A program made the position numbers and the translations under genes. A stretch of 64,000 nt of DNA from Rhodospirillales bacterium (GTDB taxonomy: Bacteria > Pseudomonadota > Alphaproteobacteria > Bin95). The notes below the pieces were generated by a model. The model had not been told where the DNA came from. It saw nothing but the letters and a program-made list of their open reading frames with translations, and did no database searches. Location: NCBI GenBank assembly GCA_038143065.1, contig JAYQLI010000035.1, forward strand, positions 320,001 to 384,000. Reading direction: 5' to 3'. Below are positions 1 to 64,000 of the stretch, in pieces (positions within the stretch are counted from its first letter, which is position 1; each line of letters opens with the position of its first letter).

Positions 1-1324
1 GGGCATGAATTTGTTGCGGCCCAAGATGATGCACCGGAACGGGTGATCATTGTTAGGCCTATATTGCCCGATAAAAGAGCAGGTACGGAGACTGCTGCCT
101 CCTTAAAAGAGGCAATATCCCTAGCTGAGGGAATAGGTCTACAAGTAATATTCGCCCGCGAAACTCAAGTTCCGAAACCTAAGGCTGCTACCCTGGTTGG
201 TGAAGGGTTGATATCTGAAATTAAGCAGGAGGCTATTTCAAAGAAAGCTTCGCTGGTAATTTTTGATGCAGCGCTCTCACCTGCGCAGCAGCGATACTTA
301 GAGCGGGCTCTAGAAAAAAAGGTTCTAGACCGGACCGGTTTGATACTGGAAGTGTTTGGTGCGCGAGCGAGGACCCGAGAGGGTGTGCTTCAGGTTTCCT
401 TAGCTGCGCTGAGTTATCAAAGAACCCGTCTAGTCAGATCATGGACCCATCTAGAAAGGCAGCGAGGTGGGGCTGGGTTTACTGGGGGGCCAGGAGAGAG
501 ACAGATCGAACTTGATCGTCGGCAAATTGATAACCAGATCGATAGAATAAAATCTCAATTGGAGGATGTTCGGAGAACGCGAACCCAACACCGCAATAAC
601 CGACAGCGCTCCAATTCAGCTACAGTAGCATTGGTAGGATATACAAACGTTGGCAAGTCAACTCTTTTAATTTCCTAACAGGGGCCGGAGTATTATCAGC
701 AGATCAGCTATTTGCCACGTTAGATCCAACCATGAGGGGGTTGAGCTCCCATCTGGTTCTAAAATCATCCTCTCCGACACTGTTGGTTTCATTGCGGAAC
801 TGCCAACTCAGTTAGTGGAAGCATTTCGTGCCACGCTAGAAGAAGTACTGGAGGCGGACTTAATTCTCCATGTCCATGATTTGGCTGATCCGGAGCATAT
901 AATCCAGGCAGAAGACGTAAAAATGGTATTGTCAGAATTGGGAGTAGATCGCGGGTCAAAAAGAATAATAGATGTTTATAACAAAGTTGATATTGCTCAC
1001 ACCAACGATCTCGATCTAGTGCAGCCGGCCATTAATTCAGGTCAAGCTATCGCGGTCTCGGCAGTGACGGGTGAGGGAGCAGAGGTCCTTCTCAGTTCTA
1101 TTGATGAGGCTTTGGCAGCAGATGGTTCAGAAGTTGTAGTCCGAATTTCATGCGCTGCTGGAGATGCTTTAGCTTATCTTTACAGAACAGCGTTTAGTAT
1201 AAGTTCAGAAAGCGATGGCGAGGATGTAATTGTTAGAGCCAAATTAGCTAAGTCCGATTTGGCTCGTTTCGTTAAGCAGTGGTCAGAAACAGCTATAATT
1301 GAAGCTGCGGGGTCTCCCAATTGA
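1..1324 (+). CDS. hflX: GTPase HflX (frame open to the left edge; split by indels at ~670-815)
   Basis: ORF 43..678 has DRTGLILEVFGARARTREG, WTHLERQRGG, GPGERQIELDRR and G1 GYTNVGKST. The intervening DNA encodes LFATLDPT and SDTVGFI. ORF 815..1324 has AFRATLEEV and G4 NKVD. Confidence 0.95.
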
Positions 1325-2158
1325 TACCAGACATAGATTTTTTAAAAGTTCGCCAAGCTCTTAAAGAGGTTTCAGACTCTGAAATTAGGCCTAAGTTGGG
1401 TGCATTATCTCACTCTGAAATTTCTGAAAAATCGGCAGGTGATTTTGTTACCAGTGCTGATCTCGCAGTGGAACAATGCTTGGGTGAGAGGCTGCGTGAT
1501 ATTTTACCATCTGCGGAAGTTCTAGGTGAGGAGGCAGTTGCTGACGGGCGTGCTGCTATTGCGTCTCTAGCCGATGATCAGCTCCATTGGGTAATCGATC
1601 CGATCGACGGAACAGGAAATTTTGCGGCTGGTTTCCCATTAACAGCTGTCATTGTATCGCTGATTAGAGCAGATGAAATTCTTGCTGGTTGGATCCACGA
1701 TCCCTTCGGCGATAGAACTTTTGAAACCTTACTCGGGGAGGGGCCTGGTTAGAAGGGCGTCGTCTCTTATGTAATCGCCCAGAAGATTTGCGGTTAATGA
1801 ATGGTTCTGTTTACGGGAAAAAATTTCGTGAGCGGCGCATGTTTCAGGAAATCTGGGGGAAAGGTCGAGGAAAGTTTGGGGCAATTTGGAACGCAAGGTG
1901 TGTAGGGCAAGAACATATATCCCGTGTAAGCGGCCTTGCTCACTTTGGATGTTATTCTCGGTTGCTCCTTGGGATCACGCTGCTGGCTTTTTGATGCATA
2001 AAGAGTCTGGTGGAATTGGTCGCATGCTTAATGGGAGGCGTTATAGGCCATCTGATCCTTCTGTTGGCGGATTACTTGCACCAGACCTTGAGCTTTGGAA
2101 CCAACTATGGACTATTCTAGTTGCTGATGGAGAGCCACCAGAACTTGAAGCTGATTAG
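1321..2158 (+). CDS. Inositol monophosphatase family protein (three ORF pieces, two indels)
   Basis: DFVTSADLAVE, LGEE and WVIDPIDGTGNF in 1321..1752; PWDHAAG in 1886..2158. Confidence 0.85.
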
Positions 2159-2170
2159 GGAGCTAATTTT

Positions 2171-3040
2171 ATGGCAAAGGTAGCATTTATTGGTCTTGGG
2201 GTTATGGGGTTTCCTATGGCTGGTCACCTTGCAGCAGCTGGGCACGAAGTGACGGTTTACAACCGTAATCAGGGTAAAGCCGAAGAATGGACAAAACTTC
2301 ATGGTGGTCAGGCTGCGCCAACACCAGCGGAGGCCGCAGCTCAGCAGGAGTATGTATTTTCGTGTGTTGGTGATGATCCTGATGTTATTGAGGTTACGCT
2401 GGGCAAAAGTGGTGCCTTTCAGTGCATGAGTAGTGATACTGTGTTTGTTGATCACACAACTGCTTCTGCAGACTTAGCCAGACAACTAGCTAGTGAAGCT
2501 TCTAAAAAAGGTTTTCATTTTTTGGACGGACCTGTCTCTGGTGGACAGGCCGGCGCTGAGAATGGGGTGTTGACCGTTATGTGCGGTGGTGAACAAGAGG
2601 CATTCAACAGGGCCAAGCCACTAATGGAGAGTTACGGCCGGGCAGTCACATTAATCGGTCAATCTGGTGCTGGGCAGCTAGCTAAAATGGTCAATCAGAT
2701 TTGTATTGCAGGGTTAGTCCAGGGCCTGTCTGAAGGTGTCAATTTTGGCATGAAAGCAGGACTTGATATGGATGTTGTCTTAGGAGTGATTTCGAAGGGG
2801 GCTGCGCAGTCATGGCAGATGGAAAATCGTGGTTCCACCATGGTCCAGGGCGAATTTGACTTTGGTTTTGCTGTTGACTGGATGAGGAAAGACCTTCGCA
2901 TTGTTCTACAGGAAGGTGAACGCAACGGTGCACGATTGCCAACCACTGCATTGATTGATCAGTTTTACAAGAATGTTCAGCAGGATGGTGGTGGGCGTTG
3001 GGATACCTCCAGTTTGATTCATCTTCTCAGTAAGGACTGA
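2171..3040 (+). CDS. NAD(P)-dependent beta-hydroxyacid dehydrogenase (3-hydroxyisobutyrate/tartronate-semialdehyde reductase family)
   Basis: FIGLGVMGFPMA Rossmann motif, FLDGPVSGGQAGA, GQLAKMVNQ, MRKDL. Confidence 0.9.
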   Translation: MAKVAFIGLGVMGFPMAGHLAAAGHEVTVYNRNQGKAEEWTKLHGGQAAPTPAEAAAQQEYVFSCVGDDPDVIEVTLGKSGAFQCMSSDTVFVDHTTASADLARQLASEASKKGFHFLDGPVSGGQAGAENGVLTVMCGGEQEAFNRAKPLMESYGRAVTLIGQSGAGQLAKMVNQICIAGLVQGLSEGVNFGMKAGLDMDVVLGVISKGAAQSWQMENRGSTMVQGEFDFGFAVDWMRKDLRIVLQEGERNGARLPTTALIDQFYKNVQQDGGGRWDTSSLIHLLSKD

Positions 3041-3842
3041 TCTTTTTGACCAAGTTCCAGGCCTCATCTTGAGTGGAAAGATCTACCGATGCTGGGTCTT
3101 TCCCGTCTTGTTCCAGTTTGATTTCCATTGCTTTAAAGCGTCTTTCAAATTTATGGTTTGAAGCTGCAAGAGCTGCATCGGGATCGATACCGAGTTTTCT
3201 GGCGGTGTTAATCACTGAGAAGATCAAGTCCCCTACTTCTTCAAAAAGCTCGGCTTTTCCTTCATGAACGGCCTTAATTACTTCAATCATCTCTTCTTGT
3301 GTTTTTGCAAAAGCAGAGTGCCAATCTGGAAAATCGAAGCCAATTCGTGCCGCGCGCTTTTGTAATTTAAGTGCACGTGCTTGGGGCGGTAATGTTCGAG
3401 CAATGCCATCTATGGCACTAGGCTTATTATTATTCCTAATTTTTTCCTGGCGTTCTTCGGCTTTAATTCTTTCCCAGTTTCCAGGGTTAGGTCGTGCAAT
3501 AGCGCCAGTTTCATCAGGGAAGACATGTGGGTGCCTTCTATGCATCTTTGCTGTGATTGCTTCTACTATGTCAGAAAAAGCGAATTTTCCATCTTCTTGT
3601 GCGATTTGAGCCTGAAAAACAACTTGAAGCAGGATATCCCCTAATTCATCACGGAGATCCAGATAATCTTCTCTTTCGATTGCATCCGCAGCCTCATAGG
3701 CATCCTCTATGGTATATGGGGCTATGCTCTTATGATTTTGTTGAAGGTCCCAAGGGCAGCCATCTACAGGATCGCGAAGTCGGCGCATAACCTCAAGAAG
3801 TTTCCCGAGACTATCTTGAGCATTTGCAGTGCTTGATCTCAT
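3027..3842 (-). CDS. mazG: Nucleoside triphosphate pyrophosphohydrolase MazG
   Basis: LRDPVDGCPWD, ELGDILLQVVF, RRHPHVF, EEVGDLIFSVIN, KFERRF; close to hflX, as is usual in Alphaproteobacteria. Confidence 0.95.
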   Translation of the reverse strand: MRSSTANAQDSLGKLLEVMRRLRDPVDGCPWDLQQNHKSIAPYTIEDAYEAADAIEREDYLDLRDELGDILLQVVFQAQIAQEDGKFAFSDIVEAITAKMHRRHPHVFPDETGAIARPNPGNWERIKAEERQEKIRNNNKPSAIDGIARTLPPQARALKLQKRAARIGFDFPDWHSAFAKTQEEMIEVIKAVHEGKAELFEEVGDLIFSVINTARKLGIDPDAALAASNHKFERRFKAMEIKLEQDGKDPASVDLSTQDEAWNLVKKISPY

Positions 3843-4000
3843 GTTTAAATTTTCCACTAGTAACAATCAGCTGAAATGAGCCATGGCAAAATTTCAACAC
3901 AATCCATTTATATCAGCATGGGCTAGAAATTATCTGTATGGATTTGGAATTTTCTTGTCCAAGACTAATGCTAATCTTGACGAAAGTAGCGGAGGGACAC

Positions 4001-4425
4001 ATGGGGTCTATAGTAAAACCTTCAATATTCGCAATATTGTTGAGTGTTCTTGGGTTTGCTGGAAATTCCTATGCAACAACAAAGTTGCCCCTCGAATTAA
4101 ATCGCCTTGAACAAGATGGTGATGTTTGTCGCGTATATCTTTTGATCCGGAATCCCGATGCTAGCTCAATTGATATATTGAAACTTGATTTAGTTTTCTT
4201 TGATAAAAGTGAAATAATTCAAAATAGGCTTTACGTAGAGCTTGGCCCTATTCAAGGCGCTAAAACTGGCGTTCGTTTGTTTGATATTCCAAAACTGAAT
4301 GTGAAAGTTTGGGCTCTATTTTGGTGAATGATGTTGTGGAATGTTTAGGGCCTGGTTCGGAGGAACTCGATTGTTTGCAGCGACTACAACTCAGTTCTAG
4401 AGCAGGAGTCGAACTTAAGTATTGA
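4001..4425 (+). CDS. Conserved exported alphaproteobacterial hypothetical protein (indel near 4300)
   Basis: GGAGG RBS before ATG 4001; signal-peptide-like N-terminus; LELNRLEQ..C..LKLDLVFFD..LFDIP. Another frame continues LVNDVVEC...C...SSRA to TGA 4423-4425. Confidence 0.6.
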
Positions 4426-4427
4426 AT

Positions 4428-4895
4428 TCAGAGTTTTGTTGGGTTGGGTGCGTCCCCATAGACGGCTTTGGGATCAAAAACTTTTTCAGTTTCTTCAAAT
4501 ACAAGATCATGCTGTTTTGAGTCGCCAACTGGGCGAGACCTGTAGAAACACGAACGATACCCGACGTGGCAACTGGCTCCGCCACTGACATCTACTCGAA
4601 GCCAAACACAATCTTGATCGTCATCAATTCTGAATTGAACAACTTTTTGACTAACCCACTTGTTGCCCTTTGTGCCATAGCGTCTGTCTGCTCCGGCTCC
4701 AATAGTGGGCCTCGCCTGTCTCAATAGTCCGAACAAGGGCTTCCTCGTTCATGTAACCATGCATCAATAGTTCACCTGATTGATAGTCGGTAGTAACCAC
4801 AGGAATTAGGCCTGATCATCGAATTTAGGGGCAAGTTCAATACCCTCTTCGACCTGTTCAATGGTTTTGCGTTCGAAAAATAATGTACTTGCCAT
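4428..4895 (-). CDS. hisI: Phosphoribosyl-AMP cyclohydrolase HisI (DDDQD variant; indels)
   Basis: C-terminal [27 protein letters not shown]. Upstream frames give [18 protein letters not shown] and [17 protein letters not shown] at 4895. Confidence 0.9.
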
Positions 4896-4999
4896 ATCTA
4901 CAAATGCCTCAAACAAAGTGGCTTATCTTAAAGTAGCGCTATACATACTGTTCTATAAACAGATTTCCAAGAGATCTGATTAGATTGGAGCAAAACAAC

Positions 5000-5434
5000 A
5001 TGGCAGACGATGAAGCCAATAATAATTGTGCGAACTCAGCCCAACAGGAAATCGTCGACGAGTTTGGTTTCTTTGATGATTGGGCGGATCGATACAGATA
5101 CATTATTGACCTTGGGCGGGGACTTGAGCAGTTGGCGGAGGATGATCGGAATAATGAGAATCTCATTCGTGGGTGTCAGTCGCGTGTTTGGCTTTTAGCC
5201 CGGCAGCACACGGGCAAGCTTAGGTTTCAAGCCGCAACAGACGCAGCTATAGTAGCCGGACTCATCGCATTAATTTTAAGGGTGTATGATGGAAGAACAG
5301 GCGAGGAAATCCGATCGATAGAACCTTGGTTTGTTGAAAAGATTGGTCTGAAAGATCATTTAAGTCCGACGCGTTCAAATGGATTGCATGCTATGCTTGC
5401 GAAGATTCATAGCATTGCAGAGGCATCATCATGA
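5000..5434 (+). CDS. sufE: SufE family sulfur-acceptor protein
   Basis: DDWADRYRYIIDLG, IRGCQSRVW (catalytic Cys), LSPTRSNGL. Confidence 0.92.
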   Translation: MADDEANNNCANSAQQEIVDEFGFFDDWADRYRYIIDLGRGLEQLAEDDRNNENLIRGCQSRVWLLARQHTGKLRFQAATDAAIVAGLIALILRVYDGRTGEEIRSIEPWFVEKIGLKDHLSPTRSNGLHAMLAKIHSIAEASS

Positions 5435-5871
5435 CAGCAGATCAAATGCGTGAGCTATATAACGATCGCATCATGAATTTTGCCAATAATATCCCACTAC
5501 AGCGTCGACTAGAATCACCTGATGTAACGGTAGAGCGTAGAAGTCCTCTCTGCGGTTCTAGAATCACAGTTGACCTCAAGCTCGACGGAGATGAAGTCAT
5601 TGACTATGGGCATGTAGTTCGCGCATGCACCCTGGGTCAAGCAGCAGCTTCGATTATGGCTGGTCGTGTGATAGGCTCGGACCGAGCAACCCTGATAAGA
5701 ATTGCAGAGGGAGTTCGTCAGTTACTCGAGAAGGGTGACGAGAAGATTGCGGACGAATGGCCTGAGTTACGCTATCTTGCACCAGCCCTTGATTATAAAT
5801 CGCGCCATGGATCAGTTTTGCTTGCTTTTGAAGCGGTGGAGCAGGCTCTCGGTGAAGTTCAAAGTAGATAG
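5431..5871 (+). CDS. NifU/IscU-like Fe-S scaffold family protein
   Basis: SPLCGSRITVDL, VRACTLGQAAAS, RHGSVLLAFEA; ATGA overlap with sufE. Confidence 0.85.
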   Translation: MTADQMRELYNDRIMNFANNIPLQRRLESPDVTVERRSPLCGSRITVDLKLDGDEVIDYGHVVRACTLGQAAASIMAGRVIGSDRATLIRIAEGVRQLLEKGDEKIADEWPELRYLAPALDYKSRHGSVLLAFEAVEQALGEVQSR

Positions 5872-5881
5872 GAAATGAAGA

Positions 5882-7226
5882 TTGACTGAGACATATGAGT
5901 TAGTTGTACGCGGTGGAACTATTGTTACACCGGGTGGTCTTTCGGTTGCTGATATTGGAGTGAATAGTGGTCGGATCGTATGCTTTGGTGCTGAAGGCTC
6001 GCTAAACGGCGTTGAGGTCTTTGAAGCTCATGGTCTGCACGTCCTACCAGGAGTGATAGACACCCAGGTGCATTTCCGAGAGCCAGGTGGCGAGCATAAA
6101 GAGGACTTGGCCAGTGGTGCAGCCGCAGCGGCTATGGGAGGGGTTGTTGGTGTTTTTGAAATGCCAAATACAAACCCATCAACGGATAACGCTGAAGCCT
6201 TGCAAGACAAGTTAACTCGCGCTTCGGGACGTATGTGGGTTGATCATGCTTTTTATGTTGGTGCAACCGATCGAAATCTTGACGATTTGCATATTTTGGA
6301 AAACGAGAAAGGTTGTTCTGGCGTTAAAATTTTTATGGGTAGTTCCACCGGAGGATTGTTGTTGGAGGACGATGACAATCTGATTAAGGCGTTAAACAAT
6401 GGTAGACGACGTGTTGCCGTCCATGCTGAGGACGAGCCGCGGCTCAGAGAAAGAAAAAAATTGCTGAGAAGGAAGGGCATCCGCGAGCTCACCCTGAATG
6501 GCGCGATGTGGATACGGCATTAACGGCAACAAAACGATTAATTTCTGCAGCTCGTAAAACTGGCCGAAAGGTTCACGTCTTACATGTCACAACTGCGGAA
6601 GAAATGGCTTACTTAGCATCTCACAAAGACATTGCTACTGTTGAGACAACACCAAATCATCTGACACTTTCTGCACCGGATTGTTACGACCGATTAGGAA
6701 CGCGTGCACAAATGAATCCTCCCGTTAGAGAGGCCCGGCACCAGGCTGCTATCTGGCAAGCAATCAATGATGGGGTGGTTGATATTTTGGGTTCTGACCA
6801 TGCACCGCATACTCTTCAGGAAAAGGCTGGAGACTATCCTGCAACTCCCTCTGGCATGCCAGGTGTTCAGACACTCGTTCCAGTGATGCTAACGCATGTT
6901 AATGCAGGAAAGCTAAGCTTAGGCCGCTTTGTTGATCTTGTTTGTTCAGGTCCCCAGCGAGCATTTGGTTTAGTCGGAAAAGGCAGAATTGCGCTAGCTA
7001 TGATGCGGACTTTACCATTGTTGACATGCAAGCAGACTGGGAAATATCGGATGATTGGATCATGAGTAAATGTAGCTGGACTCCATATCATGGATTTAAA
7101 GCTTCAGCCCGACCAATTGCTACCATAATTCGTGGCCAACAGGTGATGCGGGATAATCAACTTCTTGGACAGCCAAAAGGTGAGCCTATTCGGTTTCAAG
7201 ATACTCTTGGGAAATTAGAGGGCTAG
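5882..7226 (+). CDS. pyrC: Dihydroorotase (three ORF pieces, two indels)
   Basis: LPGVIDTQVHFREPG, EMPNTNP, GVKIFMGSSTG, GSDHAPHT, GMPGVQT, SKCSWTPY. Confidence 0.9.
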
Positions 7227-7227
7227 C

Positions 7228-8225
7228 GTGATGATTGTCGACTGCCATGCTCATTTTGCACCTGAAGTCATGTTTGCGAAGCTAGCAAAAGTTAATGCGA
7301 AGTTTCCAAATATTGAACTCCTCTCCCAAGATAAAAAATATCGTCTTGCTTTTGCAGGAAGAGAGCCAACTCGGCCGGTAATGCCCCGCCTTCGTGAAAC
7401 TGAAGAGCGGTTCGCTTGGATGGATCGTGAAAAACTAGAGTTCCAGGTCTGTGGAGGTTGGCTTGACGCTTTCGGATATGAATTGCCGCCGGAAGAGGGA
7501 GAGACTTGGGCAAGGTTCACAAACGAAACGCTACTAGAGGCAGTGCAGGACGAAAAGCGTCTTTTTCCTCTTGCTACAGTACCTCTTCAAGACGGTGATT
7601 TAGCTGCACGGGTGCTTCAAGATGCCATTAAAGACGGTGCTCGGGGGTGATGATTGGTACCCAACCAAGGGGGGTAGGATTGGGAAAGCAGGATGGTTTA
7701 GATGATGATCATCTGAAATCATTTTGGGCGGCTGCATCTGAGTTAGAAGCGGCAGTCTTTATTCACCCTGAGTATGATACTCTTGACCAGCGGGTATCGG
7801 CCTATGACATGGTAAATGCGGTCGCCCGCATAAATGATCTTACGACCGGTGTGGCTCGGATTGTGTACGGTGGCATCCTTTCAAAAAACCCCGGAGCTAA
7901 AGTTATAGTTGCGACTGGTGGAGCAGCTCTTCCTTACGCCCTAGGGCGCATGATGCGTCACCACAGTCTGCATCCTGAAGATATGGCTGACCCTCAAGAA
8001 GAATTTTCTCGGCTTTATTTTGATACTATTGTCTTTGAACCGGACACTCTTGATTACCTCGTTTCCAAAGTGGGGGCTGACAAAGTCATGCTCGGTTCGG
8101 ATTGGCCATTTCCAATTGGAGATTTTGAACCCAGAAAAGTGGTTGAAGCAGCAAATTTATCTGATGCTGACCGAGCTAGTGTACTGGGCGGCAATGCCGC
8201 TCGCATTTTTGGGTTGGGAATTTAG
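7228..8225 (+). CDS. Amidohydrolase-2 family protein (ACMSD-like decarboxylase; indel in the G-run at ~7645)
   Basis: IVDCHAHF, LATVPLQD, VFIHP, LYFDTIVF, VMLGSDWPF, LGGNAARIF. Confidence 0.85.
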
Positions 8226-8228
8226 GCG

Positions 8229-9408
8229 ATGAGTGCAGCAGCTGAACGAATTTTTGTGCGAGGGAAGAAGCTGCTTAAAGAGATGGTTGCGTTTGACACA
8301 GTGAGCCATCGCTCAAACCTGGGTTTGATTGAGTATATTGAAGATTATCTCAATTCTAATCAGATTCCTTCATACAGAGTGGTTAGCGAATGTGGGGAGA
8401 AAGCAAACCTTTTCGCCACAATTGGCCCTGAGAAAGAAGGAGGGCTTATCCTCTCAGGCCACGTGGATGTGGTGCCAGTTGAGGGGCAGGCGTGGACTCA
8501 TGACCCGTTCGATTTAGTTGAGCGAGACGGAAAGTTATTTGGCCGTGGCTCATGCGATATGAAGGGTTTTGTATCTCTAGCTCTTGCTGCAGCCCCTGAA
8601 TTTAAGCAGATGGATCTTTCGAGGCCTGTGTACCTAGCGATATCTTATGATGAGGAGGTAGGTTGCTTAGGCGTACGTGGTCTTATCGATGACCTTGTCA
8701 AAAAGCTTGCGCCCAGGTATGTGCATTGTAGGTGAGCCAACCAGCATGCAACCTGTGGTCGCTCACAAAGGTAAGTGGAGTTATAGAGCTGTTGTTACTG
8801 GCCTGGAGCGACATTCGAGCCTTGCACCACAAGGTGTTAATGCCGTCGAGTATGCTGCAGAAGCTATTACTTTTCTAAGGAAAATGCATAGAGAGAAGAT
8901 TAAAGATGGTGCGAGGGACGAAATGTTTGATCTTCCGCATTCAACCGTCCATGTAGGTGTTGTTAATGGTGGCTCCGCAGTGAATATAGTCCCAAATCAA
9001 TGCACCTTTGACTTTGAGTTTCGTTATATTCCTGCAGATAATCCCCAAGAAATCATGGACCGCTTTACTGGTTTTATAAAAAATGATTTAGAGCCGGAAA
9101 TGAAGGCTATAGACCCAAATTGTGGCTTTCAGTTGATAGAGCGTTCGGTTATCCCTGGACTGAATATTGATGCCGATGAGGATGTAGTTCGCCTGGCTAA
9201 GGCATGTGCTTCTCGCAACGACCACGGAAAGGTCGCTTATGGAACTGAGGCTGGTTTGTTTCAGTCAATGGCAGATATACCAACTGTAGTTTGCGGCCCC
9301 GGAGATATTGCACAAGCCCATAGGCCTGACGAATTCATTTCACTTGAGCAATTGGAAAAAGGTAGCCAATTTTTTGAGCGATTATTGGATCGCTTGGCAG
9401 CGAGCTAA
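8229..9408 (+). CDS. argE: Acetylornithine deacetylase (M20 family; indel at ~8700)
   Basis: LSGHVDVVP, GRGSCDMKGF, SYDEEVGC, IVGEPT, YGTEAGLFQ, GPGDIAQAHRPDEF. Confidence 0.9.
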
Positions 9409-9498
9409 TATAAAATTGTTCTTTCCATCTGAGAACATTTTAGAAGATTTTTCTATCGGATATTTCAACTTTGATTCAGCGTTATGGACATAGCCCAC

Positions 9499-10057
9499 TC
9501 AAGTTTCGTCTTCTGATTTATCGCCCTCGATTCTTCCTCGGATAGTTAAAGGCAGCTGTGACAGCATAAATATGCCGGTGGTGGGCGCTATAAAAAACAC
9601 TTTAAAGGTAACCCACTCATCATCTCCAAGGTTCCGCCAAGCCAATTCATTGGCCAGGACCAGAAAAAATGAAAAATAAACACCAGCGTTTGGAAAGTGT
9701 CATCCAAACAGAATCAGTTAAATGAAATTGTGAACCAAAAAATAGACGCATTACAGGCACTCCGCGGAACCAGCCTAGGAGTAAAACAAACGCCATTAAA
9801 CCGTTGAAAAGACTAGGCTGTATTTTGATGAAGACTGAGTTTTCTGCCCAGAATGCTGCAACTGTTAAAACCAACGAAATAAGTACTGAAAAGATAACAA
9901 AACGCGCTAATCTTTTCTCATTCAACCATGTGAATATTAAAATAACGGCTGCAAATCCAACACTAGCAGCGGCCACAACAAAAATATTGTAGATACTATT
10001 ACCTATAAAAAGGGCAACTAAAGGAAGAATTTCAAAGGCTAGAGATGCAATCCGCAT
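9499..10057 (-). CDS. yciB: Inner-membrane protein YciB / intracellular septation protein A (indel at ~9665)
   Basis: Hydrophobic ORF with FIKIQPSL and WMTLSKRW. A shifted frame continues ANELAWRN..WVTFKVF to TGA at 9499. Confidence 0.85.
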
Positions 10058-10299
10058 TAACCATCCTAAATTTTGCAGTGAATTTACTGTGGTCGTTTTA
10101 TTAAATGAGGAATATTCAAGCCGTGGCGTTTATTTAAACACAAATTAAGGATGCCTGCTTTTTGGTGAGGCTCATGAACGTGAGGAATGACAAAAGCGAC
10201 ATGGAAGTGTATCAAGTTTTTTCGCCAGCCCATATTGAACACATTAATATGCATTTGATTTCTGACGACAGGCGCTCACACTGTTGGCAAATAAAACAG

Positions 10300-10374
10300 T
10301 GGTGACCCCAACGGGAATCGAACCCGTGTTTCCGGCGTGAAAGGCCGGCGTCCTAACCGCTAGACGATGGGGCC
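10300..10374 (-). tRNA. tRNA-Glu (anticodon TTC)
   Basis: Reverse complement is GGCCCCATCGTCTAGCGGTTAGGACGCCGGCC-TTTCAC-GCCGGAAACACGGGTTCGATTCCCGTTGGGGTCACCA: cloverleaf, TTCGA T-loop, encoded CCA. Confidence 0.97.
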
Positions 10375-10488
10375 ATATTAGCGATCCGCCTTATGACTGA
10401 AACTCTGCACAAGCGCAACCCCTAGAGGGGAATATATCACTAATGTTCCACATATCTCGCGCTTCTAAGATTGCAACTCTTCCAAACA

Positions 10489-11258
10489 TTAAATTAGCTT
10501 TGACCTCAAAAGTCGCTCGCCACCATCTACTGCAATTACCTCTCCGGTAACAAAGTTTGCACGGGTTAAGTAGCTTACCGCCTCAGCGATATCTGCAGGT
10601 GCTGCTCCGCGTTTAAGCAAAGTCATTCCCTGGAGTTCTTCAAAGCGTGATTGGGTCATGCTTGGCGGCGGTAACGTCATGCCAAGAGCTACACCATTAA
10701 CTCTCACTCGAGGTGCAAGAGAAACAGCTAGTGTTTGTGTGAGGCCGAACAATGCAAACTTACTGAGACTGTAACTGAAGAATGATGGGTCTGGATTAAA
10801 TGATTTTTGATCAAGAAGATTAATTATGTTCGCTTCTAGATCTTCGGGAAGGTTGTTGACTAAAGCTGCCGCTAGTTGAGCGGGAGCGCGCGCATGAATC
10901 GCCATATTTCTATCGAAATTATCTGAGATAAAATTTGCAGCTCGATCATCTTCAAAAATGGAAGCGTTATTCACTAAACACGTAACAGGTTGTTCAGCTT
11001 TTCTGCTTGCCTCATGCATAACTGCTTCAGGAGTGGTTTTTTGACTTAGATCACCACTTACTGTCCATGCTTGTCCGCCCGCTTCTATTATTAATTTTGC
11101 GGTTTCTAAAGCCTCTGAATTGGATGAGTTGTAGTGAATTACTACAGGCCAACCATCTTCTGCCAAACGCAAAGAAATCTCTCGACCAATACGTTGCGCT
11201 CCCCTGTCACCAGTGCACAACCCTTACTTTGATTTCTCGCTGGGAATGCTTCTGTCAT
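10489..11258 (-). CDS. SDR family oxidoreductase (pteridine-reductase-like; indel near the N-terminus)
   Basis: TG.A.RIG, IHYNSS, LVNNASIF, IINLLDQ, YSLSK, RVNGVALG, VTGEVIAVDGG. ATG 11258 is in a shifted frame. Confidence 0.85.
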
Positions 11259-11438
11259 AAATATCAATTCTTCCAAGTATCAGAGTTAAATTGGCAAAAA
11301 TAGTTTCCAGTTAGGCGAGTTTATTTTTAAATTTGTAAAAACTGGTTTGATCAGATTTTTCAAAATTATTCTTTATCAAAATTAATTCCTAATCGACCCC
11401 TTCCTCTGCCTGAATTTTGATCTGTCCGAGATCCCCAT

Positions 11439-12038
11439 TTAGTCCTTGCGGGCAACAATATGGAATATATGCCAATGTTTGAGTTTTCCACGGGGTGTAA
11501 ATCCGTCGTGCTCTTCTTCTTCGAACATTTCGATTTTCAAGCCCTTTAATTGTGACAGACAGTCAGAGCGTGTGAAGGCCACTACTCCATCATCCGCTCC
11601 GTTTTTTGCCCAAGTGTCACGTTTTCCATAAAGCTGACCAGAAAAACGGCCTAGGGGCCGTAAACGATCAATTATTCTTTGCCATACATTTGGAAATTCC
11701 GACTTTTCACACAGTGGCAAGGCAAAGCTTGAATTTACCAAGTCGCATTCTGGCCATTCCGCGGTTTCCATACTGTGTTGACTAAGCTTTAATGACGATA
11801 CCAACTCATCCGGGACAGAATCTCTTATTGCTTTGATGGATGTGTATTCCTGGTCTAGGGCTAAAACCCGCCACCCGGCAGCTAACAGAGGTATCGTGTC
11901 TCTTCCACCACCTGCTCCTAAGTCGACAGCAAAACCAGGTTGCGAAAATCGCCGCTGGGCAAAAACCGATGTGAATCTTGGCGGTCTATCTTTTAGCCGT
12001 TCATAATATGCCGCCCACCTCTCGTCCGCAGTATTCAT
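11439..12038 (-). CDS. Class I SAM-dependent methyltransferase (TehB-like)
   Basis: AVDLGAGGGRD motif I, GWRVLALD, C-terminal KHWHIFHIVARK. Confidence 0.85.
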   Translation of the reverse strand: MNTADERWAAYYERLKDRPPRFTSVFAQRRFSQPGFAVDLGAGGGRDTIPLLAAGWRVLALDQEYTSIKAIRDSVPDELVSSLKLSQHSMETAEWPECDLVNSSFALPLCEKSEFPNVWQRIIDRLRPLGRFSGQLYGKRDTWAKNGADDGVVAFTRSDCLSQLKGLKIEMFEEEEHDGFTPRGKLKHWHIFHIVARKD

Positions 12039-12125
12039 ATAACTGACATGCCCTTTATCGCCTGGATAGATTTAAAATAGCAGGTTAGCCTCTCCAGCGA
12101 TAATAATTCGAAAAGGGTGCTGCAG

Positions 12126-13337
12126 ATGAGTGCACTTTTAGATGGCATAAAAATTATAGATTTTACCCAGGTTATTTCTGGGCCTTATGCCACTTATATG
12201 TTGGCGCAACAGGGCGCTGATGTAATCAAGTTAGAGCTGCCTGGCGATGGTGATCAAGCACGTGGGATGATGTTGCCAAGTGGAGATTTTGCGGATGCAG
12301 GGCATTCTGCGATGTTCTTAGCGTTTAACTCTGGCAAGCGCTCTCTGGCCTTAAACCTTAAGTCACCCGCTGCAAAAGAAATTCTAACACGGCTTATTAA
12401 AGACGCTGATGTTATAATTGAAAACTTTAAAGCTGGAGCGATGGAAAGACTCGGTTTCGGTTATGAATGGGCACGAGAAATAAACCAAAATATAATTTAC
12501 TGTTCGATTTCCGGGTTTGGTCAATCTGGGCCTCGAGCGGGCGCAGCTGCTTATGACCCTGTAATCCAGGCAAATTCTGGGATGATGCAGCTCACTGGGC
12601 ATGAAGGCATAACAGGCCCAACAAAAGTTGGCTTTTGGGTTTGTGACATGTCAACAGGAATGACTGCTGCTTTTGCAATATCCGCAGGACTAGCAAAACT
12701 GCACCGCGATGGAGAAGGAAGTTATATTGACATCTCAATGCTGGACGTGGCTGCGTCACTGATTTCTCCAATGGTTACAAACTTTTTAAATTTTGAGGTG
12801 CAACCATCACTTATGGGAAATGGGTCGCCCGCTGGGTCAACGGTATCCACTGTTTATGAAACCGAGGATGGCCTCCTTCAGGTTGCAGCAGCTACCCAAG
12901 GACAATTTGAGGCTCAAGCGAAAGCGATGAATCGACAGGATCTTATTGATGACTCGCGTTTTTCAAGCAGACAGGATCGTATCTTGCATGCAGCTGAACT
13001 TCGTCAAGAACTCCTTGTAACTTTCTCGGAAGCTGATGCTAAGACATGGGAGGCACGACTTTCTGCGGTTGGTGTGCCGGCAGGCGTTGTTCATTCAATT
13101 GAGGAGATGGTTAAAGATCCACAGATAGTGGAACGTGGCCTGGTAAGGGAACAACAGGCTCCTACTGGTCTGGATGGCTATGTGCAAACAATTGGGGCAC
13201 CATTTAAAGTAAATGGAGAGAATGGCTTAAGCGCCGCGGCGCCAAATCTTGGAGAGCACACTGAAGAAATTCTTATGGGTCTTGGCTATTCATCTGAAGA
13301 TATAAGTTCGCTCAGGATTCAAGGGGCTATCGGCTAA
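12126..13337 (+). CDS. Family III (CaiB/BaiF) CoA transferase
   Basis: LDGIKIIDFTQVISGP, GADVIKLE, NSGKRS, ADVIIENFK, SISGFGQSGP, APNLGEHT. Confidence 0.92.
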   Translation: MSALLDGIKIIDFTQVISGPYATYMLAQQGADVIKLELPGDGDQARGMMLPSGDFADAGHSAMFLAFNSGKRSLALNLKSPAAKEILTRLIKDADVIIENFKAGAMERLGFGYEWAREINQNIIYCSISGFGQSGPRAGAAAYDPVIQANSGMMQLTGHEGITGPTKVGFWVCDMSTGMTAAFAISAGLAKLHRDGEGSYIDISMLDVAASLISPMVTNFLNFEVQPSLMGNGSPAGSTVSTVYETEDGLLQVAAATQGQFEAQAKAMNRQDLIDDSRFSSRQDRILHAAELRQELLVTFSEADAKTWEARLSAVGVPAGVVHSIEEMVKDPQIVERGLVREQQAPTGLDGYVQTIGAPFKVNGENGLSAAAPNLGEHTEEILMGLGYSSEDISSLRIQGAIG

Positions 13338-13493
13338 AAATAAAAAAATACAAAGAGTTATGTGATTTGTAACATGGTATTTTCTCTAGACGTCTCAGTT
13401 TCAAGAGTGCTGTTGTTTCTTATGCTCTTTCACACAGGTAGCTTAATTTTTTATGTTGTTTTTATTAAGCTAGGTTATTGGGGGAGTAAGGGC

Positions 13494-14465
13494 ATGAGAG
13501 CTATCGTTTGTTCCGAGTTTGGGCCACCGGAAAATTTGAGGGAGGGCGAGCTACCTGAACCCAAAATAGGTAAAGGCGAGGTTCTAATTGATGTAAAGGC
13601 TGCGGGCGTATCGTTTGCGGACACTTTAATGATTAGGGATTTGCACCAAAATAAGCATGCGCTGCCTTTCGCACCTGGGATGGAGGTTGCCGGGTATATT
13701 TCTGAAATTGGGGAGGATGTAGAAGGTTTTTCCGTCGGCCAACGGGTAACGGCTTTGGTTTATGACGGTGGCTATGCCGTCCAAGCTAAAGCTTTGCAGA
13801 CTGAGACTTTTTGTTTGCCGGATAAGGTGCCCTTTGAAATAGCTGCGGGGATGTGTTCGGTCTACTTAACAGCGCACTGTGCACTTGCTCATGAGGCTCG
13901 TTTAAAAAAGGACGAAAAAATTTTGATATTGGGCGCGGCTGGTGGCGTGGGTTTAGCGGCAGTTGAGGTAGCAAAGGCAATGGGGGCCTTTGTTATTGCC
14001 GCTGCAGGTAGCCAGGAAAAAACATCAGCTGCCACAGAGCGTGGGGCTGATGCAGTTATAGATTATTCGAGAGAGGACCTTCGTAAAGAGGCTATTTCTA
14101 TTTCTGAGAATGGAATTGATGTCGTTTTTGACCCAGTCGCAGGTATTTATTATGAGCCAGCGTTTAGAGCTTTAGATTGGGGAGGGCGCTATTTAACAAT
14201 TGGTTATGCGGGCGGTGCTATTCCTCAGATTCCAGCTAATCTTCTATTGGTAAAAAATAGATCTGCATTAGGGTTTGCGTTAATGCACTACCGCCGACAC
14301 TTACCTAATCTATTGAATGAATCAGCAACACAATTGCTTAACTGGGTTGAAAAGGAACTAATTAGTCCAAGGGTGAGTGTCTTACCTGATTTATCTGCAG
14401 CCGCAAATTCGATGAGAGCTGTAATGGACCGAAAGGCTGTTGGAAAATTTGTATTAAAGGTTTGA
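13494..14465 (+). CDS. NADPH:quinone oxidoreductase (zinc-free MDR family)
   Basis: LPFAPGMEVAG, GAAGGVG, NLLLVKN, GKFVL. GGAG RBS precedes ATG 13494. Confidence 0.9.
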   Translation: MRAIVCSEFGPPENLREGELPEPKIGKGEVLIDVKAAGVSFADTLMIRDLHQNKHALPFAPGMEVAGYISEIGEDVEGFSVGQRVTALVYDGGYAVQAKALQTETFCLPDKVPFEIAAGMCSVYLTAHCALAHEARLKKDEKILILGAAGGVGLAAVEVAKAMGAFVIAAAGSQEKTSAATERGADAVIDYSREDLRKEAISISENGIDVVFDPVAGIYYEPAFRALDWGGRYLTIGYAGGAIPQIPANLLLVKNRSALGFALMHYRRHLPNLLNESATQLLNWVEKELISPRVSVLPDLSAAANSMRAVMDRKAVGKFVLKV

Positions 14466-14579
14466 AGATATTGAATGGCGTTTATCTCGTAAGCCCCTCC
14501 AATTCAGTCTCAAAAACTTTCTTGGTGTTTAAGTGAATTTGGTTGAGCATGATCCATAATTTGAGAAAGATTAAGTAGC

Positions 14580-15568
14580 ATGAAAATCAAGGCATGGCGT
14601 AGCAAAGAATGGGGTGACCCATATTCAATGGCTCTTGAAACAATAGAGGCCCCACAGCCAGAGCCAGGTGAAGCTCTTGTTAGGGTTAACTATGCGGCAT
14701 TGAACTTCTTTGATTCATTAATGATTGCGGGCAAATATCAGGTTAAGCCCTCACACCTTTTACCCCTGGGTGTGAAATGTCCGGCGAAGTGATTTCGGTA
14801 GGAGAAGGCGTTGATTTGGCTGTAGGCATGCGTGTCTGTGGTCAGCCTAATTGGGGTGCATTTGCAGAGGCTTGCATTATGCCAGCGGATCAACTTCACC
14901 CTATCCCCGATGGAGTGGATATGAGGGCTGCTGCATGTGTTCCGGTCGTTTACCCGACCGCTCATGTTGCGCTTCACCGTCGTGGCAGACTCCAAACTGG
15001 AGAGACGCTTCTTGTTACAGCGGCTGCTGGTGGTGTTGGAATTGCAGCAGTTCAACTCGGTAAGGCCTGGGGAGCTCGTGTCATAGCGCTAGCGGGTGGT
15101 AAAAAAAAATGTGCTGTTGCCAGTACTAATGGTGCCGATCACGCTTTTGACTATTTATCCGATGTGGATTGGGTGGAATCTGTTCGTGAAATAACGAATG
15201 GAAGAGGCGTTGATGTAATCTATGATCCGGTTGGTGGAGAAATATTTGATAAGTCTCTGAAGGTGATCGCCTTTGAAGGAAGAGCAGTGATTATAGGCTT
15301 TGCAGGGGGTGAAATTCAAAAGGTCGCTGCAAACCGCCTCCTCCTGAAGAATGCTTCTGCTGTTGGTGCAATTTGGGGGGGGTATCGCTCCAAGGACCCT
15401 TCTTATGCGAAAGAGGTTTTGAAGGATTGTTTTGAAATGATGGCAAAAGGAAGGATAACGCCGGCAATTTCAGAAACTTACTCTTTGGAGCGAGTACCAG
15501 AGGCACTAGAATCGTTAGATTCTAGGCAAACTTGGGGCAAAGTGGTCATTGATGTTGCGGGAATGTAG
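14580..15568 (+). CDS. Second NADPH:quinone oxidoreductase (MDR family; indel at ~14750-14780)
   Basis: ALNFFDSLMIAGKYQVKP, AAAGGVG, GVDVIYDPVGG, NRLLLKN, WGKVVI. Confidence 0.88.
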
Positions 15569-15735
15569 GTAGCAAAGGCAATACTTTGTAATAGCCCCGT
15601 AAGCTGTTATTTGACCCAAAACGTTGCCTAATCCAATTGGACAAAATCACAGCTAAGTGACGGAACTATAGTGATTTGGAATCTGTTTGTTCGGACTAAG
15701 TCCTTAACTTAGTGATTTGAGAGGATCTAAAGATT

Positions 15736-16253
15736 ATGAGTTATTCACCAAAACAAGTTGGGCCAAATCGCTTCCGAGAAAATATTGGGCGATATTTTGA
15801 AGATTTTGAAGTTGGTCATATTTATGAACATCGTCCTGGCCGCACAATTTCAGAAGCAGACAATACTTGGTTCACACTTCTGACTATGAATACCCATCCT
15901 TTGCATTTTGATTTTGAATACGCGAAGCACAGTGAATTTGGGAAACCTTTGGTAAATAGTGCATTCACTCTAGCAGTAGTAGCTGGAATGAGTGTATCTG
16001 ACACCAGTCAAAAAGCGATCGCGAACTTAGGTGGACTGATATCAAGCTGACAGCACCTGTGTTCATAGGTGATACAATTTATGCAGAGTCTGAGGTGCTT
16101 GATAAGCGGGAATCAAAATCACGCCCAACCCAGGGAGTGGTTAAAATTAAGACAACTGCTAAGAAGCAATGCGGGACCATATTTATGAGTTATGAGCGTG
16201 TAATGCTTATGCCAAAACGAGGCCATGCGGTTGATGATAAAGCCGAGTATTAA
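15736..16253 (+). CDS. MaoC-family (R)-specific enoyl-CoA hydratase (indel at ~16030)
   Basis: GRYFEDFEVG, HRPGRTI, NTHPLHFD, ANLG; continues PVFIGDTIYAESEVL. Confidence 0.88.
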
Positions 16254-16460
16254 GCCTCTTTAAAGATACTCTAGGCCGATTTTGGTTGATGATGAAATGC
16301 ACAAGGTTTCAGTGTCATCTAAAGTAAAACCAGCCTCATTTTGAAAATAAGCAATAGATTAAATTTTTACAGCCGATAGTCATAAGTCCTTCTTGCGATA
16401 TTGAGGTATGAGGGGCTAGCCTAACATTGTCGTTCGAATTTGTTTCAGAAAGTTAAAGAG

Positions 16461-17973
16461 ATGCAAGACAGCTCATATGATGTCGTAGTAGTTGGTGCAG
16501 GTAATGCTGCCCTATGTGCAGCCATTTCAGCAAAAGAGCATGGTGCTAAAGTCCTAGTCTTGGAGAAGGCACCAGAAGATGAAAAAGGCGGCAATTCATA
16601 TTTTACTGCTGGTGGATTTCGTTTTGTGCACACTGGCTTAGACGATGTACGGGATGATGTCCTAGTCGATATGTCGGACGACGAAGCAGATAAAATGATC
16701 CTTCCCTCGCACGATAAACAATTTTTCTATGACACCCTTATGAAGGTGACTCGGGGGCAATCGAATGAGGATTTGGCTTGGACATTACATAAACGGGTCG
16801 CGGCCTGCTATGGCGTGGCTGCGTGAAAATGGTGTTCGGTTCATACCAATGTATGGACGGCAATCTTTCGAAGTTGATGGAAAACAGCACTTCTATGGCG
16901 GTGTTAATATCGAAGCAGTAGGTGGCGGAGCAGGGCTTGTTGAATTTCTTCTTGAACGCTGCCGTAAGGTTGGAATTGATATCCGTTATGGTACAGGTGC
17001 CACTAAACTGTACCAAGATGAGAACTATCGGATAACTGGCCTGCAGGTAAGAGCACAAGGTGGCTATGAAGATATTGCATGTAAGTCAGTTGTTCTGGCT
17101 TGCGGGGGATTTGAGAGTAACCCAGAGATGCGTGTTAGGTATCTAGGTCAAGGTTGGGACCTGGCCCGAGTGCGAGGCACCAGACATAATACCGGCGATG
17201 GTATTCAGATGGCACTAGACATCGGGGCTGTGCCCTATGGAAACTGGTCAGGTTGCCACTCCGTAGGTTGGGATATTTCAGCCCCACCATTTGGTGATCG
17301 ATGGGTTTTAGACAATTTTCAGAAGCATTCGTACCCACTTGGTATAATGGTTAATATCCACGGTGAGCGGTTTGTGGATGAGGGTGAAGATTATAGAAAT
17401 TTGACATATGTGCGTTTTGGAAAAGCCATTATGGGGCAGCCTCATTACACATGTGTTCAGATTTTTGATCAAAAGACTACTCATCGCTTGCGTGATGAAT
17501 ACAGGATCAAGGAAGTCACTCACGTAAAATCCGATACAATCGAAGGGTTTGCATAGCAATTAGAGATTTCTGTAGAGGGATTAAAAAAGACCATCGAAGA
17601 ATATAATGCCGCCTGTCCAGACCAGAGCTTTATTGATGCCAATTATAATCCAGCAATTTTAGATAACGTGGGCACAACAGGTATATCGCCTGCTAAATCT
17701 AATTGGGCTCTGCCCATTGATGAGCCTCCATATGAAGCATGGGTAACTACAACTGGTGTTACCTTCACTTTTGGGGGTCTAAAGATTGATGACAAAAACT
17801 GTGTTCAAGATAAAGCGGACCGAGGTATTCCTGGCCTCTTTGCGGCGGGAGAACTGGTAGGGGGATTATTTTACGAGAATTATCCCGGTGGGACAGGCTT
17901 AATGTCTGGTTCTGTCTTTGGTCGAAGGGCTGGCGAATTTGCAGCCGAATATGCCCGTACAACGAACACCTGA
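16461..17973 (+). CDS. tcuA: FAD-dependent tricarballylate dehydrogenase TcuA-like flavoprotein (indel at ~16790; in-frame TAG at 17554-17556)
   Basis: DVVVVGAGNAALCAA, GGNSYFTAG, LACGGFESN, GERFVDEG, GVTFTFGGL, LFAAGELVGGLFYENYPGGTGLMSGSVFGR. Confidence 0.8.
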
Positions 17974-17989
17974 TAGATTGGTTTTCATA

Positions 17990-18880
17990 ATGCAAGATAC
18001 CAATATGCTTGGGTTTGTGGGCGTCGGGGTAATGGGCGAAAAGATGTGTCGCAACATGGCGCAGAAGTCCGGGAAGCCTGTACTTGCCTTTGATCAAAAC
18101 AAGGAGCCACTTCAGCGTTTGTCAGAATTTGGCGTTGAGAGCGCAACTGGTCTTTCAGATATTATGGCAAGATCAGAGATGGTCTTTCTATCATTACCAG
18201 GTGAGCCACAAGTGCGAGAAGTCGTGCTTGGCCCTGGGGGGTTGTTAGAAAGTGCAAAACCTGGCCAAACAATAGTTGATTGTTCGACTTGTCCTGTGCA
18301 CCTTGCTCAAGAAATTGCTCAAAAAGCGAAATCAAAAGGTGTAAATTTCTTAGATGCACCAGTATCTCGCGGTACCACTGCAGCAGACAACGGAACACTC
18401 AATTTTATGGTCGGTGGTGAAGAAAATGTTTTCAATGCTGCCAGACCGTTCATTGAAACAATGGGCGTAGATATAATTCTTTGTGGAGGGCATGGTGCAG
18501 GGCAGGCTGTAAAGCTGATGAACAATATGATTGTTGTGCAAACTGTCCATGCGATCGCAGAGGCGCTTAAGGTGGCCCAAGCGTCGGGTGCCGTCGATGG
18601 CAAGGTACTGTTTGAGACGTTGACAACTGGTTCTGCAGATAGTTTTGTTTTACGAAATCATGGCTTAAAAAGTATGTTGCCAGGTACGCATCCGCCACAG
18701 ACCTTTCCAGTAAAGTATATTATGAAGGATCTTGGCTACGCGCTTGATTTAGCTAAATCATCAGGTGTTAAGATGACAGGCGCTGAGGCAACAATGGAGC
18801 TCTGTAAGCGAGCTGAAAAAATGGAATTTGGTGATCGTTATTACACAATTCTCATTGAGGCCTTGGAGTCTATTAAGTGA
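17990..18880 (+). CDS. NAD(P)-dependent beta-hydroxyacid dehydrogenase family protein
   Basis: GFVGVGVMG, FLDAPVSRG, GQAVKLMNN, GSADSFVLRNHG, KDLGYAL. Confidence 0.9.
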   Translation: MQDTNMLGFVGVGVMGEKMCRNMAQKSGKPVLAFDQNKEPLQRLSEFGVESATGLSDIMARSEMVFLSLPGEPQVREVVLGPGGLLESAKPGQTIVDCSTCPVHLAQEIAQKAKSKGVNFLDAPVSRGTTAADNGTLNFMVGGEENVFNAARPFIETMGVDIILCGGHGAGQAVKLMNNMIVVQTVHAIAEALKVAQASGAVDGKVLFETLTTGSADSFVLRNHGLKSMLPGTHPPQTFPVKYIMKDLGYALDLAKSSGVKMTGAEATMELCKRAEKMEFGDRYYTILIEALESIK

Positions 18881-19692
18881 CTAAAAATTGGGAAGTATAC
18901 GCGTTCCGATACGCAGCAATGCCCGAACGTTACGAAGCTGAGCTTTTTATAGGAGGCCGGCCCAATGCGAATTGGGGAATGGATTATTTTTTTTGGATGC
19001 TGCGGTCTGGTACTGAAGTAATTGTCGTTGATACCGGTGCAAATGCGGCAAAAATGCCTGCTAAAGGACGGACTCCATTAATCTCGATCGAAGATGCTTT
19101 AGCAGGTGTCGGAGTAAAAGCCGAAGATGTTAGTCAAGTATTTCTTACCCATGCTCATTGGGATCATATCGGAAACTTAGATAGTTTTCCCAAGGCACAT
19201 TTCTGGATTCAGCAGGCAGAGATGGCCTCAATTACTGGCCCAGATATGACTTTTGCTAAGATCCGAGGCGCTTATCAGGCAGATGAAGTTCAGAGACTGG
19301 TTGGTTTAGTTTACGAGGACAGGATAACCTTTTTGGACGGCGACGGATGCTTTAATGATGGCGTCGACTATCTGCTGATGCCTGGTCATAGCGCGGGACA
19401 AACCGCCCTTCGAATAAGTACTACGTCTGGGCAGCTGCTTCTGGCTTCAGATGCGGTTCATTACTATCGGGAAGCTGCCGAAGAACTATGTTTTTTGGCT
19501 TTCAATGATGCGAAAGCAATGCTTTCGAGTCTTCGCCGCTGTAAGGCAGAAATAGCTGGTGATTGGGATAGAATGATTCCTGGTCATGACCCACAAGTTA
19601 CTTGGCGTTATCCAGCTGAAACGCACCTGAGTAATGGAGATCCGGTAGCTCTTCGAGTAGATTTGGCACCAATTAAGGGACTGGAGCCTTAG
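18877..19692 (+). CDS. MBL-fold metallo-hydrolase, N-acyl-homoserine lactonase-like, copy 1
   Basis: IVVDTG, THAHWDHIG (HxHxDH), GHSAG, LASDAVH, IPGHDP. Confidence 0.88.
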   Translation: MTKNWEVYAFRYAAMPERYEAELFIGGRPNANWGMDYFFWMLRSGTEVIVVDTGANAAKMPAKGRTPLISIEDALAGVGVKAEDVSQVFLTHAHWDHIGNLDSFPKAHFWIQQAEMASITGPDMTFAKIRGAYQADEVQRLVGLVYEDRITFLDGDGCFNDGVDYLLMPGHSAGQTALRISTTSGQLLLASDAVHYYREAAEELCFLAFNDAKAMLSSLRRCKAEIAGDWDRMIPGHDPQVTWRYPAETHLSNGDPVALRVDLAPIKGLEP

Positions 19693-19696
19693 TGAA

Positions 19697-20494
19697 ATGA
19701 CGAAGACTTGGAAGATATATGGAATTCGTTACGCCACGCAAAATGGACGCTTAGCCAGCCACACGTTTCTTTGGGGATCAGCTGAAGAAGAACTAACTGG
19801 TCTCGATTATTACTCCTGGGTTTTAGTCTCCGATGATCGTGCCATAGTCGTTGATACGGGAGGGGCTGAGCGCAAAATCAAGGGACTTGGTAGGCAATGG
19901 ATTGCATCACCGCTGGATGCTCTCAAAGAATTAGGTGTAGATCCAAGTAATGTAGAGGATGTAATTGTTTCACATGCCCATTGGGACCATGTAGGTGAAC
20001 TTGCTGCGTTTCCCAAGGCTCGTTTTTATATGAATGATCTTGAGATGGAGAGTATCACCGGTGAGGATATGACCTTTGCAGTGATGCGCGAAGCATATCA
20101 TGCAGAGGAAGCACAGCAGCTGGTTGGGCTTGCATATGAAGATCGCCTTACGTTTCTAAGAGGCGATGGTCAGTTCGCTAATGGGATCGATTATACGCTA
20201 ATAGGCGGTCATTCAGCGGGTCAGATAGCTCTTACAGTTCAGACTGAACGCGGTCCTGTAGTTCTTGCAACCGATGCAATCCACTTATGGGAAGAGGTAG
20301 AAAAAGAGCGCGCTTTCCTAATTTTTCATGATCTGAGACAGATGTTAAAGGGCTACCGGAAGATGGATCAAATGGTGGCTGGTGATCTTACTCGTCTTCT
20401 GCCAGGTCATGATCCTCTTATAAAAGACCGCTATCCCATCGTTAAAAAACATGGTGATGAGCCTTTCATCTTGGACCTTGGTGGAGTTATTTAG
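19697..20494 (+). CDS. MBL-fold metallo-hydrolase, N-acyl-homoserine lactonase-like, copy 2
   Basis: IVVDTG, SHAHWDHVG, GHSAG, LATDAIH, LPGHDP; colinear with copy 1 (shared ITG.DMTFA and LVGL.YEDR.TFL.GDG). Confidence 0.88.
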   Translation: MTKTWKIYGIRYATQNGRLASHTFLWGSAEEELTGLDYYSWVLVSDDRAIVVDTGGAERKIKGLGRQWIASPLDALKELGVDPSNVEDVIVSHAHWDHVGELAAFPKARFYMNDLEMESITGEDMTFAVMREAYHAEEAQQLVGLAYEDRLTFLRGDGQFANGIDYTLIGGHSAGQIALTVQTERGPVVLATDAIHLWEEVEKERAFLIFHDLRQMLKGYRKMDQMVAGDLTRLLPGHDPLIKDRYPIVKKHGDEPFILDLGGVI

Positions 20495-21228
20495 CCAGGA
20501 ATTCCGACCATCTCTGTGAGACAACGATATCTAACGGTTTCTTTTTGGTCTGACATTTCGTGAAAGCCGTCAGTTTTAAGAATTTCCCAAAAGTAATCTT
20601 GAGCTTCGCGGTTTGGGAAATAAAGTTCTGGAATACCAAAGCAGGGCGCGCCTTCGGGATTTAAAGCGAGGCTTACGGTATATCGAAAACCACCAGCCAG
20701 TTTCATTGTGTCACGGACGTTTGGTCCATGTATATCTAACCAGTGATCTCGGAAAGTTTGCAAATCTATCCCGGGCTTTGGCTGGACAAAGGATATTTGT
20801 TTCAGAAATCCTGAGCGGGTTGTTGGAAATGGTTGGTTCAAAGTGAGTGGGGGCGTAGGTAAATCTCCATCAACAAATACAAATTCCTCTGTTGCAAATA
20901 TACGATATGGTTCGACCTTTTGTTGAAAAGTGTCGGTTGGGTTTAAACCACGCAATTCAGATGGGATTTTGGGGCTACTTGCGTACCAAAGAGCTGCCAT
21001 GCCATCCCATTTCTGGCGACTAGTATCATGTGGCTCAAATAAACTGGCCTCATACCGCCACGCATTGGGTTCACCAGCTTCTTTTGCGTTTTCATTGCGC
21101 TCAATAACGTTTGGCATATGGTTAGCATACCAGTGCGCAATCATTTCATCCCTGGTGGTGGTTTCTTTGCGCTGTATTAGAGCAAAAGTTTTAACGCCTG
21201 GTGTGGGTGGTGGACGCTTTTCAATCAT
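20491..21228 (-). CDS. Tandem EthD-like (dimeric alpha-beta barrel) domain protein
   Basis: Two similar halves: RKETTTRDEMIAHWYANH..WDGMAALWY and KPGIDLQTFRDHWLDIHGP..FGIPELYF. Confidence 0.7.
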   Translation of the reverse strand: MIEKRPPPTPGVKTFALIQRKETTTRDEMIAHWYANHMPNVIERNENAKEAGEPNAWRYEASLFEPHDTSRQKWDGMAALWYASSPKIPSELRGLNPTDTFQQKVEPYRIFATEEFVFVDGDLPTPPLTLNQPFPTTRSGFLKQISFVQPKPGIDLQTFRDHWLDIHGPNVRDTMKLAGGFRYTVSLALNPEGAPCFGIPELYFPNREAQDYFWEILKTDGFHEMSDQKETVRYRCLTEMVGIPG

Positions 21229-21232
21229 TGAT

Positions 21233-21736
21233 TTATGCGCCAGTTCCTGTTTCGAGTGCATTGACAAGCTGAGAAAGCGCAGTAGCCGCAAACCTAATCA
21301 TATTCTCTGCTCTATCGTTGTCCCCTGTTTCGAGGGTCATAGCAAGATTTTGGGGACCACATAGGGCAATGCATGAGTGGCCAGCAAGATCTCCATATCG
21401 ATTTCCAGTGGGCCCGGCGGCACCAGTTTCAGCAAGCCCCCAGTCAGAATTATGAATTTCACGTATACGGCTCGCAAGTTGAGAGGCATAAGGTTCAGAG
21501 GAAGATCGTATCCCGGCTTCATCCATCTCTTTTTGAGTTATTCCAATAAGGCCTTGCCGAGCTTGCAGTGTATAAACAACAGCGCCACCCAAAAAATATC
21601 GGGACGCACCGGGAACAGCCAGAAGCGAAGAAGAAATCAATCCACCAGCCGAGCTTTCAGCAATGGCTATTGTTTCACCGCGATTTCTAAGATGGTCAGC
21701 GGCTATGTTGGCTAGGCGCAGAAGGTTAGGATTCAT
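21233..21736 (-). CDS. CinA C-terminal / PncC-like NMN deamidase family protein
   Basis: TIAIAESSAGGLI, VPGASRYFLGGAVVY, GLAETGAAGP. Confidence 0.88.
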   Translation of the reverse strand: MNPNLLRLANIAADHLRNRGETIAIAESSAGGLISSSLLAVPGASRYFLGGAVVYTLQARQGLIGITQKEMDEAGIRSSSEPYASQLASRIREIHNSDWGLAETGAAGPTGNRYGDLAGHSCIALCGPQNLAMTLETGDNDRAENMIRFAATALSQLVNALETGTGA

Positions 21737-21836
21737 AGTTCTAGATTCCCAAAGTTAAAGTATCTGTAAACATGGCGGTATCTGGAATAGTCTGTCAAAG
21801 TATTCCTGTATTTTATGCAACCCGAGGAGATGATTA

Positions 21837-22223
21837 ATGAAAGCAGAACTTGGTTATCTTGTAGCGTGTTGTGTACTTAGCTTGGTCATTTGGTTGCCCT
21901 ATATCCTAGGCCGAATTTCAGCTTGGGGTCTTATTGAGGCAATGGGATATCCTGCAAAGGAATTGCCTCAGCCGCAATGGGCGTTGCGTTTGCAGAAGGC
22001 TCACAGGAACTTGACTGAAAATCTGGTTCCATTTGGGGGGCTAATTTTGGCAGCTGAAGTTGCTGGTATGACAAACGATATGACTGCTTTGGGAGCTATG
22101 ATTTTCTTCTGGTCTCGCGTTGTCTACACGATCGTGTATGCCTTGGGGATCCCAATACTGAGGACCTTAGCGTTTGCTGTTGGTTTGGTTGGGTGTCTTC
22201 TAGTCGCCAGTGCTTTTTTATAA
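21837..22223 (+). CDS. MAPEG family membrane protein
   Basis: RLQKAHRNLTENL, FFWSRVVYTIVYALGIP.LRT; four hydrophobic segments. Confidence 0.85.
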   Translation: MKAELGYLVACCVLSLVIWLPYILGRISAWGLIEAMGYPAKELPQPQWALRLQKAHRNLTENLVPFGGLILAAEVAGMTNDMTALGAMIFFWSRVVYTIVYALGIPILRTLAFAVGLVGCLLVASAFL

Positions 22224-22260
22224 AACGTCACAGAAGTTTTTTGCCTGATTTAATCCCAAT

Positions 22261-22668
22261 TTAGAGTGGTTTAAATTTGGGGATGGTAAGCTCATCCGAA
22301 ACCTGGTCGAAGAAAACTATAACTGGCATTCCTATCTTGACTGAGTCCACGTCATCTGTGACCACATTCGTCATTATACGTGCGCCTTCTTCAAGGGTGA
22401 TACTAGCGATCACGTAAGGACAGTCATCTGCAAACGCTGCTCCAGCTGGCCGGCGTGCAACTGTAAAACTATAAATTTCTCCTTTACCTGAAGCTTCAAC
22501 CCACTCTACCTGGCTCTCATCTACACCAGGTACTAATTGACGGCTGTACAGGAAAGTTTGGCCGGTTTTATTACAGCGTTGGATCATTAATTTTCCAGCT
22601 CTCGCGCCATCCCAATAGGGCGCAGAGTCTGGGTCGATTGCAGGGACAATTTTTTTATATTCAGTCAT
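22261..22668 (-). CDS. DUF35 / OB-fold acyl-CoA-binding protein (Zn-ribbon degenerate)
   Basis: PYWDGARAGKLMIQRC, SGKGEIYSFTV, PYVIASITLEEGARIMTN, IGMPV.VFF; directly downstream of the thiolase. Confidence 0.88.
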   Translation of the reverse strand: MTEYKKIVPAIDPDSAPYWDGARAGKLMIQRCNKTGQTFLYSRQLVPGVDESQVEWVEASGKGEIYSFTVARRPAGAAFADDCPYVIASITLEEGARIMTNVVTDDVDSVKIGMPVIVFFDQVSDELTIPKFKPL

Positions 22669-22671
22669 AAT

Positions 22672-23850
22672 TTATGGCTTCTCATTGGAAAGAACGACCG
22701 TGGCACCTGAGGATAGAACGCCTCCCGTACCATGACATACCGCAGTTTTTACGTTTGCAGCTTGACGGCCTCCAAGACCCCCCCGAAGCTGCCTGGTTGC
22801 CTCGATAAGAAGGAATATACCGTACATACCAGGATGACAGTAAGATAAGCCGCCTCCATTGGTATTCATTGGAAATTCACCGCTTGGGGCTGTGCGTTGT
22901 CCCTTGACGAAATCTTTCCCTTCGCCACGAGCGCACAGTCCTAGAGCTTCCATTGTTAGAAGAACAGTAATTGTAAAGCTGTCATAGATCATCGCCATAT
23001 CCATGTCCGATGGCTTCAGTCCCGCCATTGCGTAAGCCCGTGATGACGAGTGTTCGGCGACCTCTAGACGTGACATGTCAGGCATATAATTAATGTTAGA
23101 GTGGCTCGCACTCTCTCCATGACCAAGAACATAAATTGGTTTGACCTTCAGGTCTTTCGCGCGTTCCTCGGTGGTCATTACCACTGCTCCACCACCGTCA
23201 GTCACAAGACAACAATCTTGTCTTCCAAGCGGATCAACAATTGGTGCGGCATTGAGCACTTCATCCATTGTAAGTGGGTCACGGAAAGCGGCAGCTGGAT
23301 TGAGGGCAGCCCAACTGCGGGTTGCAACAGCAATTTCGGCTAGTGTTTCACGACTAGAGCCATAGTTATAGAAATGGCGATTAGCTGCCATCGCATAAGC
23401 GCCGGCTGGTGAAGGCAGCCCTGCAGTCATATCGAATTGATTTGAAAAGAGAGCTGGCCTGCCGCCGAGGCTGCGCGCAGCCTGACTTTTCTGCATTGAA
23501 CCGTAGAGGATTAACACAGTGTCACATACACCGGCCTTGATCATCTCATATGCATGCCCGGCATGAAGTACGAACGCAGAGCCACCAACGTTTGAACCAT
23601 CCAAGTATTTCGGCATTCTAATGCCCAAATATTCTGTGAGTAGGTTAGGCTGCATTGCGCCGGGCCCAGGCATGCCCCACATGCCTGCTACAGCTACGCC
23701 ATCAACGTCTGACATAGTGAGGCCAGCCTCAGATAGAGCTTCAATGGCGCAATCGCGTTGCATATTTAACACGTGCGTGCCTGGTAAAGCCCGTCCTCGG
23801 TTTTCCGTTGGGGCATCTGAAACACCAACTATAACAGGTTGTCGCGACAT
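22672..23850 (-). CDS. SCP2-type thiolase-fold protein (Ltp2-like aldolase / acetyl-CoA acetyltransferase family)
   Basis: DCCLVTDGGGAVV, IYDSFT, NTNGGGLSYCHPG, EATRQLRG; NVGGSA at the usual nucleophile position. Confidence 0.88.
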   Translation of the reverse strand: MSRQPVIVGVSDAPTENRGRALPGTHVLNMQRDCAIEALSEAGLTMSDVDGVAVAGMWGMPGPGAMQPNLLTEYLGIRMPKYLDGSNVGGSAFVLHAGHAYEMIKAGVCDTVLILYGSMQKSQAARSLGGRPALFSNQFDMTAGLPSPAGAYAMAANRHFYNYGSSRETLAEIAVATRSWAALNPAAAFRDPLTMDEVLNAAPIVDPLGRQDCCLVTDGGGAVVMTTEERAKDLKVKPIYVLGHGESASHSNINYMPDMSRLEVAEHSSSRAYAMAGLKPSDMDMAMIYDSFTITVLLTMEALGLCARGEGKDFVKGQRTAPSGEFPMNTNGGGLSYCHPGMYGIFLLIEATRQLRGGLGGRQAANVKTAVCHGTGGVLSSGATVVLSNEKP

Positions 23851-23896
23851 GATAGTCCTTTAGTAATTTTGCGTGAATTATAGCAGGAAAAGATAT

Positions 23897-24778
23897 TTAT
23901 TCGGCTGCCATTGCGATATTTTTACCCAGTGCATCATCCTCAATGGTGAGGCGATGCATAATACGTGTGTCAGGCCAATAGTCAGCAACAGCGTAGTGCA
24001 GACTTGAACGATTGTCCCAAAATGCAATGGTGCCTTTTTGCCATTGCAATCGATATTGGAACTCGGGCTTAGCACAGTGGCGAGTTAATAAAGCATGAAG
24101 CCCCTCACTCTCGTACTTTGTTACGCCTAATATTGCAGCTGTAAAACTCTCTGAAAAGTACAGGCAACGTTCCCCCGTAACAGGATGCCGCGGAACTAAA
24201 GGATGTTTAACTGGAGGATTTTCATCTCGCATTTGTATCATTCCCTCCCGGCCAGGACCTTCCCAATTCCTGGCTTTTTCTGGAGAAGAATGCAGGCGCA
24301 TAAAATCATATAAGCCAATTTTATCCTCAAGAAGAGCTCGCATAGGTTCTGAGAGGCCTCTCCATGCTGCTGTAAGTGACACAAAGATAGTGTCACCACC
24401 TATTTCTGGCGGCTGTTCTGCTTTTAAAACAGAGCCAAATTCAGGTTTGGCTCTGAACATTCCATCTGCGTGAAAATGATCAATGTAGGGTGGTCGATCT
24501 CGGTCATTCACGATGACTGAAACCTCACTGCTATCATCTCGCGTCTCAAATGCAGCACGACGAGCTTGACGGAGAGGACCAAAATGTTTTGCAAAAGTGG
24601 CTTGTTCGATTGGCGTAACGTCCTGGTTACGGAAAAATACCACTTGATGGCGCATTAATGCAGCATGAATTTCACGCGCTACGGACTCATCAATGCCAGC
24701 CTTCAGATCAACACCTGAAATAAATGCACCACAATTGCGAGATGCTGGTTGGACTGAAATGTGTGCGTAGTCTTGCAT
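23897..24778 (-). CDS. TauD/TfdA family Fe(II)/2-oxoglutarate dioxygenase
   Basis: HQVVFFRNQ, FHADG (HxD), GGDTIF, HPLV.RHPVTG, FWDNRSSLHYA, RIMHR. Confidence 0.92.
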   Translation of the reverse strand: MQDYAHISVQPASRNCGAFISGVDLKAGIDESVAREIHAALMRHQVVFFRNQDVTPIEQATFAKHFGPLRQARRAAFETRDDSSEVSVIVNDRDRPPYIDHFHADGMFRAKPEFGSVLKAEQPPEIGGDTIFVSLTAAWRGLSEPMRALLEDKIGLYDFMRLHSSPEKARNWEGPGREGMIQMRDENPPVKHPLVPRHPVTGERCLYFSESFTAAILGVTKYESEGLHALLTRHCAKPEFQYRLQWQKGTIAFWDNRSSLHYAVADYWPDTRIMHRLTIEDDALGKNIAMAAE

Positions 24779-24889
24779 CGCATTAGCTCCTTTTCTGCAT
24801 CCTATGTATCCTTAGCTTGTGGCCTCTGGTCAATGGCCATTTTTTGGCTAAAGCTTACATCAATAACAGTATTTCGAGGATGAATTATT

Positions 24890-25675
24890 ATGCGATGGGC
24901 ACGTTACCTTGTCGATGGAAAAGAAACTTTTGGTATTATAAATGGAGAGGACGTTATTGATGTTTTAGGAAATCCATTTGACGGTTTCCAACAAACTGAA
25001 AATAAGCGTTTGCTTTCTTCAACAAAACTATTGGCCCCTGTTATGCCTCGCACTTTTTACGCAGCAGGCCTTAATTATGCTGAGCATGTTCGCGAGGCGG
25101 CAAAGAAGCTTGGACGTTCTCCTGATCTCCCTCAGGCAGCAGATATCGGCTATCGGGCAATAAATTCTATCACCGGCCCAGATGACCCCATAATTGTACC
25201 TGCAGACGCAACAGAGCTCCTACAGTATGAGGGTGAACTTGTCGTTGTTATTGGTAAGGAAGCAAGAAACCTGAACGAAGACAATGTTTTGGACTGTATT
25301 CTTGGATACACTATTGGGAATGATGTTTCGGAGCGCACATGGCAAAAAGGTGACCGCACGATGTGGCGAGGCAAAAACACAGATACTTTTGCGCCCATGG
25401 GGCCATGGATTGAAACCGAATTCAACCTCAGCGAAGCAATGACGTCAGTTCGAGTTAATGGTCAAGAAAAGATTACATTTAAGACGGATTCATGGATATT
25501 TGGAATTAAGGAGTTTCTAATTCGCATGTCAGAGTATTGCACACTTTACCCTAGAGATGTCGTGTGGATGGGCACCGAAGGTAAAACTGACAATATGGTG
25601 CACGGCGACATTTGTGAAATTGAAATTACCGGCCTTGGTGTCCTAAGCAATACTGTTGAATGGCAGGGTAAATAA
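24890..25675 (+). CDS. Fumarylacetoacetate hydrolase family protein
   Basis: GLNYAEH, YEGELVVVIG, GYTIGNDVSER, KNTDTFAPMGPWI. Confidence 0.9.
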   Translation: MRWARYLVDGKETFGIINGEDVIDVLGNPFDGFQQTENKRLLSSTKLLAPVMPRTFYAAGLNYAEHVREAAKKLGRSPDLPQAADIGYRAINSITGPDDPIIVPADATELLQYEGELVVVIGKEARNLNEDNVLDCILGYTIGNDVSERTWQKGDRTMWRGKNTDTFAPMGPWIETEFNLSEAMTSVRVNGQEKITFKTDSWIFGIKEFLIRMSEYCTLYPRDVVWMGTEGKTDNMVHGDICEIEITGLGVLSNTVEWQGK

Positions 25676-25716
25676 TTAATTGTGTCTCTGCGTCCTGCGA
25701 TTGAGTTAATCATAAT

Positions 25717-26867
25717 ATGGATTGGTTTGTACAACACTATGACGTCGCTGTAATCGGTGCAGGTATAGCAGGGGCATCAGTTGCAGCTGAGCTGGCGGGT
25801 TCTTGTCGGGTTGTTTTGCTCGAGCAGGAGGATCAAGCTGGATATCATACGACCGGTCGTTCTGCGGCCGTGTACGCCCCACTTTATGGTCCACAGCCTA
25901 TTCGCGCGCTAACTCGGGCATCTTTGGTGCGCTTCGAGAGGCCGGCGGAAGGTTTTGCAGATAGTCCACTGTTGTCAAAAATTGACGCCTTTTTTGTAGC
26001 ACGACCTGATCAGGAACTGGCGTTGGACACAATGCAAAAAGAGCTGATCGATGTCACAACAGTTCAGCGCGTTGGAGCCTCCGAATTGCTTGCGCGAATT
26101 CCACTGATGCGGGAAGGCTACGCTATTGGTGCTATTTGGGACAGCGGAACTTATGTGATCGATGTTGCAGCTCTGCATCATGAATATCTGCGCCGCTTTA
26201 AAAATGAAGGTGGCAATCTTATTTTGAGATCGGGCGTAATTGGGCTTGCGAGAACTAACCCTGGTTGGTGCATAAAAACCAAGTTAGGTGATATTACGGC
26301 AGACATAGTTATTAATGCAGCCGGAGCTTGGGCTGAGCAGGTTGGTCAAATGGCGAACGCCGAGCATATTGGCTTGGTTCCCAAACGCCGCACAGCGCTA
26401 ATAGTTGATGCACCAAAGGATATAGATGTCGCAGACTTACCATTTGTTGTGGATGTGGATGAGCAATTTTATCTTAAACCGGATGCAGGAAAGTTTCTTA
26501 TCTCACCAGCCAATGAAGATCCGGAAGTCCCTTGTGACGTGCGCCCTGATGAAATGGACATTGCTATTTGTATCGACCGGATAGAGCGTGCTTTCAATAT
26601 ATCAGTTCGGCGGATCGAAGCGAGTTGGGCAGGATTGCGAAGTTTTGTTGCAGATAAATGTCCTGTTGCCGGTTTTTCCTATCAAGCTGAAGGCTTTATT
26701 GGTTGGCAGGTCAAGGTGGATACGGCATTCAATCTGCACCTGCTCTTGCGCAATTAGCTGCGGCTGAGGTGCTAAGACGCCCAATTCCCGAACAAATATT
26801 AAAAGAAGGTCTCGACCTGGCCAAAATTAGGCCGGCCCGGCAAGGGATTGGTCGTGATGTTAATTGA
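25717..26867 (+). CDS. FAD-dependent oxidoreductase, DAO family (D-arginine dehydrogenase DauA-like; indel at ~26700)
   Basis: IGAGIAGAS, GYHTTGRSAA, INAAGAWA, SWAGLRSF. A shifted frame gives WLAGQGGYGIQSAPA to TGA 26865-26867. Confidence 0.85.
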
Positions 26868-26908
26868 AGTAGATAGTGTTAAACTCTTGCACTTGGATAT
26901 GAATTAGG

Positions 26909-26938
26909 CTTGAAAATTCCTTTATAATTTCCATATCT
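26909..26938 (+). promoter_or_regulatory. RpoH (sigma32) promoter of the small heat-shock gene
   Basis: CTTGAA-N14-TTCCATATCT matches the CTTGAA...CCCCATNT heat-shock consensus, ~80 nt upstream of the Hsp20 start. Confidence 0.8.
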
Positions 26939-26941
26939 GTT

Positions 26942-27021
26942 GAGCAGGCTAGCACGGGCTACTAATTAGACGTGTTAGATTGTTCCGCTTGCGCGTTCGC
27001 TTTCAAAGGAGGTTCGCGGTG
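26942..27021 (+). promoter_or_regulatory. ROSE-like RNA thermometer in the 5' UTR of ibpA
   Basis: Hairpin I: CTAGCACG pairs with CGTGTTAG. Hairpin II: the U(U/C)GCU motif in TTCGCTT pairs across a short loop with SD AAGGAG, leaving a bulged G. GTG start at 27019. Confidence 0.7.
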
Positions 27022-27432
27022 ACACGCTACACAGCTTTTAATAGCCCGTTAATGCTGGGTTTTGACCACCTTGAACGGCTCGTGGATAGCGTGGCAAAGT
27101 CATCCGCTGACGGCTATCCACCGTATAACATTGAACAGCTGGATGAAAATTCCATCCGAATAACTTTAGCTGTGGCTGGGTTCGCTCGCCGAGATCTTGA
27201 TGTGCAATTAGAAGATAACCAGCTGTTGATCCGTGGAAGACAGCCAGACGAACAAGAAGACAGGGTTTTCCTCCATAGAGGAATTGCCGGGCGTCAGTTC
27301 CAGCGGAGATTTGTATTGGCAGAGGGGTTAGAGGTCACTGCTGCCAATATGGAAAACGGTTTACTTCATATAGATCTTGAAAGGCCTCAGCCGATTACTC
27401 GTACTCGCACTATCGATATTCAAGGTTCTTAG
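27019..27432 (+). CDS. ibpA: Small heat-shock protein (Hsp20/IbpA)
   Basis: LGFDHL, GYPPYNIEQ, ITLAVAGF, FLHRGIAGRQF, ENGLLHIDL; AAGGAGG before GTG. Confidence 0.92.
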   Translation: MTRYTAFNSPLMLGFDHLERLVDSVAKSSADGYPPYNIEQLDENSIRITLAVAGFARRDLDVQLEDNQLLIRGRQPDEQEDRVFLHRGIAGRQFQRRFVLAEGLEVTAANMENGLLHIDLERPQPITRTRTIDIQGS

Positions 27433-27446
27433 AAAGGGTCAATAGG

Positions 27447-27671
27447 ATGTCTGATAAATCTAGTTATGTTCCAACTGCCAATGACGTTGGTATAGATCTT
27501 GAGAGCATTGGTCTTTCTGATGTTGCGTATCTCCGTGAAGCGGTTGTAGACGGAGTCTCAGGATTTTCAATTCATGCAGCGAATGGCGTAAGTATTGGTT
27601 TCGCGCCTGGTGTTAACACGGCATTAGCAGCAATTATGACCAATGGGATGGAAATCGTTCAACTTCACTGA
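27447..27671 (+). CDS. DUF1150 family protein
   Basis: VAYLR..FSIHAANG.. ending in LH; sits directly after Hsp20, as is typical in Alphaproteobacteria. Confidence 0.75.
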   Translation: MSDKSSYVPTANDVGIDLESIGLSDVAYLREAVVDGVSGFSIHAANGVSIGFAPGVNTALAAIMTNGMEIVQLH

Positions 27672-27716
27672 ATAATTCTCATTTTCAGATTTCACGCTTT
27701 AGAGTACGGTCCATAA

Positions 27717-28977
27717 ATGATGGACCCTACCCAATTTTTAAAATCCCTTTTTGATGTCGCCGTTGAGCGAGCGCACCCCAGGATTGTGCTTAAACAAGCT
27801 TTGCCGTCAGCTCCAATTAGTGGTCGTGTGATTGTTTTAGAGCTGGGAAGGCTGCTGCTTCAATGGCTGCAATGTTAGAAGCATCTTGGGATCGCCCGCT
27901 AGAGGGGATTGTGGTCACTCGCTATGGCCATGGGTTACCTCTTCAATCAATTGAAGTGGTAGAAGCAGGTCACCCGATGCCGGATGCAGCTGGTGCTGAT
28001 GCCGCGAAGCGTATATTGGACTTAGCCTCCAGCGCGCAGGAAAATGATACCGTTATATTTCTTGCATCCGGAGGTGCGTCAGCTCTTCTAGCATTGCCGG
28101 ATGTAACAGTTCCTCTCCGTGATAAGCAGATAGTAACAAACGATCTACTGCGATCAGGTGCAACCATTCATCAGATGAATGCTGTTCGAAAACACCTTTC
28201 CAGTATTAAAGGTGGAAGATTGGCAGAGGCGGCCTCTCCAGCAAGGGTTTTAACCTTTGCGATTTCTGATGTTCCTGGAGATAATCCAGATGTCATTGGT
28301 TCAGGTCCCACAGTTCCTGATGAAACGACGCTTTCAGACGCATTGGCTGTTCTTGAAGCTTTTGAAATTAAGTCTCCAAGTTCAATAATTTCAAGATTGA
28401 GGAACCCCTTATCTGAAACCCTAAACAGGGGGATCCAATCTTCAACAACACAGAATTTCATATGATTGCTACTCCTCACGACGCTCTACTTGCCGCAAAG
28501 ATGGAAGCGGAACGACAGGGCGTTTCAGCAGTTATTCTCTCAGATAGGATAGAAGGAGAGGCCCGTGAGGTGGGCAAAGTTTTGGCTTCGTTAGCTAAGC
28601 ATACTGCTGATCATGGCGAGCCTTTTAAAAGACCAGTTGTACTGCTTTCAGGAGGTGAAACTACTGTCACTGTAAAAGGGTCTGGGAGGGGAGGGCGCAA
28701 TGCCGAATTCCTCTTAGGGCTAATGTTAGCTTTAGAGGGACATTCTCAAATTCATGCTATTGCTTGTGATACGGATGGGATTGATGGAAGCGAAGATAAT
28801 GCTGGTGCATGGGTCGGGCCGGAAGCTTTGAAGCAGTTACAGTCTATGAACATCGACGCAGCAGCTTGTTTGAATGATAATAATGCACACGCTGTATTCG
28901 AGGCCCTTAATTCATTGATTGTAACAGGACCGACACTTACCAACGTTAATGATTTCCGTGCGATACTGATTGCGTAG
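27717..28977 (+). CDS. Glycerate 2-kinase / MOFRL family, TtuD-like (indels at ~27840 and ~28425)
   Basis: GKAAASMA, EAGHPMPD, SGGASAL, VRKHLSSIKGG, SDVPGD..IGSGPT, GGETTV, GGRN, TDGIDG, TGPTLTNVNDFRAIL. Confidence 0.9.
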
Positions 28978-28992
28978 AGATGGAGTAATCTG

Positions 28993-30435
28993 ATGAAGCG
29001 GCCTACAATCCGCCGCCAGCGGAACGTGAAAGTGGTGGCTACTCTTGGGCCATCAACAACAAGCTATGAGCAAATTCGTGCTGTATACGAAGCTGGTGCT
29101 GATGTTTTTCGTTTAAATTTTAGTCACGGAGAGCACGCCGAGCATGCTGCTAGAATGGAGATAATCCGGCGTATTGAGCAGGAATTTGGTCGACCAATTG
29201 GTGTTATGGCTGACATGCAAGGCCCTAAACTAAGGGTGGGGCGTTTTGAAAATGGGAAGGTTACCCTAAATGAAGGCGATAAATTCACGCTTGATCTAGA
29301 CCCCTCTCTAGGTGATAGCTCAAGAGTTCAACTCCCGCATAAAGAAATTTTACAGGCATTAGAGCCAGGCGTCGCTTTGCTTCTCGATGATGGTAGAATT
29401 CGTCTTAACGTACTGGAATGTAGTTCTGATGGCGCCGAAACTGAGGTTGTTGTTGGTGGTACCTTATCGGATCGCAAAGGTGTGAATGTCCCTGGTGTAA
29501 TTTTGCCGCTTTCGCCGTTAACTGAAAAGGACAAGAAAGATCTTGCTTATGCTCTTGAGATTGGTGCTGATTGGATAGCCCTATCTTTTGTTCAAAGACC
29601 AGAGGATCTGGCTGAAGCAAGAAAGCTTTTAGACGGACGGGCTGGCCTAATTACTAAGTTTGAAAAGCCAGCCGCTCTTCGGCATATGGACCAACTTGTT
29701 GAGCTGTCAGATGCCGTTATGGTGGCGAGAGGGGATTTAGGTGTTGAGGTCCCACCTGAAGATGTTCCTTTAGCACAAAAACGGCTGGTGCGATCCTGCA
29801 GGAGAGCAGGGAAGCCTGTCATTGTGGCAACCCAGATGCTCGAGAGTATGGTTACGGCTCCAACTCCAACACGAGCTGAAGCTTCAGACGTTGCAACCGC
29901 TATTTTTGATGGTGCAGATGCGATTATGTTGTCTGCTGAAAGCGCAGCTGGTCAGTATCCGGTTGAGGCAGTGTCAATGATGCATCGAATAGCTGTGCGG
30001 ATTGACAATGATGAGAGTTATCGCGAAGCATTGAATGCAGCGAGAGATAAGCCAGAAAAAACGGCCTCTGATGCAATTTCACAGGCGGCACGCCAGGTCG
30101 CAGAAACCATTTCAGCTTCCGTAATTGTTACATACACTACCTCGGGTTCAACAACGCTTCGAGCAAGTAGAGAACGGCCGGAAGCCCCCATTCTTGGGCT
30201 AACTTCAAGACTTGAAACTGCTCGTCGGCTCTCACTTGCTTGGGGTGTGCGTCCTGAACACACTGAGGATGTATCTAGTTTCGCAGAGATGGTGCGAAAG
30301 GCGTGTAATATCGCTTATCAGCGCGAACTAGCGAAACTGGGTGACCGAGTTGTTATTACTGCGGGAGTTCCATTTGGGACCCCGGGGGCAACAAATATCT
30401 TAAGGATTGCTTGGATAACAGGCGACGAAGCCTAA
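28993..30435 (+). CDS. pyk: Pyruvate kinase
   Basis: KVVATLGP, FRLNFSHG, DMQGPKLR, MVARGDLGVE, ATQMLESM, PTRAEASDV. Confidence 0.97.
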   Translation: MKRPTIRRQRNVKVVATLGPSTTSYEQIRAVYEAGADVFRLNFSHGEHAEHAARMEIIRRIEQEFGRPIGVMADMQGPKLRVGRFENGKVTLNEGDKFTLDLDPSLGDSSRVQLPHKEILQALEPGVALLLDDGRIRLNVLECSSDGAETEVVVGGTLSDRKGVNVPGVILPLSPLTEKDKKDLAYALEIGADWIALSFVQRPEDLAEARKLLDGRAGLITKFEKPAALRHMDQLVELSDAVMVARGDLGVEVPPEDVPLAQKRLVRSCRRAGKPVIVATQMLESMVTAPTPTRAEASDVATAIFDGADAIMLSAESAAGQYPVEAVSMMHRIAVRIDNDESYREALNAARDKPEKTASDAISQAARQVAETISASVIVTYTTSGSTTLRASRERPEAPILGLTSRLETARRLSLAWGVRPEHTEDVSSFAEMVRKACNIAYQRELAKLGDRVVITAGVPFGTPGATNILRIAWITGDEA

Positions 30436-30448
30436 CAAAGGAATAAAT

Positions 30449-31312
30449 ATGACCGATGCGGTGAAAGCGCGGATGGCTTCGACTGTACTTCTGATGCGTG
30501 ACGCGCCAGAGGGGCTCGAACTTTTTATGGTGGTGCGTAACCATCAAATTGATTTTGCCTCTGGTGCTTTAGTTTTTCCCGGTGGGTCTGTTGATCCTAG
30601 CGATAACGACCCTCGGCTCCGTTCTGTATCTGACGGTGTGGATGATGTTTCAGATGAAATGCTGGCGTTAATGGTCGCCGCGGCGCGTGAGGCATTTGAG
30701 GAATGTGGGGTTCTTTTGGCAAGGTCAAATGGTTCTAACGATTTGATTCAAGGGGATAGAGCAAATGAGTTAGGGCTTAAATATCGTGAAGCCCTAGAGA
30801 GTAGTCGTTTGGGAATGATCGATATAGCACAGGCGGAAGACATTCGCTTAGCACTTGATCGATTGGTACATTTTGCACATTGGATTACTCCTGCGCATAT
30901 GCCAAAGCGATTTGACACCCATTTTTTCTTGGCTGAGGCACCTTCGGATCAGCTGCTCGCCCATGATGGCCACGAGTCAATTGATTCAGTGTGGATCAGA
31001 CCTGCCGATGCCTGCAGTGAAGCAGATGACGGCAAAAGAACAATCATTTTTCCAACCCGATTGAATGTTGAAAAAGTAGGTAGAAATAGATCAGTGGGTG
31101 AGGCTATAGCAGCAGCTCGCTCTTCAAAGGTAGTTACTGTTCAGCCAGTGAGTGAGATGGTAGATGGTGGGCGTATAATGCGTATCCCGGAAGAAGCTGG
31201 GTATGGGGCGGCAGAACTTTTTGTCGAAGGAAAACCTGGAAAGGCTGCCCGAATTCGTTATCCGGATGGTCGAGAACGGGATACAGAAGTTGCTATGGCC
31301 TCTAAAGAGTGA
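30449..31312 (+). CDS. NUDIX hydrolase (NUDT19-like, possibly acyl-CoA diphosphatase)
   Basis: LVFPGG, AAAREAFEECG Nudix box, HWITP..PKRFDTHFF, IFPT. Confidence 0.85.
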   Translation: MTDAVKARMASTVLLMRDAPEGLELFMVVRNHQIDFASGALVFPGGSVDPSDNDPRLRSVSDGVDDVSDEMLALMVAAAREAFEECGVLLARSNGSNDLIQGDRANELGLKYREALESSRLGMIDIAQAEDIRLALDRLVHFAHWITPAHMPKRFDTHFFLAEAPSDQLLAHDGHESIDSVWIRPADACSEADDGKRTIIFPTRLNVEKVGRNRSVGEAIAAARSSKVVTVQPVSEMVDGGRIMRIPEEAGYGAAELFVEGKPGKAARIRYPDGRERDTEVAMASKE

Positions 31313-31345
31313 TCATTTTAACGAACTTTCAATCGAAGAATTACA

Positions 31346-32186
31346 GTGAATAATTTACTAATCTTTGGGCTTGGCTATACAGGACAGCGTCTTGCACACA
31401 GCCTACAGCGGGAAGGTTGGGAAGTATTTGGAACTGTTAGAACAGCAGACAAGATAAAGCAGCTTAACGCTCAGGATTTGCAACCAGTTCTGTTTGAAGA
31501 GGTTGGTGATTTAATTCCAAAGGCAACACACATTCTCTGCAGTATTCCTCCAGGTGAAGAGGGTGATCCTGCTATAAACTCTTACGCCTCTGCCTTCAAA
31601 GTTAAGAAGTTTCAATGGGTGGGATATTTTTCAACCACAGGTGTTTACGGTGATTTGGGGTGATATGGCCACTGAAGTAACGCCAACAAATCCATCAAAT
31701 CTTCGCTCTTTGCGCCGGGTTCAAGCTGAACATAACTGGCAACTCCTCACCCCATCAGCACATGTTTTTCGTCTCCCAGGCATATATGGTCCGGGCCGAA
31801 GTATTCTCGACCGTATTAAAGGTGGGCAATCTTCTTATACCAAAAAGGTGGGCCATCGTTTTAGTCGTGTTCACGTGGATGATATTGTTGGTGCTGTTAT
31901 CGCTTCAATTAACAAACCGTGCCAGGGTAGCACTTATAATATAGTTGACGACTTGGCCGCAGAGACTGATGACCTTATTAAGTTTTCGTGCGGTCTGCTT
32001 GGCTGTTCAATTCCTGAGGCGATTCCATTTTCACAGGCAAATCTCTCGCCTATGGCCAGAAGTTTTTATTTAGATAATCGTACCGTTAGCAATGCTCTGA
32101 TGAAGTCTGATTTAAATTATACGCTGAAGTATCCGACTTACAGAGAAGGTCTCAAAGCAATATTTGATAGTTATTCCGCTGGATGA
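31346..32186 (+). CDS. Atypical SDR / NAD-dependent epimerase family protein (indel in the G-run at ~31660)
   Basis: IFGLGYTG, YFSTTGVYGD, FRLPGIYGPGR, FSRVHVDDI, LKYPTYREGL. Confidence 0.88.
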
Positions 32187-33388
32187 AGATCTGTACTCAC
32201 ATTATCCCTTTCGTCACCTGGAGCTTGATAAGGTAAAATAAGGGCAGCGGAGACGATAAGCAAAGCTGCGCCAGCGAGAATAATAAGAATTGTTTCAAAA
32301 CCATCTCCATTTTGTAGCACATATGAAGCAAATGGCAGTACGGCGGCACCCAAACAAAGATTCAGCATAAACTTGATCGATAAGACTTTTGCTCTCCATC
32401 GGTCTGGAACGTACCGTGATAAAACTGCGTCCGTAATGGGAATTTGTCCGAAGACAACCGCCATTGCGATAAAGGCGGTGCCAAATAGTATCCAATTTTG
32501 CTGATAAGCCATGAATAGAATTACGGGTGCCTGACAGGCAGCAATTGTGACCAAAACTGGCTTGATAGGCCTTTGATCAATAATTTTTCCTACAGCTACT
32601 TGCGCAAAAGCAGCAGTGGCGTAGACGGCTCCCGCTAAAGCGCCGGTAACTGCAACATCAGTGGATATTCCTAGTAATTTAACTCAAATAAGCGGGGAAT
32701 TAAAAAGATTAGAGCACCGAAAACGAAACCACCTCCAATTGTCACTAAACCAAGGCTTAACAGTGCTCTTTGCCAACCTGGCGCGAAACCTACTAGAGCT
32801 TTTTCACGTGCTGAGGATGGCGGTGGAACTGCCTTTTCCCGACCTAACAAAGAGCCAATAACCAATTCCAATAAGTATGGAGACTACCCCAGGAATGGCG
32901 AAGGCGAGCCTCCAGTCATACGCCGCAAGGATGAATCCAGTAATTAGAGGTGCTGCGGCAACTCCGAGATTACCCCAAACCCCATTAACGCCGAGTCTCC
33001 ATCCAACCTTTCCACCTCCCTGTATTACCATACTGATCCCAACTGGATGATAAATTGCTGCAAAAACTCCAATCATTGCTAAACCAATTCCGAGAAGAAT
33101 TGGTGTTGAAGCAAAGCTGGACACAATAGATGCGCAACCAATTCCAATGAAAAAAACAACAATTAGATGATTTCGGCCGTATTTATCTGCGGCGTATGCA
33201 GCTATTGGAGCGCATGCTCCAAACAAAATTGCTGCAGGGGTTCCATAGATGATCATCTCATCATATCCGAGTCCCCAAGACTTGCCTGCATCAAATGCAG
33301 CTTTTGCGAAGATTAACATAAAAAGGTGGTCGACGAAGTGACCTAGATTTAGGAAAAGAAATCTCAGTCGTGCCGCGTTCATAGACAT
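32171..33388 (-). CDS. MFS transporter (split by indels)
   Basis: GHFVDHLFMLIF, AADKYGR, AAIYHPVG, GVWGNLG, FGQIPITD; many hydrophobic segments. Confidence 0.88.
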
Positions 33389-33454
33389 AGACTCCGCCGA
33401 TAATTTAAATCGACCTATTCTAAATTGAATTCTGAATGTAGGAAACTCAAAGAT

Positions 33455-33903
33455 ATGTCCGAAAGCTGGTCAGCTGAAACACTTCTTGCCCAAGCACTTG
33501 GGGAGGTAGAGGCAGAATTTGGTGGGTAGTACCACCCATTCATGTTTCTACGACTTACATTCGCTCCCCTGACAACAGCTATCCTGCTGGAATTGTATAT
33601 GGCCGTGATGATAATCCCACGGTTCGCGTTCCAAAGCGGGTTTTAGCTCGGATTGAAAATGGGGAAGAGGCGTTATTGTTCGCCTCTGGTATGGCTGCAG
33701 CTACCGCTGTCTTCGAGTCACTGCCCATTGGAGCTCACATAATTGCGCCACGAATAATGTATTGGGGGTTGCATAAATGGTTATCAGACAGAGCTGCGAT
33801 TAGACGATTTAGTGTAGACTTCGTAGATCTGCATATTCTGGGAGCTGTCGAGAAAGTTTTAAGGCCTCAAAGGCTTGACGTTAGGCCGATTCATTATCCA
33901 TGA
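33455..33903 (+). pseudogene. 5' fragment of a Cys/Met metabolism PLP-dependent enzyme (cystathionine gamma-synthase/lyase family)
   Basis: VPPIHVSTTY, YGRDDNPT, LARIENGEEALLFASGMAA, MYWG. Similarity stops at VEKVLRP (~33867); the ETP.NP and S.TK motifs do not follow in any frame before uvrC starts. Confidence 0.75.
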
Positions 33904-33911
33904 CTTAGCTC

Positions 33912-35842
33912 ATGGAAGATTCCGACTCTAAAGTTCAAATGGAAGGAAAGTTAGCTCCAAACCGAGCTGGCGCGGAAGACATTCTCTCCCCTAAATCTCT
34001 TGGAATGATGGAACTTGGAATAAGCATTATACAAGAAGTGGTGAAGACGTTGCCGTCTTCTCCAGGTGTTTACCAAATGTTAAATGAGCAAGGAGAAGCT
34101 CTGTATGTTGGCAAAGCCCGTTCATTAAAAAACGTGTGCCAGCCTATACCCGATTTGCACAACTTCCAAACCGACTGCGCAGAATGGTTTCCGAAACCAG
34201 GTTAATGCAGATCGTAACAACCCACACAGAAGTTGAGGCTCTATTGCTTGAGATCAATTTGATCAAACAATTAATGCCTCGATATAATGTTCTGCTGCGA
34301 GATGATAAAAGCTTTCCGCATATTCTTATCGCAAGGGATCATGAATTCCCGCAACTTGTAAAACATCGAGGAGCTCAGAAAAGGCCTGGAAATTACTTTG
34401 GCCCTTTTGCCTCAGCAGGATCGGTTAATCGCACACTAACAGCAATGGAGAAAGCATTTCTCCTGCGCTCTTGCTCTGACTCAATATTTAAATCGCGCAC
34501 CCGACCATGTTTAATGTTTCAAATAAAACGTTGTTCGGCCCCGTGTGTTGGAAAAATATCAACAGAAGAGTATGCCAGCCTCGTAGAAGAAGCATTCAAC
34601 TTTTTGACGGGAAATAGTCAGAACATACATGATACAATGGCTGAGCGAATGAATAACGCGGCTGAAAGCTTAGATTTTGAAACTGCAGCTGCATATCGCG
34701 ACAGAATTCGTGCTCTTGCACATATTAGCAGTCACCAGGACATAAATGTTGAGGGCGTTGGCGATGCAGATGTTTTTGCGATAGCTGAAAAAGGGGGACA
34801 AACCTGTATTCAGGTCTTCTTCTATCGTGGTGGACAAAATTTTGGAGGTCGTGCCTTTTTTCCAAGTCAGGTGCGGGACCTGGGCCCAGCTGACGCAATG
34901 CTTGCTTTTCTAGGGCAATTTTATAGTGATCGCTCTCCTCCATCTCAGGTGTTTGCATCTATAATGCCCAGTGAGGTGGATTTGCTGGAACAGGCCCTGA
35001 GCCTAAAAGCAAAGAGGCGAGTTCTTATAAAGGCACCAAGTCGCGGCAGAAAGCGACGAGTAATTGAGCATGCAAGTTCTAATGCAGAAGACGCACTAGG
35101 CAGGCGTCTTTCAGAAAGTGCTACCCACCGCCGGCTTCTTGATGGATTAGCTGAAGCGTTTGAGTTGGATGGAACGCCAGACCGGATCGAGATTTACGAT
35201 AACTCACATTTAAGCGGGACTAATCCGGTTGGAGGTATGGTCGTAGCAGGGCCGCTTGGTTTTGAAAAAAATCAGTACCGTAAATTTAACATCCGTAGTG
35301 CCGCAGGTAATGATGACTTTGACATGATGCGAGAGGTTATGTTCAGGCGGTTTAAACGGGCTCAACGCGCAGAGGAGTCGGGTGAAGAGGTTATTTGGCC
35401 AGATCTACTTCTGATTGATGGTGGTAAGGGTCAGCTGTCTGCAGTGAAGAAAACACTCTCTGAAATTGGCATTGATACTATCCCGGTAATTGGAATAGCT
35501 AAGGGTCTAGAGCGTGACGCTGGTCGTGAACGTTTTTTTGTGGAGGGTAGAGACTCTTTTCTTTTGCCTCCGAATTCTCCCGTTCTTCATTACCTGCAAA
35601 GACTTCGAGATGAGGCCCATCGATATGTGATAGGCGCTCAGCGTAAGCGACGAGCAAAGGCAATATCGGAAAATCCATTAGACGATGTACCTGGTGTAGG
35701 AGTCTCACGTAAAAAGGCTTTGTTACTGCGCTTCGGCTCAGCAAAAGCAGTATCAAGAGCTGGTTTTGACGATCTCCAGTCAACGCCAGGAATTTCCGTA
35801 GCTCTTGCTCAGCGCATTTATGAGCACTTCAACGGAGGGTAA
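33912..35842 (+). CDS. uvrC: Excinuclease ABC subunit C (indel in the A-run at ~34130)
   Basis: LPSSPGVY..LYVGKA (GIY-YIG), PRYNVLLRDDKSFP, RIEIYDNSH, LIDGGKGQL, RLRDEAHR, C-terminal HhH. Confidence 0.96.
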
Positions 35843-35872
35843 TTCATCTCCGGAGCGGTTTACAGGCTGGCA

Positions 35873-36614
35873 TCAGTACGTTGCACGACCGCCGGAGATA
35901 TCGAACACACCGCCGGTAGTAAAGCTCATCTCGGCACTTGCTAGCCAACAGGCCATGCTTGCAACTTCTTCCACTGTAACAAAACGATTGCGAGGAATCT
36001 TAGAGAGCATGTAATCGATGTGCTCTTGGCTAATTTGGTCAAAAATACGCGTTTTGCGGCAGCAGGAGTAATGCAATTCACTGCTATGTTATGGGCAGCA
36101 AGTTCCTTACCCAAAGATTTTGTAAAGGCAATTACGCCGGCTTTAGCTGCGGAATAGGGCGATGCATTTGATTGCCTTCTTTACCGGCTATGGATGCGAT
36201 GCTTACAATCCGCCCATAATTCCGATCAATCATCTCTTGTACTACTGCCCTCGAGCAATAAAAGACGGCATTTAGGTCAAGTTCAATTACCTTCCTCCAC
36301 TCAGAGATAGGATAGTCCTTAACTGCTAGAGAGGGGCCCGCGATACCTGCATTATTGATTAAAATATCAACAGGGCCATGCGCATCCCTAGACTTTGCCA
36401 TAGCGATTTCAATAGCGCTAGGATCAGTTACATCACATTGAACACCTAATGTGCCAACTCGTGTGTTTGCAGCAGTCTCAACTTCGGCTGCATCTATATC
36501 CCACATAGAAACCTTTGCGCCCGATGCCAACATTCTGTCAGCAATGGCCAAGCCAAAGCCCTGAGCTCCACCCGTTATAACTGCGTGGCGATCCCGAAGA
36601 TCAATTTCGTTCAT
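35873..36614 (-). CDS. SDR family oxidoreductase (2-keto-3-deoxy-L-rhamnonate dehydrogenase-like; indels)
   Basis: ITGGAQGFG, LINNAGIAG, SIASIAGKEGN, TTGGVFDISGGRATY. Confidence 0.8.
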
Positions 36615-36622
36615 TTCTTTTC

Positions 36623-37354
36623 CTAAATAGTAAGTCCACCGTCAGCAACAATAACTGTTCCAGTTGTGTAAGCAGCTTCATCTGATGCCAAATACAGTGC
36701 AGCTGCCGCAATTTCGGTGGGGGTACCTAATCGTCCAAGGGGCTGACGAGCAATGAAGTCCTTCCTTGCTTGTGTGGGATCATCAAAAGCATTGATCCGG
36801 TCATCCAAAGATGGAGATTGGACAGTACCTGGTGCGATGGCATTACAACGAATCCCTTGGGCAATAAAATCCCGAGCAACTTGCTTAGTTAATCCAATAA
36901 CGGCAGCCTTGCTTGCCCCATATACAAGTCGATTTGGTACGCCGGCTAGGTTAGATGCCACAGAGGCCATATTTATTATTGATCCTCCGCCCGACTGAAG
37001 CATTCCTGGTAAAAAAGCTCGGATTGTCCGAAACATGGATTTTACATTGAGATCAAAACCAAAGTCCCAATCTTCTTCGGTTGCAGCGATGATATCCCCG
37101 TGATGTACGTAACCTGCTACATTTGCCAAGATGTCCACTGGTCCTGAGAAATTGGCTAATGCAGAAACATTATTTAAATTGGTGACATCGCATTCGAATG
37201 TCTCCATACCAGATATATCACGTAGTTTTTTTGTATCAATGTCGCTAGCTATTACTCGGGCTCCCGCACTTTGAAAGGCTTCCGCGATGGCGCGACCAAT
37301 ACCTTGGCCTGCTGCTGTTACAACGGCTGTTTTTCCGGCAAGCTGAAAAGGCAT
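36623..37354 (-). CDS. SDR family oxidoreductase (BDH2 / 2-keto-3-deoxy-L-fuconate dehydrogenase-like)
   Basis: VTAAGQGIG, AGYVHHG, NRLVYGASKAAVIGLTK, PGTVQSPSL, FIARQPLGRLG. Confidence 0.88.
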   Translation of the reverse strand: MPFQLAGKTAVVTAAGQGIGRAIAEAFQSAGARVIASDIDTKKLRDISGMETFECDVTNLNNVSALANFSGPVDILANVAGYVHHGDIIAATEEDWDFGFDLNVKSMFRTIRAFLPGMLQSGGGSIINMASVASNLAGVPNRLVYGASKAAVIGLTKQVARDFIAQGIRCNAIAPGTVQSPSLDDRINAFDDPTQARKDFIARQPLGRLGTPTEIAAAALYLASDEAAYTTGTVIVADGGLTI

Positions 37355-37556
37355 TCACAAGCTCCATTCCTAAGATAGGAAAAATTCATCCAACATTTAT
37401 CTACATGCCGATTTTACGATACCTAAACGCGTTGATTTCATAAATTAATTTTTTAAGAGCCAAATCTGTTTTGATCGATCTAGTTAGACTTTTGACTGAT
37501 CGGAAGAATAATAATTTTTTGAATTTGCAAATTATCGAATTGATAATACTCGTTTG

Positions 37557-37598
37557 AAAAAAAAGCCTCCCCCTTTGTTTGGAGCAAATGAGGGAGGC
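37557..37598 (-). terminator. Rho-independent terminator after the peroxiredoxin gene
   Basis: GCCTCCC...GGGAGGC stem flanked by an A8 run on the + strand (U-tract on the - strand), 20 nt after the stop. Confidence 0.7.
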
Positions 37599-37617
37599 CT
37601 ATGGTCCGTAAGAGCTT

Positions 37618-38051
37618 TTATAAAGCTGATAAAACTTCGTCAGGATGCTCTTCGGGCACTACAGGGTCGAAAACCTTTTCGACGATGCCGTCTGGACTGA
37701 TCAGAACTGAGATACGTCTTGGCCTTTCCGATGAAGCATCAGCCGCACCATAAGATATCGACATATTCTTTTCAGTATCTGCTAGAAGATCGTATGGAAA
37801 ATCAAACTTCTCTTTGAATGCCTTTTGATCTTCTGGAGTATCAAAACTAACTCCAAGAATCACGACATTTTTTGATTGAAATTCTTGGATTCGATCACGG
37901 AACCCATTTCCTTCAATTGTTCACCCTCGTGTATCTGCTTTAGGGTAAAACCAGATCAGAACTCTTTTCCTGCCAAGCTCTCAAGCGTTATTTGCGCTCG
38001 ATCCTGGTTAAGAAGACTGAAACTGGGAGCTGTTTTTCCGGCCTCTGCCAT
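37618..38051 (-). CDS. bcp: Selenocysteine-containing BCP/PrxQ peroxiredoxin (in-frame TGA at 37921-37923; one homopolymer indel at ~37965)
   Basis: Reconstructed MAEAGKTAPSFSLLNQD...GKRVLIWFYPKADTRG[TGA]TIEGNGFRD...VILGVSFD...FPYDLLAD...RISVLISPDG. The TGA occupies the peroxidatic Cys position of PxxxTxxC. GGAG RBS before ATG 38051. Confidence 0.88.
37892..37920 (-). promoter_or_regulatory. Candidate bacterial SECIS element
   Basis: Directly 3' of the UGA: ACAAUUGAA-GGAA-AUGGG-UUCC-GUGAUCG, a GGAA/UUCC apical stem with a G-containing loop and a weaker lower stem. Confidence 0.5.
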
Positions 38052-38295
38052 TATTAACTCCTTTGTTCATCGATAGAAATATAGATAAACAAATTGGAAT
38101 TTTAATCAAACGTGTAATGTTGAAAACACACACCTATTGCTGCATGTTTTAAAAACAGGATCTTTTTCGTATCAAGAGATGCAGGCGGGGATCTTGGATT
38201 AATAAAAAAGCTTATTTGTAATAAATAAATACGATTTATTAGATATTTATACTATTTTTTTAACAAATTTATTTATTTATCGGAGTGGATTGAAG

Positions 38296-39317
38296 CTAGG
38301 ATAACCATGCTTCTGAGGCTTCTAAAATAGCATCGTCTTTTAGAGAACGGTCTACGTGTTTCTGAAAATGTTGCGCAGTTGATGTACCAAGTTGGCTAGC
38401 TGACCAAGCACCTTTCATGGAAGATTCTTTTTTCCAGCGCATAAAAAAACCAATTGTTCTTAGCCAAACAGCTTGACGAAATGGCTTTATGCGTTGTGCG
38501 TTAGTATCTGCCATTTTCTCTGGAACGCTTTCGAGCCAAGCTTGGGCGAATGTGTCTCTTTCTTGCGAACTGGGAGACATAGCGGCATCGGGATCCCATC
38601 CGGCAGCAACTTTAATTACCGTATGAGCTAGATCTAACGCGGGGCAGCCATAAACAGGTTTTTCAAGATCGACAAAGCACGCATCTCCAGACGGGCGAAT
38701 AATAAAATTACCAGGATGGGTATCGCTAACACATAGTGCTTCTGGCGTAAGCTCTGAGTGATCTTGAACCATACTGAGAACATCCTTTAGCCTAGAAATT
38801 ATTTCGTCCTTTGCTTTGGGGCCAATTTTTGTTTGAGGCAGGAACAACTTTAACGTTGTCTCAGCCTGCTGGACGATTGAAGCAAGGGGGTTTTGATGCG
38901 TTTCAATTGGAGCGCGGGCTTTTGACAGCGGTAAGGGAAGAGAATGGATCGCGGCTAAGCTGCGGGCTAAACAGGGAAGTTCGGAGGGGTTTTAGGAATT
39001 CTTCCTGCAATTCGTTCAACGACCAGTGCGCCTCGGGGCAATTCTTGGCTAATTGGAATGATAGTGAGTAGGTCTGGCGTTGCACCGGAAGCTTTAGCGC
39101 GGTCGAAACCAGCCTTTTGTAACATTAGCTGTGCTTCAGGGGTTAGGTTCATTTGGCTCAAACGCGGTACTCTAAGTAACCATTTGGATGAACCGAGCTG
39201 AAAATGTGAGTGTGAAACGCCGTTTCCCTGAACTAACGAGAGCTCATGAAGATCTAAATCATAATCTTTTAATGCTGTTTCTACAGCTTGTTTAAAATGA
39301 AGGGGTGTGTCAGTCAT
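38296..39317 (-). CDS. Aminoglycoside phosphotransferase (APH)/kinase-like protein (split by indels)
   Basis: G.G.SHSH, WLLRVPR, SDTHPGNF (Brenner-like motif), FVDLEK, G.PALDLAH. Confidence 0.8.
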
Positions 39318-39368
39318 GCCTAAAAAGATTAGTATTTTTATTAAAAATTCAGAAGAGGGTTGTGGGGG

Positions 39369-40037
39369 ATGTCTCTGGCTATAGTGACGCCAGTATTAAA
39401 TGGTGGTTTTCGATTTAACGAAATGCTTACTTCCGTGAAAATGCTAGCAGATGAAATAATAATTGTGGACGGCGGTTCAAGCGATAATTCCCGCCTAGTA
39501 GCAGAACAGGCAGGGGCAAAGGTTATTTCAACAACTAAGGGACGAGGTTTACAGTGCGCTACTGGCGCTACTTATGTCACTGCAGATTGGATACTTTTTC
39601 TCCATGCTGATACCACCCTCACTGAAGAGGCTCGGCGGGCTGTAATTTCGCACATTCGTGGGGGATCAAAAGGCGATTGTGCTTGGTATTTCAAATTAAG
39701 CTTTGATGATGATTTAGCTATATCAAGCCTTATAAGTCGTCTTGCAAACTGGCGGTCCAGATTTTTTGGATTACCATATGGCGATCAAGGTTTGTTGATC
39801 CATCGTGATTTTTACAATGAATTGGGGGGATATCGCGTACTACCCTTGATGGAAGATGTAGATTTTGTAAGGCGGATTGGTCGATCTCGTTTGAGGGCAA
39901 TGAGTGGACATGTGGTAACCTCAGCTACGCGCTACCGTCAGAGAGGATGGATAACCCGCTCGCTCCGTAACTTTTTATGCTTATCACTCTATCTCTTGGG
40001 TATTCCTCCCCGATGGATAGTACGGATTTATGACTAA
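39369..40037 (+). CDS. GT2 glycosyltransferase, TIGR04283-like (rSAM/selenodomain- or arsenosugar-associated)
   Basis: IVTPVLN, IIIVDGGSSD, GRGLQ..GA, LFLHADT, LPYGDQGLLI, LMEDV, TSATRY. Confidence 0.88.
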   Translation: MSLAIVTPVLNGGFRFNEMLTSVKMLADEIIIVDGGSSDNSRLVAEQAGAKVISTTKGRGLQCATGATYVTADWILFLHADTTLTEEARRAVISHIRGGSKGDCAWYFKLSFDDDLAISSLISRLANWRSRFFGLPYGDQGLLIHRDFYNELGGYRVLPLMEDVDFVRRIGRSRLRAMSGHVVTSATRYRQRGWITRSLRNFLCLSLYLLGIPPRWIVRIYD

Positions 40038-40656
40038 ATCAGCTCTTGGCACCGTCATATTATTTGCCCGAGTACCAAGACTGGGGCATGGAAAACAAAG
40101 ATTGGCAGCGGGTATTGGTGCTGTCAGAACAAATCAAATTTACAAGATTATTCTTCGCAAAACTCTCAGAACGGTATCACTTCAACTTGGTTGGAAGACT
40201 TTATTAGTTCTTGAGCCGGCAACGTCTTGCTCTAAACCAGGTTCATTATTTTCGTCGAATGGTGTGAACCGACTGCCGCGCCTACATCAAAGTGGACAAG
40301 ATCTTGGTCGAAGAATGGCAGCTGCGTTAAGACGGGCGCCACCTGGCCCCCGTGTTTTGATTGGATCCGATATTTTAGGTCTAGACCCAGGATCTTTAAG
40401 GCGTGCCCTGATCGCTTGTAGGCGCTCGGATTTTGTGTTTGGGCCGGCTGAGGATGGTGGGTTTTGGCTTGTAGGCTGCAAGCGACCACCGTCACTTAGG
40501 TGTTTTGATAATATCCGTTGGTCGCAAGAAACTACTCTAATGGAGACGGTCAGAAAGATGCCAAATGCTTGGCGTATTTCGTATGTCGATAGGCTGAGAG
40601 ACATAGATAAAGTTCAAGATCTATTGAATTCGAATGTTCGCCCTTGGATCAAGTAA
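40030..40656 (+). CDS. DUF2064 / TIGR04282-like transferase
   Basis: FARVPRLG.GKQRL, QSGQDLGRRM, LIGSD, VFGPAEDGGFWLVG, IRWS, LRDID..QDL; overlaps the GT2 stop. Confidence 0.88.
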   Translation: MTKSALGTVILFARVPRLGHGKQRLAAGIGAVRTNQIYKIILRKTLRTVSLQLGWKTLLVLEPATSCSKPGSLFSSNGVNRLPRLHQSGQDLGRRMAAALRRAPPGPRVLIGSDILGLDPGSLRRALIACRRSDFVFGPAEDGGFWLVGCKRPPSLRCFDNIRWSQETTLMETVRKMPNAWRISYVDRLRDIDKVQDLLNSNVRPWIK

Positions 40657-40691
40657 ATTTTCGGTTAGCGTTTGGTTTTTGCACATAGTCT

Positions 40692-41735
40692 CTAAAAGGA
40701 TGAAAATCCTTTGAATGGCGTATCTATTTGGTTCAGGTCTTGTATAAGGTCTGGGGGTAAATCAGAGGGTAATGCGGAATTTGCACTTGCATAGACAGTG
40801 TCGGTCATTGACCCTAAACGTTTTTCAATAACGCTTTTGATTTCATCGTGGCGACCAGATATCGCAAACAGCTCCAATACGTCATCCGAAACAACGTCCT
40901 GTAGTTTGTCCCATTCTCCGTCCTTAGTCATTCGGTTCAACTTCAAGCCTAGGTCTTTCAAGTCATGGGCTTCTAACACTGGATAGTAAGCGGGCGTTGA
41001 ACCATAAAATCCTACTCGATATCGGACCCATTCTCGAATTTCATGAACCTTTTCGTCGTTTGAGCCCGTGGCAATGAAACCACCACCGGTGATCTCAAAC
41101 GTTTCTCGCGAACGTCCTCCTCTTTCCATGCCTTTTTCAAGCTGAGGTAAAACGGTTTCTGATAAATATTTAGGAGTGCAAAAAGGATGCAGGCGGGCAC
41201 CGTCAGCTACTTCCCCAGCAACGCGAAGCATAGCAAGTCCAACTGCCGCCAGTGTTACAGGTGGTAGTCTAAGGCCAAGACTTTCTGGATTGAAGTATGG
41301 TGGCATTAATGTGAACTGGTAGTGCTGCCCCTCAAATTTAAGATCATCACCAAACCGCCAACAACGCCAAATGGCCTTTAGTGCTAGAATATACTCCTTC
41401 ATTCGAGGAGCTGGAGGGCTCCAAGGGACTGAAAATCGTCTCTCATTGTGAGCTTTAACCTGGGTACCCAATCCTAATATAAATCGCCCTCGGCTCGCTT
41501 CGTTCAAATCCCAACTTAAGTTGGCAGTTGCCATTGGTGAGCGGGAAAATGAAATCGCAATTGCTGTGGCTAACTCGGTAGTTTCCGTCTCTACAGCGGC
41601 TATAGCTAGAGGAAGATACGGATCGTGTTTATTTTCCATAGTTGTAATAATGTTATATCCGTCAGCTTCTATAGACTGGACAGCTGTTTTTACCTTTCTG
41701 AGGTCATCTTGGGGCACTGTGGTAGCAACGCGCAT
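40692..41735 (-). CDS. LLM-class oxidoreductase, TIGR03617-like (probable F420-dependent family)
   Basis: ENKHDPYLPL, IAISFSRSP, GRFILGLGTQVKAHNERRFS, FEGQHYQFTLM, FYGSTPAY. Confidence 0.85.
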   Translation of the reverse strand: MRVATTVPQDDLRKVKTAVQSIEADGYNIITTMENKHDPYLPLAIAAVETETTELATAIAISFSRSPMATANLSWDLNEASRGRFILGLGTQVKAHNERRFSVPWSPPAPRMKEYILALKAIWRCWRFGDDLKFEGQHYQFTLMPPYFNPESLGLRLPPVTLAAVGLAMLRVAGEVADGARLHPFCTPKYLSETVLPQLEKGMERGGRSRETFEITGGGFIATGSNDEKVHEIREWVRYRVGFYGSTPAYYPVLEAHDLKDLGLKLNRMTKDGEWDKLQDVVSDDVLELFAISGRHDEIKSVIEKRLGSMTDTVYASANSALPSDLPPDLIQDLNQIDTPFKGFSSF

Positions 41736-41811
41736 TTTAACTAATCCTTTTTACCTGGCACTGGTTATATATAAAGTGTCGACACCTAACTCTACGAGGT
41801 TAGATCTAAAA

Positions 41812-42045
41812 GTGGCAGGTTCAGAAAACTGGAAACAAGCACTGCCTCAGGATTGGCTTAGTCCTGATGGAGAGAAAGTCGCTTGCACTGAGAAGTTGAA
41901 GGTTTTAGAGGAAAATATTGCAGAGCTGGCTGAGCTAGCTCAGGAAGCATTAGAAGACGCAGTTATTATGGGTGTCGATGAGCGCGAGATTAGAGATACC
42001 CTATCGCGCCTCATAACTGGACTGATAAATCCATACAAGAAATAA
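41812..42045 (+). CDS. Small conserved hypothetical protein
   Basis: C-terminal part of ORF 41521..42045: W..PDG..VACTEKLKVLEEN..E...AQEALEDAVIMGVDE...L.NPY. GAGG precedes GTG 41812; the upstream part overlaps the LLM gene. Confidence 0.65.
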   Translation: MAGSENWKQALPQDWLSPDGEKVACTEKLKVLEENIAELAELAQEALEDAVIMGVDEREIRDTLSRLITGLINPYKK

Positions 42046-42064
42046 AAGTAGGCGCTATATCCTA

Positions 42065-42523
42065 CTAAGCTGCGAGAGCCTGGTGCTTCTTTGCCAAAAT
42101 TTTTCGAATGCTGCTCGCATTCTCTGCGGCTCTCAACTGATCCCTTATGTCATTGTTTCTTAATATCCTTGAGGCCATGGATAATGCTTTGAGGCAAGCG
42201 GACCCCGCATCTTCTGGAGCTAGAAGCATCAATATTAAGTCTACTGGTTCTCCATCAGGGCTTTCATATTCTACTGGGGATTTAAGGCGACCAAAAGCTA
42301 CAGCCAATTTATTTAGTCCCGCAACTCTTCCGTGAGGCATAGCGACCCCGCCACCAACACCTGTTGCCCCAAGCTGCTCTCGAGCAAGAAGTAGATCCAT
42401 AACTACCTGGGGATCTAAGCCGTTATCAGCTGAAAGCTTCTCGGATAATGCTTGTAGCGCCCTGCGTTTGCCATTTGCTTCAATGGCAGGAACAATAGTC
42501 GCGTGTAAAAAAAGTTCGTCCAT
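42065..42523 (-). CDS. ptsN: PTS nitrogen-regulatory IIA protein
   Basis: REQLGATGVGGGVAMPHGR (phospho-His), PVDLILMLLAP; downstream of rpoN. Confidence 0.92.
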   Translation of the reverse strand: MDELFLHATIVPAIEANGKRRALQALSEKLSADNGLDPQVVMDLLLAREQLGATGVGGGVAMPHGRVAGLNKLAVAFGRLKSPVEYESPDGEPVDLILMLLAPEDAGSACLKALSMASRILRNNDIRDQLRAAENASSIRKILAKKHQALAA

Positions 42524-42725
42524 TAACTGAGAACGTCCTTCGTTTCTGCGTGTGTTTGTTGATTTGAAGCTGTAGTCATCATAGGAAACCTGATCGAAAT
42601 TTTTTGACGAGACTAAGTTATCCCATACGAGTTTCTGATCTTACCTTCACAAAAATTTCCCATACAAAGATCTAGAATCGGTTTATTGTCCTGACGTGGT
42701 GAAGAGTCAAGATATCAAGCCCAAT

Positions 42726-44210
42726 CTAATGTTTATAAGATAAAGACGTTGATTGTCGTTTTCTTTGCGCAGACGGTGGGATGAACATTAATTCACGATA
42801 TTTAGCTACGGTGCGACGGGCGATTGATATCCCTTCAGCGCTTAACAAGCTAGCAATACTTTCATCTGAAAGCGCATTAGTGCTGTTTTCAGTTTCAATC
42901 AGCTTTTTGATCCTATGTCGAACTGATTCAGCAGATGAAGCTGTGCCATCTTGATTTTGAAGGGCGACGGAAAAAAACGATTTGAACTCCATTATACCCA
43001 TCGGAGTATCAATATACTTGCCATTAACAGTTCGACTGATCGTGCTCTGATGAACTTCTAACTCTTGAGCGATGTCTTTCAGAGTCATGGGCTTGAGAGC
43101 AATTACTCCCTCTCGAAAGAAGTTTTCCTGTTTTCGAACAATTTCTTCTGCGACTCTTATTATTGTAGAAGCGCGTTTTTCTAGTGCCCTTATTAGCCAT
43201 TTTGCTGATAGTAGATTATCGGTAATAAATTGACGCTCAGTTCTGTCTCGAAGAGCTTTTCGCGCGCCTGCTGAGTAATCAGCGTTTAAAAGAATGCTTG
43301 GAAACGCCTCTGGATTTAACTCAACGTGCCAGGAAAGGTCTTGTTCTGAGCTCTGCCGCATCAAAACATCTGGGATGAGAACTTGAATACTGGATTGCTC
43401 AAATGATGACCCAGGATTGGGTTCAAGATGACGGAGTTCCTCAATCATCTCTGATAATTCTTCGGAGCTCACCTCACACAGCTTTTGAAGTTCTTGATAC
43501 TTTCGTTTTGACAGAAGATGAAGATTATCTAGCATAATCTTCATTGGTGGATCTAAACGATTTATTTCCTTCAACTGCAGAGCAAAACATTCACCAAGAT
43601 TGCGAGCTCCAACACCTGTTGGTTCTAAAGTTTGTATGCGTTCCAACACATTGAGAATAGATATTTGATGTTGGCCCAACTCAGAAGCGACTTCATGTAT
43701 ATCTGTCCGCAAATATCCATCATTATCAATAGCATCTATTAGCCTGGCAGCAATCATCGCTTCATCAGCGGTATGACGCTCTAGATTAAATTGCATAAGC
43801 AAATGGTCTTGAAGCGAACTGCCTTGAACGAGTCTATTGGTAATAGAGCTAATTTCATTATTTTCGTTGGTGTTTTTAAATTGAGTATCTCGTGAATTAG
43901 TTTCAAAGCTTCTGGGTTCCCATGAGGACTTATTCGAAGCAGTCGATATAATCTTTTGTTCGGAGAATTCCCCTTTTTCTGGAGCGGAATTTAACTCGTT
44001 TTTAGGAATATTAGAGTTTTCAGAGTCTTGAGTGTCTGCAATTTCGGTGGTGACAACCTCATCTAAAAATGGATTTTTTTCTATTTCATCTTTTACAAAC
44101 TCATTTAGTTGATGATTGGTCATCTCAAGCAACTGAATGGATTGCTGTAACTTAGGAGTCATGACAAGGCTTTGAGCCTGTCTAAGATGGTGTGTTTGTT
44201 TCAGTGCCAT
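42726..44210 (-). CDS. rpoN: RNA polymerase sigma-54 factor
   Basis: QSLVMTPKLQQSIQLL, P.GVGARNLGEC, HQSTISR, RpoN box ARRTVAKYRE. Confidence 0.97.
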   Translation of the reverse strand: MALKQTHHLRQAQSLVMTPKLQQSIQLLEMTNHQLNEFVKDEIEKNPFLDEVVTTEIADTQDSENSNIPKNELNSAPEKGEFSEQKIISTASNKSSWEPRSFETNSRDTQFKNTNENNEISSITNRLVQGSSLQDHLLMQFNLERHTADEAMIAARLIDAIDNDGYLRTDIHEVASELGQHQISILNVLERIQTLEPTGVGARNLGECFALQLKEINRLDPPMKIMLDNLHLLSKRKYQELQKLCEVSSEELSEMIEELRHLEPNPGSSFEQSSIQVLIPDVLMRQSSEQDLSWHVELNPEAFPSILLNADYSAGARKALRDRTERQFITDNLLSAKWLIRALEKRASTIIRVAEEIVRKQENFFREGVIALKPMTLKDIAQELEVHQSTISRTVNGKYIDTPMGIMEFKSFFSVALQNQDGTASSAESVRHRIKKLIETENSTNALSDESIASLLSAEGISIARRTVAKYRELMFIPPSAQRKRQSTSLSYKH

Positions 44211-44252
44211 GGATTAATCGACTTCGATTAAAAAATCTTAGAAATTTTTCAT

Positions 44253-45035
44253 TTAAGATTTAAAAGAGTCTCCCAAATACACACGTTTAACGTCAGGGTT
44301 ATCAATTACTTGTTGGGGCGTGCCCTGCATTATAATTGACCCGTTATGCAAGATATAAGCACGGTCAACAACATCAAGCGTATCTCTGACATTATGGTCT
44401 GTGATTAGTACGCCAACCCCCATTTCAGTCAACTGCTTTACCAAGGATCGAATTTCAGAAACAGCTACTGGGTCAATTCCCGCGAGAGGTTCATCAAGAA
44501 GTAGAAAATTTGGTCGAGCGGCAAGGGCTCTTGCAATTTCCATTCGTCTCCGCTCTCCGCCTGATAAGGCTTGAGCTGGTGTCTTACAGATATGCTCAAG
44601 CCCAAAATCCGACAGAAGATTATCTACTAATTCGCGCCGCTTTTTGCGCACAGGTTCTACAAGTTCGATTGCGGCCAATAGATTTTCTTCAACGGACATA
44701 CCGCGAAAAGCTGAAGGTTCTTGCGGAAGATATCCCACACCAAGTCGGGCTCGCCGGTAGAGTGGAAGTTTTGTGATATCAACGCCATCCAATAAAACTT
44801 GTCCGCTGTTAGGACTAGAAAGGCCACATAATATATAAAAACATGTGGTCTTCCCTGCTCCATTCGGCCCTAGCAAGCCAACGGCTTCACCTCGTTTAAT
44901 TTCAAGGCTTACATCACGTAAGACGGGCTTTTGACGCCAATATTTACTAAGGGCATTAGCCCTTAGACCATTGTTTAATGCCTCAGTGTGCCTACCGTTA
45001 GTAATAAGTTTTTCGTTCGTGGGATCGATTGGCAT
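44253..45035 (-). CDS. lptB: LPS export ABC transporter ATPase
   Basis: GPNGAGKTT, GYLPQE, LSGGERRR.EIARALA, ITDHNVR, VYLG. Confidence 0.96.
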   Translation of the reverse strand: MPIDPTNEKLITNGRHTEALNNGLRANALSKYWRQKPVLRDVSLEIKRGEAVGLLGPNGAGKTTCFYILCGLSSPNSGQVLLDGVDITKLPLYRRARLGVGYLPQEPSAFRGMSVEENLLAAIELVEPVRKKRRELVDNLLSDFGLEHICKTPAQALSGGERRRMEIARALAARPNFLLLDEPLAGIDPVAVSEIRSLVKQLTEMGVGVLITDHNVRDTLDVVDRAYILHNGSIIMQGTPQQVIDNPDVKRVYLGDSFKS

Positions 45036-45057
45036 TAAGGCTTACCTTGAGGTGAAA

Positions 45058-45759
45058 TTAAGCCCCGAACCCGGCCAGTAGAAGAGGGTTTTTGGTATTT
45101 GATCCTGAAATTCGACTGATTCCAGACTTAAAATCAAAACTGGCCATTCCCCCTAAAAGTACATTATCACCGCGTGTAATTCTTATATTGCCCAAAACTT
45201 CAGCTAATTGTTTTTTTAAGTCGTATATAACTTCGTCAGCCTTAATAACCTCGTTGGCCGTGCTTATTTCGATGCCCCCGCGCGCGAATGCCCGTTGGTC
45301 ATTTAAGTGATATTCAATCTCTTTATTGGCGACGAGTTTAATATTCTTATTCCAATACGAGGTGTTTTTTCCAGAAAGTATTATCGAATTATTATCTGTA
45401 TTAATTTTTGCCAAATTGCTTGTTGCTCTGTCATCCTTATTTTTTATTTCAATATTTCCTTCAGCGATAATTTGATAAATTTCAATTTTTTTGTCTTTAC
45501 CATCTCTGTAATTCGCTGAGATCTTATTCGCTTTTAAAATTAAGTCTCCTCTACTAACGACCGCTTTCCCGGCCGCCACAAATGTGCGTTTTCTTTGGTC
45601 CCATTCCACACTATCTGCCGCGTCTAGAGAGATTGAATTATCCCCTGAAGGAAGAAATGTCTCTGCATTTGAGAGGTGCGGAACGCCGGTTAGGGCGAAT
45701 AACAGTAGTACTGCTCCATATACCTTCAATTTCCATTTCCTCTCATTGAGACGGGCCAT
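45058..45759 (-). CDS. lptA: LptA/OstA-family periplasmic LPS transport protein
   Basis: Signal peptide, beta-jellyroll-like repeats (A.G...V..GD..L.A; A.GNI.I); lies between lptC and lptB. Confidence 0.75.
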   Translation of the reverse strand: MARLNERKWKLKVYGAVLLLFALTGVPHLSNAETFLPSGDNSISLDAADSVEWDQRKRTFVAAGKAVVSRGDLILKANKISANYRDGKDKKIEIYQIIAEGNIEIKNKDDRATSNLAKINTDNNSIILSGKNTSYWNKNIKLVANKEIEYHLNDQRAFARGGIEISTANEVIKADEVIYDLKKQLAEVLGNIRITRGDNVLLGGMASFDFKSGISRISGSNTKNPLLLAGFGA

Positions 45760-46363
45760 TAAGGAGGACTTTTTGTGTGGCAGTATCTATTGAGAACCCT
45801 CTAGAATTTATTGTGACCGAAGGGTCTTCGATCTGGGCTAGGCCGAAACCCCGAGCGATTATGCCTTGAGAGCTATTCCAAATTTCAGCAGCCTGCGTTT
45901 TGATTTTTCTACCATCGGAGTGCTCAGCTATTACCTCACCCTCAAGCCAAAGACGATTTTCTGATTGTACAAGTTTTCCAGTATGAGCTGTTATTCTAAC
46001 CAGAGCATTTTTATCTAAGTCATAAAATGCATCTAAGTCTTTCATTACTAACTCGTTATTGCCTTTGTTAGCAATTGTGCCTTGTTCGGCTGCAAACGTG
46101 AAAGAGTTTCCCAAACTTAGACGACCATGCACTTTGGGTTCTTTAATTTCAATTAAGGCTGGGATCATTCCTTCAGAAACAGAAACAGGATCGGGTATAC
46201 GGCCGGATCCTGTATTGAGGGTAACCAGCATAAGTAAGATTAAAGTTATTAGAAGGGTCCAGCGCAACTTTCGTGTGATAGAGGACCAATAAATTACTTT
46301 GGCAGAATTCACTCGAAGCTCGGGTGAATGACGCGTGTAACAGTTGTTAAATCCTTCAGACAT
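45743..46363 (-). CDS. lptC: LptC-like LPS export protein
   Basis: Single N-terminal TM helix followed by a beta-rich domain (ITA..G...LWLEGEV); position in the rnd-lptC-lptA-lptB cluster. Confidence 0.7.
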   Translation of the reverse strand: MSEGFNNCYTRHSPELRVNSAKVIYWSSITRKLRWTLLITLILLMLVTLNTGSGRIPDPVSVSEGMIPALIEIKEPKVHGRLSLGNSFTFAAEQGTIANKGNNELVMKDLDAFYDLDKNALVRITAHTGKLVQSENRLWLEGEVIAEHSDGRKIKTQAAEIWNSSQGIIARGFGLAQIEDPSVTINSRGFSIDTATQKVLLNGPSQ

Positions 46364-46375
46364 GCCCTTTTTATA

Positions 46376-47032
46376 TCAAGAATGAGCGAAGATATCGACA
46401 TTCTCCCAACCAGAAAGGTCTAAAGCAGCCCTAGTTGGAAGGTATTTAAAGCTAGCTTCTGCGAGGTCCATTCTTCCTTCGCGTAGAAGCATTTCCTGAA
46501 GTTTTGATTTGAGTTTATGTAGATGTAGAACATCACTAGCTGCGTAGCCAATCTGTGCATCGCTTAATTTTAAAGAACCCCAATCTGAAGATTGTTGTTC
46601 CTTAGAGATTGAGACCCCAAGGAGTTCACCGCAAATATCTCTTAAGCCATGACGATCAGTGTAAGTACGCACGAGTTTTGATGCTATTTTTGTGCAGAAG
46701 ACGGGGCTTGACTCTATCTCGAGGTCACGAAGCAAAACCATGATGTCAAATCTTCCAAAATGGAAGATTTTTTCAACTTTTTTATCACCTAGTAATTTGC
46801 GAAGTCGAGGAGCCGAGTAATCAGGCTGAAGACCATTTTTTTCTCGTGGAAACTGTACCAAATGAGCATCACCATCCCCGGCGGAAAGCTGCACAAGGCA
46901 TAGTCGGTCACGTTTTGGGTGAAGGCCGGTTGTTTCGGTATCGACAGCAATGGCATTACCAAATGCAAGTCCGTCTGGAAGATCGCCTATATGGAGAAAA
47001 ATTTGCCAAGGTTCGCTCCGTCGGTGACGCAT
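46376..47032 (-). CDS. rnd: Ribonuclease D (short alphaproteobacterial type)
   Basis: GDLPDG, AVDTETTGL..RDRLCLVQLS, FHFGRFD, CTKIASKLVRTYTDRHGL, SKEQQSSDW, YAASDV, DIFAHS. Confidence 0.93.
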   Translation of the reverse strand: MRHRRSEPWQIFLHIGDLPDGLAFGNAIAVDTETTGLHPKRDRLCLVQLSAGDGDAHLVQFPREKNGLQPDYSAPRLRKLLGDKKVEKIFHFGRFDIMVLLRDLEIESSPVFCTKIASKLVRTYTDRHGLRDICGELLGVSISKEQQSSDWGSLKLSDAQIGYAASDVLHLHKLKSKLQEMLLREGRMDLAEASFKYLPTRAALDLSGWENVDIFAHS

Positions 47033-47119
47033 TGGTGCCCAGGAGAAGACTCGAACTTCCACGACCTTTCGGCCACAGGTACCTGAAACCTGCGCGTCTA
47101 CCAATTCCGCCACCTGGGC
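47033..47119 (-). tRNA. tRNA-Leu (anticodon CAG)
   Basis: Reverse complement is GCCCAGGTGGCGGAATTGGTAGACGCG-CAGGT-TTCAGGT-ACCTG-TGGCCGAAAGGTCG-TGGAAGTTCGAGTCTTCT-CCTGGGCACCA: long variable arm, encoded CCA. Confidence 0.97.
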
Positions 47120-47183
47120 TAGGGCAGTCAAAAACAATCTGACTGATCGGAGCGGCGTCAATAACGCTTAAAATGGCGGATTG

Positions 47184-48394
47184 TCAACGTATTCGCATGA
47201 GCAAAAATGCGAGAAGGCCTAACGAAGGATATAATGCAACCAATATCGGCATTAACTGACCAGGAGGGTAGGGGACGATGAGAATTATCAATCCGGCCGT
47301 AGCTCCTGCTGACATTTGTAAAAAACCAATAAGAGCAGAGGCGGAACCAGCCATATCTCGAAATGGTAATATAGCTCCTGCAATGCTATTGGGTCTTAAA
47401 ATACCCATCCCAAACATCACGACCGTCATTGGCACTATGATTGCTGTCCAATGATTGGCATCAATTAACCACGAGATAGCCATAGCCCAACCACCTGAGG
47501 TTGAGGCTATGATTCCAATCAAAATTGACTTTTGCAAACCAAGTCGAGGGGAAAGCCTGGTTGATAGAGTAGCGCCAGCAACTAAGCCGATCATGACACC
47601 TCCAAACATGAAACCAAATTCTCGTGTAGAGACACCCAAATCTTCTTGGAGGGCAAATGTTGCCGAGGCTAAAAAAGTGAATAGCGCTCCGCCTGCAAAG
47701 AGAGAAGGTAATGCATACGCTAAAAATTGGCGATGTAGACATATTCTTTGGTATCGTTTCGCCAAATTACTAAAATTTAATGACTGTGCTGTATTAGTTG
47801 TGGGTCTAGTCTCTGAGAGAAGTAGTGCAACAAGGATAACATGATCCCACCGCTTGCTGCTAATGTCCAAAAGATACCCCGCCAATCTGAAAATTCTAAA
47901 AGTATAGATCCAATAGAGGGAGCTAAAATTGGGGCAAAGCCCATTCCAGCGGTAACAATTGACATAGCCTTTTGTATGCCTGGCCCATCATGAATATCTG
48001 CCACGATAGCTCGTGCTGCTACCGGTGCTGTACAGGCAGCTACTCCTTGCAAAAGACGGGCTGCAAGGAGTGATTCTAGGTTGGGCGCAATGGCACACAG
48101 AACTGAAAAAATTAAATATAAAAGTAGACCTACTAATAGGATTAAGCGTCGACCATAGCGATCTGATATTGGTCCAACAACAAGTTGTGCGATTGAAAAC
48201 CCAAGCAGGAAAATACCAACCATTAATTGGGCTTGTGAGGAATTTGAATTGAGAGCAATAGCTAAGGCGGGAAGTGCAGGCAAAGCCATATCAATCGAAA
48301 GTGGCGTCACTCCAGTTAACAACGTGAGGATGACAATTACGGTTAAAGACGTTCCTTTGACAGCAAAAGGAGCATTTTGAGAAAACGTCTTCAG
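47184..48394 (-). CDS. Bcr/CflA family multidrug efflux MFS transporter (indel at ~47840-47880)
   Basis: PLSIDMALPALP, GPISDRYGRR, AARLLQG, APILAPSIG, AGSASALIG. The frame is open up to the upstream gene's stop. Confidence 0.88.
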
Positions 48395-49224
48395 TTTGAT
48401 TGTCCAGTTTTATCATCAGCATCAACATTTAGAGCATCTGCTCGTGCTACAGCTGCGGCTAATTTCTCTTCTTGAGATTTTAAATTTTTTTTCGCATCCT
48501 GAACGTAGGCAGTCCATCGAATTCCAGTCATGAAAATATGATGAACACACCGTCCCCAAAAACGCAGTGGACGATCAACGTCTAGAAGAAGTACCACGCG
48601 GCGTTCATCAGTATCATTGTGGACTTCATGGTCAAAGGTATCGTCAAAAACAAGGCATTTATCGACTTCCCATGAGACTTGTTGATCATGGATTCTGATC
48701 CAGCAATTCTCAGTATCTTTTGGAACTATAAGAGCTAGATGGCCTCGAATTACGCCCTTAGTGACTCCTTTGTGCGGAGGGATTCGGTAATTAGGTGCAA
48801 GAATTGAGAAGAAAGCAGTTCTAAGATGTGGAATTTGCTCTAGAGCACGAGTGGTTTCCGGGCATCTTAAACAGTTAGCTTCCGATTTATATCCAAAACC
48901 AAATAGCACAAATGTTTGCCAGTTTTCACCCTTGGAAATTTTAGCTTGATCAGGGGAGACTTCATGGAAGTAAGGAATGTTAGCAGGTGTTTCGAGTACA
49001 CCGAGTAATTCTTGTCGGATAATATCAACTTTAGCTTCCAGAGATTTTGCCCAATCAAAGTTTTCAGTTTGAAAAACAGGCATGTCGCCAACCCTAGACT
49101 GCTTTCCAAGGAAGCTACCAAGCTGGCGAATAAGATTTTTGCCTGTTTTTTTGATAAAGCTACGCCGCTTTCGACGGATTGTTTCGATTAAGTTATGCTC
49201 TGTTGTCATATTGGCATTGGCCAT
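48391..49224 (-). CDS. Aspartyl/asparaginyl beta-hydroxylase (LpxO-like Fe/2OG dioxygenase) domain protein
   Basis: W.TFVLFGFG, CP.T, AFFSILAP..RIPPHKG, RGHL.LIVP, FDDTFDHEV.N.TD..RVVL.LD. Confidence 0.88.
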   Translation of the reverse strand: MANANMTTEHNLIETIRRKRRSFIKKTGKNLIRQLGSFLGKQSRVGDMPVFQTENFDWAKSLEAKVDIIRQELLGVLETPANIPYFHEVSPDQAKISKGENWQTFVLFGFGYKSEANCLRCPETTRALEQIPHLRTAFFSILAPNYRIPPHKGVTKGVIRGHLALIVPKDTENCWIRIHDQQVSWEVDKCLVFDDTFDHEVHNDTDERRVVLLLDVDRPLRFWGRCVHHIFMTGIRWTAYVQDAKKNLKSQEEKLAAAVARADALNVDADDKTGQSN

Positions 49225-49332
49225 ACCAAAAAACCTGCTGATTAGAAACGATGCGGGGAGAACATGGCGAAGGCTGCTTTTTAACGCAAGTCGCCTTATG
49301 TATTTATTTTGTAATGCCAAAGTGGTGAAAGC

Positions 49333-50298
49333 GTGATTGAAAATTTTGAAGTCTTAGCCCACGCAGACTGGTCAGTACGCAAATCGGGCCGATGGCTTGT
49401 GACAGCCGAACCTTTTAAGGGAAAGTGGCGTATCAATGAGCCCGTTATGGTGAATGTGAAGGGGCTGTTGGGTGAGGACATAGGGAGCCGTGGAATGCTT
49501 GGGGTCGATGTACCTATCGGCGTTCCAATACACTGGGCTAAGTCAGTCAAAATAGACTGTTTTCTTAGAGCTTTAAAAAATTTTGGCGAGGGCCGCTGGG
49601 TAGATACACTCCATCCCGCTGTCACAGCAGATCAGATAAGCTTATTTCGTCCTTTTTATCCGCAAAAACCTGGTGGTGCTAAGCAAGTGCATATTTTAAA
49701 AGCTTTAGACGCGTGCCATATAAACTTGCTTCGCAGACATTGTGATTTCGATCAAGAAGGTAGACCCGCTGCTTCTCCGCTTTTCTGGACTCTCGGCGCC
49801 GCTCAAGTTGGAAAGGCAGCCATAGATTTTTGGCTCAGTGTGCTTAGGCCAGCAGTCCTAGCCGAGCAAGTCCATGTGTGGCCATTTCATGGAACGCTTG
49901 AGGAACTTGCAAATAAGGCCAAACCTATCGTTGCTGAAACTTATCCAGGCGAAGCATATTCTTGGTTTAACCTAGAGATTACTAACAACAATAGGAGTAA
50001 AAGACGGATTGATGATCGATTGCTCGATTCACAACGCCTTCTGGAAGTTGTTTCAAAACTTGATTTTGATTTGGATCCAAACGCTGAAGAGCAGGTGATC
50101 AATGGCTTCAAAAATGGTGGTGAAGATGCTTTTGACGCATTCATTGGATTGCTTGCCGTTGTATCTGTTGTAAAAGGTCAACGACCGGAGCCGGTAATCC
50201 GGGATGATGCTGTTATGCAAACTGAGGGCTGGATCTTAGGTAGGAAGCCGGGACCGCTTACTTTCGGCATGATGAGTGAAAAACGCAACTCTGTGTAA
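49333..50298 (+). CDS. DUF429 family protein (predicted RNase H-fold nuclease)
   Basis: HADWS, GVDVPIG, FWTLGAAQVG, VWPF, AETYP, DAFDA, EGWIL. Confidence 0.7.
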   Translation: MIENFEVLAHADWSVRKSGRWLVTAEPFKGKWRINEPVMVNVKGLLGEDIGSRGMLGVDVPIGVPIHWAKSVKIDCFLRALKNFGEGRWVDTLHPAVTADQISLFRPFYPQKPGGAKQVHILKALDACHINLLRRHCDFDQEGRPAASPLFWTLGAAQVGKAAIDFWLSVLRPAVLAEQVHVWPFHGTLEELANKAKPIVAETYPGEAYSWFNLEITNNNRSKRRIDDRLLDSQRLLEVVSKLDFDLDPNAEEQVINGFKNGGEDAFDAFIGLLAVVSVVKGQRPEPVIRDDAVMQTEGWILGRKPGPLTFGMMSEKRNSV

Positions 50299-50318
50299 CT
50301 AAACTAGGAGAGCTGTAA

Positions 50319-51558
50319 GTGTGGGCTCGAGTAAAGCTTAAAATTGGTTGGTTGGATTTAGCTTATACCTTGTATTCCGCAATTCGAGGTGGAAAAAGGG
50401 AGCGGCTCAGTCAAGAATTAGAGAAGTATTGGTCCTCACAAGGAGAGGCCCTGGTTTGCTTCTCTGTGCGTGGTGGGTTTGACCTTCTTCTCCAAGCTAT
50501 GCTTGCCGAAGGCCGTCTAGAAGAAGGCGATGAGGTAATGTTCTCAGCGTTAAATGTTAAGCAGATGGTTCGTGCGGTTGAGCGTTTAAACCTCGTGCCA
50601 GTTCCTGTTGACCTAGATTTAGACGATATGTCACCGTCGATAGCTGCTGCCGAAAGGGCCGTGAATTCAAGAACAAAGTTATTTGTTGTGGCTCATCTTT
50701 TTGGTGCAAGAGTTGATCTTAGACCCTCTTACGAATTTTCGCAGAAACATAACATCCTTCTTATTGAGGATTGTGCTCAAGCCTATGACGGTAGCATTAA
50801 TAGGGGTCGGAATTTGCTGATATTGCGATGTTTAGTTTCGGTCCAATCAAAACAAAAACATGCCTCGGTGGGGCTGTTTTAAGCATTAAAGACGTCACTT
50901 TACGGCAAAGAATGCGCGAAATATTAGCAACTTACAATGTTCAATCAAACTTTGATCATGCAAAACGAGCAGTCGTTTTTGCTGCTCTAAAAATAATAAC
51001 TACACGTCCCATGTTTTGGCTTTTGGATCGTGCTTTTCGTCTGAAAGGCCGAAGCTTTGATGAAGGCCTTTCGAATGCTGTTCGTGATGTGGCTAAACAA
51101 AAAACGCCCAAACAATTGCGTCGCCAATGTTCTGCGGCGCTGCTTCGTCTAATGCTTAGGCGTCTTAAGCAAGATGTTTCTCAGGAGTTGGAAGATAGAA
51201 CCCGTCTGGGTCGCAAACTAAAATCGTTAATTGGCCCCCATGGTTTTTTACCTGCTGCAAAGTCAACTTATCATGATTATTGGGTTTTCCCCGCAATAGT
51301 AGAGAACCCTCAAGCAACAATTTCGGCACTTCGCAAGGCGGGATTTGATGCTTGTGATCTCCCACGTTCAGAAGCAATTAAGCCCCCGCGAGGTAGGGAA
51401 GACCTTAAAGCAGTAGTTGCAGAAGCGGCTCTTGCTAAGCTTATCGTTCTACCTTGCTACTCTGGTATGCCAAATAAGGTATTAGAGAATGAAGCAGGGT
51501 TTTCAATAAAGTTGCCGCAGATCCTTCAATCCCAAATCCAGTTTTCAAACAGGCTTGA
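50319..51558 (+). CDS. DegT/DnrJ/EryC1/StrS-like PLP-dependent aminotransferase (indels at ~50810 and ~51500)
   Basis: SVRGGFDLLL, VPVDLD, VAHLFG, LIEDCAQA, FSFGPIKT.T.LGG, YWVFP, VLP.Y. Confidence 0.82.
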
Positions 51559-51562
51559 ACAT

Positions 51563-51599
51563 AAAATAAAAAAGCCGGCTACAAACGTTGTAGCCGGCT
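51563..51599 (-). terminator. Rho-independent terminator (possibly bidirectional)
   Basis: Perfect 12-bp inverted repeat AGCCGGCTACAA-ACG-TTGTAGCCGGCT with an A-tract on the left, between convergent genes. Confidence 0.85.
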
Positions 51600-51627
51600 G
51601 AAACAAAATTATTTTGTGAGTGTTTGT

Positions 51628-52213
51628 CTACGCAGCTGCTTCTGAAGTGTCCGCTTCTGCTGGACTAGCTTCCACACCTAAAGCTTCTTTAATGGCCGTA
51701 ATGAAATCTTCGGTCGCTTGTGTTTGCATGAGAGTAATTAACTGGCCATCAATATGTAACGGTACATCTACTATAGAGGCGCCAGCTTCTTGAAGCTTTT
51801 CTGCTGCTGATTGGGGGCACATAGTGAGCGCCCTTTGGCAACTTCAGCATCCACAAGGAGCGTGGACGCGTCATCCGTGAGAGCAACTGGTTTACCTGCC
51901 TCTAGCATCCCTTTAAGGACCCGCTTTGAGTGCGCATTACGTATCAATGTCTGCGTCGACCGCTCACCACCTGGAGTTAGAAGTAGATCAAATTGGCTTG
52001 GGAGTACGTCATTTATTTTTTCATCAACGAAGAAGTTATGCCCCCATCCTTCGTCGTGCCATCCGTTAGCAACGCCTATTTCGGGTGAAACGATTGAGGT
52101 TTGAGCACCGGCGGCGATCAACGCCTTTTGACGGTAGTCATGTGCTGTTCAATGAAACCAGAAGCTACCATGATTGCAATTTTCTTGCCGGCGAGGGGTT
52201 TATTGCCCTGCAT
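51628..52213 (-). CDS. DJ-1/PfpI family protein lacking the nucleophile-elbow Cys (two indels)
   Basis: LAGKKIAIMVASGF.E, AGA...IVSP, FDLLLTPGG, GKPVALTDDA (canonical KPVAAICHG), DGQLIT. AAGGAG RBS before ATG 52213. Confidence 0.8.
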
Positions 52214-52235
52214 ATATTGTCTCCTTCTTGATATT

Positions 52236-52340
52236 GCCGCGCAAAAAGTGCGCGGATAGAAATTGCTTTCAGGGAACCCTGTTACCTCTTTTTGGAGCAC
52301 GTGACCCTGTGTTGGAGGTAACCAACTAACTCTGAAAGTG
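52236..52340. ncRNA. Unassigned structured RNA-like element upstream of the DJ-1/PfpI gene
   Basis: Nested inverted repeats GCTTTCAGGG/CTCTGAAAGT, GTTACCTC/GAGGTAAC and AGCAC/GTGTT, plus a separate hairpin CCGCGCA/TGCGCGG. Confidence 0.5.
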
Positions 52341-52509
52341 TTCAGATTGGCTAATTAAAAAACCAAAGTTAAAACCTAATATGACGCCGTCTACGATCTC
52401 TCCTACCGCTTAGGTAAGGACGAAAAATGACGTCTACGGACCTACTTAGAGCCTCGTCAGCTTCTGGACAAGAATATTCGCCTGCGTCTTGCCGACGCTA
52501 TTAACGAGA

Positions 52510-53717
52510 TTAGGATCCTTTAAGAGCGGCGATGCGTAATCTTAATGCGTTCAGCTTAATAAAGCCTTCAGCGTCTTTCTGATCGTAAACAGTATCTGCC
52601 TCAAATGTTGCGTAGTCCGCATCATAAAGGCTGTTAGGAGATTTACGTCCTACAACAGAAGCCAAACCTTTGAACAATTTTAACCTTACAACTCCGTTGA
52701 CCAACTTTTGGCTTTCATCAATCGCAGCCTGTAACATTTTACGTTCTGGTGAGAACCAAAAACCGTTGTAAACAAGCTCTGCATATCTGGGCATTAGTTC
52801 ATCTTTTTGGTGCATTGCACCACGGTCCAAGCATAATGTCTCAAGCCCACGGCGAGCAACAAAGAGCACAGTGCCGCCAGGGGTTTCGTACACACCTCTA
52901 GACTTCATACCAACAAATCGGTTTTCTACTATATCCAGTCTACCAATTCCGTGTTTTCCACCCAATTCGTTTAATCGGGTAAGCAAGTCACTGGGAGACA
53001 ATCGAATGCCATCGACTGCCACAGGGTCCCCAGACTTAAATTCAATTTCTACATATTGGGGAGTATTTGGTGCTTTTTCTGGGGCAACTGAGCGAGTGTA
53101 CATATCCTCATCTGCCTCAACCCATGGATCCTCTAGAGCCTTACCTTCGTAAGAAATATGAAGAAGGTTAGCATCAGTAGAGTAGGGAGCCTCACCGCGC
53201 TTGTCTTTTGCAATTGGGATCTGCCGGGCTTCTGCATATTCCAGAAGCTTGGTTCGGGAATTAAGGTCCCATTCTCTCCATGGAGCTATCACTTTTATGT
53301 CAGGCTTAAGGGCATAATAGCCAAGTTCAAAACGAATTTGATCGTTCCCTTTCCTGTGGCTCCGTGAGCAACAGCATCGGCACCGGTCTCTATAGCTATT
53401 TCGATTTGTCTCTTTGCAATGAGGGGTCGGGCGATAGACGTACCTAGTAAATAAGTTCCTTCATAAAGAGCGTTGGCTCTGAACATCGGAAAAACAAAGT
53501 CTCTAACGAATTCTTCTCTGAGATCATCAATAAAGATCTCATTAACGCCCATACTTTGGGCTTTTGCTCTTGCTGGCTCGAGTTCTTCACCTTGCCCAAG
53601 ATCTGCAGTAAACGTGACAACTTCAGCTTTGTATGTTTCACGCAACCAATGCAAGATTACAGAGGTGTCTAGACCTCCCGAATAGGCAAGGACTATCTTG
53701 CGGACTGGTTCAGACAT
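52510..53717 (-). CDS. argG: Argininosuccinate synthase (indel at ~53340)
   Basis: [60 protein letters not shown]. Confidence 0.97.
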
Positions 53718-53841
53718 TTGAAAAAAACCTCTGATCATTTTTTCTGATTTATCAAATGTCGAAATACACCTAAACGGCGCTAGGCCATAGCAGTCGACGA
53801 GAGACGCATTGTCTCAAGGTGGATTTATATCTCGAGAGTTC

Positions 53842-53870
53842 TTATTGCGATTGAGAATGATTTGCAATAA
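53842..53870 (+). promoter_or_regulatory. Fur-type iron box upstream of the ABC ATPase
   Basis: TTATTGCGATTGAGAATGATTTGCAATAA: inverted repeat TTATTGC/GCAATAA enclosing TGAGAATGATTTGCA. Confidence 0.7.
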
Positions 53871-53880
53871 CTTAATTCTT

Positions 53881-55046
53881 ATGAATTTCCTCACCCGCAA
53901 AAATCTTGATGTAAAAGTCGCTGATGCATTCAGTGGAGGCATTGCATCCAAGCTTGCGAAAAGGTCGGATGTTTGCGGGATTGATGCTGGGGAAAGCAAA
54001 TTTAGTGTATTAGAGGTTGCGTCTATCACGCATGGCTTCAGTGATGGCACAAAGGTGCTCCAGGACTTCTCTATCAAAATGGGTGCTGGGGAAATTATTT
54101 CTCTCTTAGGTCCATCTGGTTGCGGGAAAACAACGACATTACGTTTAATTGCAGGGTTGGAACCTCTTCAAGAGGGTACGATCAAGATTGGCGGCTTAAC
54201 AGCCAGTAGTGAAGACAGCCATACTCCGCCAGAAAATCGAAACGTCGGAATGATGTTTCAGGACTATGCTTTGTTTCCCCATTTGTCTGTGTTCGATAAC
54301 GTCATGTTCGGCCTTGGAAATCTTCCAAAGGATGAGAGGCGAGATCGTGCTACTAAGGCTTTAGCTGACGTAGGTTTATCTGAACATCGAGACCGTAAGC
54401 CCGCAACCCTAAGCGGTGGGCAACAACAGCGGGTGGCTCTTGCTAGAGCCATAGCGCCCAATCCACAGCTTCTGCTGCTTGATGAGCCATTTTCTGATCT
54501 AGATACTGTACTCCGTCGTAATGTGCGGACCGATACAATAAGAGTTTTGAAGTCTGCAGGAGTAGGGGCCCTTATGGTCACTCATGACCCTGAAGAAGCC
54601 TTGTATATGTCGGACAGAATTGCGGTTATGAAAGATGGCCGGATCGAACAAATTGGTCCACCAATGGACTTGTATAATAATCCAAGTTCTCTTTACGTCG
54701 CGCGTCTGTTTACGGAAATCAATGAGTTCACAGGAATTGTGAAGAATGGAATGGTTGAGACTCCCCTAGGTTTAGCTCCTGCGTCAGAACTGAAGGATGG
54801 TGAGTTGGCTACAGTAATGATAAGGCCAGAGCATGTATTGATAGGGATGAAGCTAAAGCTATTCCAGGCGCAGTAGATTCTAGTCTGGGCCTCTTAAAGT
54901 ATCTTGGTCGCGATGCCGTGATGCAGGCAAAATTAAATAATGGTGACGAAGTTCTAATACGAACAGATGTTAGAAATTTACCCATAGACACGTCATCAGT
55001 GCCCGTTGCGCTGGATGTTAAGAATTCGATTAGCTTTAAAAAGTAG
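53881..55046 (+). CDS. ABC transporter ATP-binding protein, Fe3+/polyamine (FbpC/PotA-like) family (indel at ~54845)
   Basis: GPSGCGKTT, FQDYALFPHL, LSGGQQQRVALARA, LLLDEPF, VTHD.EEA, IRPE. A shifted frame ends at TAG 55044-55046. Confidence 0.88.
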
Positions 55047-55189
55047 TGGAATCACTACCTGCGACGCCTCAGCGCGTTCTGCGAAAATCTCTCGTCATAT
55101 TGCATCGCTTATACTACTTTACTCGCAGACCATACAGTTTTCTCTCAACGGTTCCCGTTCAGCCTTGTGCGAGGTTAAGGAGAAGTCCC

Positions 55190-55420
55190 ATGGGTATTAG
55201 CGTTTGGCAAATTCTACTAATAGTCCTTGTTGGTATTCTGTTGTTTGGGGCTGGGAGATTGCCTCGCTTAATGGGAGACATGGCTAAAGGGATAAAAAGC
55301 TTTCGTGAGGGCATGAAAGAAGAAATTTCTGATGACTCGTCACAGATATCAAAGCTAGACAACCTAAAAGATACTGTTAGTCAGAATTTAGACAGTAAAA
55401 AAGACGTTACTGATAAGTAA
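55190..55420 (+). CDS. tatA: Twin-arginine translocase subunit TatA
   Basis: MGISVWQILLIVLVGILLFGAGRLP.LMGD.AKGIKSFREG; AAGGAG RBS. Confidence 0.95.
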   Translation: MGISVWQILLIVLVGILLFGAGRLPRLMGDMAKGIKSFREGMKEEISDDSSQISKLDNLKDTVSQNLDSKKDVTDK

Positions 55421-55459
55421 TAGTGCCAATGGAGCTGATTTTCTTGGTTGAACCTAGAC

Positions 55460-55855
55460 ATGTTTGACTTGGGATGGAGCGAGTTCCTGTTGGTTGGATT
55501 AGTCGCCCTTGTAGTTATTGGGCCACGTGAGCTACCGGCAGCCTTGAGGACACTAGGAAATATGGTAGCTCGTGTGCGGTTTTTGGTGGAGGAATTTCGC
55601 TCTGGTATCAATGACTTTGTCCAGCAATCAGAGGATGGGATGCCGTCAATAGATCCGAATAGTTTTACTCCGTTACCAGACGATAATTTAGAACAAAACA
55701 AGCTGTCTTCTAAAGATTTGAATAAGAGTGATGCAACGTCCGAGAGCATGGAAGGCTTGGTTAACCCTGAAAAGGTTTCCAACTCTGCTCCAAAGAAAAA
55801 TGATAATGCGTCATCCAGTTCAGTTAGTACCGCTGGAAAGGTGCTGTCAGAATGA
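55460..55855 (+). CDS. tatB: Twin-arginine translocase subunit TatB
   Basis: MFDLGWSEFLLVGLVALVVIGPRELP. Confidence 0.95.
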   Translation: MFDLGWSEFLLVGLVALVVIGPRELPAALRTLGNMVARVRFLVEEFRSGINDFVQQSEDGMPSIDPNSFTPLPDDNLEQNKLSSKDLNKSDATSESMEGLVNPEKVSNSAPKKNDNASSSSVSTAGKVLSE

Positions 55856-56635
55856 CTGGAGCTGAGGCTGATCTAAAGTCGTCCATTTTAGAGCACTTAA
55901 TAGAGTTACGCCGTCGGCTTCTCTGGTCAGTAGTAGCTTTACTTGTTTCGTTTGCTTTGTGTTGGAATTTTGCAGGTCAAATTTTTGAATTTCTAGCGCG
56001 ACCGTTAATCGAAGCGTTTGGCGATAAAGCAGACGCTAAGTTAATCTACACTAGCTTAACGGAAAAATTTTTCGTTGACGTAAAAGTTGATTCTATGCAG
56101 CTTTATTCATCACGTTTCCAATAATTGGAAATCATTTATGGAAATTCATAGCGCCCGGATTGTATAAAAATGAACAGGGTGCGTTATTGCCCTATCTTGT
56201 AATCTCGCCAGTTCTTTTTTTTCTTGGCGCCATGGTCGTATATTTTGGCATTATGCCGCTGGCATGGAAATTTTTCCTGAGTTATCAATCTATTGGTCAG
56301 CAAGGTGCCAACGAAAATTTTGTTGAAATCGTAGCGCTTCCAAAGGTTTCAGAATACCTGAGTTTGGTAATTAAATTAATTTTTGCCTTTGGGCTTTTTT
56401 TCAATTGCCAGTGGTTCTTTCACTGCTATCAAGGGCTGGTATTGTAACAGCGGATTGGTTAGCCAAAAGAAGAAGATATGCCATTGTATCATTATTTTTA
56501 TTGGCAGCTATTCTTACGCCTCCCGACATAGTCAGTCAGATAGGTCTCGCCGTCCCAGGTATATTGTTATACGAGATTTCTATCTTGTGTGCGCGCAGGA
56601 TTGAGCGCAGTCGGGATCAATCCCAGTCTTCTTAG
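55852..56635 (+). CDS. tatC: Twin-arginine translocase subunit TatC (split by indels)
   Basis: LEHLIELRRRL, FIAPGLYKNE, PKVSEYL, AFG..FQLPV, AAILTPPD, LYEISI. Confidence 0.93.
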
Positions 56636-56723
56636 GATACTCCTCCCGGAATACTCCCTAGACGACAGAGGTTATGGACGTTAGACAACACGAAATAACA
56701 GTTATTTTAAGGTTTAGAATTTC

Positions 56724-58001
56724 ATGTTGGACGTGCGCTGGGCAAGGGATAATCCCGAAGCATTAGATAAAGCGTTAGCAATGCGTGGTGCTGCCCCAAT
56801 TTCTTCAAGAGTCCTTGAATTAGATGCGTCACGTCGTCTTGCGCAAACAGAATTTCAAGAAGCCCAGAGTCAAAGACGGGAAGCTTCAAAACTCATTGGT
56901 CAGGCAAAAGCGCGAGGAGATGATGCAACAGAAGCTCTTGCTCTGGTTGCTAGTCTTAAAGAGACCGCTGATGGTGCTGAGGCAGAAGAAAAACGTATTG
57001 CAAAAGAACTAGATGATTTGCTTGCCGGACTTCCAAATTTACCGATGGACGATGTTCCTTTTGGTGTAGACGAAAGTCAGAATATTGAAATTCGTAAAGT
57101 AGGAGTTCCTCGAGAGTTTGATTTTAAACCGAGAGATCATGTGGCGTTAGGAAGTCCGTTGGGTATGGACTTTGAAGTGGGCACAAAACTTTCAGGTGCT
57201 CGCTTTGTCGCGATGCGAGGGGCAATGGCTCGCCTAGAAAGGGCTCTTGCTCATTTTATGTTAGACCTTCATGTAGCAGAGCATGGGTTCACGGAAGTCA
57301 GACCTCCATTATTGGTCCGTGACGAAGCAATGTTCGGCACTGGCCAATTACCCAAATTTGCTGAAGATCTGTTTCGAACCACCGATGGGCGGTGGTTAAT
57401 TCCAACTGCTGAGGTGCCACTTACCAACATGATCGCCGGAGAAATTCTTGACCCTGCACAATTACCGATACGTATGACGGCACATACGCCTTGTTTTCGT
57501 TCTGAAGCTGGTGCAGCTGGGAGAGATACTCGCGGAATGATCCGAATGCACCAATTTGATAAGGTGGAACTTGTCAGCATAGTAGAGCCCGGTGAAGGGG
57601 TATCAGAACTCGAACGGATGACAGCAGCAGCGGAAGCAGTTCTTAAACATCTGGATCTTCCATATCGTACAGTCCTTCTATGCACTGGTGACATGGGATT
57701 TGGTGCGCGTAAGACCTACGACCTTGAGGTTTGGTTACCATCGCAAGAAACATATAGAGAAATTTCTAGCTGCTCATTTTGTGGAGATTTTCAGGCGCGT
57801 AGGATGAATTCGCGAGTTCGGCGGATGGGAGAAAAAGGTACGTTATTTGTGGAGACCTTGAACGGTTCAGGTGTTGCTGTTGGGCGTGCGCTGGTAGCAA
57901 TCTTAGAAAACGGGCAGCAAGCAGATGGTTCGGTTATTCTCCCAAAAGTTCTGCATCCATATATGAATGGCCTTGAGCTTTTAACTCCAGGTGAGGACTG
58001 A
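56724..58001 (+). CDS. serS: Serine--tRNA ligase
   Basis: [45 protein letters not shown]. Confidence 0.97.
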
Positions 58002-58003
58002 AA

Positions 58004-58798
58004 GTGTCTAAGCCAGTTTCATGGCAAATCAATCTGCAGGGTTCTAAAGTCCTGCTACTTAATGATGATGGGATTAATGCCCCGGGTTTAAAGATTCTTA
58101 AGGATCTGCTGCAGCCGCATGTTGGAGAACTCTGGGTAGTTGCTCCTGAAAAGGAAGAGAGTGGCACTAGTCACGCAATTTCCCTACATCGCCCCTTGCG
58201 GATTAGGAAAATTGAAGAGCGCCGTTTTGCGGTAGATGGATTGCCTGCGGATGCAGCAATTTTGGCCTTAGGGCATATAATGAGAGACAGTCCTCCTGAT
58301 TTAGTTATTTCTGGTATTAACCGTGGGGCTAATCTTGGGGATGATGTTGGCTACTCAGGGACAGTCGGCGCAGCTATGGAAGCGGCTCTCTCTGGCCTGC
58401 CAGCTTTATCATTGAGCCTCTGTCGTACCCCACCTGCAAAGACACGATGGGATACAGTTGAAAAACATTTGGTGTCGACATTAACTTGGGTTTTATCAGA
58501 GGCGTGGCCCCTAGGAGCTGTGCTTAATATAAATTTTCCAGATAGGGTTCCAACGGAAATCAAAGGTAAGCGTTATACCCGATTAGGCCGTCGTAAACCT
58601 GGTGGCGAAATTGTCGAGCGTACAGACCCAGCTGGAAGGCCCTATTATTGGATAGGGTCTAAAAGGGTATTAGGTGAGGTTTTTAATGATACGGATATCG
58701 CGGCGACTGATCAGGGCTATATTTCCGTTACCCCTCTAACTTTTGATTTAACTGACAAAGAAGCTCTTTCAAAAGTCCAACCGGGCATGTTGCTATGA
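58004..58798 (+). CDS. surE: 5'/3'-nucleotidase SurE
   Basis: NDDGINAPG, VVAP...SG, VISGINRGANLG..YSGTV.AA.E, SVTPL. Confidence 0.95.
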   Translation: MSKPVSWQINLQGSKVLLLNDDGINAPGLKILKDLLQPHVGELWVVAPEKEESGTSHAISLHRPLRIRKIEERRFAVDGLPADAAILALGHIMRDSPPDLVISGINRGANLGDDVGYSGTVGAAMEAALSGLPALSLSLCRTPPAKTRWDTVEKHLVSTLTWVLSEAWPLGAVLNINFPDRVPTEIKGKRYTRLGRRKPGGEIVERTDPAGRPYYWIGSKRVLGEVFNDTDIAATDQGYISVTPLTFDLTDKEALSKVQPGMLL

Positions 58799-59451
58799 AC
58801 TTGGATGGCCGTCGTATCCGCATGGTCATGGAATTGCGCCGTCTTGGCGTTACAGATCCGCGGGTCCTTGGAGCTATGGAGCGTTGTCGAGAGAAAACTT
58901 TTTTATCTTCCGCATGGATAGATCAAGCATACGATGACCGGCCTCTGCCCATTGGGCATCAACAGACTATAAGCCAGCCCAGTATCGTCGGTCATATGCT
59001 TCAGGCTTTAGATTTACATCCTAATCACCGAGTTCTCGAAATTGGGGTTGGCTCGGGGTATCAAACAGCGCTTTTATCTAGCTTATGTAGAGCTGTGTAT
59101 GGAATTGAGAGAATTAAGGTTCTTCTCGATGATGCAGAGAAACGTTTGTCAAAGCTTGGGGTAAGAAATGCATTTCTCAGATGGGGTGATGGTGGTGTAG
59201 GTTGGCCAGAAGCGGCACCCTATGATCGAATTGTAGCAGCAGCGACTGCTGATGATGTGCCTGGCGCACTTGCTGATCAACTAAAGCCTGGTGGGATTAT
59301 TGTTCTTCCCATAAAAGAAGCGGGCGGGGAGCAAAATATTTGGCGGGTGTCGCGCCACGAAAATGGATTTAAAACAGAAAGTGTCTGCAGGGCGCCGTTT
59401 GTTCCATTCTTATCGGGTGTGGTTAATAGTGAATTCAGGGAAGGTGCCTAA
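58795..59451 (+). CDS. pcm: Protein-L-isoaspartate O-methyltransferase
   Basis: LPIGHQQTISQP, VLEIGVGSGYQ, GWPEAAPYDRI, QLKPGG. Confidence 0.95.
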   Translation: MNLDGRRIRMVMELRRLGVTDPRVLGAMERCREKTFLSSAWIDQAYDDRPLPIGHQQTISQPSIVGHMLQALDLHPNHRVLEIGVGSGYQTALLSSLCRAVYGIERIKVLLDDAEKRLSKLGVRNAFLRWGDGGVGWPEAAPYDRIVAAATADDVPGALADQLKPGGIIVLPIKEAGGEQNIWRVSRHENGFKTESVCRAPFVPFLSGVVNSEFREGA

Positions 59452-60478
59452 TGGAACGCACTCGGCTTATTATTGCATGTTCACTATCTCTCACCCTTGC
59501 GGCTTGTGGTTCGGTAGAGTTTCAGGCCGATCCAAACGAAAAAAGTCCAGTTCAAGATCGGCTTTTGTTTTCGAGTTGAGCCCTGGTGGAGAAATAATAA
59601 CAGTTCAAACTGGGGATACGGTTAGTGAGCTTGCGGAGAGATATGACGCTACCGCTCGTCAAATTATCATAATCAACAATATTCGCCCCCCATATCAAAT
59701 CCAGTCTGGCCAGAAACTTCGTCTGCCGGCATCACAAAGGTTATATAGAGTTCAAGAAGGTGACTCATTAAGCGGGATTGCGGCTAAGTTTAAGGTTAAT
59801 TCAGAAGAAATTGCTGTTATCAATTTCTTGCCTCCTCCATACAGGTTGAATGAAGGAGATTGGCTTGGGATACCACTGTCTAATAGCGAAAAATCATTAC
59901 AAAACAAAGATTTACTATCAGGACAAAAGAAGTCATCAAAAAATCTTAAACCAGATAACGTAATAGTTACGACTGAGGACCTTGAGCCTCTATCGCTAGG
60001 TCGGGAACCGCTGGTATCGAGCAAAAAGGCTATCGTCAGTAAACGAGAAAGAAAATTAGGGGCATCCGTTGAAAGGGCTGCAAAAGCTAGCGGATTAGAG
60101 AAAGAATTTCTTACGCCGTTGGACGGGCCTGTCATTTCAGACTTCGGTAGTCAGGCGGACGGGCGCCGTAATGACGGAATCAATATTTCCGCACCAAAAG
60201 GAGCTCCCGTGCGATCCGTTCAAGATGGTGAAGTAATTTATTCAGGAGATGCCTTGCAGGGTTATGGGAACCTTGTGCTCATTAAGCATCGGGATGGTTA
60301 CGTTTCTGCGTATGCTCATATGGATAGCATATTAGCAAAAAGAGGCGTAACGGTGTCAAAAGGGCAAACCATAGGAACAGTGGGTTCCTCGGGCGGGGTC
60401 CCAAGTCCTCAACTTCATTTTGAACTTCGAAAAAATAATGTTGCTATAGACCCTGCAGCGCTATTTCCTAAAAGGTGA
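59451..60478 (+). CDS. nlpD: LysM/M23 peptidase lipoprotein (NlpD-like; indel after the signal peptide)
   Basis: ATG 59451 frame gives MERTRLIIACSLSLTLAAC (lipobox). ORF 59363..60478 has two LysM repeats and M23 motifs NDGINI, YGNLVLIKH, YAH, QLHFELR. Confidence 0.85.
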
Positions 60479-60481
60479 TAT

Positions 60482-61403
60482 TTAGGCTGCTTGGGCCAGT
60501 GAAAGTGCGGTTTCACGAGGCATTTTCCGCACGTGGCTGGCTTCTATCGCTGAAGGTATTGATGCTGCGATATCGCTAGCAAGCATCAATTTTTCTAAGT
60601 TGATCCCTGTCTGCATTCCCATTCTGTGTAACAGATAGATTACATCTTCACTCGGAATATTGCCGGATGCTCCAGGCGCATAGGGACATCCCCAAGCCTG
60701 CAACAGAGGTGTCAAAGCTTCTAAGTCCCGCTTCTAAGCCAGCAAGAATATTTGCAATGCCAAATCCTGATGTGTCGTGCCCATGAAATACGAAGGTTGC
60801 TGAATCCCCAAAGTGTTCTAATGCCTGTTTAGTCAATGATTTTACAGCCTGAGGAGTTGCCATCCCGGTCGTATCCGCCAGTGCAAACTCTAATCCACTG
60901 CGGAAGGTTAACATTTTTTCTATATTAGAGAGTGTTGTTGCTTCTGGTGTCAGGCCCTCAAATGGACAATGAAAAGACGTGGCTAAGCCAATGCGAAGAT
61001 TGAGTTTTTCCTCTGGGTCTACTTCGGAGAGAAGATAATTTAGGTCATCAAGGGATTCCGACGTGGGTCGGCCAACATTACTTTTGTTGTGCCCGTCGGT
61101 CATTGAAATGACCATCTCTAAATCTTTAATGCCATGAGAAAACGCACGACGAGCGCCTTTGGAATTAGGCACTAATGCCATTTTTACGATGTTTGGCATG
61201 GGGTGAAGACCTTGCACCACAGCATCCATATCTTGCATTTGTGGGATTGCCTTTGGACTAACAAACGATCCAATTTCCATTCTCGTCACACCCGCGTCCG
61301 CTATTGCATGTATTAAGGCAATTTTAGTTTCAGTCGGAACAAAGTCCGGAATATTTTGAAGACCATCACGTGGACCAACTTCAACAATTTCGACTTTCTC
61401 CAT
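60482..61403 (-). CDS. Hydroxymethylglutaryl-CoA lyase family protein (DRE-TIM; indel at ~60700)
   Basis: EVGPRDGLQN, SFVSPKAIPQM, CPFEG, LADTTG, HGHDT, GCPYAPGASGN..SED. Confidence 0.9.
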
Positions 61404-61463
61404 GATGAAGGTCTCCTTTTATTGCCTTTATCGTTCTAGGGTATCATTAATACTACTGGAGAT

Positions 61464-62642
61464 ATGATACTACGGAATCCAATGACAAAAATCCAACCAA
61501 TACAGCCGTTAGCAGGGTTTCGGGTTATTGACCTGACACGTGTCCTTTCTGGTCCCTTCGCCACACAAATACTGGGAGATCTGGGGGCCGATATCATTAA
61601 AATTGAAAGCTCTGAGGGTGACACCGTGCGTACCCAAGGGGATAAGGTCGATGGGTTCAGTTGGTACTTTGCGGGTTTCAACCGAAATAAGCGTTCCGTT
61701 GTACTTAATCTGAAAGCGGAAGAAGACAAAAGGCATCTAGAGGATCTGATTAAATCGGCTGACGTATTGATAGAAAATTTTCGTCCGGGGGTCATGGATA
61801 GATTAGGCCTTGGACCGGAACGACTGTCAGAGTTGCGGCCAGGACTGGTGACTTGCTCCGTTACGGGTTTTGGATCCTATGGTCCATACTCAAAGCGGCC
61901 AGCTTTTGATTTTATTGCTCAAGCGATGAGTGGTTTTATGAGTAGTAATGGTCGTGAAAGCGATCCACCTATGCGCTCAGGCTTACCAATCTCTGATCTT
62001 GTCACCGGCATATATGCTGCTTTGGGCGTAACCGCAGCTCTACTGCGTAGAGAACGAAACGGGGATGGTGACCACGTTGATGTAAGTCTTACAAATTCAA
62101 TGATTTCGTTATTGGCTTACTTGGCATCAAATTATTTTGCTTCAGGTCGAATAACGCCTCGCAGTGGAAATGATCATCCAATTGCCGCTCCCTACGGCCT
62201 ATTCGAAACAGCAGATACACCAATTGCTGTTGCGCCTAACGACGATGTTTTCTTTGGCCGTCTCATGGATGCATTGGAACTATCTGATTTAAAAATTGAT
62301 CCAGAGTTTGCCAACAACCACCTTCGAGTCAAAAATCGGGATCGTCTGAATGCGTTTGTTCTTGGTCGCCTCACCACCAACACTGCTAGCTACTGGGTTG
62401 AAAAGTTAAATGATGCTGGGGTGCCATGCAGTCATGTTTATGACATTGATGGTGTGTTTCTAGATCCACAGGTTCAAAGCCAAGAAATGTCTATACCGCT
62501 TCAGCACCCAAAGTATGGGGAAATTAAGGTTCTCGGCTTCCCAATGAAATTTAAAAATGCTCCGTGCCAAATAAGATTTCATCCACCAGATTTAGGTGAA
62601 AATACAGCCGATATACTGAACGAAGTGGGAGGAACTTCGTAA
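61464..62642 (+). CDS. Family III (CaiB/BaiF) CoA transferase
   Basis: PLAGFRVIDLTRVLSGPF, NRNKRS, ADVLIENFRPG, RPAFDFIAQAMSG, PPDLGENT. Confidence 0.92.
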   Translation: MILRNPMTKIQPIQPLAGFRVIDLTRVLSGPFATQILGDLGADIIKIESSEGDTVRTQGDKVDGFSWYFAGFNRNKRSVVLNLKAEEDKRHLEDLIKSADVLIENFRPGVMDRLGLGPERLSELRPGLVTCSVTGFGSYGPYSKRPAFDFIAQAMSGFMSSNGRESDPPMRSGLPISDLVTGIYAALGVTAALLRRERNGDGDHVDVSLTNSMISLLAYLASNYFASGRITPRSGNDHPIAAPYGLFETADTPIAVAPNDDVFFGRLMDALELSDLKIDPEFANNHLRVKNRDRLNAFVLGRLTTNTASYWVEKLNDAGVPCSHVYDIDGVFLDPQVQSQEMSIPLQHPKYGEIKVLGFPMKFKNAPCQIRFHPPDLGENTADILNEVGGTS

Positions 62643-62644
62643 GT

Positions 62645-63391
62645 TTAAACGTGCTGGCCACCGTTTATATGAACCTCAGCTCCGTTAACGTATGAAGCTG
62701 GCCCGGTGCATAAAAAATATATTGTTGCCGCTACTTCTTCAGGCTTCCCTAGTCGTTTCATAGGTATTTCGCGATTGACGAGTTCTTCTGTACCGGGTGA
62801 AAGGATAGAGGTATCTATCTCACCTGGTGCGATAGCATTAACTCTCACACCGCGTTCTCCAAATTCTGCAGCCATTTCTCTGGTTAAGGCAGCTAGGGCA
62901 GCTTTTGAAGTTGCGTATGCGGCACCGGCAAAAGGGTGTACTCGTGTTCCTGCAATAGATGTTACGTTGACTATAACACCTTTTGCAGCGGTCAATTCTT
63001 CGATCAGACTTTGACCTAACATGGCAACTGAAAAAAAGTTTACTGCAAAGACCTGCCTCCAAGCCGTTAAATTTGTATCAAGAACACCCATTCGGCTGCT
63101 GTTAGATAACTTGGGAGAGATCGCTGCATTATTAACCATTGCATCTAATCTGCCGCTTGGAAGTCTTTCCTTTATGGCAGCAATTGCTAATGGCAGAGAA
63201 TCAAGGTCTGAAAGGTCTAGCTGAATGTGATTGTCTCGACCGCCATCCCATGGGCAGTCCTCGGAAAATGGTTGCCGAGACACGGTTAACACCCGCCAGC
63301 CCGCGGCGCCAAAACGCTTTACAGTGGCGTGGCCAATACCGCGACTGGCCCCCGTCAAAAGTATGGTGCGTAACGGCTCGTTTGAATTCAT
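62645..63391 (-). CDS. SDR family oxidoreductase
   Basis: TGASRGIG, VNNAAISPK, YATSK, RVNAIAPG, INGGQHV. Confidence 0.9.
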   Translation of the reverse strand: MNSNEPLRTILLTGASRGIGHATVKRFGAAGWRVLTVSRQPFSEDCPWDGGRDNHIQLDLSDLDSLPLAIAAIKERLPSGRLDAMVNNAAISPKLSNSSRMGVLDTNLTAWRQVFAVNFFSVAMLGQSLIEELTAAKGVIVNVTSIAGTRVHPFAGAAYATSKAALAALTREMAAEFGERGVRVNAIAPGEIDTSILSPGTEELVNREIPMKRLGKPEEVAATIYFLCTGPASYVNGAEVHINGGQHV

Positions 63392-63433
63392 AATTTTTGC
63401 CGTTTTCGGTTAGTACTTAAGTTATCGATACTC

Positions 63434-64000
63434 TCATTTTGAAGATTGCGCTACCTTTGAAACAGTGGCCTGATCAAACCCAGCCAGTTGTTTATATTTT
63501 GCAGCTACTTGTTCTCTTTCTTCCCTGCTAATTACATCATCTAGGTTTTTGAACCCATCAGGTGCTCTTTCGTGAACAATTTGCATTATTTCGTCGGGTC
63601 CTTGTCGTCGATTGGCAGCTACTATTGCTGCCGTGGCGGGAAGACGCTCAGCCTCGTACTTCTTAAGCGCTCCAGGGATATCGAATTTATCCTCCGCAAT
63701 GAAATTTGCTAAAGTTCGGGCATCGATAATTGCTTGGCTCGCACCGTTTGAACCTATTGGATACATTGGATGAGCGGCATCACCTAACAAAGTGACGGGC
63801 CCAAAACTCCATGCTGCAACAGGGTCTCGGTCAACCATTGGGAATTCAAAAATTTCGTTGGTGCTTTCAGCCAGCTTGGGATAGTCCAGCCAATCGTAAA
63901 CCCATTCCTTAAACTCTGGGAGAAAATCTTCTTTACGGCCTGCTTTATTCCAGCTCTCTTTGGTTGGAGCTGGATCGCCAGGTTGGCCAAGTGTGAGTTC
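63434..64000 (-). CDS. Flavin-dependent monooxygenase (salicylate hydroxylase/UbiH-like), 3' part; runs off the right edge
   Basis: PMVDRDP..WS.GPVTLLGDAAHPMYPIGSNGASQAI.DA, YEAERLP. Confidence 0.88.
   Translation of the reverse strand, partial: ELTLGQPGDPAPTKESWNKAGRKEDFLPEFKEWVYDWLDYPKLAESTNEIFEFPMVDRDPVAAWSFGPVTLLGDAAHPMYPIGSNGASQAIIDARTLANFIAEDKFDIPGALKKYEAERLPATAAIVAANRRQGPDEIMQIVHERAPDGFKNLDDVISREEREQVAAKYKQLAGFDQATVSKVAQSSK

Follow-up and report, generated by a model that had tools for sequence, protein, structure and literature searches.

Introduction

Bacterial peroxiredoxins that carry selenocysteine (Sec) in a TxxU motif were reported from marine metagenomes as early as 2005. The Sargasso Sea selenoproteome of that year included 'Peroxiredoxin (Prx)' (COG1225, TXXU) with 43 genes as its second most abundant family (PMC1088965), and the GOS study of 2008 counted 253 Prx selenoproteins (pfam00578, TxxU) in 34 samples next to 7,348 Cys homologues and described ten neighbouring Prx/SelW gene pairs (PMC2398784). 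A comparative paper from 2006 put the number of Prx selenoproteins in sequenced bacteria at 12 and, for the Alphaproteobacteria, had only FdhA at the time (PMC1794560). More recently, a 2026 review placed Prx (PF00578, TxxU) among the experimentally verified or known selenoprotein families and gave the motif as PxxxTxxU (PMC13188914), whereas the main text of the BSepDB paper makes no mention of Prx. A sequence-only reading of the DNA, from which the gene described here was proposed, had named TxxU peroxiredoxins as known from marine metagenome selenoproteomes, and these reports bear this out.

Three other groups of described proteins are close to this gene. PrxU of Eubacterium acidaminophilum (NF040737) has been biochemically characterised and also carries Sec at the peroxidatic position; however, it is a longer protein (a model of 233 positions) from another subfamily, and the protein studied here scores 41.8 bits on that model, whose cut-off is 270. 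The Cys-type BCP/PrxQ proteins (E. coli Bcp, PRK09437; the structures 3drn, 5epf and 5enu; Xanthomonas PrxQ, 5iiz) have the same fold, the same size and the same Pro, Thr and Arg residues, but our protein has Sec in place of the peroxidatic Cys, and in the Sec forms Asn or Lys stands where the resolving Cys would be, five residues further on. The 1-Cys BCP-like homologues of Nitrospina and Thermoplasmata (CT[MIV]E[GA][KQ]GF[RQ][DE]) have Lys or Gln at the resolving position, where the Sec forms lack a Cys as well; these homologues use Cys for catalysis, however, and are without the frozen nucleotide pattern and the stem-loop described below. COG1225, mentioned above, we take to be the Bcp group.

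With the TxxU Prx family (Zhang, Fomenko & Gladyshev 2005; Zhang & Gladyshev 2008) the gene has in common the Pfam family, the TxxU motif (T-R-G-U here) and the marine setting, and we see no essential difference between them. From these shared defining features, rather than from a sequence alignment, we infer that its clade is the TxxU Prx clade of Zhang & Gladyshev.

Results

Gene layout and sequence

The window, i.e. the whole stretch of 64,000 nucleotides that was analysed, contains the following features of the peroxiredoxin gene and its surroundings:

38058..38063, minus strand: Shine-Dalgarno-like AAGGAG, read from the sequence, with a spacer of 6 nt to the ATG
37618..38051, minus strand: coding sequence of the predicted Sec-containing BCP/PrxQ-type peroxiredoxin, from ATG 38051-38049 to TAA 37620-37618, 144 aa when a 1-base assembly deletion is allowed for
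37968..37969, minus strand: site of the almost certain 1-nt assembly deletion, GG here and GGG in the run contigs, which splits the gene into two frames
37921..37923, minus strand: predicted UGA Sec codon at the peroxidatic position of PxxxTxxU, residue 44 of the 144-aa protein
37875..37917, minus strand: SECIS-like stem-loop that begins 4 nt past the UGA, with a minimum free energy (MFE) of -12.2 kcal/mol for the window sequence
37917-37911 with 37881-37875, minus strand: outer stem in the MFE fold of the window sequence
37906-37900 with 37892-37886, minus strand: inner stem in the same fold
37899-37893, minus strand: apical loop CGUGAUC in the same fold
37557..37600, minus strand: intrinsic-terminator-like hairpin (37600-37563) that overlaps a U8 run (37564-37557), 18 nt past the stop codon

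As assembled, the gene lies in two frames. Frame A runs for 31 codons from the ATG at 38051, encodes MAEAGKTAPSFSLLNQDRAQITLESLAGKEF and ends at a TGA at 37958-37956. Frame B is offset from it by one base; it contains ...RVLIWFYPKADTRG-TGA-TIEGNGFRD... and continues through to the TAA at 37620-37618. At the active site the minus strand is tgg ttt tac cct aaa gca gat aca cga ggg tga aca att gaa, and with the TGA read through the protein of frame B is ...GRKRVLIWFYPKADTRGUTIEGNGFRD...SAL. The ORF listing of the region holds an 81-aa ORF at 37618..37863 with a GTG start and the 31-aa ORF from the ATG at 38051. Neither the frame-A nor the frame-B piece contains a Cys, so that the 144-aa product is Cys-free. 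The layout given by the sequence-only reading, namely an ORF track that calls only the 81-aa tail, an in-frame TGA at 37921-37923 within WFYPKADTRG-TGA-TIE, an ATG at 38051 preceded by a ribosome binding site and a reconstructed protein of about 144 aa with no Cys, was confirmed in each of these points.

In the 3' flank, the hairpin at 37600-37563 folds with -21.7 kcal/mol (z -3.43), and none of 200 shuffled sequences was equally stable; a simple terminator scan did not list this hairpin with its U8 run. Both in its own genome and in the genome with the closest orthologue (G005), the gene is flanked by an APH-like kinase and a pair of SDR genes, and the synteny of the two loci agrees. No conserved operon partner of the peroxiredoxin gene was seen in the flanks of these two genomes. 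In another genus of this family, which has a high GC content, the flanking DNA appears to be different, as judged from frame translations of unannotated sequence.

Frameshift in the assembled gene

We compared the window over 37400-38300 with Logan contigs, which are not raw reads, from four public runs of four studies: the DNA runs X1, X5 and X6 and the metatranscriptomic run X16. None of these runs is proven to be the source of the assembly. All four carry an extra plus-strand C behind 37968, which turns GG of the minus strand into GGG. With the extra base the minus strand reads GCA GGG AAA AGA GTT CTG, i.e. AGKRVL, in frame with the ATG, and the closest orthologue (locus L022 of G005) has ...SLESLAGKRVLIWFYPKADTRGU... 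at the same place. The sequence-only reading had put the loss of one nucleotide in the T-run at about 37965. All four runs bear out that the window lacks a base, but they correct its position: on the minus strand, a G belongs between 37969 and 37968. This site directly adjoins the A4/T4 run at 37965-37968, and either placement leads to the same ...AGKRVLIW... protein.

The contig of X1 is more than 99% alike to the window over the 901 bases compared and carries the intact frame. It differs further by an additional TT in the T-run at 37449-37454 and an additional T in the T-run at 37574-37576, both non-coding, so that all three differences are bases absent from homopolymer runs in the window. 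Other genes of the assembly are broken as well. A normal C-terminus of the SDR gene at 36614-35873 is reached only through two or more changes of frame, the first break being where G005 has ...GNPNASPYSAA, and the APH-like kinase, a single ORF of 349 aa in G005, is split into a 116-aa ORF (39317-38967) and a 183-aa ORF (38847-38296). The selA ORF of the same genome is 429 aa long, has an in-frame TAA inside the HMM match and a shortened C-terminus, and scores 496 bits in comparison to 512-535 bits within the genus. The homopolymer indels against X1 together with the broken SDR, kinase and selA genes fit a systematic assembly error and not the selection-free decay of one gene. The frameshift in the peroxiredoxin gene is therefore almost certainly a one-base homopolymer deletion made during assembly, and not a feature of the organism. 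Since the assembly is rich in such deletions, its other apparent pseudogenes are not to be trusted either. Programmed frameshifting was ruled out, because no orthologue needs a shift and the run contigs are without one.

The contig of the RNA run X16 covers 37604-38049. As such contigs are silent on strand and expression level, and DNA may be present in such libraries, this gives a weak hint of transcription.

Conservation of the UGA codon

The frame-B protein was searched in 61 genomes, its own and 60 relatives. A close orthologue was found in 27 of them, with 59-84% identity to the query (the self-match aside) and one in-frame TGA each. The own genus had an orthologue in nine out of ten genomes, the exception being G008 (96% complete), in which only a distant Cys-type match was found. 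All 17 genomes of the high-GC genus had one, as compared to none of the ten genomes of a third genus and one of the other 24 genomes of the class. The genes of the relatives were intact in all 26 cases, were 144-150 aa long and contained YPKA[DN]T[RP]GUT with TGA at the same codon. In 18 of these 26 orthologues the gene also ends in an ordinary TGA stop, which indicates that TGA is not reassigned genome-wide.

A wider set was collected by a pattern scan with one genome per species, which returned 80 loci. The peroxidatic codon was TGA in 20 of these and TGY (Cys) in 56, and four loci were unmatched by the motif. According to the record titles, the TGA loci come from Alphaproteobacteria, Rhodospirillaceae, Gammaproteobacteria, Immundisolibacterales, Gemmatimonadetes, Phycisphaerae, Planctomycetota, Verrucomicrobiales and Kofleriaceae, as well as from one 'Clostridia' MAG and one unclassified MAG. 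The expectation from the sequence-only reading that Cys or Sec would align with this codon in homologues was thus borne out, both in the wider set and in the relatives. The codon itself was unchanged in the run contigs: TGA was present at 37921-37923 in all four runs, with TGC or TGT in none, and the only difference nearby was in X16, at 37918, and is synonymous. That TGA occupies this codon in 26 of 26 relatives and in 20 loci from other phyla makes it more than a chance event. These data support the reading of the UGA at 37923-37921 as a conserved Sec codon, at which selenium would be incorporated.

Stem-loop downstream of the UGA

For the RNA that follows the UGA, we aligned 66 nt counted from this codon in 43 distinct sequences (the window, 22 relatives and 20 loci of other phyla), four relatives identical over the 66 nt being left out. 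The alignment was gap-free and had a mean identity of 83%. The RNAalifold consensus consisted of an outer stem (columns 9-13/42-46), an inner stem (columns 19-24/32-37) and a 7-nt loop CGUGAYM. For a slightly longer version with 12 pairs, 94.4% of the cells were paired, in comparison to 59.1% and 52.7% when the partners were slid by one column. Only one of the 12 pairs was compensatory: column 9/46 showed a two-sided change, with C-G in 23 sequences, U-A in 8 or 9, G-U in 1 and no pairing in 11. Several other pairs varied one-sidedly among G-C, G-U and A-U, and most columns were invariant. In a shuffle control the paired percentage was reached in 1 of 500 cases and the covariation score in 6 of 500.

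Some variation was observed by eye in the register of the stems. In some sequences, the window included, the outer stem held only with a shift of one base, and at L070 the inner stem is a compensating one (GGCUUC...GAAGCC), likewise shifted by one. The MFE fold of the window sequence is this two-stem hairpin too, but taken alone it did not stand out statistically (z -1.62; 14 of 200 shuffled sequences were equally stable), and an Rfam search of 37600-38100 at a permissive threshold gave neither a SECIS nor another credible family; its four matches all had E values of at least 1.9 and were far below the gathering scores. The covariation is thin, and the bases concerned are also constrained by the protein that they encode.

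The sequence-only reading had pointed to a different hairpin after the UGA, GGAA-AUGGG-UUCC. This hairpin is present in the window, where it competes with the conserved two-stem structure. As a conserved SECIS-like element, however, it was rejected: its third pair is A-U in 5 of the 43 sequences and unpaired in 38, and it shows no covariation.

Codon usage was compared between 45 Sec genes other than that of the window and 53 Cys homologues; a filter on start and length had removed L074 from the Sec loci, three of the Cys loci and all four of the unmatched ones. Counted from the UGA as position 0, Phe at +7 was encoded by TTC in 45 of 45 Sec genes (entropy 0, in comparison to 1.00 in the Cys homologues), Arg at +8 by CGT in 44 of 45 (0.15 versus 1.67) and Gly at +6 by GGG in 39 of 45 (0.65 versus 1.88). 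Ile at +11 was encoded by ATC in 43 of 43 Sec genes, in a column that is unconserved in the Cys homologues (the commonest residue, Tyr, accounts for 21%). Invariant Gly and Arg columns elsewhere in the Sec genes (-16, -1, +23 and +75) had entropies of 1.45-1.70. The freezing of synonymous sites thus spans codons +3 to +11 and is confined to the Sec forms. In our analysis this codon usage is stronger evidence than the covariation for what would be a conserved RNA element within the coding sequence. Bacterial SECIS elements sit just downstream of the UGA, where the conserved stem-loop lies.

Peroxiredoxin class and active site

The frame-B piece matched Pfam AhpC-TSA (PF00578) with 80.4 bits against a cut-off of 26, and the 31-aa piece of frame A gave a weak match to the N-terminal 26 positions of the same family (E 0.043). 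The best NCBIfam match was the Bcp model PRK09437, with 115.4 bits for the L022 orthologue and 81.8 bits for the piece from the window, in comparison to an equivalog cut-off of 140. The protein is BCP-like by best match and by structure, but it is not a PRK09437 equivalog.

P37, T41, C/U44 and R113 are invariant in the alignment of homologues. The corresponding Pro, Thr, Cys (or Sec) and Arg residues are catalytic in peroxiredoxins. By sequence, the best solved relatives are 3drn and 5enu, in which the Sec aligns with the active-site Cys or an engineered Ser, and R113 aligns with an Arg. Because the window protein is split, an AF2 model was built for the L022 orthologue (84% identical over the frame-B part) from an alignment of ten sequences. 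It had a pLDDT of 90.9 and a pTM of 0.88, with lower values of 81 and 70 for the 10-residue blocks within residues 31-50. The top Foldseek matches were M. tuberculosis BcpB (5epf), S. solfataricus Bcp1 (3drn), Bcp4 (3hjp), 5enu, AhpE and Xanthomonas PrxQ, with TM scores of 0.83-0.87.

Five residues past the peroxidatic site, 81% of the 53 Cys homologues have a Cys. At the same +5 column, 56% of the 45 Sec genes have Asn, as does the window, and the remaining sequences that were inspected have Lys. This agrees with the earlier proposal that the protein has no resolving Cys. At +24, Cys is found in 56% of the Sec genes (GCSFD), and the window has Val. As so many of the other Sec genes have this Cys, the fully Cys-free state is particular to the window and to the genomes G005 and G042. 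For a protein with no Cys at all it is reasonable to suppose a 1-Sec mechanism that would depend on an external reductant. 1-Cys BCPs exist, so a missing resolving Cys is compatible with the BCP subfamily. A Cys-type paralogue is present elsewhere in the own genome.

Selenocysteine machinery

If the UGA is decoded as Sec, the organism should encode the Sec machinery, as the sequence-only reading had already predicted, and all of its parts were found in the own genome (4.63 Mb, 52 contigs, 97.6% complete). The tRNA-Sec scored 71.5 bits against a cut-off of 47 and was also called by ARAGORN as tRNA-SeC with the anticodon tca. The adjacent genes selA (496 bits) and selB (435 bits) and the gene selD (280 bits) were all above the curated cut-offs.

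Among the 61 genomes, selA was above the cut-off in 41. Of the 27 genomes that carry the Sec form, 26 had it; the exception, G004, is 87% complete and in 510 contigs. As the genomes are kin, this co-occurrence is a matter of consistency and not an independent statistical test.

A SelW/Rdx-like partner (PF10262) was sought because the GOS study reported neighbouring Prx and SelW genes. It gave 0 matches in the own genome at its completeness of 97.6%, and in this point the locus differs from the pairs described there for the TxxU Prx family.

Phylogeny

A quick maximum-likelihood tree with SH-aLRT support, which is unrooted and not final, placed all 45 Sec rows in one clade of 47 rows (SH-aLRT 84), the other two being Cys rows on long branches. 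Within it, 41 Sec rows formed a subclade with a support of 95 in which the phyla are mixed. The Sec/Cys label needs two changes on this tree, one of which is forced by well-supported branches. The tree would be compatible with a single origin of the Sec forms followed by horizontal spread.

Discussion

Taken together, we consider it very likely that the locus encodes a 144-residue BCP/PrxQ-type peroxiredoxin with Sec as its peroxidatic residue, that the UGA is decoded by means of the downstream stem-loop and that the split of the frame is an assembly deletion. The stem-loop at 37917-37875 would, from within the coding sequence, recruit SelB with Sec-tRNA(Sec), and Sec would be put in at the UGA 37923-37921 instead of termination. 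The selenolate, placed in the pocket of P37, T41, U44 and R113, would then reduce a hydroperoxide and itself become a selenenic acid. Since the resolving position is Asn and the protein is Cys-free, this selenenic acid would have to be reduced directly by an external thiol, e.g. thioredoxin, glutaredoxin or glutathione. Decoding through SelB and Sec-tRNA(Sec) and the peroxidase steps of a selenolate belong to the general knowledge on Sec and on peroxiredoxins; for this protein, selenium incorporation, peroxidase activity and the kind of reductant are predicted from comparative sequence data.

The assembled gene lies in two frames with an internal stop, and ORF calling gives 81 aa only, as would be expected of a dead pseudogene, that is, a BCP gene with a nonsense TGA and a frameshift from which no full protein is made. 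We regard this as very improbable, as the same catalytic codon is TGA in 45 further genes, all of them intact and from several phyla, the frameshift is absent in the contigs of all four runs, the synonymous sites past the TGA are under extra constraint, and the gene has its own ribosome binding site and terminator. It is also conceivable that the selenoprotein family is real and that this strain has a genuine 1-nt deletion, which would make its copy a recent pseudogene. The deposited assembly does carry the deletion, and the contigs of the metagenome runs may stem from other cells of the population. However, the 99%-alike contig of X1 is intact in frame and differs by other homopolymer indels as well (+TT at 37448, +T at 37573), and an SDR gene with at least two shifts and a kinase are broken within about 3.5 kb, with the C-terminus of selA also short. 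A strain-specific deletion is therefore unlikely, and an error of the assembly is the reading that we prefer.

The decoding of the UGA can be questioned in another way. The codon might be read as Cys through Cys-tRNA(Sec), as Trp by a near-cognate tRNA or according to a reassigned code, or translation might restart at the GTG at 37863, with which the 81-aa ORF indeed starts. Such a restart would yield an 81-aa piece that does not have the whole active-site motif. Against a different decoding stand the 18 of 26 orthologues that end in an ordinary TGA stop, the complete Sec system, with selA in 26 of the 27 genomes that have a Sec-type gene, and the conserved stem-loop at the place where bacterial SECIS elements sit. 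We therefore hold it to be highly unlikely that the UGA is read as anything other than Sec or is bypassed by a restart.

The decoding of the UGA as Sec makes the gene an added member of a long-known selenoprotein family that abounds in the ocean, and it brings no new concept. Standard gene callers cut the gene to 81 aa, and an indel of the kind seen in long-read data splits it further; the antioxidant repertoire and the selenoproteome of the genome would be under-counted as a result. A by-product of the analysis is a clear comparative picture of the in-frame SECIS-like element of the family.

More tentatively, and with slightly less than even confidence, we suggest that the Sec forms are a distinct '1-Sec' BCP lineage that lacks the resolving Cys, arose once, spread horizontally and carries a near-invariant in-frame SECIS. 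Its signature would be WYPKADT[RP]GUT.EG[NK]GFRD, and its hosts would be aerobic marine and soil bacteria from at least six phyla (Alpha- and Gammaproteobacteria, Gemmatimonadota, Planctomycetota, Verrucomicrobiota, Myxococcota and a Bacillota-labelled MAG). If this is true, the Cys-free members of the lineage, that of the window included, would be a natural minimal system in which recycling of the selenenic acid depends wholly on an external reductant.

Frame interruptions around the Sec peroxiredoxin gene and, apparently, in selA

The neighbourhood of the Sec peroxiredoxin gene in the window contains the following features:

35873-36614, minus strand: second SDR gene, broken by at least two frameshifts
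37448-37454 and 37573-37576, intergenic: homopolymer-length differences between a contig of the DNA run X1 and the window
38296-39317, minus strand: APH/choline-kinase-like gene, present as two ORFs

Based on comparison with the 99%-alike X1 contig, the T-run at 37449-37454 is two Ts shorter in the window, and that at 37574-37576 is shorter by a single T; these intergenic differences fit the same pattern as the frameshift of the peroxiredoxin gene. The SDR ORF at 36132..36614 terminates as ...GKEGNQMHRPIPQLKPA followed by a stop, at a point where the orthologue of the closest relative, G005, reads ...GKEGNPNASPYSAA; the usual SDR C-terminus, ...GGVFDISGGRATY and a stop, was found in other frames, down to the TGA at 35875-35873. 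The frameshifts in this gene are probably homopolymer deletions from the assembly. Similarly, the kinase-like gene is split into pieces of 116 aa (38967..39317) and 183 aa (38296..38847), whereas its counterpart in G005 (locus L022) is a single 349-aa ORF (2126..3175), and the split is likely a further assembly indel.

Outside the window, the same genome (G000) carries:

L009 1555-2844 (G000:C35:594751-596061): selA, 429-aa ORF
G000:C35:463174-463533: Cys-type BCP paralogue of the ordinary kind, 41% identical

The HMM match to selA contains an in-frame TAA and scored 496 bits, in comparison to 512-535 bits for its genus. The C-terminus of selA looks frameshifted, probably once more through a mistake in the assembly and not because the Sec pathway is defective.

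The Sec peroxiredoxin gene and its paralogue

A 447-nt contig from the metatranscriptome run X16 spans window positions 37604-38049, nearly the exact extent of the Sec peroxiredoxin gene, ending just past the stop codon and 2 nt before reaching the ATG. The contig has the TGA as well as the base that restores the frame, and gives a weak hint that the gene is transcribed.

In the orthologues from the high-GC genus (L024-L046) TGA has two roles within one gene, as the Sec codon and as the ordinary stop approximately 100 codons downstream. By eye, a variant inner stem (GGCUUC...GAAGCC) was recognised in the alignment, in a Planctomycetota MAG (L070 1630-1695); it is fully complementary and shifted by one base compared to the other 42 sequences.

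The Cys-type BCP paralogue of G000 has no internal stop, and most relatives likewise carry a second, Cys-type paralogue. Its presence in the same genome indicates that the Sec form is an extra peroxiredoxin and not the sole one.
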